Part shown: one piece after another, positions 1 through 64,000 of the stretch | How the letters are laid out: each line of letters opens with the position of its first letter | Numbering within the stretch: position 1 is the first letter of the stretch | Source: Diadema antillarum | Lineage: Eukaryota | NCBI RefSeq assembly: GCF_040938485.1 | Contig: NW_027271517.1 | Span: 248,001-312,000, forward strand | Reading direction: 5' to 3' | DNA length: 64,000 nucleotides | Made by a program: the position numbers and the translations under genes | Notes under the pieces: model-generated | Databases searched by the model: none | What the model saw: the letters and a program-made list of their open reading frames with translations, nothing else | What the model was told of the DNA's origin: nothing

Positions 1-108
1 CTTTACTTTACTTGATTTGAAAAAAAGATTAGGTCCCACTTTATTGGCTCAGTGATGTCGCAAGGGCATGTTAGTCATAAATTACAGCGTACTTTTATGT
101 TTACTGTG

Positions 109-230
109 TACACACACACACACACACACACACTCACACACACATATTCTCCTGCATACACACTGTCAAATACACATACATACCGATATATACATAGGCC
201 TACATACACACAGACGGATACATACACTCC
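109..230. repeat. (CA)n-rich simple repeat; similar (GT)n tracts at ~1365-1530 and ~5760-6250
   Basis: Direct reading. Confidence 0.85.
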
Positions 231-815
231 ACCCCCCTCTTTCTTAACACCTTGCCCGATCTCTTGCCTTTTGTTTTGGGAAGGGAAGGGATGACTCTAA
301 AACTGTAAATGCCACATATTTCATGAATGTAACATTTTGCAAATTTGGACAGTTTATATGTCAATTTTGAAAGCTTGGCTGAATTTACGATCTGGAACCA
401 CATTTACTGAATGAGAAAGAAGTGTTAGCACCTTTTAAGAGAAAAATTTCCCACTTTGGAAAGGATATAGACAACACATCGAAGTTATGGATTGCAAATT
501 TTTGCAAGCACGTTAATTTTGTTAATATCATTTGACTCACAAAAGTTGCGTGAATAAAAGCACTGCAGAATATATGTCATGACACTGTGTATTCATAGCA
601 ATCCACACTTACCATACTTTTGTATAGAGGGTTAGGATCTGACTTTCATCCCAGTTTAACCAATCAATCAGGTCGTTGAAAGCACATTTCTGTCGTTTGA
701 GTACTGTATCTCATTTCATGCTATTTCCTCTTCTTCTTTTCTTCTTCTTGTTCGACATATAATATGTACTTTGTTACAGTGGAAAAAGAGGCTTCTCAAC
801 CTGTTGAGGACGAGT

Positions 816-888
816 CCCGAGTATACTCGAGCAAGTGTCTATGGGAAATGCGTATTGTAGCAAAATCAGCCCGACCTCATTGGGTTAA
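816..888. mobile_element. Very short piggyBac-like palindromic element (copy 1)
   Basis: Shares gtcccgagtatactcg(a/g)gca..tctatgggaaa with 38187-38279 and ends gggttaa. Confidence 0.45.
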
Positions 889-1190
889 ATGCCCATGTAT
901 GAATGCAAACACGTCAATGTCCCTTTGAAGTTTAAACATTTGATTTCTAAATTGCGATGATCAAAGTGTCCCATTTCATTGGCAAATAGCTCTTTTGAAC
1001 TCTGAAATATTTACTTTTAAGCCAGTGGTGTAGGAGAATGGGAGATCAATGGGGAACATGTCATGTATTCTACAGTACGTATGCTGTATTGTGCACTTTG
1101 GCTATGGGTGTTTCATTCCATCACCTCTGGAATACTGGCTCCGCATCTTGTAGCTACTTTTTTTTTTTTCAGAGAATGTACATGTACAAT

Positions 1191-1363
1191 NNNNNNNNNN
1201 NNNNNNNNNNNNNNNNNNNNNNNNNNNNNNNNNNNNNNNNNNNNNNNNNNNNNNNNNNNNNNNNNNNNNNNNNNNNNNNNNNNNNNNNNNNNNNNNNNNN
1301 NNNNNNNNNNNNNNNNNNNNNNNNNNNNNNNNNNNNNNNNNNNNNNNNNNNNNNNNNNNNNNN
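1191..1363. other. Assembly gap (N)
   Basis: 173 Ns next to a GT-rich repeat. Confidence 1.
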
Positions 1364-1719
1364 AGGTCTTGTGTGAGTGAGTGTTTGTATACACATTGTG
1401 TGTAAGTGTGTATTTCAGTGACTGGGTATAGTTGTGTGTGTGTGGTAATGTGTATGTGCACTGCATGTTTGTATGTCTGAGTGTGATCTGAGTGTGCTCT
1501 TGTATTGTGTATGTGTGTGTGTTTGTACATAAATGTATATGTGCTTGATTATGTGCTCATAAAATGCCTGGGGCAAGACTTGATGAAATAGATGCATAGT
1601 AGAAAAGGGTGTAGACTTATTGGAGTCACGAGTTCAAGGTCCGCACTAAGTCAGCCAAGCATTTGCAGTAGGACCTACATGTGCATATGTACTGCTGCGA
1701 ACCAAAAAGAATCGCTGTA

Positions 1720-1817
1720 TAGTACTATGGGGCAGTTTTAATACTATGTTGTGGTTTTAGTACTATGGGGCAGTTTTAATACTATGGGGTGGTTTTAGTA
1801 CTATGGGGCAGTTTTAG
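1720..1817. repeat. Minisatellite, 38-bp unit (two 19-bp subunits) x ~2.6
   Basis: tagtactatggggcagttt-taatactatg(tt/gg)gtggttt repeated. Confidence 0.85.
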
Positions 1818-2131
1818 TTTTGTGCCATTTACAAAAGCAATTCAAGACAGTTGGTAAATTTTAAATGCCCCCAGCTTCAGCCAGTCAGAGTCAAGGATTC
1901 ATAAAATGCGGTATTTCAAACCATAGGCCTGAATGTTGATTGACAGACTACAGTCTATGATTTCATTTTGTCAGTGTGTTTAGGATTTCATTTTGTCAGT
2001 GTGTTTGCTTATTTCATTTTGTACCTCACTGATAAAACACTTCTGACGGCATTAATGTTCTGATTGTCTGACTTCCTCGGGTTTGGACCTTCTTTCTTCA
2101 TGTGCATATGATTTCACTTTTTGCGTTTCAG

Positions 2132-5100
2132 TATTGAAGAAGACTTTGTGACATGGAAGGACAAATTCTGGCCAGCTGTCTGCGAATATTATGGCTGGGA
2201 GGCTACAGGCGATGAATCAAGGTAAGTTGGCGTCGCGGTGTTGAAATTTTTGCGTATTTTGCGCAACCGGAAACTAGCACAAAATAAAAGCGCGCAAATA
2301 TTTTTTTCCAGTTGTTGTTGTCTAGATTCGGCAGAATTGAAAACATGCGAAATTCATTTTACCTGGCCGAGTGTGAAAAATTACTTACGCGAAAATATCC
2401 ACTTTTACAGTACTAGAGAGTGCGTAGCTGATGATGGAGATTTAAAGGCCTAGATATCAAAATCCTGTTTTGCAATTTAGACAAGGCTACAAACTTCTAG
2501 ATAAGATTTGACTTCACAACACTGTATCTACAAGAAAATGCTAGATCAATGCCTCAATGTCTTGTAAAGATTAAAAAAAGAAAGAAGAAAAAAATCATGT
2601 GTGTCCGAGATTGTTACCGTTTGGTCGTATGTGGCTCCTGACAATTTGTGATTTTTAAGGAACATGGTCTTGTCACCCCCAGAGATGATATGGTAGTATC
2701 CTAGGTACAGGTTTCACATACGTGGCCATGGACAGGTACTTAGTGTGGCAGGCAGAAGATTAAATGCTGCTATCAAAACCGTGACCGTGTCACAAACTCA
2801 AATCGGCAGCAAAGTTGTGAAGATGATACACATGTCGTTTCTTGCAGTATACGGCAGTACTCTGTGACGGAGCACACGGAGGAGGTCCCAGAGAAGGTCT
2901 TCAAAGGAGAGGTGGCAAGGCAGGGATCCTTCCTCAACCAGAAACCGTGAGTCTACTCTTCTGTATATTCATTGCTGCACCACTAACCCATTTTTTCTAC
3001 TGGTCCGATCTATCTGTTTGACCAGTAGGTACCCAGTTTTTATATCTTTCACTGGTTCATTCCTGGAAAAGCTACTGGTCCAACGGTGATTTTCACTTGT
3101 CCTTGACTGTCGGACTAGTGCTAGTGTGCAGGGTTGTTATGTATTGTATCTTTTACGTTGTTCCTCTAATGAGTGTGGTTAAAATCATACATTGTATGTG
3201 ACTCTAAAAGAGTTTGCCGTTCTATATAACATTTCTAACAAAATGTTGTGCTAATAATGATGAATAAGATGGGTTTTCAGTCCTTAGAAATGCATACAAT
3301 GAAAGTGAAATATGTGCCTGGAAGCAACAGAAATTCAACAAAAGTTATCACAGTTAATTTCTAACATGCACGAACATTTATTAAACTGTGGACTGTATCT
3401 CAGATATTGAAGAAGATTGTATCATGTTACTGGTGTTACTTTTGGTGCTAGAGTATAAAGAGTGTGGATGATGTGGACAGACAAATGTAATATATTTTGA
3501 TCCTTTTACTGTTAAGCTCCTAAAATATGATGATTGTACATGATTTGATACAAAACTGAAGTAAAAGCTACTGAGAAAGAGTAGCCAGAAATGCTTACTT
3601 TTTGTGTGTTAATGAATCATATTGTAATATGACCAAAGTTTTATGAAATCTCAAGCTCAAGTTTAGGCGCAGAGGAAGTCATCAAACAGTTTAGTTTCAT
3701 TTTATGATATCTTGAGACCAAATTGAGATGCAAAGGAAGTCAAGAGCAATTTAGCTTAAATTTGGGGAAAACCCTCAGAAACAAATGTAGCAATCAACGG
3801 TCGTAATGTTTAGGGCAATCAATCAAAACATACTATGGAAGTTTTTGAGCAGTTAAGCTGTAATCGGGAAATCCTCAGGAACTGAGTGTAATCATCGAAA
3901 GTCTTAGTGTTAAGGCAGTCAATATGTTATGTACATCATCTTTTGTCCATGTTGGTAACTGGATACTTCTCATCCGACTTCAATCAGTCCGTACGATGCC
4001 AAGAACCCGTACCTGGCGCCGATCCGCATGAACCGGGAACTCCATAAGGGAGGAGACAGGTCGTGCATGCACATAGAGTTCGACATATCCGGATCGAGGA
4101 TACGGTAAGTCCGCTTCCTTTCCTCCAGCCAGGGTCACTGCACTTCAGAAAGTAATTTTCTAATTTTCTCTAGAGAAAGGAAGTGATGGGCTTCCTTCCT
4201 TTCATGTCATTGACCTTACTGTATGACCTCGTCATTGTCACCACTTGGTGATATGCAAACCTCCCAGCCCTTCTAAATTTGGATGAAAGAATCTGAATTT
4301 TGAGCTTTTGTGTCCATTAAGAGTTTCCTATTTTTATTCTTGATAATTCTACTACATACTCCTATGGGATCTGCTCTTTCCTTCCTGCCATTGAGTCAAA
4401 TAATCACTACATTTCAGTCAAAAAGTTTGGAAGTCTGGAAGTGGCTGGTGGTGGTGGTGATGTCTGTGGCAGTTACTGTGAGAGGTTTACGTTCATCTCT
4501 CAGTGGAGTGACAGTTTTTAGTGTCACACGAACTTGAGCACGTCTTGAGGTAGTGTAGTAAAATGTGTTGCACATTCGTGGGTATGTATGACCACACAGG
4601 CAGTAAGTCCCAACACTCATGATTTATGAGGTCAGAGATGAAAAAAGGGGAAAAAAACAATTGAGATGCAATGCTAGGTTGTCGCTGAATTTTGCGAAGA
4701 GCATTTTGGATAAAGTAATTTGATTATTTGTTTTGCAACAGGATATTGAGCATTAATGATTTTGCAGGAATAGTTTGTGTCAAAAGATTCTTATCTGATG
4801 ATCATGTGTCCGTGCCCCCTCCTTAGATACGAATCTGGCGACCACGTTGCTGTGTACCCCATCAATGACCTGGAGCTCGTCAACTCCATTGGCAAACTGC
4901 TGGACTCGGATCTGGATGTGGTCTTCACTCTCACAAACATTGACGGTAAGATGTAATAAAGTGGTGCGTTGGTCCTGTGGTTATGTTTTGGACAGCCATG
5001 TGTGTTAGGTTATGGTTTCAGAGAAGTGGCAGAAATGCCACTTACGTCTGTTTGTCATTCATGTAAAGTGTAATCCAATACATCACCTTTTGGGGATAGA

Positions 5101-8100
5101 GGATCAATCTGAAAACACGATAGTGACCTTGGAAATGATGATTTTTAAATAAATTCGTACTTGCATGGAAGAGGGGCAGAGCTGTATCCATAGTGGCAGG
5201 TGTTGACCTCAAATAAAGTTTTTTCCTGTCCTGGGTTGTGGGGGGGGGGGGGGGCAGTAGCATGGAAAGAATATTTTAAAGTGATGAATAAGATGTGAGA
5301 CTAAGTATGTTACTTCAAGAACAAGTTTTTACATTTTGTGACCGATCAATGTTGTAGTGCTCATCAAAATATGATTCATGTGATTCAGAAGAAATGTTTA
5401 GAAGGAAACTCAGGACTGAACTGTTTCAATTGTATTGTAATTATGCTGTTCCTATACTTTGTTAATGTTGTATGTTGATGTATGTACAGTGCTTTGATCA
5501 GGTCCTGTAAAAGCGCTCAATAAGAAATAGTTGTTTTTATTATTATTATTATTATTGTTGCCATGCCAACAGAGGAGGCAAGTAAAAAGCACCCGTTCCC
5601 ATGCCCCACCTCCTACCGCACCGCCTTCTCCCACTACCTGGACATCACCTCCTGCCCCCGCACCAATGTGCTGAAGGAGCTCTCGGAGTACGCCTCAGAC
5701 CCCAAGGACAAGGAGAAGCTGCTCCTCATGAGTTCAGCCACACCAGAGGGAAAGGTAGTGTTTACATCTGTCTCTGTTTGTTTGTTTGTATATTTGTCTG
5801 TCCCCATTTTTTCCTCTGTCTGTTTCTGTCTCTTTGTGTGTGTTTCTGTGCGTATGTACATTATGTGTTCCTGTCTGTTTTTGGCCTTTTGACTGTCAGA
5901 GTATGTTCCTGCTAATTTTGTTCAATTTATGTCTGTGTGTATCCTTGTCTGGCTGTCTGTCAGTCTGTCTGTCTGTCTGTCTCTGTTTGTTTGTTTGTCC
6001 CCACTATTCTCTCTTTCTGTGTCTATGTTTCTGTCTGTCCCTGTGTGTGTGTGTGCATGTGTGTGTTTGTATGTATGTATGTGTTCCTGTCTGGTTTTGT
6101 TAGCCTTTGGACCATCTATCAGAGTATATTCCTGTTAATCATGTCTGTATGTCTGTAGATATCCTTGTCTGGCTGGCTACTGTTTGTTTGTTTGTTAATT
6201 CCTTCCTTCCTGTCTCAGTCTCTGTTACTGTTATTGCCTGTTTCTGTGTGTTTTTGTTACTCGTGTTCAGTAACCCTCTGTCATTGTCATTTTCTCTGTT
6301 TTTCCTGGAAAAAAAAAGTGGTGATATGTATTGGTGTTGATGAACATTGTATGTGGTTTATAGCACAATACATCTTCCAGTAGGAGGATGAAAAGCAATT
6401 TTCCTTGTGACCATGTCCTTCTCTGTCTGTCTTTCTGTCTTTCTAACATTCTGTATGTCTTTCTGTCTTTCTAACATTCTGTATGTCTTTCTGTCTTTCT
6501 AACATTCTGTATGTCTTTCTATCATTCTGTATGTCTGCCTGTCTCTGCAAGGTATTTTCTGTGGCTATTAGTTTTTGTCCCTCTTAAGCATTGATGAGTA
6601 TCTCTCAGTGTCTTGTTGCCATTGTATCTTTGTGTGTATGTTTGTCTGTCTGTCAATACATTTTCCCCTTCTGTCTCTTTCTGCTAGTATTATTCTGTCA
6701 TGCTCTTTTTTTCTCTCTCTCTCTCTTTGTCTGTTTTTGTGTAAATTTACTTTTCCCTATCCCGAGTATGTGCTTTTCTCTCATGAGGGAAATGAGCAAA
6801 CGAGCTGTTGAGGGTCACGCAATGACATCATCATGGAATGACATCATCATTAGAGATTGGGGGCGGGGGGGGGGGGGGGGGGGGAACGAAGCCAAAACAA
6901 ACCAGAGAGACCAAGGACTCCAAACAATGAAAGCAAACAGCAAAAGGAAAAGTAAAGCATGATATGAGAAATTTTTGCTGTTACACCAAGGATGTTAACA
7001 GTTTTACACATGCTTTCATATATTTTCTCTACTCACTGAATAGTCCTACATGTATGAGTGTAGTCATGAATGACTGTGCAGCGGAGCGTCATTGTAGAAA
7101 GATAGTCTCGGACAAAACCCTCTTGCACCAAGTTCATATTGTAAATTCCAACTCTGTTTCTTTGTTTCTTTTCCCTGACATAGTGAAAAACCTGATACAC
7201 TATAGCAATGACAATGACAATAATATCAATAAAAATAATTATGGCAATGATGAATATAGTGATTATAACAATACATCTTTATATAGCACATTTCAGATCT
7301 AACAGAACTCTCAATGCACTGTATAACCAATATAATACTTTACTATAAAAGTGGATATTTTTTTTTTCTTTTTTGCATGAGTAATTTTTCACGTGCTGGT
7401 GAGCAGTCTGAATTTTTGCGTTTTTAATTTCACAGAATCAAGACATTACATAGTGGTACATACAATAAGCAAAAATATTCACATACTTTTATTTTCGCGC
7501 CATTTTCTAGTTACGTTACAATGTGCAAGATTTTTAGCACAGCAAAACTTTCCACTTTTGCCGTATTCTGCGCTTACAATACAAAACAAGGTGATTGTCC
7601 TGGTTTTTAGGTTCTCAGTACAACCAGGGTTCCCCTGTATTGATTTTCTGATGTTGTATTGTACTATTCTGTTTTACCCGTTCCAGAAAGAGTACAGTGA
7701 CTGGGTGATCAAGTGCCATCGGAACATCGTGGCCATCTTGGAGGACCTACCATCGGTCAAGCCTCCTCTTGACCACCTCTGTGAGCTGCTGCCCCGCCTC
7801 CAGGCCAGATACTACTCCATCTCCTCCTCGCCAAAGGTTGGTTGCGACATGTCGCTGACCTCTTTGTGTCAACACATATTTGTGAAACTAAACTCTGTGA
7901 AACCACTGAACGTAAACAGTCAATTACTAAACCTTCCATTTACTGAGGAGTATGTCTATACAAGTAATTGCTTTCTGCAAACCAAACATAGCATTCATGT
8001 CGCATTGTTTATGAATCCTGAAAAAGGTTCAAGAACTCCCATATCCAAGAAGAAAACAATGTTAATAGTTGCGTGCTGTGCAGTGATATCCATGAACTGA

Positions 8101-10847
8101 TGTGCTCAATTTAATCCCAATGGAAGCTGTTCGAGCGGTTGGTGTTTTTTCCAAGTATGCACTTCTGTTTCAAACTCAACATTATGATTCGGCTGTGAGC
8201 CCTGCCATCCCAAGAATTCTGTTCTTTAGTTACATGTATTGCTTCCTGTTGAGCTGTACAAGCATTTGTTTGGTGTCTGTCCGTCCAAAGGTATCTCCTG
8301 ATAGGATCTCCATCACGGCTGTGCTGATCCGCTACACCACGTCCACCGGCAGGATAGGCAAGGGTGTGGCCACCAACTGGCTGAAGGACAAGATCCCCGA
8401 CGGGCCGGACAACAGCCCCCGTGTGCCCATCTACGTGCGCAAGTCCCAGTTCCGCCTGCCCTTCAAGACTACCACGCCCGTCATCATGGTGGGACCGGGG
8501 ACCGGTCTTGCCCCCTTCAGAGGCTTCATCCAGGAGCGGGATTTCTTCCGAAAGGACGAGAGTGAGTTTTGTCTCCCCCTCAGTCCCTCCCTTCATCTGT
8601 CTGCATCTCCTTTTTCTCTTTATTGCTCTTTGTGTCTGATGGTATAAGTGTTTGTGTGGAGTATCCTCTGGGGGTCTTTGTAGCATTGAAATGAAATGAG
8701 CACTTTGGGTTGTTTGAGAATGATGGTAGTGGGGGTTGGTAGTGTTGGTAATGATTGTGATGTTGGTGACATTAACGATGGTGCTGATTACGGTATTGAT
8801 TACAGTGATAGTAGGTGATGATAAGAATGAAATGTGGTCATGGAATCACAGAATATAAGATGATGGTCGTGTTCATGATGGTGATGGAGATTTGATAAGT
8901 TTTTGTTGTTTTTTTTTAAATGGGATAATACTAATGTTAAGGTTGCAACAGGAATATGATGATGAAAGAGAGAAATCAATGTAGACTTACTGGTGGTGAT
9001 GCAGACAGTTATGATGACTGTAATGATACCGATAAAATGATGCTGCCCAATCAGAGGTGATGAGAGTGGTGGTGAATATGTGAAGATGGTGGTGTTGGTG
9101 ATGTTGATGAAGATTTGGTTTGAAATTTTGATGAATATGATTACACTGATGTTAAATGGATAGTACAGTATTGGTTAAGGTGAGAACTTTTTGAGAGATA
9201 CATAAAAACCACTTTATGAAATGTTTAAAAGCATACAATTCCAAGAGGAATTCAAAGTTCATTTGATGAAAATTGGTTGTGAGATGGCTGAGATATCCAA
9301 AAACAAAGTAAAACAAAGTGACCCTTATAAAATGTAGGCCCTACCTTTTATTAGGATCTCTTTCGTTTTGGATATCTCAGCCATTTTAAAACCAATTTTT
9401 ATCGAATAAACTTTGAAATCCTCTTAGAATTATATATATATTTTTTCATATTTCTCTCTATGTTTCTTATTATCTCAAAGAATCATCATTAAAAAGTTGG
9501 AAACCTGAAGCCCCATCTCAACCAAAACTGTACCATCCCTGTAAGGTGGCAACAGGAATATGATGATGAAAGAGATAAATTATTTTAGACTTCATGGTGG
9601 TGATGTTGACAATGATTATGATTATAATGATACTAATGGAGTGATGATGCCCCATCAAAGTTGATGAGAGGGATGATGATGATTCGCCCGGTAATCTGAT
9701 TGATGGATTACAGTTTTGTAGTGCATGTTGTAATGACCACTAATACCTCAGTCCATGTCATGATGTGCCATGTCAAAATTACTGTCATAATTAATCTTCA
9801 TCCCGTATTCAAATCTCCGCCCTTTTCTTAAAATCCAGCAAAAAAAGTTGGTGACACCATCCTCTTCTTCGGTTGCCGTAGCGATGACGACTACATCTAC
9901 GAGGAGGAATTGGCAGACTTCAAGAACAACGGGACGCTGACCGAGCTCCACGTGGCCTTCTCGCGAAAGACGGAGAAGAAGGTTTACGTCCAGCACATCA
10001 TGAAAGGCTGCCAAAAGAAACTCTGGGAGATGCTGGAGAAGGGGAGCCACATCTACGTGTGTGGGTGAGTGCATTCACTTTGGATTTTCTTTGTGTCTCT
10101 TTTTCAGGTCTTCAGAGTTGCCAATTTGATGATTTAAAACCTGATTATTCTGGAAACAAGACTCCCCCTTGAACTCAAACTGTTCAGGGGGTGAGTGCCA
10201 TCGCTTTGGAGTTTCACTGGTTCAGATATGTGTCAAAATGACCTCTCTCTGCTCTCTTTTTCAGGTCTCGAGAGTTGCCAATTTAAAGATTTAATGATTT
10301 AAAAGCTGATTATTTTAGGTGGCAGCAAGACTCTCCCTGGGACACAAAATGGTTCAGTTGCTGCTCAATTCGAACATGAGTGACATGGAGCACGTCACCA
10401 AACTGTCTGCCACACTTTAAACGAATAGTTCTACCCTTTGGCAATCATATTATGAAGCATGTATTCAAGGAACTACACAAGCGAGTGTTAATCCCTTTGA
10501 GATAATGAAATCTCCAGGATGATTATAATCATGAGTATCTGCTGCCAAAACTTAGATACATCCGTGCTGCATAGACGAATTCTCACCTTATGATTCTTAG
10601 TCACTCCTTTCTTTTTGAAACTATGTGCAATAAAATGCAAGCTGATAACGACTCCTGATATTGTTGCTAACAAGACTTTTGCACGCTTTGGTACGTTTTC
10701 AGTGATGCTCGCTTCATGGCTCCGGATGTCCAGCGAACTATCCGCGAGATCATCTGTGAGGAGGGCGGGAAGACGCAGACAGAGGCGGAGGACTACATCA
10801 AGAGGATGCAGTCGAAGGGGCGGTACTCCTGTGATGTGTGGAGCTAG
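2132..10847 (+). CDS. POR: NADPH-cytochrome P450 reductase, 5'-partial (last 9 exons, ~465 aa: end of FMN domain, connecting, FAD and NADPH domains)
   Basis: Exons 2132-2221, 2848-2946, 3988-4104, 4827-4945, 5573-5754, 7687-7836, 8291-8561, 9839-10064, 10703-10847. All introns are GT-AG and phases are consistent (1399 nt). Diagnostic peptides: EEDFVTWKDKFWPAVC, YESGDHVAVYP, KKHPFPCPTSY, RLQARYYSISSSPK, MVGPGTGLAPFRGF, LFFGCR, VAFSR, KVYVQH, IYVCGDA, C-terminal DVWS*. N-terminal exons were not found in the window. Confidence 0.97.
6429..6535. repeat. Minisatellite, 28-bp unit x 3 plus partial
   Basis: gtctttctgtctttctaacattctgtat repeated. Confidence 0.85.
7341..7565. mobile_element. Degenerate TA(C)TGTA-ended MITE; related half copies at ~2237-2412, ~13600-13771 and ~49530-49718
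   Basis: Ends tactataaaagtggatattt / aaactttccacttttgccgta. The other copies end in ttttacagta or tatacagta with shared cgcgaa/cgcaaa motifs. Confidence 0.45.
9156..9540. mobile_element. Degenerate T2/Kolobok-like MITE in a POR intron
   Basis: ttaa|atggatagtacagtattgg ... ccaaaactgtaccatccct|gtaa; internal inverted arms (gagatggctgagatatccaaaa / ttttggatatctcagccat). Confidence 0.6.
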
Positions 10848-11814
10848 TCCTGCCCCTTGTGTGGGCGGAGCATCCCAAACACCAGTATTTAGGGACTATC
10901 AGTGACCTAGGGAATCATGTGTGTTGTAAATGCGTGATGCTGATAATGGCAGATTGATTGGTCTGCAACAAATCTTCTGGCTCTTTTCTCTCTCTCTATT
11001 TCTCTCTTTTTTTTTTATGGGTATCTCAAATTGCAAAACTGCTTTGAAGGATTGATACTAAATTGGAGAGAAAAAAAATGGAGTCGGTTAGCTGTACATT
11101 GATGAACATGAGTTTATGCCCTCTCCAGTAGCAAGTAAACTGGTGGTAAATATGAATTGATCTTACAATTTTGATATTGAGGATTTATAAATAGTACATG
11201 TAATTATACCTGAATTTCATTTAATTACAGGAAAAGGAAGTTGTGTGATGAAAAATTTAGAATGTATGTGATATCATGATATGCAAATTTTGTTTTTTTT
11301 AAATTTTGTGTCTCTTTGTACCAGGTTTTTGAAAAAAAAAAGATATCTGCATCGAGTGTTTTGTCGCTGTTGTAGTTACCTCAAGATTAATGTCTGTGCA
11401 TGTTTTCTTGTGTAAAGATAGTTGTTCGTTTAGGGCATATCTATTCCTCTACCTTTTAAATGTGATCAAGTATTCAACAGTTGTGCGCAACTTTGTTGAA
11501 GTTTTCGACGTAGTATTACTTGCTTTGGTTTCTCTTGACTCTGGGTAGTGTGGAAATTACAAGTGAATCTTGTGATATAGTGACCTGAGCGGACAGAGAG
11601 TTCATTACATTTTTTTTTTCACTTTCAAATTCAGTGGAATTTACTCAGAATGGAGTGGGAAAAGGAGATGACAGCTGTAGCAAATGTTGGTTATTTCATG
11701 TTTGAATTGCTTGAAAAGTAAGGTAATTGAATGGAAATTTGAAATCAAATATCTTTTTTTTTTTTTTTTTTTGGTTAGACAAAACACTGGGTAATCATGC
11801 ATTTCTGGTGTTCT

Positions 11815-11995
11815 TCCATGGTTAGAATATTTTGATATGTTCTCCCGTATGATGGATGGAACATTATGAGATATTTCCCCATGGTTAGAACATTGTGAGA
11901 TGTTCTCCCATAAACAGAATATTTGTGGATGTTCCCGATGGGAGAACATTTTGGGTTGTTCCCATTCGGCAGAATATTTTTTTGATGTTTCTCAG
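11815..11995. repeat. Diverged minisatellite downstream of the POR stop
   Basis: Recurrent ccatggttagaa(c/t)att..gat(a)tgttc(t)ccc motifs. Confidence 0.5.
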
Positions 11996-12047
11996 GAACA
12001 AGTGGATGGAAGATGGAATGATGTTAATACAGCGTAGTAAAACAATT

Positions 12048-12058
12048 AATAAAATAAA
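12048..12058 (+). terminator. Candidate proximal polyadenylation signal(s) of POR
   Basis: Overlapping AATAAA AATAAA 1.2 kb after the stop, followed by a T-rich tract. Confidence 0.4.
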
Positions 12059-15000
12059 TGTTTATGTTTTTTACATTTAAATATGCTGTAATCTGAGCAT
12101 CTGACAATTTCTGATTCATTTGGAAGTGTGATTCTAAGAGGGAAGAAACCCACAAAGCTTGCATGAGCGGCAGAGACCCAAAAGCTGTGTTGTGATTAGC
12201 TGTGGGCGTGGTGGCGATGCTCCGAACATGGGGACCAGTTGAAAATTGAAAATTCCAGTTGAAAGTATGCCTTATTCCCGGCATACTTTGACAAACTCAT
12301 GTAGTCGAATAGATGGTGATGATAATGATTGTGACACACAGAATGTATGACGTCAGGGCTGTGAATGCTATTTGAGGGAGGTTATACAAGATAGGTACAA
12401 AATGTACTTTCCCTCCTCAGAACTTTGAACTTCTTTGGTGGATCACTCCATATGTTCTGTCCCACGCTGGTCATCATCTATGCAATCTTCTCGAGGGTAT
12501 ACTTCAAATCAGCCAACGAGAAAAGTTCCCCGGACTTATTTGTCTTAGCCTCAAGCAAGTAAAATCGTTGAAGTGGCTCCCCTGAGGTTGAAGAAATGAT
12601 ATTGCCAATATGTCAGTAAATAAGTAATGATTATGGTCTGTGGATGTCTTGAACTATAAGGATACCCATCAAAATTTTGCAAGAAAAGATGAAGGGTTGC
12701 CTGATTGGGGTGAAGTTTCAGTGACAAATATTAAAATGATCAAGAAATGGAAATTGAACATGCTTGTCAAAAGTTCAAAGTAAAGCAGGACGTCCTGTTC
12801 ATGAGACAGAGATGGGATTTTTGTGGGGAAAAAGAAATGGTTATGGAAGTAGAGGATCAGTTTGTATTAAGCTGTGAGTAGGAAAGGAGGAATTGCATTT
12901 TATTAGTATAAAATTATCTAGGCCGCTGTTTCAGAAAAAAAAAGAAGAAGATGAAAATAGCATTTATCCCGTGTTAACAGCCCTTTCAAGTCTACTCAAC
13001 ATCTTTAAATAAGTGCCAATTAGACAGGATGTGATAAAGGAGTCCCACTTTTACTCTTTTCCCTTTTGATCTTGAGGTAGAGGTTTTTGGATTTTTGTTA
13101 TTTAGGGAACAATTACTTGACAACAGGCTACATCTTTGGATCTTTGGTCGTTGCAGCTCTTGCTGTGTGGGATGTAATACGACAGGCCTGAGTAGAACAT
13201 GGTATTTTCTTATGACTTCATTTGATGTAAATAGTAGGAAAGTTGAAATCCGATATATTTTATTTCAGTGGATATAATGGTAAGATATGATATACGTAGT
13301 AGCGACACATCATTTTGTTAGCAATTTTGGGTTAACATCATGTACAGTTTCTCTTTTTTCTTCTTTGAAAAAAAAATAGATCCTCAAGATCATGAAGATT
13401 TAAGGATTAAAACATTCTCAAAACTAAAATGCCAAGAAATTAAATAAACAGTTGATTTCATATTTCCCCAAGCATTTCTAGTAATTGAGCTAATGTCACG
13501 TCTGTCTGTACAGTCAAACCTTTTAATGTGTTTTATATCATTTGCAATTGAGTTGGATATTATGTGGGTTAAGTGGTTTCTCCAGAATGAAATTTTCACG
13601 AATCGGAGCCGACGGCCTTTCCCACGGCATGAAGTTTTCGCAAAGTGCCTCTGGCATTCGATGCATATAGCGTAGACAAAAAGATTTCATGTCCATTTTA
13701 ATTTCGCAAATCTTGGCTGTCGCAAAATTTGTGGAATTAAAATGCACGCGAATATTCCTTGTTTTACAGTAGATGTGGCGTATGCGGAGTTTACTGTAAT
13801 TAGTTTGTGGGAGATGAAGTTTGATTTGAATGTCTCTTTTGGTTTGGCACTGAGGAATCTCCAGACTGTTACTTGCGTCAAGTATTTCCATTCCCTTCAA
13901 AGATGTAATGCTGTACTTTCTTGAAAGATTTGTATCAACATGAGGGAGGGAGAAAAATAAAAAAGAAGAGAAAACAAACACCCAACAGTAATTCGCACAA
14001 AATTTGTATTTGAAATGTTATCTCAAATTATTTATCATCAACGGTATGCAGTAATAGAAGTTGTATATATATATATGCAAATATTTTCTGGGTTGTTGTT
14101 CAGCAATTATCTCTTGATTACGTGTAGCGGTGTGCAGAAGTATGGCGCTTATTAAAAGCAGATTTGGTCTGCTTTGTGGGAAGTTAGTCAGTTTTTCAAT
14201 GTTCTGACAGTCACCATAGGTGACAGAAAATGTTTGGCTCTTTCAAAAAGAAAAGAAAAAGAAAAGCCACTAAAATGTGTTTGAGATGGGGAAGGAGGGA
14301 AAAGGAACAGCAGAGAGACGGACATGAAAGATGGCACTGTCACGATTCCTCTTTAGATTTTAATATCTGTGTTTTCTCCATGCTTTTTTATCCAGCTTAG
14401 GAGCAATTTATTAATATCAAATGTATGGAACACAGCCAGATGAAAATGTGTACTCACAAAATTAATAACTTTTGTTTCTGGGATTTCATAGGTGTGAATA
14501 ACTCTGGTTCCTGTGAAGAACTAACAGAATGTTTGTATTATTAATTTATATATTTTTTATTATCATTATTATTATTTTTTTGTTGTTGAGGGGTTGGGGT
14601 TGGAGTTTATTTTTGTTGATCGACGTTTTGAAACCCATGGAAACTATTTACTTGAATGTGTAATCCCGATATCTCACCAATGACCAGAGGCTAGGTCAGA
14701 ATAAAAGTTCAGTGGTAGGTCCAGTGGTGTCCTTGTCAATTTAGATGGTCAGGTGCTGTTCCAATTTTTCTCCCCCTGTACAATCATTTCTATATATATT
14801 GCACGATTGCGTTGCCTTCCGTTTTACCTTTGTATCTATACTCGGCAGAAAGACACTCCTAAGGAAGTTTTTATTGCCACGAAAGAATGAAACCTTTGGT
14901 GTCAGTCTCTGGTGTAAAGTAGAATATTCAAGTATTTCATTATATGATGACATAGAATCACCTTGCAATATGAATTGTGAAATGGAGAAGAAAAAGAGCA

Positions 15001-17344
15001 ATGTCCACATCTTTTCAAAAATCTCGATGAGATTTTTACGGACACAAATGTCTGTGATAACATAGGCCTGAGTCATATTCTAACATGAATACCACATGTG
15101 AGAGATATATGTGACATTTGATTCTCCGATCTGCATGACAAATTGTATAGTATGTACAGTTGTAAAAAAAGAAAAAGAAAATAAAGCTTGACTTTATAAT
15201 TGTACATACATGATTGCTAGAAACATGCATTGTTGCACAGATGTTTCTTAAGCAAGTTTTTCCCTAGCTTTCAAATTTTGTATACAGCAACATGATTTAG
15301 TGTCCAAACTTGTTGGGATTCAGACCATTAATATTCATGCGAAGACTTTGATCTCTTAAACGGATGTCCCAAAGAACAGTCCACATCTTGGATACATCTG
15401 TGATGTACTGGGGTAGTTAGCTTACATCGAGTAGGTTGATACTGTCTGCAGTGTTTTCTTTTATTCCATCCAGAGTGTGAAGACTATATGTATTATCGGC
15501 TGGCTCACACTTGAAGCATACCTGTTTTGTATATTTAGATCAGTGATTTAATTTGATTCAACATTTTCCTCAAGAAAGTACAACTGTAGAGATTTTTTTT
15601 TCTTCATATTTTCAAAGTGTTGTGCAAAAATAGGGATTTTGTAACTTGCTCGAAATTCACTTTGGGACGTTTATAGTTGTCTGTATGGAACTTGGGAGCA
15701 CATGTCCATAATGAGATTTATTTTCCGGATACAAAGGCCGTGGCTATAAAAGATATGTTTGTGAACATTCAGTTTATTGGTTCACAGAAAACCTCACAAA
15801 GCATTGATGAAGTTCCCGCCAAATTTGGTGCAGGGCTTACGCAATGCTGATACATGTACAGGACTTTCCACTGGGTCGAGTTATACTGGATGTATAGATA
15901 GACACTCAAAAAGAAAAGTTATGATTTTTCAAGATATGCAAGTACAGGTACATTGTATTGAGATTCTCCCACACCTGTTGCCAACACTAATTATGACAGA
16001 ATGATGCACAGTATTTTGCAATCTTTGTGTAATCAGGGCAAAAGTGAAGATTATATTCTATGAAGTTATGATGACTGTGGGTGAACTTGGAGACACAGCT
16101 GCTGAAAGTCGGTGTTCAAGGATGAACTCTTCTAAAACGGATATCTAGACTGACTACCTGAATTCATTGTCGAGACAAGCCCACTGCCTCTGGAAACAAG
16201 TCTCCCACATGTAGCTGTTCTTGTATACACAGCATGTGTTGAATCTTACAGGCTTTCATGCGCCAAGAGTTTCGCTAATGATAGATACGATGCATTATAA
16301 ATGTACTTTCTTATTATATAATAATATTATTATTATGTAACACGTTAGGGCAATTATCCTATCTAGTAGGCAATGGACTGAACGCAGAGGACAATGTTTA
16401 ACTCTAGACAGACATTAGCTAGAGGGAAATAATAGAATGGTGAAATACTAAACACAAGATCGACAAATTACATCATGCAGGTCAAAATAAGCAGATTGAT
16501 ATGAATAAGAAGAAACGGAGGCACATTAACCTATTTGTTAATGCGATCTCGAGGTTTTTCTTTTGAGAATATATGGGGATAAATTACAATGTGTTTATGT
16601 ATTGTCAAATGTCAGACATAAATGACCATGTTTGTAATTAAGATGTTCTCTACTGCATAGATTTGAATAAATATGAAATGATTCCAGATGCGAGTGAGCT
16701 GCAAAGTGCTTTTATTTACCAACCAGTACTGATAATGCATGCAAAATACAAAACTACCACACACAATCACAGTAACATTCATATTACAGCATATCCTCTG
16801 TAATTTCTAACCTGGCATTGCAGGACTTGTGTCTATTAAGTACTGTCAACATTAGAAGTGTGTTTGTTGAGTACTGTATCCATTAAAAGTAATGCTTCAG
16901 CAGTATAAAGAAGCAGACTAGAACAAGTGAGTGAGATGCGAAGTGCTTATACACGTATTTAGCAACCAGTACTGCTGACGCATACTTAACACAAAACTAG
17001 CTAACATGATCATAGTACATTCTTATGACAGCATATCCACTTGAGCGACTTTCCTAACCGTACATTGCATGACAAATAATTACGAATACTGTATACATTA
17101 AAAAGTAATGCTTCAGCAGTATCCTTTCTACAAACTAAAAACCAAGACTACAGTAGTACAGGTGCATTCTGGGCATTTTTAGAACCAGCTGGCGGGTTTT
17201 TATCTAAACTTTATTATTTGTTCTACATAATGTCCTTGAAAGTAAAGAAAAGAAGAATCTTTGGACGTCTAATGAAATGATTTTAATAAGCTTCAGAAGA
17301 CTCTACAAAACAGGGCCTACAGACCATGATGATTGCCTTTACTA

Positions 17345-17463
17345 GGGCCCCGTTTTATCAAAAGATACAATCGAGTTTAAATTTCCTTAACACACAGGCT
17401 ACCATAGACTTCTGATAGATTTCAACTTTATAATCAATTTCAACTCTTCATAAAACAGGGCCC
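17345..17463. mobile_element. 119-bp MITE
   Basis: Inverted ends gggccccgttttat / ataaaacagggccc. Confidence 0.5.
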
Positions 17464-20053
17464 AGGTTTCTCACTATATCAGGTACAAAAACAAAGAAAT
17501 ACCAGAACATGTATAAAGAGTTCGGACCTGCAAAATCACTTGACACAAGTGTTTTATCAATATGTATGTATGACCTATTTAATAACATGGTTAACTATTA
17601 ATTTACAATAAAACTCTTCAAAAACAAAAGTGTCATCTTTTGTCCCAAGGAGTTTGTTGTAAAGGGAGTTAACGGTCTGATAGTAATGGAAATCTAAATT
17701 AACCAAAAATCAAATTTTGGCATTGACCATCTGGTGGAACGCTCTGAAACTTTGCAGCAATTATGATACGGCCATTCTCTCTCAGTATAAACCCCAATGA
17801 TAAAATAGCTGACAAACAACCAACTGGATGTGTGGCGATTAGTCTTTTCATAATATTGCAATTAAAACACAGTAAGACTGCCCAAGTCTTTAACTTGTGC
17901 CTACTCACCTTAACTTTATCCAACTTTAATTTATTCTACATGATCAGAGTTACTTCAACTTGAAATGAAGTATTTATGAGTAGAATTACTTGGTATTCTC
18001 AGCACTTCCGCTCGCGTTTAAAGCACAATCGTATCCTTAATACGCAGATTGACATGTTAACTTAACGATGACAGAATACCGTTCAAAAGAACTTGTCTCT
18101 TGCCAAGACAGACATACTATTCTTGCCTGAATGCCAGCAATTACACTGAAAAAAAAAATGGCTTTCTGTAACAAGGTGACAGTTCTGGACATGACATACA
18201 TTGTAGTTATGAGAACACTTGTTATTTGGCACAACAATAACATGCAAAATACTGCGTAAACCATGAACAGTGTACCAATGATCAATACTGGTACACTGAT
18301 CGATACTGACAAAAAAAACAAAAATAACAAGTTTGGTGATTTGACAATCGTAAGCACTCTATTCACTAACATTCTGTCCCAATCTCAAATACTCCTGGTC
18401 CTCAAGAGTGCAACATTCATGGTCTCAATTTTTCTAGAGCATGATTGCTTTCTGTTTTTGCTTTTGTACACAATTAAAAAGTGCAGTACTATCAAAAGCA
18501 AAATTGTATTCTAAAAGATGAGTTTTCATTCACAGTTGGCAAGAAATTTGTGGAGTATGACAAAATGGCAAGCATCTGACATGAATGGCTAGATATAGTG
18601 ATTGACTCTGTACCAACAATCACATAAATATCATCTTAATACTTCATATCCAGCAGATCTCCACTACTCTAACTCTGTACCAGGCAGAGAAATTTTACCA
18701 TCTACACCAGTTTAGGTAGTGGTCCACTCCTGCGCCCCTCCTCGAAAATTTCATATCAGGATGGTAAAACCTCTTCGTTAAGTTCATCCCACTTTCTCAA
18801 AACTGTTGCAATTAATTTCCACAAGGAACAGATTGAGTGATTTTGGTCTTGTATCCTTTGGTGATGCATTATATTTTGACTAACAAACAAAATGTGATTA
18901 ATCACTAACACATCGAGAACTGGGGGAATTTTGCTTCAGATATGATCACCTCATTAGTATAAAATTGGCAACTATGAAGTTTACTGCATATCTTGTATTG
19001 GAAACAAGTTAGATGGAACCAGTTACATTCTATAAATTTACACAAGAGCAGAAGGAAATTTACAATTTACAGAAATTTGAAAATTTAAAAGTGAGAAACA
19101 GGAACTTAAACTTTGAAAATGTGTTGCCAATTTGCAAATCAGCTTTAAATTCAGCAATTATGAGGCTTTTGAAAACTCTGCAAATGAAACAAAGAATTGT
19201 ATACGAACAACATGCTTGAATGAAAGAAACTTTTTTTTTTTAAACTCTACCTAGGAAAACTGAAACAAGGAATCGTATATGAACAACAATGTGCTGGAAT
19301 ACAACAAAACTTTTTTTTTTCCACTCGACCTCATGAAACACTAACAATGTAAAGTAAAAGTTGTGATAAAAAAATATCAAGCATCAAACCATTAAAGTGT
19401 GGTTTCCAGAACTCCATGGGTCTACACAGGAGTTCAACATCTACGTGTCCTATGTAAAATCAGACGGATCAAAGATAAAATGCCTTGGAATTACAAAATG
19501 AATGCACTGCTTAACTGATAATATATATACATTTTTTTAATTACTGACATACTGGAATTCTGGGATATGGCATTTTTCACCCCTAAGTACTGAAAGCTGC
19601 CAACAGAAACTGTTCCAAATCATTAAGTGTGACACATGAGTAAGAAAAATGCTACAGAGAAAAGATGCCATTATAACACGCATAACACGCTATAATTAGG
19701 GTGAATTGTCATCGAGGCTAGATGAGTGAATTTTGCTCTTTTAAAATGACGGAAACTAGTTTTATGGTGAGATCCTCTCACATATGTGTCGGCTCATCTG
19801 TACAAAACAGTTGCCTAATGTTGATGTGGGATATGGGACAGGGAAACCGAGCTTGCGTACAACAAAGTAACAAGCACACCGACAACTAGGCACCACTTTT
19901 AACACGGTGAATTTGGCGGTCCAGATTCGCTGTTACTGTATTTACCTGGACGCTCTTTTAGTGTGTCTATGACGAAGTACCCATTATAATGAGGTAGAAT
20001 CGCAGTCATGGTAACCTCATCATTACAGGTTTCTCTGGATTGTTCTGTTTTAG

Positions 20054-23000
20054 CTATCTTGATAATCTTTTCCTCTTCCTTGCCGAGAGTCGCACAATTT
20101 GTGGAAAGCTCTCTGCATCGCTCCTGAGATAAACAAACAAAAGTGATATAGAGGGAGAGAGGAAGAGAGGGAGATAATAATAATAGTCATAATAAACTGC
20201 AAATGCTCCTTCAGAAAGAGTGTACTGAACATTCATCAAATACCATCACTTACAGGTTGCTTGTACAACTCTCAAATCTACATGTACATCATAATGCAAC
20301 AAAAAGAAAGTCTTCTTTTCCTTGGCTAGATTTATAAAATTGGTGTTTTACGCCGTAAACATAATTTGTAACAACCCTGCTTGTCCTCTCAAATATCCAT
20401 GAGAATTACCTGAAATATCAAGTTACTACATTTCATTGCATGCATGGACACCTTGATAAATCTACCTGAAATCTAAATAAGGGCATTTCACTAACTGAAA
20501 AAGAATTAATATAATGATTGTCTTACGCATCATTGCTGCCAACGCCATCTTCGTTGAAGTCCAACATACGACGCACATTGGCCCTATCTTTCATCGGGGA
20601 ACCTGCGCCTGGTCTTGCTCTCCTCTGCATGTTGGTTCCCAGGGGAGGAGTTGCTGCATATCCAGAGTGCGAGTCTTTGAAGACACCATACCTCCTCGGG
20701 GAGCGTCTGAGGTCGCTCCCTTCAGCGTGATGATTGGTCGCCTTGTTTGGCAAACAATCGGGAACGGACGGCTTCACGGGTGAGTGTGAGGGATTTCTGT
20801 CAACCTTCATCCCTGCCTCAGAGTTGGCACAATCATTGGAACTGGGTTGAGTTGCTTGCTTACATGTATCTGCACCACACATATTCCTCCTTAATCGCAA
20901 ATATCTAGGGCTAGTTCTTACAGCTTGGGTCTGAATTGCTGTGTAGTCTTTGGTGAATGCGTTTCTGCAAATTTCTGGAGACGGCGTGGAGGTTTTCTTG
21001 TCCGATGACGCTGGCGTTTGACGTCTCTGCTTGCCTGGTGATAAGTCTGAATTACTGTCGTAAATACAGGACTGTGCTTCTTGGCATCTGCTTCTAGTTG
21101 ACATGGAAGGGGAGCTGTTAAGAATGTTATCCATGGCTGTGCGTGGCACAGGGGAGGAGGTCAATGACTTCAGGCTGTCCAGATTTCTCAGCCTCCTGAC
21201 GACCACCACGGATGGACGGGTGTCTGATTGTTCATCTTCAGAGTCTGGGATGATCGTTTCTGTGGAATGATCATTTGATGCTTGCACTGTTCCCGACTTC
21301 TCCTGAGGTTTTCCATCATCTTTGGTTGCTGCGCTCTCTCTTGGCGGTGACCCTCCGTTAGACATCCATCTGTCGTTAACATGCACAAATTTTGAGATGT
21401 CGGCATTGTCTGCACTGTGGCTGCGCTCTGACAAATCCTCATCCGTTTCTGCGCACATGGTATGGCCTCTTGACATGTTCCCTTTACCTGGATCAGTAGT
21501 TTCTTCACTTGCATTGATAAGTGCATTATCTGACCAGGAGGCCACCCTTGATCTGGTGATTACCCCACCTCTGGGAGATCGTCTCCTGCCGTGTATCAGG
21601 GATTCACACTGTTTTGATGGCATTCCTGTACCATGTCCTTCAGATGCAGCTCCCTTCACTCGCTTTCTTGGGGACCTTCGCAGATTGGGAGTACCACTGT
21701 GAAATGACTCCACAGCTCCATTCTGAACATCATTCTTTCCACAATTCATAGAGGGAGGTGCAAAATCTTCTGGCTGGTTCTCTTGCCACATTGATTCCTG
21801 GCTGCCCTTCTTGCTTGACAGTCTCAGCGATCTGCGCTGCACCACATTCACATTTCTTTGGTTGAATGCCATTTCCATGGCAACATCATCTACCATGACA
21901 ACATGGTCTTCTGGAGGAGCAACCCCTCTTGCATCACTTTCTCTCTGGTCTTCAGCATCCTCTGACTCTGCATCATCACTTTCCTCTCTCACGGTGAGCA
22001 CTGGGTCAACATCATCAGGATTGAGACAAGGGGAGACGTTACTAGGACCGGCGACGTCGTCAGGAATGGGATTAGGAGGAATACTGCTCATGATGTCTGC
22101 ACCCTCTTTGGCAAACATTGCAACATCATCTTCTATCTCCTGCACATCATCTGCTCCCCCTTGTGGTTGGTCTCTGTGATCCGCTGGATCGTCCTCCACC
22201 ACTTCTACATCGTCCGGCTTGTTTTTAACAGTCTGTGGGTGGGGTACTTCCTCCAGACACAGAACATCGTCTGGGCTGTACCTTGAAGCATCTGAAGGAC
22301 TTGCTTGTCTGTTCATCTGTTCCTGATGCAGAATGACTTCATCAGAGTCCTGTGAAAAATGAAAGATTCAAAAGGCAATGATGATATTGATAAAGTTGGG
22401 CATTGCATACTTTCTCCAGCAACTCTGCCTTAAGCTCTCAAAACACAAAATAAAATATGATATAATATACAAGCCAGTGGAGCCACTTCCTGATCGTTGA
22501 TCCAACTTGGGCATCACCCTGGTAACCAGGAAATCATTTGAATAAAAGCTGTAACATTTTCTGGACAAAAACCTAATATTGCAATCTGATTGCATGCTGT
22601 GACTGAAGGAACAAAGCAGGAGCATCATTAAAGTTACAAAGAGAACAATACTCTGGGCAAGTACAAGGAAGTACAGGAAAATACAGGGAATGGCATGATT
22701 CAAAGGGTGTGTTCGAGCGCTTTCCTAAAGCGAACTGTACCGTACCGTACCCACGCCAGAGGAGCGTTCGAACGCTCCTAAAGTGTACCGTACCGTACTG
22801 TACCGAGCCAAAAGTGGACCACTTCCCGATGTGTTCCAAAAGCGTACCAAAGCGTACCAAAAGTTCGGCTGTAAAGCATGCGCGTATCATGCGCATACGT
22901 CACAATGCTATAACATCATTCTCGTTGTTCGGGACAGCTGTCAGTAGTTCAAGTGCCAGGTGGATGACATTCTTCCTAAAAATGCGTGACCTTTACTAAA

Positions 23001-26000
23001 CATAACTCGTGAGGAACGCTTTCTCAACAGAGCGCTCGAACTCTCCCCAACTGGCATGGTACGGTACGGTACGCTTTAGTTCAGTTCGCTTTGGTTCGCT
23101 TAAGGTCTGAATTGCTGTGTAGTCTTTGGTGAATGCGTTTCTGCAAATTTCTGGAGACGGCGTGGAGGTTTTCTTGTCCGATGACGCTGGCGTTTGACGT
23201 CTCTGCTTGCCTGGTGATAAGTCTGAATTACTGTCGTAAATACAGGACTGTGCTTCTTGGCATCTGCTTCTAGTTGACATGGAAGGGGAGCTGTTAAGAA
23301 TGTTATCCATGGCTGTGCGTGGCACAGGGGAGGAGGTCAATGACTTCAGGCTGTCCAGATTTCTCAGCCTCCTGACGACCACCACGGATGGACGGGTGTC
23401 TGATTGTTCATCTTCAGAGTCTGGGATGATCGTTTCTGTGGAATGATCATTTGATGCTTGCACTGTTCCCGACTTCTCCTGAGGTTTTCCATCATCTTTG
23501 GTTGCTGCGCTCTCTCTTGGCGGTGACCCTCCGTTAGACATCCATCTGTCGTTAACATGCACAAATTTTGAGATGTCGGCATTGTCTGCACTGTGGCTGC
23601 GCTCTGACAAATCCTCATCCGTTTCTGCGCACATGGTATGGCCTCTTGACATGTTCCCTTTACCTGGATCAGTAGTTTCTTCACTTGCATTGATAAGTGC
23701 ATTATCTGACCAGGAGGCCACCCTTGATCTGGTGATTACCCCACCTCTGGGAGATCGTCTCCTGCCGTGTATCAGGGATTCACACTGTTTTGATGGCATT
23801 CCTGTACCATGTCCTTCAGATGCAGCTCCCTTCACTCGCTTTCTTGGGGACCTTCGCAGATTGGGAGTACCACTGTGAAATGACTCCACAGCTCCATTCT
23901 GAACATCATTCTTTCCACAATTCATAGAGGGAGGTGCAAAATCTTCTGGCTGGTTCTCTTGCCACATTGATTCCTGGCTGCCCTTCTTGCTTGACAGTCT
24001 CAGCGATCTGCGCTGCACCACATTCACATTTCTTTGGTTGAATGCCATTTCCATGGCAACATCATCTACCATGACAACATGGTCTTCTGGAGGAGCAACC
24101 CCTCTTGCATCACTTTCTCTCTGGTCTTCAGCATCCTCTGACTCTGCATCATCACTTTCCTCTCTCACGGTGAGCACTGGGTCAACATCATCAGGATTGA
24201 GACAAGGGGAGACGTTACTAGGACCGGCGACGTCGTCAGGAATGGGATTAGGAGGAATACTGCTCATGATGTCTGCACCCTCTTTGGCAAACATTGCAAC
24301 ATCATCTTCTATCTCCTGCACATCATCTGCTCCCCCTTGTGGTTGGTCTCTGTGATCCGCTGGATCGTCCTCCACCACTTCTACATCGTCCGGCTTGTTT
24401 TTAACAGTCTGTGGGTGGGGTACTTCCTCCAGACACAGAACATCGTCTGGGCTGTACCTTGAAGCATCTGAAGGACTTGCTTGTCTGTTCATCTGTTCCT
24501 GATGCAGAATGACTTCATCAGAGTCCTGTGAAAAATGAAAGATTCAAAAGGCAATGATGATATTGATAAAGTTGGGCATTGCATACTTTCTCCAGCAACT
24601 CTGCCTTAAGCTCTCAAAACACAAAATAAAATATGATATAATATACAAGCCAGTGGAGCCACTTCCTGATCGTTGATCCAACTTGGGCATCACCCTGGTA
24701 ACCAGGAAATCATTTGAATAAAAGCTGTAACATTTTCTGGACAAAAACCTAATATTGCAATCTGATTGCATGCTGTGACTGAAGGAACAAAGCAGGAGCA
24801 TCATTAAAGTTACAAAGAGAACAATACTCTGGGCAAGTACAAGGAAGTACAGGAAAATACAGGGAATGGCATGATTCAAAGGGTGTGTTCGAGCGCTTTC
24901 CTAAAGCGAACTGTACCGTACCGTACCCACGCCAGAGGAGCGTTCGAACGCTCCTAAAGTGTACCGTACCGTACTGTACCGAGCCAAAAGTGGACCACTT
25001 CCCGATGTGTTCCAAAAGCGTACCAAAGCGTACCAAAAGTTCGGCTGTAAAGCATGCGCGTATCATGCGCATACGTCACAATGCTATAACATCATTCTCG
25101 TTGTTCGGGACAGCTGTCAGTAGTTCAAGTGCCAGGTGGATGACATTCTTCCTAAAAATGCGTGACCTTTACTAAACATAACTCGTGAGGAACGCTTTCT
25201 CAACAGAGCGCTCGAACTCTCCCCAACTGGCATGGTACGGTACGGTACGCTTTAGTTCAGTTCGCTTTGGTTCGCTTAAGAGCACTCGAACGCACCCAAA
25301 TACACACAAATATTGGTCCAGCTGATCCAGCTGATTAGGATTTGAACAGGAACCTGCAATGGTCTGAGACAGATGCACTCTCCACTGAGCCAGCACTGAC
25401 ACAAGGCTTGCCATCATGCCATGCCTTACCTCTTTGTCGGAGGCTACCACAATCGCTGCCTCGTTGTCTTCATCATCCGGATCACTTTCACTGGACTCAC
25501 TCCAAGTTCCTGTATCCCATATGGTGCTCAGCTGACTTGTAACAAGCTGCAAAGATATGATTTAATATGATTAGATTATTTCATATTTTTTTTATCTTCT
25601 TTTTTTTTAATGAGAGAGAACAGCACATGCGTCTTGGAACAGTTTCAGAATTTTTCCTCTGATCATTGTAGTTGGAGTTTGTAATACATAACAACCTGTA
25701 ATATGATCCAGCCATGACCCTCAGATAATGACATTTTTTGCTACATTTGATGAATTTTGATACATTCTAGCACATACAACTTTCACTCAAAGTGATTTTC
25801 CTCTGTCTAGGAAATTATTTTTTTTTTCCATTTCTTTCCAGATTTTTCCAGAGGTAAAATTGTGAGCACAGGACACATTACTATGAAAATTCAATGTTAC
25901 AAGTGCATACTTCATATCTGTACAGCATTATGCATGGTCAATACCATTCAATCTGAGAAATGCATTCCCATACCATGTTGTGAAATGCCACAGCAAGAAG

Positions 26001-29000
26001 AGGCAAGTTTGAAGTCCAGTTATGGCAGAATGCTGTGTATAAAGCTTTAGAAGCAGATATGGTAGGTGTGGTATCTTGTCACATACAGAGCATCTTTCAT
26101 TATACCAGTGTTATCTCATATCCAGACCACAATTTTGGTAGCTCCTGCTCCACTGTGTGCGTGTGATTCACTCACCTCCTGCAGTTGGTCAAGCAGATCA
26201 TGGGAGGCCACCTGTAGCAGATAGTTGGTCAGTTGACCAGGGACTGCCTCTTGCGGGATCCTCTGCATCAAGTCTGGGCAGTGGTCAGTCAACCAGGTTC
26301 TGATGTCCTCTGGTGGAGACACGCCCAGCATGACCTGGTCGGGATAGATATGGTCAGAGGTCATAATCATCATCATCATATGATCATCACCATCTCCACC
26401 ATCATTAATCATCACCACCATCACCATCACCATCATCATCACCACCATCACCATCATCATCATCATCATCATCATCATCACCATCATCATATGATCACCA
26501 CCACTGCCNNNNNNNNNNNNNNNNNNNNNNNNNNNNNNNNNNNNNNNNNNNNNNNNNNNNNNNNNNNNNNNNNNNNNNNNNNNNNNNNNNNNNNNNNNNN
26601 NNNNNNNNNNNNNNNNNNNNNNNNNNNNNNNNNNNNNNNNNNNNNNNNNNNNNNCAACAACCACCATCTTCACCACCACCACCCCCAACACCAACACCAC
26701 ATCACTGTCATCACCACCATCACAACCACCACCATCATCATCACAATCACTACCACCACAACTAACATCATCACCATCATTATCATCATCATCATCTGTG
26801 GGGTTGGAGGTTTCACTTCCTATACAGTATATCCTTTCTCAAGGCTACCCGGTCTCTGATATCCATCAGGGTAAGAGTCTCTTATGTCCTTTGCAAGTTC
26901 CTCTTCTCAGGTCTTGTAGGGTCTGCCCCCTGTTCTCAAACCAGACCCTGAGAGATTTGTAGCCTTCTGCAGCTAGTGGCTTTCATCTCTCCTTGTCACA
27001 CGCCCATATCACCTAAGCCTCTCAATCATTTCACATACTATCAATAAGATGTGTCTTTCTCCTCATGCGAGGGACACAGAGCAATCCAAATGTGGAAAGT
27101 TAAGATGACTATCAGATATTTTCTTAAAGACAACAGCAGTGTGATGACTCTGGTGTAAGATCTCAAACAAAATATCATCTAACTCTCTTTGAGTTATTAA
27201 AAAAAAATCGAACTATTATAACATTCATACCAATGGCATCAAAAATTAAACAAAACACCACATGATGACAGAAGACACGACATCATTCTCATTACTTGAT
27301 CCATCTTGCAATTTGATCACCCTTGAAAATTTATCGAAGGGATAGAAATTGATGGCTTCCAGGGCAGCAGAAAAAGATGTCAGAGTTGAATCCTTACTGG
27401 CTGTCATCCAATTTGTATAAAATATGAAAGCTGGCAGGGAAAGAGGGGAGAGAGAGATAGAAACTGACCTGGATGAGAGCTGCAAGTTCTTCCGCGTGAG
27501 TGGAGTGGAGAACAGATCTGGCTATCCGACAGAGACACATGTACTTGAGGTAAGATGTGGGCGTCCATGGAGATGAGTGAGTCTGAATCACACGGCTGTA
27601 GGGAAGGGGTGGGGTGGTGCAGTTATCAGCATCTATCGAACACATATCAACCTTGTTCATACACTGTGCTCAGAGATTTGAAAGCGAGTGATCAAGCATA
27701 ATCCAAAAATGGCTATTGTAATCTTGTTTCTTCATCCTCTTTACAGCACCAACTTGAATGTAGCACAACAGAAGGTTAGAAAACGAAATAAAAATTGGAA
27801 AATCTTTCCTGTTCTCCAGTGCTCGCCACACATGTGGAAACACAAGAACAGAGGTAGGTGTGACAGTATGTATTTAAAAGGGCGTGTGTGTGCGGAAACG
27901 TTCCCTGACATAGCAGAAGAGCTATAAAAATGACACTCATAAAAACACACACACATGTACTGGCTGATTCCCATCACTGCTTATAGTAGCCTGGATCTGC
28001 CAGGTAGCATGTGGAGAGAGGTCTCCTACCCCTCCACAGAGATGTCAGACATCCTACCTGTTTCTAATCACATTTTGCGTGCTAACCATTGGACATTCCT
28101 GTTGTTGAAACGAAAAAGTTTCTTACACAACTTAAAAGGAATTTCTTGTAGATTTATACCACTCCTGCACAAGTTTGGTCTTTCTTTTATGAATATGAAA
28201 AGGAACGTCCCAGTTAAGCAAAAGCTCAAGCTCGTTTTACAGAGCTTCGAAAATCGTAAGCAATTGCTAGCAAGAACAAGCAAAAGGTCTGTTTTATGCA
28301 TACATTTTTTAAGCAAATGCTTGGTCTCTAAGCAACTGCTTGCGGGGCAGTAAGCAATTGCTTGTGTTTGCTAGCAGAAGCTTTTGCTCGCAAGCAATTG
28401 CTAGTTTTTATGCATGCGGCCCATTGCCTACTCACCGGAGTACAGGGAGCAGGAAGTCGGGGTCGCCCTGTGCGGGATTCCGCAGCTGGAGCACCACGTC
28501 CATGAGGGCGCCATCACCATCTGCCAATAAAGAGATCCTGGACAGCAGATGTTTGGATATCTGTTCCACATCCCCTCCCTTCCTGGATAAGAGACATTTT
28601 GGTATCACATATTTTTAACAAAAAGTCCTCATCACTTGCTATCACAATTAAAACAGTTGGTTTACGTCTTTTAAAATAAATTTATTCTTCATTGTCCTTC
28701 AGTAAGTTCTTATTCATGTGTAATTACAACAAATGCTTTACAAATAGATTGGCAACAAAAATATGCTTCGGACGTGCCATTTAACTTGATTTAATCACAC
28801 ATTCAAATTAATACATGAATAAATGTATGAACATCGCATGGTTACCTTGCCACAAGAGCATTTACACTGATGTGGATAGACAGCAAGGCAGTCATGTGAC
28901 TTCTGTAAACATCGCCCTCTTTGATACTCTCCTGAATATGAGAAAGAGAGAGTGAGAGAGAGAGAGAGACAAACTAAAATAACATGTCATTAATCACTTT

Positions 29001-32000
29001 GCCCTCTGTTATACTGGATGCAAAAGGGAAAAGGGTCCAAAGACAAGGGGACATTAAATCTGATAGACAAATTCACTTTTTAAGCACATCACAGTCAAAC
29101 TGAATTGGAAGCTACAGTTCATGCTTGTATGAAATATAACATGCTCAATCTGAAGAATGCATCAATACCTGAAATGAAGTTGAAAAAAAAAAATAGAAAT
29201 CTGAAGAGCACTTTCAGCACAGATTGAAATATATCAAAGGCAGTCTTATTCAGAATTTGTTTCTCCATAACTCTTTAATTGGAACTTTGAAAAGCTTGTT
29301 TAAAGAGGGATTGCAGCAAGGATAAAACAAATAAAACATTTGCACATGCTTTTACAATCACCATCATCTTGATGAGTTATGTTCTAGCGATAAAGATCCA
29401 TTACAGGAGATATCAACAACAATAAGAAGAATTTCTTTTTGAATAAAAGCAAATAATCTGTAATATGAGCAAAATCAAGCAAAAGTCTGAAAGTAAATCT
29501 AGCAGAAAATGACACAGACATGGCTAACTACTGTATATCCAAAATAATTTGCAGGGTTTTTATCTTAAAAAAGTAATTCTACAACATGCCCAAGAATTAA
29601 CTTTTATCCCGACATGAATGCGACTTGCATGTGCACATTTCTCTGCCCTTTTTTTTTGTGCAAAAAATTAGACTCGCAGATTATGAGGTGAATACAGCAA
29701 TTAGCTCTTTATGTCCTCATACAGAGGAAGATACCCTTACCACTCCGCTCTGCATCAGGTCTGATTTGAAGTGGAAGTACAGTAGCAGGCTGAAGATATG
29801 CTTTCCCAGCTCTGAAGCCCTGGGATTAAAAGATGGTAAGAGTTTGTGTTACGGAGGTTAACTTGGACTAACGAACCATCATAACCACCAAAAATACCCA
29901 GACTCTCAAACAAGGTGTTTGGTCGATCTCGGTCATCTTGTCCAACTCTTTATTTACATATTCCTCCGCGGAACAATGAAGTGCCTAGAAATGATAGTAC
30001 AATGCACATGTATCTATAACATTTGTCACATTACTAACAAGGAAAAGTAGAAATTACGCGGTGCGTAATATATGTCCCCGCCGGAAGTAGCATTTTGTAG
30101 CAAAATGTACAATAAAGGTAAAAAATCAAGGTCAAAGGTCAAAGAAGTCAAAGGTCAAAATTCTGTGTAGAAGTTTTGAAGTGCTCACCTAGTGCCATCA
30201 CATAAAGCAAACGGAATCGAAATCGGGTTAGAAATGGCGAAGGAGTAGCATTTTGTAGCAAAATGTACAACAAAATGTAGGTCAAAAATTAAGGTCAAAG
30301 GTCAAAGGTCAAAGAAGTCAAAGGTCAAAATTCTGTGTAGACATTTTGAAGCCCTCACCTAGTGCCATCACATAAAGCAAACAGAATCGAAATCGGGTAA
30401 GAAATGGCGAAGGAGTAGCATTTTGTAGCAAAATGTACAATACAGGTCAAAAATCAAGGTCAAAGGTCAAAGAAGTCAAAGGTCAAAATTCTGTGTAAAA
30501 GTTTTGAAGCCCTCACCTAGTGCCATCACATAAAGCAAACGGAATCAAAATCGGGTAAGAAATGGCGAAGGAGTAGCATTTTGTAGCAAAATGTACAATA
30601 CAGGTCAAAAATCAAGGTCAAAGGTCAAAGTCAAAGGTCAAAATTCTGTGTAGAAGTTTTGAAGCCCTCACCTAGTGCCATCACATAAAGCAAACGGAAT
30701 CGAAATCGGGTTAGAAATGGCGAAGGAGTAGCATTTTGTAGCAAAATGTACAATATAGGTCAAAGGTCAAGGTCAAAGGTCACGACTGAAATTCTGTGTA
30801 GAAGTTTCAAAGCTCCCATGTAGTGCTATCATATAAAGCAAACAGAATCAAAATTGGCTCATAAATGACAGAGAAGTAGCAAATTGAAGATTTTGATCAC
30901 ACACGGACGGACACACGGACGGACACACGGACGGACGGACGGACGGACACACGGACACACACACGTACGGAGCCCGTTTCATAGTCCCCTGCTCGAACTC
31001 GTTCGGCGGGGACAATAAACACAAAGGGGGTATGCAATTTTGTCTGGGGAGTGGTGGGGATTGGGGTGGGGCAGAGATGTGAGTGGAGCAAGAGGTGGTA
31101 TGGGGTGTTGGCCCAGATGTCATTTTGCTGATTACTTCACTTTGAGTTTATCCTGATCTTTAGCCATAATAAACAAATATCTCAATCATACTGGAGATGT
31201 GTTCTTGTTTTCTTTTTCTCTCTCAGCACAAAAGGGAAAGGATTCTTACGGCAACATGAAAGTTGGCTCACTGGTTCCCTATCCTTGTCCTTTATCTTTC
31301 CCTTCAAAAATTTATTCTGTTCCTCACTGCACATCACAAATGACTTTAATGGTCAATCATGATTGTACTAATTACTCCACCAATGGCCAATCTGCATTTA
31401 AAGGACAAGTCCGCCTTCATATACATGTGGATTGAGTGAAGGCAACAATATTAGTAGAGCACATCAGTGAAAGTTTGGAGAAAATTGGACAATCCGTTCA
31501 AAAGTTGTGATTTTTTTAAAGTATCTGCGCAGTCAGTGCTGGATGAGAAGACTACTACAGTGTATGACGTCACATGCGTACAACGATATAACGAAAATAT
31601 AAAGAGAATTTCACAAAACTTTACTTTTTGAATAAAGTGCACATTTCTTCGACTTGTCACTGATGTATGCTATGGGTAATATTATTCCCCCTGCCTTCTG
31701 AAAGAGAGAAGTCGAGTGTTCTTTTGTTATGCGAGAAAAGTGAAAATATGTTGAATTTTCTTTATTCTTTCTTTATATCGTTGTACACATGTGACATCAC
31801 AAGCTATAGTAGTCTTCTCATCCAGCCGTGACTGAGCAGAAACTTCAAAAATTCATAACTTTTGAGCGGATTGTCCAATTTCCTCAAACTCTCACTGATG
31901 TGTTCTACTAGTATAGCTGCATTCTCTCAAAAATTCATAACTTTTGAGCGGATTGTCCAATTTCCTCAAACTCTCACTGATGTGTTCTACTAGTATAGCT

Positions 32001-35000
32001 GCATTCTCTCAACCCACATGTCTATGAAGGTGAACTTGTCCTTTAAGATTTCTACTTTTTGATAGATTCTATTCACTAAAAGCCCCAGCAGAGTACAGCT
32101 TTCTCTTTCTTTTCTAAGATGGTCTGAAAGGCTTCTCTTTGACATACTGCTTCTAACAGCAAATCAATTTCCCCTGCCAGCACCATCAAGAGCTCACATA
32201 CCTCTGGATATCTCCACTGTGTAGAATTCTGTACGCATCTCTTGACAATCTCCTGTACATTATGGGAACAAATATTACATCCATTATATAAGATATATGC
32301 ATACATGTGTACAATTGTGTTTTTTACACTGGGAAAATTATTGCTCGATATATGAAGTTCAAGTAAGTTAGCTCAAGTAAATTAAAGGTCAGTTATTTTA
32401 ACGTCCATCTTCAGGTTGTTCTTTCACCCTTTTCCCAGCCCCTTCCCACTTTCTCTCTCCTTGTTTTCAGAATCCAGTAAAAGCATTCTTCAAGCGTATG
32501 GACATTAAACCGCAACTTCACATTCTCGTACTTTGCTCACAAGATTTATGTAAGTAGACTAACAAATAAATGTGTGTTTACAACCTTCTATTTTTCCTTC
32601 TCTTAAGAGTATCTTCAGCTTACTTTGTGTGAGTTTGGCCATCAAGGGGTGTACTAAAACAAGGAAAAGTAGAAATTACGCGGTGCGTAATATATGTCCC
32701 CGCCGGAAGTAGCATTTTGTAGCAAAATGTGCAATATAGGTAAAAAATCAAGGTCAAAGGTCAAAGAAGTCAAGGGTCAAAATTTTGTGTAGAAGTTTTA
32801 AAGCCCTCACCTAGTGCCATCACATAAAGCAAACGGAATCGAAATCGGGTTAGAAATGGCGAAGGAGTAGCATTTTGTAGCCAATGTACAATACAGGTCA
32901 AAAATCAAGGTCAAAGGTCAAAGAAGGCAAAGGTCAAAACTCTGTGTAAAGTTTTGAAGCCCTCACCTAGTGCCATCACATAAAGCAAACGGAATCGAAA
33001 TCGGATTAGAAATGGCGAAGGAGTAGCATTTTGTAGCCAGTGTACAATACAGGTCAAAAATCAAGGTCAAAGGTCAAAGAAGGCAAAGGTCAAAATTCTG
33101 TGTAGAAGTTTTAAAGCCCTCACCTAGTGCCATCACATAAAGCAAACGGAATCGAAATCGGGTTAGAAATGGCGAAGGAGTAGCATTTTGTAGCAAAATG
33201 TACAATATAGGTCAAAAATCAAGGTCAAAGGTCAAAGAAGTCAAGGGTCAAAATTTTGTGTAGAAGTTTTAAAGCCCTCACCTAGTGCCATCACATAAAG
33301 CAAACGGAATCGAAATCGGGTTAGAAATGGCGAAGGAGTAGCATTTTGTAGCCAATGTACAATACAGGTCAAAAATCAAGGTCAAAGGTCAAAGAAGGCA
33401 AAGGTCAAAATTCTGTGTAGAAGTTTTGAAGCCCTCACCTAGCGCCATCACATAAAGCAAACGGAATCGAAATCGGGTTAGAAATGGCGAAGGAGTAGCA
33501 TTTTGTAGCAAAATGTACAATATAGGTCAAAAATCAAGGTCAAAGGTCAAAGAAGTGAAAGGTCAAAATTCTGTGTAGAAGTTTTGAAGCCCTCACCTAG
33601 TGCCATCACATAAAGCAAACGGAATCGAAATCGGGTTAGAAATGGCGAAGGAGTAGCATTTTGTAGCAAATTGTACAATATAGGTCAAAAATCAAGGTCA
33701 AGGGTCAAAGAAGTCAAGGATCAAAATTCTGTGTAGAAGTTTTAAAGCCCTCACCTAGTGCCATCACATAAAGCAAACGGAATCGAAATCGGGTTAGAAA
33801 TGGCGAAGGAGTAGCATTTTGTAGCAAAATGTACAATATAGGTCAAAAATCAAGGTCAAAGGTCAAAGAAGGCAAAGGTCAAAATTCTGTGTACAGTTTT
33901 GAAGCCCTCACCTAGTGCCATCACATAAAGCAAACGGAATCGAAATCGGATTAGAAATGGCGAAGGAGTAGCATTTTGTAGCCAGTGTACAATACAGGTC
34001 AAAAATCAAGGTCAAAGGTCAAAGAAGGCAAAGGTCAAAATTCTGTGTAGAAGTTTTGAAGCCCTCACCTAGTGCCATCACATAAAGCAAACGGAATCGA
34101 AATCGGGTTAGAAATGGCGAAGGAGTAGCATTTTGTAGCAAAATGTACAATATAGGTCAAAAATCAAGGTCAAAGGTCAAAGAAGTCAAGGGTCAAAATT
34201 TTGTGTAGAAGTTTTAAAGCCCTCACCTAGTGCCATCACATAAAGCAAACGGAATCGAAATCGGGTTAGAAATGGCGAAGGAGTAGCATTTTGTAGCCAA
34301 TGTACAATACAGGTCAAAAATCAAGGTCAAAGGTCAAAGAAGGCAAAGGTCAAAATTCTGTGTAGAAGTTTTGAAGCCCTCACCTAGTGCCATCACATAA
34401 AGCAAACGGAATCGAAATCGGGTTAGAAATGGCGAAGGAGTAGCATTTTGTAGCAAATTGTACAATATAGGTCAAAAATCAAGGTCAAAGGTCAAAGAAG
34501 TCAAGGGTCAAAATTCTGTGTAGAAGTTTTAAAGCCCTCACCTAGTGCCATCACATAAAGCAAACGGAATCGAAATCGGGTTAGAAATGGCGAAGGAGTA
34601 GCATTTTGTAGCAAAATGTACAATATAGGTCAAAGGTCAAGGTCAAAGGTCACAACTGAAATTCTGTGTAGAAGTTTCAAAGCTCCCATGTAGTGCTATC
34701 ATATAAAGCAAACAGAATCAAAATTGGCTCATAAATGACAGAGAAGTAGCAAATTTAAAATTTTGATCACACACGGACGCACACACGGACGGACGCACGG
34801 ACGGACGGACGGACGCACGGACGGACGCACGGACGGACGGACGCACGGACGCACGGACGCACAGACACACACACATACGGAGCCCGTTTCATAGTCCCCT
34901 GCTCGAACTCGTTCGGCGGGGACAATCATAGTCCCCTGCTCGAACTCGTTCGGCGGGGACAACAAAGACCTCTCAGTCCGGGGATACACAAGGTTTGCTA

Positions 35001-36741
35001 TCTATAGATGTAGCAATAATTGGAGTTACATTGACTTATACTAAAATGTTTGTGACTCAGATATTCACATCTGGCTAGCTGTGTTGATTGGCTAGTGCCA
35101 TACTAGTAGTTGCTGAATTTCTGCAATTTGCAGTTGTGCTCCATGTTATCTGAACAAGATCTAACAGGCACTTTTGATAAGTAACATTACTTTTAAAAAA
35201 TATGGTTCAATGCAAAGGGACTAAAATGGACTGACTTGGACTTATGAAGTGTAAATAATGTGTGTTGTGCTACTTTAAATCTTCAGTTATTGCTTCAAAA
35301 AAAAATAAAGAAAACAATCCATCATCAACTTACTGAAGAGAATGACTCATCAGTTTGTGCAAGGAGCCAACATCATTACAATGGTAGAGAAACGTTGACT
35401 CTCTCCTACACAACTCCACAGCATCGCAGCCTTTGTCCCTTTTAGTCTGTTCATGAATAAAAGACAATGGCTCATTCAAGGCATAATTTCCCATTTGCAG
35501 ATGAAACAAAAACTCAGCATTAGTGCTTCAAAACAGTTCTAGAATGTGAGTTAGAGATAGAAACAACCAATGTAAAAATTTGAACCAGTATAATCAATGT
35601 CAAGTATTGTTAAATACAAAATGTGAACAATAGATATAAATAATAAAAATGTTTCCAGACTAAACCGTCTACAGTTATGGTTTGATGAGAAAAATAGTGA
35701 TATCTCCTTATATTTTAGGCTTTATTGCCAAAATCCTATATGGTAGGATGTTTTGTGATACAACTGACCTACACATATACATCAAAAGTGATATCTTGAT
35801 CATTTTTTAAATCACTGCCTCCCAAATGTAAACAATACCTTTAAGTAATATATACAACACATCATCAACAGTACAGAAAAATCTAGACTTCACTATTGTA
35901 AATGTATCTAGGACTGAAATATCAAATTGCCACTCATTGGTATATATATTCACTCTGGTGTTAGAGTACAAATCAACATTGAGAAATCTAAACGTTCAAT
36001 GCATGATTCAAGCTAGGCTGTTGTTAACATATATTTCAGAACTTGGCGAAAAGTGGTCTCAGAAAAAAAAAAAAATGGCTGTGCTACATTTCCAATCTTC
36101 TTCAGAAAATAAAAGGAGAGCAATACAAACTGAACCCACACAAGACTTACAAATTCACTGACACCGTATCCCTTCAGATCTGACCTTAAAACTTTTCCAT
36201 GGGAGCAAGGTACAAAAATGACAAATTTCAAATAATGGGCCAGGTCTTGGCAAAGACCTACAGTTTGACCGAAAACATAATTTACTTTAAAAAAAAGAAA
36301 AGAAAAGAAAAGAAAGAAAAACCAGTAGCAGTATATGAGGTATAGCAAACCAACCCACTGGATGACAGAGTCATTCCTATAGAAGGTTCTGTTCTCCTTC
36401 TGTTCTCCCACATAGGGCCTACAAACAATATCTCCGTGAGTAACACCAATTAACCATTTAAACAAGCAGAGTGATACAACATACATACCACTGCATTTTT
36501 CCACCAGTGCTGGAACTCAGTAATCTCCTTGTATTTACTGGAATTGTACGTGACAGCCATGAGATTTGATGCTGGATGACAGAAGAGAATGGGAGAAGTG
36601 AAACAAGTTAATATCACTGGGATATAAATCGGGAAATCTACCACATCTTGGAGAAACACTAAAATGTCTATTCTGAAAAAAATGAAATACAAATAAAACA
36701 TTGACAAATAATGATCACCAGTAATTCAGGTCATCAGGACA

Positions 36742-36807
<66 letters not shown>

Positions 36808-37573
36808 ACAGAGAAGATACTAGCCAAGCTCAGATGGTTGTCTGATACATATTATCAGTTAATGACAAGAACTTGGCAGATTAGGTTCAGAGCTTCTATG
36901 GCATAAACAGATGAATATAATATAAAACAAAGCTGAAGCTACACATGGAGGAAACATACAATGTATAAGAAAAATGGGAATAATGTTGCTACAAATGTCT
37001 TTCTTCAAAAAACAAATAGGGAAAAGAGACAAAAAGTATTGTCAGATGAAACTGCAAAGCTAATATTTTAAATGTCAATACGATAGGAAAGTGAATGCTT
37101 AGCATAATGTCCCGGCGATGACAATATCTTGTATCTCAAAATCATGAACCTTCATAAAAGCGAAAAAACTATTTCATTTTCACAACATTTGAAAAATAGC
37201 ATCAATGTTGCCATCAAATGATTTAGAAACACTATTTTGGATGACATCAATAACTGTTGTTTTAAAACTCAAATCAGCATTTTTTTATATTCAAAATTGA
37301 GTTCAGAAGTATTTTAGATATATGCCAATTGAGATACAAGGTCTTGTCACCCTAAAGGATGATAAGATATAATCTTTGTGGCAGCAAAAAAGCAGAACAA
37401 CTCTTCTAACTTGTTACATCAAACTTCACCCTACACTTGCCTGACTGCTGCTGTTTCTGCTGCGTTGCTGCCAGTTGCATGCCACTCTGGATATCTTGCA
37501 AGCTGCCACCCGTGGTGTAGAGGTTGTGAGGGAGATGGGAGTCTGGGGTTGCTCGGCTGAACTTTCTCCCCAT
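20054..37573 (-). CDS. Uncharacterised ~995-aa protein: ~340-aa predicted helical N-terminal region, then ~640-aa acidic/Ser-Pro/Arg-rich disordered tail ending in basic RKRKRLSR
   Basis: Manual exon chain (minus strand): 37573-37441 (ATG in ggcATGG context; GC donor), 36571-36489, 35446-35334, 32252-32202, 29819-29741, 28931-28846, 28582-28436, 27595-27469, 26334-26176, 25546-25430, 22349-20527, 20123-20054. Total 2988 nt, every junction phase-compatible, no internal stop. The start codon and possible upstream coding exons are uncertain. No family recognised. Confidence 0.72.
20527..22349 (-). CDS. Intact 1823-nt penultimate exon of the unnamed gene (low-complexity D/E/S/P/R-rich)
   Basis: Acceptor atttttcacag|GACTCT, donor GATGC|gtaaga. 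Contains the 597-aa ORF-track frame. Phase 0 in and phase 2 out match the flanking exons. Confidence 0.85.
22705..23104. mobile_element. Second copy of the same MITE lacking its right 17-bp TIR
   Basis: Identical to 24881-25280 and cut off by the duplication junction. Confidence 0.8.
22996..24525 (-). CDS. Duplicated, 3'-truncated copy of the large exon fused in frame to 35 MITE-derived codons and a TAG stop
   Basis: Same acceptor at 24525. Translation is identical to the intact copy up to YTAIQT, then LSEPKRTELKRTVPYHASWGEFERSVEKAFLTSYV*. Confidence 0.7.
   Translation of the reverse strand, partial: DSDEVILHQEQMNRQASPSDASRYSPDDVLCLEEVPHPQTVKNKPDDVEVVEDDPADHRDQPQGGADDVQEIEDDVAMFAKEGADIMSSIPPNPIPDDVAGPSNVSPCLNPDDVDPVLTVREESDDAESEDAEDQRESDARGVAPPEDHVVMVDDVAMEMAFNQRNVNVVQRRSLRLSSKKGSQESMWQENQPEDFAPPSMNCGKNDVQNGAVESFHSGTPNLRRSPRKRVKGAASEGHGTGMPSKQCESLIHGRRRSPRGGVITRSRVASWSDNALINASEETTDPGKGNMSRGHTMCAETDEDLSERSHSADNADISKFVHVNDRWMSNGGSPPRESAATKDDGKPQEKSGTVQASNDHSTETIIPDSEDEQSDTRPSVVVVRRLRNLDSLKSLTSSPVPRTAMDNILNSSPSMSTRSRCQEAQSCIYDSNSDLSPGKQRRQTPASSDKKTSTPSPEICRNAFTKDYTAIQTLSEPKRTELKRTVPYHASWGEFERSVEKAFLTSYV
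24881..25297. mobile_element. 417-bp MITE, PIF/Harbinger-like
   Basis: 17-bp TIR GGGTGTGTTCGAGCGCT / AGCACTCGAACGCACCC (15/17), longer imperfect subterminal inverted repeats with (GTACC)n, and a 3-bp direct repeat AAA on both flanks. Confidence 0.8.
26364..26800. repeat. (CAT/CAC)n trinucleotide microsatellite spanning an assembly gap
   Basis: Direct reading; Ns at 26509-26654. Confidence 0.9.
30036..31016 (-). mobile_element. Helentron-associated (HINE/DINE-1/Pearl-like) non-autonomous element, family A, with five ~158-bp monomers
   Basis: 11-bp subterminal inverted repeat tgtccccgccg (30073-30083) / cggcggggaca (31004-31014). Stem-loop attacgc-ggt-gcgtaat at 30053-30069. (ACGG/ACAC)n microsatellite at ~30898-30968. 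Monomer starts at 30087, 30245, 30415, 30573, 30728. Confidence 0.8.
31402..32042. mobile_element. TTAA-targeting MITE with AGG termini (T2/Kolobok-like)
   Basis: TTAA|AGGACAAGT...ACTTGTCCT|TTAA, with ~110-bp imperfect TIRs. An ~84-bp tandem duplication lies inside the right arm (~31847-32012). Confidence 0.8.
32658..34963 (-). mobile_element. HINE-like family A, second copy, with thirteen ~157-bp monomers and a duplicated terminus
   Basis: Same termini as the 30036-31016 copy. Monomer starts at 32709, 32867, 33023, 33180, 33338, 33495, 33653, 33811, 33968, 34125, 34283, 34440, 34598. (ACGG/ACGC)n at ~34770-34880. The terminal 37 bp are repeated (34890-34926, 34927-34963). Confidence 0.82.
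36749..36800. repeat. (TA)n microsatellite
   Basis: Direct reading. Confidence 0.95.
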
Positions 37574-38186
37574 GCCACATTGCTCTCTCGCCTCCTTTAA
37601 ACATCTAGTATTGTTTCAAAAATAAAGAAGATGTTTGTGCCTTCTTTCAATCAACTTTTAGTCCTCAGTTACAGGAGCTAATGTTCCTGAATGATTCATA
37701 AACTGTGATTCCTTTTTGTGACAATTTCACTTTGTTTGTCCAATGAAACCACCTACCAGTATCAGAAAACTTGTAGCACAGTGAATACAAATAACATTTT
37801 AGAACTTGTGTATTACTTGAACTTCTTATGTATACACCTTCAATGTATTCTTCAAATCATGCATCCAGACAATTTGAAATATCATAGAATGGCAGCATTA
37901 GTTCAAGAAAGCTACACAAAATAAAGATGACATACCCGTAGTCCCAAAGATGTGGCATTAGTGTTGCTGTGATGACAAACAGAAGCACTGGCTGCTTGAA
38001 TACGATATCTGATCCTTTAAATCACTTTTTACCATGGCAATTATTTATCTATGGGTTTGTGCATCCAGAGGTGAATTGAAAATTAGACATTTGATGTATA
38101 GAGTCACTGTTTAATTTCTTCTTTTTTTTTTGGGGGGGGGGGGAAGACACTAGAGTCATCCATGGATACGTTATGACAGTGCTCAT

Positions 38187-38279
38187 TTAACCCGCTACAG
38201 ACCAGTCCCGAGTATACTCGGGCAGATATCTATGGGAAAATTGTGATATGGCAAAATAAGCTTGTCCACAATGGGTTGA
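38187..38279. mobile_element. Very short piggyBac-like palindromic element (copy 2)
   Basis: ttaa|ccc ... ggg|ttga, with perfect palindrome cccgagtatactcggg at 38207-38222. Confidence 0.45.
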
Positions 38280-39054
38280 GCCTATCATTTTGATATATCA
38301 CCACACACTCCCACATTAACACTCAATAGACAATATTTTGAATGGACAATACAGTACATGAATAAAATCACACAAATATTAAATTTCTTGCAGTAAGAAC
38401 AAAAAGAACACATGAAAGAAAAAAAAAGGAAAAAATATATCTCATCAATAAGGAAAATATCTTGACAAACATTACACTCATATAAAGTTAACTCTAAATT
38501 TGTGCTCACTGCAGTGCAGACTGAATATGTTCAAGCAAATTTGTGGATATAAGACTCTACAGAAGGCACACCTCTGGAACTTCCGACAATAAATGGGGCA
38601 ATATTTCTGGAGCTGTTTCTTCAGTTTTCCTTGGGGCAGAGAACACACAGCTGCCTTGAGTATAGTCCTCTTATCCACACTGGCCCTGGGTTCTAATGGG
38701 AAGATCAAACATATCGGCAAAACTTGGTTAGATTCAATATATCTCCAGACTAATATAGTAATATAAATTGACTTTAGGTACTACCTCTGTTTTACTGGTA
38801 AAGTGGGAGAAACAAGTAAGAATACTTAGTAACAAGATTTTTCACAACTTTCGCTCTTCTTTTCGCTTGTGGAATTTTGCATACGAAATAGAATATCTTA
38901 TATGTAGGTGTTTTACTGACTCATATGAGCTGATTAAAAGTATCTGTCATGTTTACATATCTCTTTTCTGTGTCTTTGACACTGACTGTACTTTATATGT
39001 TCACTCAAGACATGATCAGTTTGAATCAATACCAGCTCACTCAAGAAGCTCTAG

Positions 39055-39209
39055 CAGTGGCGGATCCAGAGGGGAGCGCACCAGGCGTGCGCCCCCTCTT
39101 TATTTTTTTGTTAAAACAAAATAAAGAAAAAAGAAAAAGGGGGGTGTGCGGCACCCCTTCAACTTTGTAAAGGCACCTCCCCTTTATGGAATTCCTGGAG
39201 CTGCCCCTG
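39055..39209. mobile_element. Small CAG...CTG MITE
   Basis: Ends cagtggcggatccag ... ctggagctgcccctg, flanked on both sides by tctag. A related fragment lies at ~58562-58615. Confidence 0.55.
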
Positions 39210-39549
39210 TCTAGAGATGTAAACATATTGTATTCTATGCATCTTTAGAATAAGAACAAAACAAAACAAAACAAAACATATAATCTGTATAATTGATGAA
39301 ACCATCAAAGGACAAGTTAATCTGCGGGGAGGAGATGTGCACAGCAAGTTTGAACTTTGACCTCACCCTTCCCTTCTTCTATCAAACGCTTTGCCAGCAG
39401 GGAAACAAAGCGGACAGCTTTCTGGTGCCTTGACATCGCTGCAGTGACGTCTTCACAAGGTCCATGAGAGTCACAGTGTCATATCTGCAAAGCTTCATAA
39501 TGTGAATATACTGTATGCTGAGCCATCCTGTACCTGAATAAAAAAAAAG

Positions 39550-39654
39550 ACAATAATAATAGCAACACAAATAACAATAATAATAATCACAACAACAATA
39601 ATAATAACAATAATAATTTAGAATAACAACAATAATAATAATCATCATCATAAC

Positions 39655-39688
<34 letters not shown>

Positions 39689-39705
39689 TAATAATAATAA
39701 TAATT
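39550..39705. repeat. (AAT/AAC)n microsatellite
   Basis: Direct reading. Confidence 0.9.
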
Positions 39706-41519
39706 TCCAATGAATCATCTTCAGCTTTTGACAATTAATCAGCTGATTATGGTTAAGATATAAACAGTAAATAAGCAGCAAAACAAAACAAAAAATTCAA
39801 AATAAAAAGTTGCAGCTAGGGGTCACTAATAATGTTACATGAGCTAAAAGTAAAACACTTTTCTGTTTCTAATCTACAATTCTGCAAGAATTTATATGAT
39901 CTTGGTGCTGATGAGGGAAAGCTTTTATAATTCTCTATTTTTCAAGTTCTTAACTCAACAAAATTATGACAGTGTTGTATGCCCTCTAATTTTACAATTC
40001 GGTATCTCACCATGAATTTGTGAAATATATAAATGACAAAGAATACAGATGGTTAAAAATATGAGGAATATGCATAGTACTGAATATAACACATGATACT
40101 GATCATGAATAACAGGAAACAGCTCAAAAACATATGAAATCACTGAAAGTAAAACAAAGCACAGAAGCTAGATATTTCTTTTCAAAAGCATTATTTCACA
40201 AGTTCTAATGTGGTCAGATATACCTACTCACTGCTACAGATTCTACATGTTATTGAATGATGATCTGATGGGTAGTTACATTTATGCTATATTTGCTCTA
40301 TCCTGTTACTCCCATTTTCAGTGTAAAATGAAATTCAAAATAATGGGTTTATATAGACATCAGAATCAAACCACTGCATGGAACTGAATCTAAATCAATT
40401 ACCAGGTACCTGAATCTAAATCACCCACAATTAGACTCTACCCAAAATATCATTGCATCTTCTTCCTGGGAGTCACGATTCATCATGTATTAGGATAATA
40501 TAATCATTGTGTCATTGCACACTTTCATACTCAAAGTTGTTTAATGATCACAACTTCCACAATGTATACACTCAATCAATAGGGTCTACAGAAAATCCAA
40601 AAAGCAGGAAAACAATGTGCACCAGTATAGAACCTTAGTCACATATTGCATAATATATGGTAGCATTTATAGGGCAAACGTTCCACCTCCCTGGTCGATC
40701 ATGCTAGCATGAAAACTATTTTAGAGCTACCAGTATACAGTACTAGATTTCTATTTGGTAGCTGTTCAAATTCAATTTCATCAACTGGTACACAATTACA
40801 GGAGTTGCATTACTGCATTACTAAGGAGTTCAGACAAAATACCCAAATAGACAAATATTACAACACAAAGAATTTATGTCCCATGCCACATTACAGCATT
40901 TGTGTTTGTGTGGAGTAAATTTACTAGTACTTGACTGCCCTATTTTGTCTGCATTCATCCAATCTGAACTTTAGCTCTTAGAGCTCAGATAATCTACCAA
41001 ACAGAACAAAGCTAACCAATAATAAGGCAGGTGCCTTTATGAAGAAGCTACCATAAAAAGCCAGTATTTAAAATTTAAAGGTCAGTTGGTCCTTTTATTT
41101 TCTTGCTCACATGCTAAGCTCTGGCCCCAGGTTTGAGTCTGATGGTTCCAAAATGTTGAAAACACGAAGATTTAAGGCCAACACTGGTAGATAACATGGA
41201 GAATACAGAGCTGCATTGATTCTGAATACAGAAACATTGTCACTTGGAGAAGAATAATATGGGAATTCCCAATAAAATGTACAGCTAGCAGCTGTAGCTC
41301 TTATCACCACAGGCTTTGACACTGCTTTTCATGATGCGGTATTGGAGTTGGTTGGAGGTCAGCCTGAGAATTAGCTTTATTTCAGTCTCCTTCTTTATTT
41401 TCATATCGATATCAGCAACTTAAAATAAATTATCAACAAGAAAATCTTGATTATGTCTAATACGTGACTCTAGCATGGTGAATCAACATTTTACAAGGAG
41501 AGTTGAGTTGGGTATTGCT

Positions 41520-42130
41520 GGATTTACGGTACTTGACGCTGTTTTCTTGTGAAATGATCGAGAAAAACAGCGGAGATGAGGCTAAGTTTTAACAACGTGA
41601 AATGCATTGTGGGTAACATTGCGTGTATGTAGCGAGCGATCTTGTAGAATCTACAACACACACCGTGCACTAAAACAGAACTGTGTGCCTTTCTGTACAT
41701 TGGTTCAATCATCTTGTCGCGAAAGATCACCTTATCGGAGCTGAACGTTCCTGCGAGACAGGCAGAAGAACAAACGCTGTGATGTGTCCGGTCTTCAAGG
41801 AACGCAACTAGGTCTAAAAAGACCAGTTGTCTACTCCAGTATGTCGGAAAAATGGCAGTGACAAACGAACTTGACGTCGAGCCGGAGAGGTAGAAGATTC
41901 ATTAGCGCAAGATTGCACCTAACGTGCATTTCTGATGCCCGGCGGAGGGGCATTTCACCGCCGTCGGTCGAAACCAGGTTCAACAACTTTTCGGCCAGGA
42001 CCTAGACAGAGGAGTGAGGGTGAGTGAGGTTGTTGGTACATTCCTCGCTCGAACTACAGAGCTCCCAAAGCGTCTGCTGCAACGGGCATTTTGTCTCGAA
42101 GCTAGATCTCAGCTCGGCTCACAGGTCTGA
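41520..42130. promoter_or_regulatory. Probable bidirectional, CpG-enriched promoter between the unnamed gene (-) and SETD1 (+)
   Basis: CG dinucleotides are visibly enriched relative to the flanks. Candidate first-exon donors point outward on both strands (+: gagg|gtgagt at 42020; -: cc|gtaaat near 41528). The genes are divergent. Confidence 0.6.
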
Positions 42131-43349
42131 GCTAGGCTCTTTTTTCCAAGTGGAGCTAATGTTGGGTGAGTAAATTTAGGAACTCATAAAGTTCAAACAT
42201 AATTTCACAAACCAGTGGTAGTGCAAAGATGAATTTGTTACAAATGTTAGAGTGAGAATACTGAGAGAGGTTTAACTGCTAAGATGTTTATCTCCATCAG
42301 CCATGTTCTCATTCATAAGAAGGACTTAATAGAACTGAAACTGAAACATTTTACTTGGGTTCTCCAGTAACAACAACATTTTTGTGTCATTCACTGCAGT
42401 AGCACAGTTGTACATCAATGATCGACACTACACAGGATAAACGACACAATAATGACAGGTGACTCTATTGATGTTTTCATACCAAATGGATAAAATTGTA
42501 ATTTACATGTGCCACGTTTGACTCCCATGAGGTACAAGAAGGAAAATACAATTTAAGTTGTGTGTTGGGTGTCAAACCACTTTGTTGGAGTGTTGGTTTG
42601 AGTCCAGCAGGACTTTGTGTGATTTTTTCATAATTATTTATTTTTTATTTTTAATCCTCAACTAACATGATCAAGCAAATGTGTGATACAGATATACCAT
42701 AATCTAGAGGATACCTGATGCTTTTAACGTTAAGTATTGTGCACAGAAAAGTTTTGGAGCTTTGATCTTACAAATTGCAAAAGCTCAACTTGGATAAGGC
42801 TCTGACACTGGCAATGCATAGAAGTTGTAAGACCTTGAGCAACTACTCTAAATTTAAATGACATGTTTGCAAACTCACACTTATTTGGTAACATTCGAAA
42901 GAGCTCTGCATTGTTGTGCAATTCAGGTAGACATGACAGCACCAACATCCTCATTGAAAACACCTTGAGCATCCATGAGCAAAGTCCATTTCAGAATAAA
43001 CAGCTTTACCACGACTCTCTCAGTTTCATTTGAGAGAATTCTCTCACATTATCAGTTTCTCAAGTTGTCATGCACATTCTCACTGAGGTACCTAGTCTGT
43101 ATTCTTTTTGATTCTTGATACTTGATGAGGTATCCCTTTGGTAGCTTACTCAGGAAGCTATAGATCTACTGCTGGGATGATAGGTAGACAAAGCTATCAG
43201 GAGTATCACTAAATGCAGAAATGGCGGTGAGCAGGACAGTAAATATGCGATGTCAAGCGCGAGTTAAAGCAATATTTTCACTCTCATGCCCTCTCTGTAT
43301 TTTTATGTATACCCCTCTATCCTTTGCAAACTCCAGACTCGAAGCAAAC

Positions 43350-46300
43350 ATGAATGGGATGACATCGGGAGGCGCCAGCCAGGCTGGCAAAAAGTGCACA
43401 AGCTACAAGCTCCTGTCTGACCCAGCCATCAAGAAGGGCCAGCCGCAGAAGCTCTACAGATACGATGGTGTTGTTCCAGGGCCAATGGTAAGAGCTATCC
43501 CCAACAGTTTGGACTGGGTCTTTCTAGTGTAACACTGAAGAGTATTACATGCAGACCTGTGTGTATGTCTGTGCAAAATAAGCATGTAACAAATTTTTAC
43601 ATATGTGGGACTGGAGAGATTTGTCCCAGTATCAGAAGTACCCGTTGTCAATCACGGAATGGCAGAACAGTTTCTGGATATTACACACACAAAATGCTTA
43701 TGGCTTTGCACAATGAATGAACTGAATTTGACAGACATCAAAACACTATAGGCCCTATGTGTGTAGTTTTATATGGCATGCAGCAGAGGCAATACTTTAC
43801 ATGTTTGTTTTGTTTGGTGGCTTTTTTGTTGTTGTTGCAATTCTTAGCTTTGTTTATAGTTGGTTCTGTATAAATATGATAATCATGGTAATTATATGTA
43901 TAGTAATATCAAAGATCACTGCAGAAGACTTTGCACAATAGAGTACCAGTTAATGGGGTACTGCAATTAAATGAGTGTAATGGAATTTTTCACCTCTTAC
44001 AATGGAATGCCTGATGTGCTCTTCACATATTATGCAATAGGCAGAGATTCCTATATCATCATTATATAGCTGTTGTTTGACATCTACTACATCATATGTG
44101 TATTCATGTTGTAATCAGTAAACAAAGGATAACAAAAGCTGTACCAGTATTGTAATGGAATTATTCGATTGATTGTCTGTTTGTTTTTGTAGGGAGCACA
44201 GCTTTCCGTCAAGATAGTCAAGGATCCGCGGTCAAGACTGACCAGACTATGGAAACACACAGAGGTGGCAGACTTGCCCGTTCCCAAATTAAAGGTTTGT
44301 ATTCCTAAACCTTCTCTGCATATATTGCAGGACTAATTTCCCAAACTGCTTCATATTTGTCAGCAGAGCCTAAATGTTTTGTTTACATCAAAACTTTCCC
44401 AGAGTGTTTCATTGTTTGTTTGTTTGTTTGAATGTTCATTTTGTTTTGTTTTTCCTTTGAGTTCTCCATAGTGCATTGTTGAAGCCCAGGGATATTTCGT
44501 GGGAGAAAACAGATACTGGAAAACTCTTCAATGTGGTTGAAATTCCAGTCCCAAGAAGTTATTCATGTGTGAGCATTGCTTGTTCATACGTTAGTGACTG
44601 TAGTCTTTCATATGGTCTGGAATTGAAGGCTAGTGTTGTAATGCTTTTGTAATTGCCAAAAGCTCTGCTCATCCCTTTTAAAGCAGATGTCCAGTATTAT
44701 ATTTAGAAAGGAAAAACGTAAATGAAGAGTTTAATCATAATGATAGCTGTGTCTTCTCTCGTTTAGGAAAATTACTTGTCAAATAGGTATGGTACTGGTA
44801 GTTTTTTGTCCCTTTAATTTAAATGATTTCAAAATAAGAGAGTGATGTTTTTATCTAGTATTCCACAGCCATAATGCTTGCAGTAGATGCAGCCAAACAT
44901 CTCATTTTCTTGGCAACACTTTTGCACCCTTTCAACCCCACACAGTTTGACAAATACTACGTCGGGGAGCTGCCGCCAAAGCAGATAACCTTCACCAACC
45001 TGAACGACAATGTGCGGGAGTCCTTCCTGCGCAACATGTGCGAAAAGTACGGCAAGGTGGAAGACAGCATCATACATCGCCACCCGAAGACGGGAAAACA
45101 CCTGGGACTTGCCACCGTCGTCTACACCAGCACAAGGGCGGCAAAGCAGGCTGCCCTGGACATGAACCGCACATCAGTAATGGGAAAGATCATCATTGTC
45201 CAGATCGATGCCGGAGGTATGTTTAGATCACATGAGGGCTGCCACTTTTAGGATGTTGTGAGAAACATCAAAATATGAGTGAGGATGTAGTACATTTAGG
45301 GCCATATACATTACCAGTGACATTAACACAAATTTCTGGTGTTGCAAAAAATTGAGGATATTATTGATATAGACATGAAAACATTGATTTAGTTGTTGGA
45401 ATTTAGTAGCAGAGAATCATGCAACTTTTTATTCTCTAAATATTTGATGCTTTGCATCCTAATCTGAATCTTGAGGTGAGTACTATGCCACTTATACTTT
45501 TACAAGTTTTCATGGTTTACGAACATGCACAGGACCCTAAATGTACCTCATCCTTACTCATATTCCGATGTTTTTCACAACAAGAACATTCTAAAAAGTG
45601 GAAGCCCTCTTGCATAGTTGTGTCATGGAAAAAATCAAATGCTAATGCTGCTGTCAAGTCAGTAGATGTTACAATGATTAGCAGCAGCTGAAACAAACCA
45701 ACGTCTTGCATCTCCAACAGACCTGTATCAATAACAATAATCATAGTGTTGGCCAAAGAAGTGTATCACATAATTTTATATGGAAAATTGTATTTCAAGA
45801 TAGTGGAAGCATTGAGGAAGCCTGTGCAACTTTTTAAAACAATTTTGATTGTGCAACATCGTGGTTATAAAATCTAACATTTCTACAATGTAAGTCGCAA
45901 TTTTGAACTGAAAAAAAAAGATACACAGATCCAAGTGTATGCTTAGATGGGACTACATTTAGAATGATCGGTCGCGTTGTCAGTTCTACTGTTAAAGATC
46001 AAAGTAGGTGACTTTTTTATAAACCATTTTTGCAGCTCCATTTCCTGGATTGTAACATCATAGAAATTACCTAGTTCATGCACCAGAGCTTCAATCGAGC
46101 ATGTCTGTAGCAAATCTGATGTTTTTTGCTTCATCCAAAAGGAGATATTTGTTTATATATCTGGAATTTGTTTCAATAAAATGAAAGAAAACTCCGGTCC
46201 TGAGGACCAATGTCAGGAGTCACCTTTAGCCTCTTTTGATGAGATTGGTAGATATCAACCCTTTTTAGAATGAGACACCTTTTCTTTGAAATGGTTCTAC

Positions 46301-49300
46301 ATTAGTTTTCTCTCTTTTCTGTCTACTGCCTGTGTTCACGCCAGGGGCTGAATGCCAGCGCATCTACGACTGTCTGGTCAACAACAAGGCAAATACACCA
46401 AGCAGTATTGGTTCCACGCCACGAGATCCACGCAATGGAACTTCAACTCCTGCTCCGGACACGCCCCGCATTCATCACGACCCAAGGCGACTGTCGACCG
46501 AACGGACGAGCTTGACCATTGGAGACAGCACACCTGCGTCCATCTCTTCATCACGGTCCGGTTATGGGCAGCCCGAAGCCCGGACAAGCTTGACCATTGG
46601 AGACAGCACACCTACGTCCATCTCTTCATCACGGTCTGGTTATGGGCAGCCCGAAGCCCAGAGCTCTTTTCCCGCCTTTGCTGAACACCCCATGACACAG
46701 TTTCAAGGAACTGACCCTTCTGCTAATCAGTATCAAGTCCCTGAACACAGTAATCCAGACATGCTGTCAAGTAGTGTGAATTCGATGCATATGCAAGGGT
46801 ATGAACACCTCAGTAATGTGTACGGAGGGCAGGCACCTGGATACCCCGTGCAGAGTGTTGAAAGTGTAGAGACCCCTCAGGTAAACGTGACGGAGGCATA
46901 CGCGACAGAGGTGTACGCGCAATCCCAGACCCCAATTTCTGAAGGGTTCGCTGTACCCCAAACTCCCAATGTTCCCCAAACGCCCATTGCGCCTGAACCA
47001 CAGGCTGTGTTTGGACACCAACAGCCAAATATTGCTGGACCACAGGACTTTGTGAATGCAGCTGACATGCCTACAGGAGCTGGCTACCAGAATAGCCAAC
47101 CCTATGACGGCCAGGGATTCATGCCTCAGGATCATGCATTCCACGGTCAAGTGGAGAACGTTAACATGTACCCCACGCACGATCAAAGTTTCACGCCGTC
47201 GGCAGGAGAGCCACAAATATTTTCAAAGGCAGACCATCAGCAGCATCAAGGTCACAGCTCCAAGAAGCAGGGCTACGACAGCCGGGGCGAAGCGTATCAT
47301 TCTCAGGCAGAGGACCGCCAAGCATTTGCGGGTCGTTCCTCCCAGTCGTATTCTGGGAAAGGTCAGAGACATTTCAACCAGTCTGGTTCAAAGAAAAATG
47401 ATGATGACAGGGGCAGGTCGAGACATGATTACCATGACGATAGAAACAGGAAGTGGGATAGGAAAGATAGGCAGGACTACCGAGCGAGTAAGGGACATTC
47501 AAGGAGTAGATACAGGAGCCAAGATTACAGTGATGATGACAGCCAGGATGGAAGTGGTTATCGTCATAAAGACTCCCACCGATACGCGCATGGCTCCGAC
47601 CACTACAGGTCTAAAGATTTTGGCCGTGGCCCCAAACGCTCTGATGACTCTTACCAACGCAGACACCGCCGTGGGTATGATGATGATAATGACGAGCGAA
47701 GGGATAGTCGCAGTCATGGTTATTCATCAAAATCAAAAGACTGGGATAAGAGATCTCACTCAAGGTCACATAGAGATTACCACAGAGACAAGTCAAAGTC
47801 GAGAGACCGTGAGCAGGAGGACACGGATTATCACTTTGACAAGTGGCAATGTCCTACTGAAGGGCCTCTCTCAGCGAAAGTCAAGGAGGAATCAACAGAG
47901 TTTGAAAAATGGCGGTGTCCTGGTGGGGACCAACCGCTAAATTCTGAACCTTCGGTGGAACCAGTGAAACGTGAACTGTGGCCTAGCACCACCGCCGAAG
48001 AGCATCGTCAAGAGTCACCCGAGGACCCATTGCCATATGAGCAATGGCAGTGTCCGCCCGGTGAGGAGCCACCCCCAGGAACCATGCCCTTGGTGCTGCC
48101 CGGCCAGCCGTTCCCACCAGGTACCCAGGAGGGCAGGGGCAAGGAAGATCTTCCGTCTGCAGAGTCTGCAGAGGAAACGGACGAGTGTGGTCAGAGTCTT
48201 GATACCAGAATTGAAAAGCTCCTCAAAAGCTCTCAGGGTCCCATGGCTGGGTTTGCTGGGTTTGGACTCGAGGATTCTGGCAATGCAGGCAAAAATAACA
48301 GTACTACGGACAAAACTTTGCTGCCGCCTGGCACGGAAGAGGCTGCATTCGCTAAGAGCGAGATACCAGTGGCAACGGTTACTCCTGCACCTCAGCCTGT
48401 TTATACCAATGCAGAGGCGTCCTGGAGTGGGTTCAGACCCGAGCACCACGACAGGTTAGACCAGAGGGATCATCAGTGGTCCTCCCCACATGTGTCCCAC
48501 ACTCCGCACATAGACTCTATCACCCATCCCCGTGTGGACATGCTCACGGCGGGTCCAGTCAATAGTGAACCTTACCCTCCCCTGCCTAGACACGCGGCGA
48601 CTCCTCCGAGTGTGCAGGCGGGATCATCCACGCCTTCCCTTGAGCAGAAAACGCCGCAGGGCGTAGAACTGTTGATCAGTAAACAACTAGCAAATCTGCG
48701 GAGTTACGATCAACAAATTGCCAGTCGAGGAACATCACCAGTCTCGGACCTGAGAGACCGAAGTCAGACATCCACACCAGGGATTGATGAACATCACGGC
48801 ATGCATCGGGTAAGACACTCAGTTCTTTCGGAATTCAAGTTACGAATGAAGTGTGCACAGTTCAACTTGCATTAGTCACTTTCTTGAAATTAGCTTGATA
48901 TAAACGTGGACTTCAACAAAACTTTGCAATGCAAAAGTGGAATGTTTATTGGGCACGCAGTGGGAGCTTTTACTGAACTTCAAAGAAGAAGACAGTGATC
49001 TGTGCATTGTGTTGAAGTAAAAGTGATGGACAGTTTGGCTGTATGTATTATTTAGCTGTGGTTTTATCCTCTTATTAAATGCAAGACTCGATATAATAAA
49101 CAAAGTGGCTAGTGCAAATGTTGACTTAGGGGCTTGCTTTGGACGAGCATGTTGTGTAATGCTGTAAGTTTGGGTGGTGAAGGGAACGACAACCTCGTGC
49201 TCATGACATCAGTTTGGTTGTCAGCTAAAACAAAGAAAAAGCGAACAATAGGAGGTTGTTCTTAACACTGTTTCCAAAAATAGCTTCCATCTCCTTAACT

Positions 49301-52300
49301 CCCTTCTCTCTCCGTCACTCTTTTGGGGGAAGTGCAGACTCATACATGACCTTAGCTGACCCCAGAGGTTGATGACAGACAGGTGCGCAGAGATCCGCTG
49401 GAGATTTTGGACATGTTCAAAATAAGAAAATCGGCTCCAGCATATCTTTGCGAATCCCTATGAATACTGTACAAATATTCATGCCATATATTCAGCGGGT
49501 CTAATTTTTCAAACATCAGGACTTCCTGACTTCAGGAGTGGTTAGATTCGCGATTGTGGAGTACAGGACTAAAGGGAGAATTTATGCGTGCACGTCACAT
49601 TCATGGCGGGATCAGATTTAACATTTTTACGTGTTTTTGAATTCGCAAATGGCACCCAACTCGCAAAATTCACAAAAATAGAAGTAAAAACCTCACAAAT
49701 TGTTCGGCATATACAGTAGCTAATGAATACAAATAACGTCAAGCGTTCAGTAAAGAACTAGAGTACCGTATTCTAGTATTAGCAGCGTATGTGAAATTAT
49801 TTTCAAATTTTAAGAATTTGTTGGGCATTCGTCGGGCATTCGTCGGGCATTAGCTATAGTATGACGGGATGTTTGGGTTCTACTCTGCATTCTTAGCTGT
49901 CTCTTCAGAGTAGCTTGCAGATTGTGTTTTACTTGCCCTATTCTGCCTCTTTTTTTTCTCTCTCTCTGCCATGTTTCTGGCTGCAACAACTCCATTTACT
50001 AATATCTCCAAGTATTATACAGCTTGAATTTATCAGAAACCTACTTGCTAAGAAAGGGTTAATTTGATATCAATACAATTCACTATATTTACTCCTCTTG
50101 CCAATTTCTCCACCGCATGGTGATAAGACTAAGCTTTCATGAGCGCGGCTAATCAAGGAGGGGGAACTGGTGAAGAAGTAATGAACAAGAAGGGATAGAA
50201 TTGTACTTTACCTGTATCCATAAAGTGATATCAGAAAGAGGAAAAAGAAGAATTGTTCTTCCTCTTCTGTGTTCTTGTTTGTTCTTGTTTTTATGAAGAA
50301 GCTGGGGTGGTATTCTGAAATCCTTCCTAGGAAGAAATTTCTTCCCAAGTCACCATTTTTTCGTAAGTGGTATTCTGAAAATCTTCCTAAGTTTCTTACT
50401 GTTTAAGTGTCTTCCTATAACTTTTTTCTTAAACTTAGGAAGATATGCAAATGAGGATGAGATATGCAAATTTCTGACTTAGGAAGAAGTTGGTATTCTA
50501 GAATGCACGTATGAAAGAATTTTGGGAAGATATTTAGGAAAGCCCCACCCCTGTCCTAAGTGCGTTGTTAAGATATAGGAAGCTGCAAAGCATCGTGATA
50601 GGAGCATGTCATTCACTGCGGGCACATGTACTTTGATGCGCGAAATGAGCGTGAGAAAGGGGACATGCCGCGCACACATGTATTTAATCCTACGTCATAA
50701 TAAATATGCAATTGTCATTGGTTGGTTCCTTATGATACGGCATTTCGTATTGGCTTAAGAAAAGATGTGGGCGGGGATAAGGATGGCCTAATGTGCACTA
50801 AAAAGTTCCAAGGAAGAAATTTCAGAATACCAATTCTGTCTTTTGTAGGCACTTCCTAAGTTTCTGACTTAGGAAGAAACTTAGGAAGATTTTCAGAATA
50901 CCACCCGTAGAGTTCATTTCTCAACTTGAGTGTAATGTTAGTTGTCAGGTTAGGGGGACAAAGCAAGTTGACCTTAATTTCACCCATGATTGAAACTCTC
51001 TTCATTCCGCAGGGCCATCCACCCTATGCTACTCCAATGGATGTAGTGACAGGGGATGATGACGACGATGACGACAAGATGAGCCTGTCATCATTAAGTA
51101 GCGGTGAGGACACCAAGATCGTAGTGAACGCACCCATCCCGGAGAAAAAGCCCACTGCACCCATGAACAATATGTCGTACCCCATGCACTCCGCGTCTTG
51201 GAACTCTACCATGAACCAGAGTAGCACCAGTGTGGTCAATGCGTGGGCAGCGCAGATGATGCCGCAGACATCCTCAGCGAGTACCTCTAGTGCCCACCTT
51301 CAGGAATCCCCCTCTCGGTTTGCCCCCAATGCTATGTTCCCTCCTGGATCGCCCTTCTCGCTACCCGGCATGCCCCCAATGGGATCGCCCATGCCTCCGG
51401 CCGCCATGGAGGCCTTCTTTGCCAGCATGCGGCCACCTTCCTCCACTGCCAACCAAAACGAGGCGATGCCCTCCATACCGCAAATGATGCACATGATGCT
51501 GAGTATGGGCATAACGCCGCCGTCCCCGCCCGAAGGCATGCCAGACTTCCTGGCCCGGGAGATGCCCAGCTTCCCACCGGAGTGGGGCAGCACCAACGCC
51601 CCCGCCATGTACCCAGGCACGCCTCCAGGTCTCCACAGCACGTCTGTGCCATCGTGGCCATCCATGCCGTACATCCCACCCTTCCAGGAGTCTCTTTACC
51701 CCGTCCAGGAGAGACCCAAGCGTGACCCAGAGAAGGAGCTGGTCAATGAGGTGCTAAAGACCGTCATCCAAGAGCTGAAGCAGATCATGAAGAAAGACCT
51801 GAACAGGAAGATGGTGGAGTCATCGGCCTTCAAATCCCTGGAAAACTGGTGGGACACCTGCCAACTCAAGGCCAAAGCAAAGGTCAGCATTAAAAATAGA
51901 TTAGAATGGCTAAGCCAAGCCAAATTATTATGATGTGTATCAAATTCTTTAGTTCCATACCCTTAAAGAGGCTGTAATAATTTTGCTTGTGTTTCACTAT
52001 CATCTGGAGTAAGTGACAGTGAAAGAAACTGCCAACAAATGAATTGCTCAGTTTATTTATTATTTTTCTTAATCAACCCCAGGAATTACATTAAATAGAA
52101 TAACGTGACATAATTATGCTATTGTATGTAAGAGGTAAATTGCTGTCCCTCCGCTTGTTACAGCTTTGAGCTGTCATTGAGTCAGACAGGGCACTTGTTT
52201 AGGAAAGTCCTGAACTGGGAGCAGAGGTTCTTTTTGTAAATGACAAATGAAAATTGGTTACCCTTATGTTGTTGGTAAGTTGGTAATGTGGCTCTTTGAA

Positions 52301-55300
52301 AAGAATGATGGGCCCTGAGAATGGTAGAAAACCCTTTTCCCCATCCCCCACCCCCTATTTTCCCCACACATGAACCTTTGTTGTTGTCAAGATTTGGCTG
52401 TCAGCATGGATTTGCCATTAAAGAACATGAAACGGTACACTCGCCGATTGACATTTTGTGTGACAAATTTTTCCAACACCTGTAGGAGATGATGCAGCCT
52501 AAGGAGGAGGAGAAGGTGCACAAGAAGCCTCCTCCGGCCATCCCGAGCCTGCTTGATACGTCTTGGTCCAAGGACTTCGGAATGGAGGGCCTGGGACTCA
52601 GGGCCAACATGCCTCGCATGCCTTCCTTCAAGGTACAGTGTACGCTGTCTTGGGGGCGGGGGATTGAAGCTAGGACGTATTCTGATGCAACTGAGAGGTT
52701 GCAGCTTGTTACCTTCTCAATTTCTCTATCTCGGGTGTTTAAGTATTGTTATTGTCTCTGCAGATGTTCATATTTATGTTAGTATACTGTGCAAAAGACA
52801 AAAAGGTTTGATCAGAACTCTGTTACTGTCAGTGAATGTTCATTTGTAGTAACACTTTTACTCATGAGCGGATAAATTGGACTGAGAGCATGTGCACAAT
52901 GCCATTTCTTAGATATGCTACAATAGTCTGATTAAGAGTTTGCAATTACATTGTTAATGTGTGTGGTAGGGTTGATAAAAATATTGCGTTCGAAAGTGAG
53001 CATCCAAATTGTGTTCTTTATTGGATCTTCAGAGCCTTTAGAACAAATGAGAATCCTGATGACAACAAATCATCCATACTTTTAGACTGTCAGGTCTGTT
53101 ATGTCAATTTAGGTATGCACTCACTCTAAGCTTGAGTGTTGTCAGTTTTGCAGCCTAAGTTAAGTTCTGTCTATATCATGATGGGCTATTCAATAGATCT
53201 ATGTCTCACTGAGGCCAAAGAGTACCACTGAAAATTGCAGAGTTGGGGCAAGCAGTTCGTTCCTCCAGTCACTCCACTCATCAAGTGCTGTTTGTTTGGG
53301 GAATATAGGTGAAAAGGAAACCTCCGTCCCCGCCTCCAGAAGACGAGATAGAAGACGAAGATGATGATGTTGAGACGGAAGATGGCAAGCCATCGAGGAA
53401 GAGACCGGTCACTCCACCACTGATCGATGATGATGAGGAGGATGATGAAGACGAAGTCATGTCGGGTAAGATAGGCTTTGCTTTAGACAGTCCGCTGAAA
53501 AAAATTAGAGAGAATAGGAAAGGCAATTAGTGAAAATAATCTGAATTCAGTAAATATGTTGAGGGACTGTTGTAATTGGGAGCCACTGTATTATAATCAC
53601 ATGGCTTGCAGAATACACCATGAAAGATAGCTTCACATGTTCAGGTTTACACCGATGTAAAAATTCACAAGATTGCTACAGAGACACCATGAGAATTAGG
53701 ATTTGCTTTTGCCATCATATGAAAGTAAATGGCACCTGTCTGAAAGGTCCTGTTGGGGTTTGATGTCAAAAGGTTTTGCATAAACAAAAGGTACTGTTTC
53801 TCGTGTATGCGCAACATCTCTGTACCCAATTTTCTTTGAGGTTTGTTATATCCACCTTGATTTCAAACCAAGCAGACACGGAGAGAGATGAGACGACAAG
53901 CCACACCTCAGAGATTGTGATCGACCGGGCGGAGCAGGCGAGGAGAGCAAGAGACCTCATCNNNNNNNNNNNNNNNNNNNNNNNNNNNNNNNNNNNNNNN
54001 NNNNNNNNNNNNNNNNNNNNNNNNNNNNNNNNNNNNNNNNNNNNNNNNNNNNNNNNNNNNNNNNNNNNNNNNNNNNNNNNNNNNNNNNNNNNNNNNNNNN
54101 NNNNNNNNNNNNNNNNNNNNNNNNNNNNNGATGTTGATGAGGACACGGCGGAAGATCTGGAGAAGGAAGTGGTGGAGGCTGAGCCTCTCACGAAAGAAGA
54201 GCTGGCAGTTGAAACCAAAGACGAGAAAGAAGGACTAGAGCCTAGCGTTTCCAAGGCACCCAGCAAACCAGAGGAAGAAGGTAATTTTTTGGGATGACAT
54301 CTAACATAATCATGCCATTATGAAACATGGAATAGTTTTTATTAAAATGCATATGTCATTCTTAATATATCGCAGCATGATATCCAATTACTTGTGAAGA
54401 GTGATGAAGAGTGATCTGGCTGGTGAATAATAATTGTAAGAACGTGATGATTGCTTGAGAGCAAAACATATTGATTTTAATACTGACCTAAAGACAAAGA
54501 TAACAGTACAACATAAAAACCATGCAGATTAGTACAAACTAATTTACGATACGAATACTTCAGATTCACAACACAGTGACATAAATATGTGCTGTTACAA
54601 GTGTAAAATGCATGGAATAATATTTGACATAGCTTTGATAAGCAGGTATATAATGGCAAGATTGAGTTATCAAAGGTTACGGTAAAGAAAGAAGACATAT
54701 AATGATTCATGCCGTGATTTCTCTCCCCACCTGCCTGGCTGCCTGGCTGGCTGCAGACAAGAAGAGTGGGTCGGAGAGCTCCGAGGAGGAATCGGACGAT
54801 GACTGGAGCAGCTCATCCAGCTCCGAGACGGAGTCCTCCAGCTCGGACTCGGAAACGGAGGAGTCAGACGAAGAAACGGAGGACACCGAAGGGTGAGGGC
54901 AAATAGTGTGGTAGACTCTCTCTGTCTACCCCTAGCGGGGCATTATATCTTTAGCTTTTTCTTGATGAAAACACCATGACAGATTTCCTCCAAACTTGGC
55001 AGGTAGCATCTCTTGGTGGACAGGACCTCAATTTGCTAACCATTTGAACAAATGGACCCGAGGCCCCATGGTGATTAGCCCTGGATCTATCATGTACAAA
55101 CTTGAAAGTACATTTACTCGTGTATGTACTCAGAGCATTTCTTGCATGCAGGGGTGGGGTGGGGGTGTACAAAGAGACCCCATGCCCCCCGAGTTTGCTA
55201 TGCTCTTCTGCAAGAATGCATGGAAAGAAGCGCTGGATCCACTTGATATCTTGTTCTGTTATGGATTTTTTGACGGCATGAAATGAGTGTAGAGAAACAG

Positions 55301-58300
55301 ATATTGAAGAGAGAAAATATTTCTCATGGGTCTTCAGAATGTTCAACAAATAAAGTTGTCAATAAGGTTTATACATAGTCTTCCTGTAGTGGAAATTCCA
55401 AATTGAATTGATAACTAAATTGCCATGTATGAATTATGTGCCAAGCACATCATAAGGTAAGCAAAAGCTTAATGAAATTGTATCTCCCTGGGAACAATAC
55501 ATGCAAGTAAAAACAAATCACATTCTCTGTGAAGTAGAGTACTGCCTGATTCATTTTCTGCATCTCTTTATTTTATGACAACAGATTTGAATTTTTTAAA
55601 TGACAGACTGGTTTGATGAAAAGGTATGTAATTCTGTGTTTTGTTTTGCTTTTTTTCGGTGTCTGCTCAGGAAATCTGCACCAGCTGTTTTACCAGAGTC
55701 AAAGAAGCCAGAGGAAAAAACTGCTGCAGAAGCAAAGGGGAGGACGGACTTCAGGGACACCAATGGTGACCGCCTGGGAGCCTTCGAGATCCTGGTGGAG
55801 ATGGCCACGAAGGAGAAGAACAAGATGGAGGAATCTTCGGATGCTGACCGGTCGCTGGACGACCTGGAGATGACGGACATCCAGGCTGCCCAGTCGCTGA
55901 CCGCCCTGCGCCAGCTCAGCAGCGATGCGGCCGAGGTGGGCGAGATGACGGCCTTCAAGGGCGACGTCCGCGAGGACACGTCGGAGAAGACGCTGTCGGG
56001 GTCGGAGGGTGAGGCGGACATCGTCGACGTGGGAGACTACAAGAATATGCAGGTGAGCTCACAGATTTGAGTAAAAGGCAATCAAAGTGAATTTCTTGGT
56101 GTGGACTTGTGATACTAGGGAGTGGAAGTTGAAATGCTATCAATTCATGTGCCAATTTTCAGTAGAATCTTTTAACCATATGAATGAATATTTCTCAATA
56201 ATGTATTGTGGCAATGTGCAACTACTGCTAGCACAGGGACTATTTGCACAGGGACTTTTTGTTAAGTAGGACACATGTAATTACCTCAAAGAGATTTGCA
56301 ATTAAAGATAAGTAATTTGATTCAGGTTTAGCCTGGTGTGTGTCAATGGTCATGTCAAAAGTTATGTCATATGAACCATTTTTTGATTGGAATATTACCC
56401 TAGACTTTTACAGGGTGTGGTTTCTGGTCTTAAAACACGGTCATTTATTCATGTTTGTCAGAAAGTGAGCTTGATGCAAATTTTTCAAGAAAGTAGCTCT
56501 GATTACAGTATTTATATGATATTTGAGTCTGGCTTTTCAAAGCTGCAATTATCATTGCTTCCTGACTGTTTCATCTTTAAAAACAGAGGGCAGTTGTAGT
56601 CCTGGAGCCACTGGCCATTCTAGACCACACCTACTGCCAGAAGGTGGCAAAGACTCCCCTCGTTCCAGACACCCCGGAGGCTTCTAGTGAACTCAGGCAG
56701 GAGGTCGCCAACGCTAGCGTCCTGTCGGAGAAGACGACCAACATCATCGCCTCGGACATCGCCAAGGCAAAGGAGAAGGAGAAGGAGAAAGAACGAGTCA
56801 AGGAGGAGAAGCAGCGGCAGAAGGAGGAGAAGAAGAAGAAGGCCCGGAAGCGGAAGAACGAGTTGGCTCAGATCCTGGAGGAGAAGGTGGCGGTGCCGGA
56901 GCCCAAGGCCCCCGAGTTCATAGCCCGCAACTACTACGAGGAGTGGAAGCTTCTCTACGAGTTCCTGCGGACGGGAATCGACCACGAGGATGCCTTCCTC
57001 ATCAGGAAGAGTTACGAGGCCCTCCTCGAGGCGGGCAAGATCCACTGGCTGAGCTACACCCACTGGGTGCCCCATGGACATATCCTTTTCAAAGCACAGA
57101 TTTTACATCACGAGAGCATAAAACTATATTTCTGTAAATGCCATTTTGTTCATTTCCTTTCACTGTTATCCTAGTAAGGCATTTTCTCCATGTTTCCACT
57201 CTCCAGCTGGGATGATAAATTGGTACCTGATAGGAATTGAATTTCTGCCACCCCCCTCCCCCTTCCACTGACTATTGAAGGCTAATCTGTTCCCAGAAAT
57301 GCAACATTTTCAGCTAAAATGCATACGAGTGAAATGTATCCATAGGCTTACAAATATATATACACAAGGAAATGCAAATCCCACAAAATGTGCAAAAATT
57401 TGCACACCTCAAAAGTTTCCACTTTTTCAATATTTGTTTGTGTGAGTGTGTTTAATGTGTATATGAGTGTGAGTGCATGTTGCTTTTTAGGGGATTCCTC
57501 TTTGTGGTTGTGCATCAGGAGACTTTCTGTATGTGTGTGTGTTGACGTAACTATGTATGAGTGTGTGTGGGATTTTGACTGTGGGTACGTTGCTGTGTAC
57601 ATCACGTCCCATCTTCCTTGACTCACTTTCCCCTCACTGACGGCCCACGCCGACCCGCCGCAGCCCAAGAGGCGGAAGACCGACGAGGAGACGAGGGTTC
57701 ACGTGACGGGCACAGCGAGGACGGAGGGCTACTACAAGATCTCAAGTAAGGAGAAGGTCAAGTATCTGACCAAGGCTCGGACCTACGTCCAGGAGAGCGT
57801 GACGGACAGCAGCGCCCTTGATGTAAGTCACTGAACGTTAGAGATTGCCACTCCGAGATGATTTCATATTTTCCATGCGAGATTATGGAGATCAAGTATA
57901 GCTGATGATTGAAAAAGATTTTATTGCTGCATGAATGTTTATGAAAATGTTTCAAAAGGCCAGTGTACTAGTGTATTCAAATATCGTTGGTTGAGAATGA
58001 TAAGGGTGTTACGTTGCCACTAAAGCCATAATGCTCGAGGCACCTTAACGCCCTTCTCATTCTCACCTGTTGATATATGGATGTTTTTTGTGCAAACGCC
58101 CAGTAGCAAGCTATTCCATGCAACCGTGCATACTCGATGCATTTCAATGCTTGTGATAGACTTTGTATGTGTTAGTTGTTGCTAGGTAGGGCAAACTTTC
58201 TGGTTGCTAAGGAACATCCCTCACAGGTTATGTGTAGAATCTGAATACATTTACAAACCTTTGTTCCATGGAAACTGAAGAAGAAAGTCTTTGTGAAAGT

Positions 58301-61300
58301 TTTGTGTTTGTTTGTTTGGTAGTGTGTGTGTTAATGCTGTATTTTGTGTTAACGAGTGGTAGTTTCCAGACAAATTGTAAAGTAAATCTGTCGCCTCCTT
58401 TGACTCCCCAGGAATCTGTCTCCAAGAAGCGGCTGGATACGTCCAGGGACGTGCGTTCCGACCAGCGCCGATTCATCGCGGCCCTCCAGCAGCAAGAGGG
58501 ACCAGTCTCGGACCTCCTCAAATTTAATCAACTGAAAGTGAGTCTCTCACCAATACCCTGACCAGTGCTGATCCAAGTGGGGGCACAAGAGACATGCGCC
58601 CCCTCTATTTTTTGAGAATCACACATTGAACATACATGTCAATATAGCTAAATCTAAAATAATTGTTATCTGCTTCCCCTCTGTTTTGAAATTTGCTCAT
58701 TAAGCCTCCTCTATTATCAAATCCTTGATCGATCTGCCTCTGCTGACATTTTTTTTTTTGCACACCAAGCTTGATTATACCCCCGCCAAACGAAGTTTGA
58801 AGGGGGTATATAGGAATCAGCGGACGGTCGGGCGGTCGGGCGGTCGGGCGGGCGGTCGGGCGGTCGGTCGGGCGGTCGGTCCGTTGCAAATCTTGCGTCG
58901 CGAACTACTTCCTCAGTTTTCAACCGATTCCCATAAAACTTGGCACAGATGTGTGCCTTGGGTTGTAGATGTGCAAGACATATTTTTTGACAGTACCCAA
59001 AAGTACGTTGCCATGGTAACGGCATATTATGGGCAAAAATGGGTACAAATCTTGCGTCGGGAACTCCTCCCACAGTTTTTGATCAATTTTTATGAAATTA
59101 GGTACAGATGTTCATCTGAATATGTTAATGTGCAAGACACATATTTCCACAGTGGCAAAAAGTGCGTTGCCATGGTAACGGCATGTTATTGGTAAAATAT
59201 AGGGCAAAATGCTTCATGGCAAAACTGCTTCATCAGTGTTCTTCCAATTCTCATGGAATTCATATTGAATGTTTGTCTTAGGATATAGGTCAGCATGACA
59301 CATTTCTTGACAGTGACAAAAAGTATGTTGCCATGGTAACAGCTCACATACTATGAGCCAAAATGATGGAAAATTTTGTGTTGCAAACTACTTCCTCAGT
59401 TTTTGCCCAATTTCCATGAAACTTGGTACAGATGTGTGCCTTTGGTTGTAGATGTGCAAGACGCATTTTTTGACAGTACCCGAAAGTACGTTGCCATGGT
59501 AACGGCATATTAATGGCAGAAGATCAAGGAAAGATCTTGCGGATTTAACTACTTCCTCAGTTTTTTGACCAAAGCTTATGAAATGTGGCACACACCGTCC
59601 TTGATCTTGGTGGGAAGATGTGGAAGACATATTTTTCGGACGTGTTGGAAGCTGCGTTGCCATGGTAACGGCATATAAATGGCAGAAGATCAAGGAAAGA
59701 TCTTGCGGATTGAACTACTTCCTCTGTATTCGACTGAAGCTCATGAAATGTGGCACACACATTGGTCTTGGTGGGAAGATGTGCAAGACATATTTTTTGG
59801 ACGTGTCGGAAGCTGCGTTGCCATGGTAACGGCATATTAATGGCGGAAGATCAAGGAAAGATCTTGTGGATTGAACTACTTCCTCAGTTGTTGACAAAAG
59901 CTTATGAAATGTGGCACACACAATAGTCTTGGTGGGAAGATGTGCAAGACATATTTTTCGGACGTGTCGGAAGCTGCGTTGCCATGGTAACGGCATTTAA
60001 ATGGCAGAAGATCAAGGAAAGATCATTCCTTGGGTAAGACTGTCGTCACGGGGCGGGGGTATTAATCACCTTCAGTGATATTTCTAGTTTTTGTTTGGAG
60101 GTTGATGTTGTTTTTCACACATCCCCCCCCCCCCCCCCATAGAACGGTTTAGATTATGGCAGTAATATTAAATACAACACATACAATCTTTTTTTTTTAT
60201 TGCATGGATAAACACGATATTGTGCTTGGTTTCAGCCCAGAATTTCCAGTCAAACACTAATTGTGAATTAGAAGAATATACAAAGTGGGTTGATCCAGGT
60301 AAGGCTGTCATGCTTCGTCAAATTATGATACGTATCTCATTTGCACTGATACTATCATTGTAATTCACGTGCAGGGTATGTCTAAAGATTATCACCTAGA
60401 ATAGTGTTGTCTCATGTGATACTTCTAGTTTGTGTTCAACAAACTGAAATTTGACTATAAGTTGAAAAAACAAAAGGAGACAAATTGAAAAATTTAGCAT
60501 GAACAAATGTCTATGAAATATATGTGCAAAGCATACATCAAGTGCAACAACTTTCTACAGAACCTCTCAGCACAGAAGCAAAGACATAAACTGTTACAGC
60601 CATTGCAAACTGATGTATGCAATTAATCCTTCAAACAAACAAAATACGAAGATCATGCCCGTTCATCTCCTAATGCCTGAATGTTTCCCTCCTCTGCAGT
60701 TCCGCAAGAAAGATCTGAAATTCTGCAAGAGTTCCATCCACGGCTGGGGCCTGTACGCCATGGAGCCGATCGCCGCCGACGAGATGGTCATCGAGTATGT
60801 GGGCGAGTCCATTCGACAGAGCATCGCCGACCTGCGCGAGAAGAACTACGAGCGCATGGGGATCGGCAGCAGCTATCTGTTCCGAATCGACGCGGAGGCT
60901 ATCATCGATGCAACCAAGTCAGGGAACCTGGCCAGATTTATCAACCACAGCTGCAATGTGAGTGCTTGGGATTTTCAGTTTCAGTTTGTCTTATTTCTCC
61001 ACTAGTACAAATGAGATCATTATGACAACTTCAGCAATTTTCATGTCAAAATATTGTCGGGTGAGAATGAGAAGGGTGTTAAGTTGCCACTAAACCCGTA
61101 GTGTTCAAGACAACTTAACGCTCTTCTCATTCTCACAACCGACGATATAAACAGGAGTACTCAAAAGAAATAGATACGCATATAATATGCGTTTATATAT
61201 TTCTTCATATCTTAACTCATTTTGTGCCATGGTGGAAACCCCCTGTGTGCCACGTTATTCTGAGACAGGAAGGTAGTCATGCTTTGAGAAAGAATTCTGT

Positions 61301-62593
61301 TTTTCCAATTTGTATAACTTCTACAAATTTCTGTTAAGATGAGCATAATAGTAGTCAAAGTTAAAGAGGAATGCCAAGCTTTGTTTCGATATAAATTGTA
61401 TGACGAATCTATTTTCAAATTTTCGTTTGAATAATCAGTTGCTACATTAATGTAAAGACATGACTTTTGCACATAAAACCGTGACAGAAACTTAGAATGT
61501 ATGAGCAAATCTAGTTGGGAACACCGCTTGATAGTCAATCTTCACATAGAATGCAAGCCGTATATGAGAGGAACAAAGGCACGAGAAACGTTTTCATTGT
61601 GCCGCGGGATTAGCAGTGATTAGCTTTTTATCGATCGGTTTTGGCGGCTTTGGTTGTTGAGCAGAATATGCGAAGTTGGCACGCCGTCGACTGAGTCAGA
61701 CGTGCGAACGTGGCACATTAAGAGTTAAGGTATACAGGTGGAGGAAAGTGTCATCATTCAATAAAGCGATTCGTTTGATGGGATAACAGCCTCTTGGCAA
61801 TATGGTTTCTTACAGTTCTGCCTTATTTTTAACTGAAGGAACAAAACACATACATACACACAGATAGACAACTTGAACTTCGAAGTGTTTTCAGTATCAT
61901 TTGGCCAAGGAGGACAACACAATGGGACTGTAACAAGACAGAAACAAATTTAATGGACAAAGAAGGGGTTACCTGGGTAGGGAAGTTTAGAGAAGTTGAG
62001 ACAAGAATACTTCGTGTTGACCCAACAGTGAAGGTTTATCAGAATATAGCATGCCAGTGAGAAGGATTGAAGATTATTATCTCCCGAAGTATTACTTTGA
62101 GGAGTTGTATTTTACAATTTAGGTTTAATCTAGTGTCTGCTCATTTGTCAATGTACGATGGCTGACTTTGATATTCTTCTGAAATGAAATTATTGCTCAA
62201 GAGTTCTAGGGTAGAGGTAGCTCCACCCTTTCTTTGCCAGGGACTTTGGACGGTGTTTACAGAGCTATGAGGTTTCTGTGACAATCTGTACTCGAAGCAA
62301 GCAAAGGGTTAAGAGTGACAGCTGTTTCTCACTGATACACAGTGCAAATTCGTCCTCATTTATCTCTAACACTCTAACTTTCTGGCTGGATTTTTATTTA
62401 TATATATATTTTTTTGCAGCCCAACTGCTATGCCAAGATCATCTCGGTGGAGGCGCAGAAGAAGATTGTGATCTACTCCAAGCAGGCCATCAACGTCGGC
62501 GACGAGATCACGTACGACTACAAGTTCCCCATCGAGGAGGAGAAGATCCCGTGCCTGTGCGGCGCCTCCCAGTGCCGCGGGACGCTCAACTGA
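43350..62593 (+). CDS. SETD1: Histone H3K4 methyltransferase SETD1 (Set1/COMPASS catalytic subunit, SETD1A/B-like), ~2100 aa
   Basis: Exons 43350-43487, 44193-44294, 44946-45216, 46345-48809, 51013-51882, 52486-52632, 53309-53465, 53876-54280 (spans an N gap), 54757-54892, 55671-56052, 56587-57079, 57638-57822, 58412-58537, 60700-60957, 62420-62593 (6309 nt, in frame). Motifs: N-terminal YKLLSDP..KLYRYDG, RRM ([15 protein letters not shown]), [29 protein letters not shown] motif [51 protein letters not shown], post-[16 protein letters not shown]. Confidence 0.97.
50305..50906. mobile_element. ~600-bp MITE with GGG...CCC termini (Harbinger-like)
   Basis: TIR GGGTGGTATTCTGAAA / TTTCAGAATACCACCC with internal repeats of the TIR core. 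No clean TSD (ctg / gta). Confidence 0.7.
53962..54129. other. Assembly gap (N) inside a SETD1 coding segment
   Basis: 168 Ns; the frame is preserved across the gap. Confidence 1.
57080..57637 (+). other. U12-type (minor spliceosome) AT-AC intron in SETD1
   Basis: 5' site ATATCCTTTT at 57080; branch site TTCCTTGAC at 57614-57622; terminal AC at 57636-57637, 16 nt after the branch A. Splicing restores [29 protein letters not shown]. Confidence 0.93.
57981..58076. mobile_element. ~100-bp hairpin element (copy 1)
   Basis: Self-complementary arms gagaatgataagggtgtta / taacgcccttctcattctc; second copy at 61051-61148. Confidence 0.5.
58775..60089 (+). mobile_element. HINE-like family B with seven ~160-bp diverged monomers, in a SETD1 intron
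   Basis: SubTIR atacccccgcc (58777-58787) / ggcgggggtat (60052-60062). 5' inverted repeat gggggtata, (GGTC/GGGC)n microsatellite at ~58820-58880, 3' stem-loop atcac-cttca-gtgat (60065-60079), end ctagtt. Confidence 0.8.
61051..61148. mobile_element. ~100-bp hairpin element (copy 2)
   Basis: Arms gtgagaatgagaagggtgttaag / cttaacgctcttctcattctcac; same orientation as 57981-58076. Confidence 0.5.
61216..61724. mobile_element. TTAA-flanked MITE (piggyBac-like ends)
   Basis: TTAA|ctcattttgtgccatg ... cgtggcacattaagag|TTAA. Confidence 0.6.
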
Positions 62594-64000
62594 GGACGGA
62601 CGTCGGCTCGGCGAGTAGGAGAAAGAATACCGTACCTCTGGGTCCAAGACAAACTTGTGCTCGCGGAAATTTTGTCCCAATGCAATATGGATGGATGGCT
62701 TTATCTTGGTCGCCATTCGAGAGCATCGCTGTGAAAGCGTCCACAAGGAAGGAGAGAGTGGGAGATGTTCTGAAATGTTGAGACATTCAATGCCCTCACA
62801 GTATTTCTACTAGTGTATGATGTTTCATTGTGATAAAGTGCCAAGAGTGTTGCTATGATACTTTCTTCTTTTTTCTTCTTCTTCTCCATCTTCTGCTTCT
62901 TCACCTCCTCCTTTTCTCCTTTCCTTTTTGTCTTCTCTGTTGTTCATTTATTTTTCTTCCTCCTCCTCTTTTCCTTTTTTTTTCATGGGGAGGGAAATTG
63001 ATGGGAAATAAAACATGCTGTCATGTGTGCAGGAATGTCACTTAATTAAGTTGTGTGGGTTTTGATACTTACGTCAGTCACTGTGGTCAGTTTGCAGAGG
63101 TCTGCTGCATAGGGAAATTTTGAAGTAAGCTTACACATTTTAAAAAAATTCTCCTTTGTTCTTTTGTTGTTTTCTAAGGATGTGTTCTATTTTTGCTTTG
63201 CTTCATGTTGGACAAGAAGTCTGTCGTGTACTCATCTTCCATCTTTCTAAGTAATGCCGGTCAGTCCACTGTCCAGTCCACAGTCCAGTTCCTCTTCCAG
63301 ATTTGGCAATACAACACCGTAGTTTACTCTAGACATAGCTTGAGCCAGTCTCTTGCAGACCCTTAGACATGGGCGTAGCTCTACAGTTGAGCGAGTTTAG
63401 AGTTTTGGCTATCGTGGCGATTATTTTTTTTTTTCTTAGCTTTTAGCTATGTGTGAACTTAACCTGTTATTGTCCTTTCAACAACTGTCTGTTTTCAGAT
63501 TCTCTTGAATACGATTTGATGGGGAAAAAAAAGACTGACATAAAGGAGCAAGCTACCAACAAAGGGACATTCAATGCATTCCTAATCTTAAATGTTTAGT
63601 AATTGAAATTACCATGGCAACAGCCACTGATAGAGCAATTGTTGCAAGCAGTGGTTGACATTGTTGCAAGGTATATCACCCATGAATCTTTGAACTCATA
63701 AATGGGGTATGGGGTATGTGCTAATACCAATAATTTTTGAAAATCAAATGGGGGGAGGGGAATGATGGTATTGTGTAATGGCTTGGCAATATTAGAAGTG
63801 CATAACGAGACAAATTTGCCAACAAGGAAGAGTAGATTTAACCAATATTTGAATGTTGCATTATTGTTGTTTTGATCACATTATTGACAATGTCCACTGC
63901 TTTTGCCATCATGACTACATCAATTCTGTTTGATTTCCATTGGGGGAGAAGTTAAAAGCAAATATCAGTTGTATTCATGGAGGGAAATGCAACGTGTTTA

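What the first reader, a model, noticed from the sequence alone, without database searches (positions are those of the whole stretch)
20929..25280. Identical 2176-bp tandem duplication with a breakpoint at the inner edge of a MITE TIR creates a chimeric truncating exon
Seen: the unit runs from inside the large exon through its acceptor and intron to the MITE, stopping exactly 17 bp (the TIR) short of the MITE end, with only ~1 bp of microhomology. In transcription order the first acceptor met (24525) leads to 473 native codons plus 35 MITE-derived codons and a stop. That product loses ~156 C-terminal residues, including RRMLDF and the basic RKRKRLSR end. The intact exon needs skipping to the second identical acceptor (22349). 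Read-through of the upstream exon's donor (25429) also enters the same MITE frame (ORF 25172-25552). Inference: a very recent, possibly transposase-linked duplication forming a competing-acceptor switch between full-length and truncated/NMD isoforms. Perfect identity also fits an assembly artefact, although a homology-free junction argues against a simple repeat mis-join.
Basis: partly seen in the sequence, partly recalled or inferred. Interest (0 to 1): 0.72.

Follow-up and report, generated by a model that had tools for sequence, protein, structure and literature searches.

The report
Perfect 2.2-kb duplication inside urchin gene
One of the two parental copies of an unnamed, fast-evolving sea-urchin gene carries an exact head-to-tail 2,176-base duplication that probably cripples that copy; this is an ordinary young structural variant (or, less likely, an assembly error), not a splicing switch.

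Summary
Window 20928-23103 and 23104-25279 are identical over 2,176 bp with 1 nt of junction microhomology. The unit covers 474 codons of a large minus-strand exon, its acceptor, the intron and 400 of 417 nt of a MITE.

The allelic contig C1770 has the locus in single copy with the same full MITE and no indel at either breakpoint. The duplication is therefore derived and on one haplotype only.

Alleles differ by 4-6% while the copies differ by 0%, which excludes a haplotype mis-join and argues against an ONT patch. No N lies at the junction, and no other such repeat occurs in 264 kb.

My estimates are about 0.74 for a real, very young heterozygous variant and about 0.2 for an artefact.

If the first acceptor is used, the product is truncated (35 MITE codons, then a stop) with no usable cryptic donor. 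That would be a likely null or hypomorphic allele. A regulated switch has no support.

The scan noted a similar one-haplotype duplication elsewhere in this genome (s1-220825).

The parts
20928..23103 (.). Duplication copy A (2,176 bp): 3' 1,422 nt... i.e. the first 474 codons of the large exon, its acceptor, 355 nt of intron and the MITE lacking its last 17 nt
   Evidence: exact identity at offset 2176; megablast 100% over 2,177 nt.
23104..25279 (.). Duplication copy B (2,176 bp), identical to copy A. Base 23104 (g) is the 1-nt microhomology; the junction is 23103|23104 (gcttaa[g]gtctgaatt).
24881..25297 (.). Complete 417-bp MITE in the intron. It has 17-nt ungapped terminal inverted repeats (GGGTGYGTTCGAGYGCT), AAA on both flanks, and folds as a long hairpin when single-stranded.
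   Evidence: family ends at query 22-438, 1,635 first-look candidates at about 91% identity; repeat alignment.: -85.2 kcal/mol, z = -6.9.
22705..23104 (.). Truncated MITE copy, 400 of 417 nt (the right 17-nt repeat is missing), abutting the exon sequence of copy B
   Evidence: blastn, query 1-400 at 100%.
20527..22349 (-). Intact large exon: 607 codons plus 2 nt, acceptor cag|GAC at 22349, donor GC|GTAAGA with the intron starting at 20526
   Evidence: The ORF is intact in the allele as well.
23104..24525 (-). Truncated second copy of the large exon (474 codons) behind an identical acceptor. It is met first in transcription and has no donor of its own.
   Evidence: (ORF 22996-24492).
22996..23103 (-). 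35 MITE-derived codons plus the TAG that end the chimeric reading frame
   Evidence: translation; no GT with a positive donor score before the stop, apart from 1.06 bits at the stop itself.
25430..25546 (-). Upstream exon (39 codons, ...AAIVVASDKE) with a strong donor GAG|GTAAGG. Inferred from the ORF and splice consensus only.
   Evidence: one search gives a donor score of 10.3 bits on a rough matrix.
20054..20123 (-). Last coding exon (..SDAESFPQIVRLSARKRKRLSR, then stop), inferred

Best explanation
This is a real, very young, heterozygous intragenic tandem duplication on one haplotype of the sequenced Diadema antillarum male.

How it arose (inferred). One replication or repair error re-copied 2,176 bp, most simply a template switch or an end-joining event using 1 nt of microhomology. 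One breakpoint lies in the large exon. The other lies 17 nt inside the right end of an intronic hairpin-forming MITE, where the terminal helix ends. The MITE structure may have favoured the break.

What it does (inferred). The gene encodes a fast-evolving, disordered, probably nuclear protein without detectable relatives. On this haplotype it now presents two identical acceptors.
- Use of the first one (24525) gives an exon with no donor. It reads through 35 MITE codons to a stop about 2.5 kb upstream of the last exon junction. The result is a truncated protein lacking about 156 C-terminal residues, or a transcript removed by nonsense-mediated decay.
- Use of the second one (22349) gives normal mRNA.

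The allele is therefore most likely null or hypomorphic, and it is carried opposite an intact allele.

Shown: the duplication, its absence from the allele, the reading frames and the splice motifs. Inferred: that reads support the junction, the mechanism of origin, and the splicing outcome.
For: - Exact 2,176-bp duplication with 1 nt of microhomology.
- The allelic contig C1770 is single-copy with the same full MITE and no indel at either breakpoint.
- The alleles differ by 3.8% in this stretch (111 mismatches in 2,925 aligned bases) and by 4-6% over the wider blast alignments. The copies differ by 0%, so they do not come from two haplotypes.
- The unit differs from the allele by only two indels, both in frame inside the exon. 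That is not an ONT error profile.
This is a hifiasm assembly of HiFi reads (mean 6.8 kb, about 11x per haplotype) from one male, with both haplotypes retained and zero gap length (PMC13511894).
- The junction has no N, and it is the only direct repeat of 97% identity or more and 250 bp or more in 264 kb of the contig.
- RagTag patch needs alignments of at least 50 kb and fills joins with query sequence (PMC9753292).
- Splice motifs and frames.
Against: No read-level evidence could be obtained.

Perfect identity and a homology-free junction are also what a blunt join of overlapping contig ends would give. The assembly did go through a patching step and low-coverage short-read polishing. Coverage per haplotype is low, at about 11x.

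No RNA evidence supports the gene model or either splicing outcome.
Confidence: 0.74

Rival explanations
1. Assembly artefact. The haplotype has one copy, and the second arose during assembly or post-processing. Possible routes are two HiFi contigs of the same haplotype overlapping by 2,176 bp being abutted at the RagTag patch step, or a chimeric or duplicated read being taken into the hifiasm path.
For: - The copies are perfectly identical and the junction is homology-free.
- The pipeline included RagTag patching with ONT data of other animals and Racon polishing with 6.1 Gb of MiSeq reads, and depth per haplotype is only about 11x.
- One copy ends inside a dispersed repeat, where assembly graphs tend to break.
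Against: - No N or foreign, error-rich sequence sits at the junction.
- The sequence on both sides has HiFi-like quality; the only indels against the allele are in frame.
- RagTag patch needs 50-kb alignments on both sides and treats overlapping targets as a separate case.
- A random chimeric read would not join two points 2.2 kb apart in direct orientation.
- hifiasm drops reads whose junction no other read supports (own knowledge).
- No second case occurs in 264 kb.
Confidence: 0.2
2. A selected or regulated competing-acceptor switch. On this view the duplication is maintained because the choice between the two identical acceptors tunes the ratio of full-length to truncated or decay-targeted isoforms.
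For: Only the anatomy: two identical acceptors, of which the first leads to a premature stop.
Against: - It is absent from the other allele of the same animal.
- Zero divergence between the copies means it is far younger than the allelic coalescence.
- The copies are identical, so there is nothing for a regulator to tell apart.
- The host exon is itself weakly constrained (allelic dN/dS 0.70).
Confidence: 0.03
3. A transposase-made break. A transposase acting on the MITE cut inside its right end, and repair against the sister chromatid produced the duplication.
For: The breakpoint is exactly 17 nt from the MITE end. P-element transposase is known to cut the non-transferred strand 17 nt inside the repeat (own knowledge, Beall and Rio 1997, not checked here).
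Against: - The flanks share only AAA, not the 7-9-bp target duplication of the P superfamily.
- Family copies are about 9% diverged, so the family looks old and probably inactive.
- It needs a second, independent break 2.2 kb away.
- The position is one of many that would have looked special after the fact.
Confidence: 0.03

Closest known systems
Intragenic (partial) tandem duplications as structural-variant alleles, for example exon duplications in human DMD or KMT2A partial tandem duplication (own knowledge)
   Same: It is a head-to-tail duplication of part of a gene including a splice site. Its junction has 0-2 nt of microhomology. It is heterozygous and disrupts or alters the product.
   Different: Here the unit starts inside an exon rather than in introns on both sides. 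The first copy of the exon therefore has no donor and runs into transposon sequence. No phenotype or transcript is known.
Replication-based template switching (FoSTeS/MMBIR) and end-joining models for tandem duplications (own knowledge)
   Same: There is a single junction with 1 nt of microhomology and no long homology, and one breakpoint lies in hairpin-forming DNA.
   Different: The mechanism is inferred from the junction alone. No templated insertion or complex rearrangement marks it.
Cis-competition of duplicated 3' splice sites in minigene experiments (Reed and Maniatis 1986, own knowledge)
   Same: Two identical acceptors with identical branch regions lie downstream of one donor.
   Different: This is a natural allele with 2.2 kb between the sites. 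The outcome has not been measured.
False duplications in long-read assemblies of heterozygous genomes
   Same: The assembly is known to be inflated by retained haplotypes (PMC13511894).
   Different: Those duplications are whole allelic contigs that differ by several percent. This one is tandem, 2.2 kb long and 100% identical.
Frameshifting 23-bp tandem duplication on one haplotype of another gene in this genome
   Same: It is an exact tandem duplication that breaks one parental copy of a gene in the same animal.
   Different: This one is about 100 times larger, includes a splice acceptor and ends in a MITE.

Membership tests
Heterozygous tandem duplication (real structural variant) | Two head-to-tail copies with a single novel junction | tested here: met
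Heterozygous tandem duplication (real structural variant) | The ancestral single-copy state is present on the other haplotype | tested here: met
   C1770 is single-copy and collinear across both breakpoints.
Heterozygous tandem duplication (real structural variant) | Reads span the junction, and each copy has full haplotype depth | not testable with these tools
Assembly false duplication by haplotype mis-join | The two copies carry the two haplotypes' differences | tested here: not met
   0 of 2,176 positions differ between the copies, against 111 mismatches in 2,925 bases versus the allele.
Assembly false duplication by gap fill or patch | A gap, patch or foreign low-quality sequence sits at the junction | tested here: inconclusive
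   There is no N at the junction, and the only indels against the allele are in frame. The patch coordinates (AGP) are not available.
MITE (non-autonomous DNA transposon) | Short element with terminal inverted repeats, present in many dispersed copies with the same ends | tested here: met
   417 bp with a 17-nt repeat (15/17 match). At least 40 scored copies on different contigs share the ends, out of 1,635 first-look candidates.
MITE (non-autonomous DNA transposon) | A target-site duplication that assigns a superfamily | tested here: inconclusive
   Only AAA is shared by both flanks of this copy.
Regulated alternative 3' splice site or decay-coupled splicing switch | The arrangement is conserved across alleles or species | tested here: not met
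   It is absent from the allelic contig.
Regulated alternative 3' splice site or decay-coupled splicing switch | Both isoforms are seen in RNA | not testable with these tools
   No reads were accessible, and short reads cannot tell the two acceptor junctions apart.
P-element-type cleavage (17-nt stagger) | A 7-9-bp target-site duplication and P-type ends | tested here: not met
   The flanks GATTCAAA and AAATACAC share only AAA.

The most novel reading that the evidence does not exclude
The duplication is real and was triggered by the MITE's own hairpin: the nascent strand folded back or stalled at the inner end of the 17-nt terminal helix and switched template. The resulting allele is expressed as a stable protein with a MITE-encoded C-terminus rather than being degraded. 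That would be a caught-in-the-act case of a transposon both causing a gene rearrangement and supplying a new coding end.
Probability: 0.07. Interest if true: 0.4.

Novelty: new member of a known kind. Interest (0 to 1): 0.17.

Why it matters
It matters little beyond this locus.

If real, it is one more heterozygous, probably damaging structural variant in a very polymorphic broadcast spawner, and a neat natural example of duplicated acceptors.

If an artefact, it flags a rare error type in GCA_040938485.1 that could mislead the gene model at this locus.

In practice, anyone using this gene model should take the single-copy allele on C1770 as the reference structure.

Tried and rejected
- Independent contigs through the protein collections: the 597-aa ORF and the 135-aa chimeric tail found nothing, so the species is not represented there.
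- Gene identity: Pfam found nothing except a chance-level PF20235 hit at E = 0.037 in the read-through ORF. HMMER against 1.84 billion representatives gave 0 hits. The Atlas gave only weak leads (0.80) to disordered BRCA1 and RAD51AP1 fragments.
- The spliced protein was not joined or searched. Exons were searched singly, by reference.
- MITE superfamily: no other copies could be fetched.
- The tRNA-like stretch beside the MITE gave no ARAGORN or Rfam hit.
- Haplotype mis-join was rejected because the copies are identical.
- Paralogy of C1770 was rejected in favour of allelism. The two contigs share the MITE and are collinear, and the paper reports 84% duplicated BUSCOs and a 703-Mb haploid estimate.
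- The N runs were left as they are. None lies inside the duplication.
Full report
**Observation**

A direct comparison at offset 2,176 shows an unbroken identity run of 2,177 nt from 20928 to 23104. megablast of the window against itself confirms it. The two copies are 20928-23103 and 23104-25279, and one shared g sits at the junction (gcttaa[g]gtctgaatt). None of the three N runs of the window lies inside; I left them as they are.

**Anatomy**

The gene is on the minus strand. The exon model below rests on ORFs and splice consensus only.

- An upstream exon runs from 25546 to 25430 (39 codons) and ends GAG|GTAAGG.
- The intron holds a SINE-like stretch and a 417-bp MITE at 24881-25297. The MITE ends are fixed by the family: a search of the whole genome gave 1,635 first-look candidates, and most of the 40 scored copies (about 91% identical) match exactly this span.
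- The acceptor reads ttttcacag|GAC, so the large exon starts at 22349 and, in the duplicate, at 24525.
- The large exon runs to 20527 (607 codons plus 2 nt, donor GC|GTAAGA). A last coding exon at 20123-20054 ends RKRKRLSR.

The duplicated unit therefore holds the first 474 codons of the large exon, its acceptor, the 3' part of the intron and 400 of the 417 MITE bases. The missing 17 nt are the ungapped terminal repeat. Gapped inverted-repeat similarity continues for about 70-90 nt, so the 'inner edge of the TIR' is a soft landmark.

Reading through the donor at 25429 also reaches the same MITE frame.

**Where the window comes from**

Earlier notes of this scan named Diadema. I checked this. 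G000 has 1,754,659,819 bases, exactly the size given for D. antillarum GCA_040938485.1 (PMC13511894).

That assembly was made as follows:
- hifiasm 0.19.8 in default mode on HiFi reads (mean 6.8 kb, modal depth about 11x on the uncollapsed assembly) from the sperm of one male;
- RagTag patching with Nanopore data of two other animals;
- Racon polishing with 6.1 Gb of MiSeq reads.

It has zero gap length, so the N runs in the window are masks. It retains both haplotypes: 84% of BUSCOs are duplicated, against a 703-Mb haploid estimate.

**The other allele**

A search of the genome with 2.4 kb of the unit found only three places: the two copies here and one on contig C1770 at 95% identity. I fetched 30 kb of C1770.
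- It is collinear with the window from 15000 to at least 31930.
- It holds the unit once.
- It carries the same MITE in full, at 99% identity.
- It aligns without any indel across both breakpoints when the window is reduced to one copy.

The duplication is therefore derived and sits on one haplotype.

**Real or artefact**

This could not be settled with reads. Two protein word searches meant to pick up independent contigs of this species found nothing.

The indirect evidence favours a real variant:
- The alleles differ by 3.8-6% while the copies differ at 0 of 2,176 positions, so the copies do not come from two haplotypes.
- The unit differs from the allele by only two indels, of 6 and 3 nt, both in frame in the exon. 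This does not look like Nanopore-derived patch sequence.
- The junction carries no N.
- RagTag patch needs 50-kb alignments near the contig ends and bridges non-overlapping targets with query sequence (PMC9753292).
- In 264 kb of this contig, this is the only direct repeat of at least 250 bp at 97% identity or more.
- A homology-free junction inside a gapless HiFi contig implies that reads carried it. A random chimeric read would not join two points 2.2 kb apart in direct orientation.

Against this, a blunt join of two overlapping contig ends of the same haplotype would look exactly like this, and depth per haplotype is low. I put a real variant at about 0.74 and an artefact at about 0.2.

**The gene**

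The large exon is a real coding sequence.
- It is open for 607 codons here and 610 in the allele.
- It evolves fast: 69 of 607 residues differ between the two alleles, and dN/dS is 0.70.
- It has no Pfam domain, no hit in the word search and none among 1.84 billion representatives with HMMER.
- The Atlas gives only weak likeness to disordered stretches of BRCA1 and RAD51AP1 (score 0.80).

I did not test that beyond the exons near the duplication.

**Consequences (inferred)**

On the duplicated haplotype the donor at 25429 meets two acceptors that are identical together with about 750 nt upstream and 1.4 kb downstream of them.

The first acceptor (24525) opens an exon without a donor. A rough donor matrix of my own finds no usable GT between the junction and the MITE stop; all score below 1.1 bits, against 10.3 for the upstream exon's donor. 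The better cryptic donors inside the exon are out of phase. Such a transcript would carry a stop about 2.5 kb before the last exon junction. It would be a decay target, or would give a protein lacking about 156 C-terminal residues.

The second acceptor gives normal mRNA. Proximity and order of transcription favour the first acceptor (own knowledge), so the allele is probably null or weak and sits opposite an intact one.

Nothing suggests a regulated switch. The arrangement is private to one allele, has had no time to diverge, and offers a regulator nothing to distinguish.

The exon-MITE junction and allelic imbalance are the usable read-outs.

**Origin (inferred)**

One junction with 1 nt of microhomology fits a template switch or end joining. 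The MITE folds as single-stranded DNA into a long hairpin (-85.2 kcal/mol, z = -6.9), and the break lies where its 17-nt terminal helix ends. Structure-induced stalling is therefore plausible but unproven.

A transposase cut is unlikely. The only known 17-nt stagger belongs to P elements (own knowledge), whose 7-9-bp target duplication is not present here, and the family looks old (about 9% divergence).

**Verdict**

This is an ordinary kind of event, so interest is low.

Noticed in passing
window 20527-22349 (-) versus C1770:275600-277429: The two alleles of the large exon differ at 69 of 607 residues and by two in-frame indels (dN/dS 0.70). The exon has no detectable relative in 1.84 billion protein representatives. 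It is a very fast-evolving, disordered, possibly lineage-restricted gene.
   Followed up: partly
window 20540-20575 (-) and 20054-20123 (-): The C-terminal motifs lost in the truncated form (..NVRRMLDF.. and ..RKRKRLSR) loosely recall a PCNA-interaction or degron box followed by a nuclear localisation signal. This is a resemblance from memory only and was not tested.
   Followed up: no
window 25300-25410 (-): A tRNA-like or SINE-like stretch (..GGCTCAGTGG....GGTTCCTGTTCAAATCC..) lies directly between the exon's donor and the MITE. ARAGORN and Rfam found nothing there.
   Followed up: partly
window 26360-26810: A CAT/CAC (His- or Met/Val-coding) microsatellite, interrupted by a masked N run at 26509-26654, lies next to what looks like another exon of the same gene (ORF 26116-26700, minus strand).
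   Followed up: no
L024:609-1368 (C629:218609-219368, outside the window): A 761-bp stretch matches its own reverse complement at 97.8%, so it is a near-perfect palindrome.
   Followed up: no
G000:C125:513650-515337: This is a cluster of at least five whole or partial copies of the same MITE family, in both orientations, within 1.7 kb. It is a nested or tandem MITE pile-up.
   Followed up: no
window 23103|23104, 20921-20928 and 25273-25280: The sequences just left of the two breakpoints share GCTTnnG (aGCTTggG and cGCTTaaG). This imperfect microhomology goes beyond the single shared base and may be chance.
   Followed up: no
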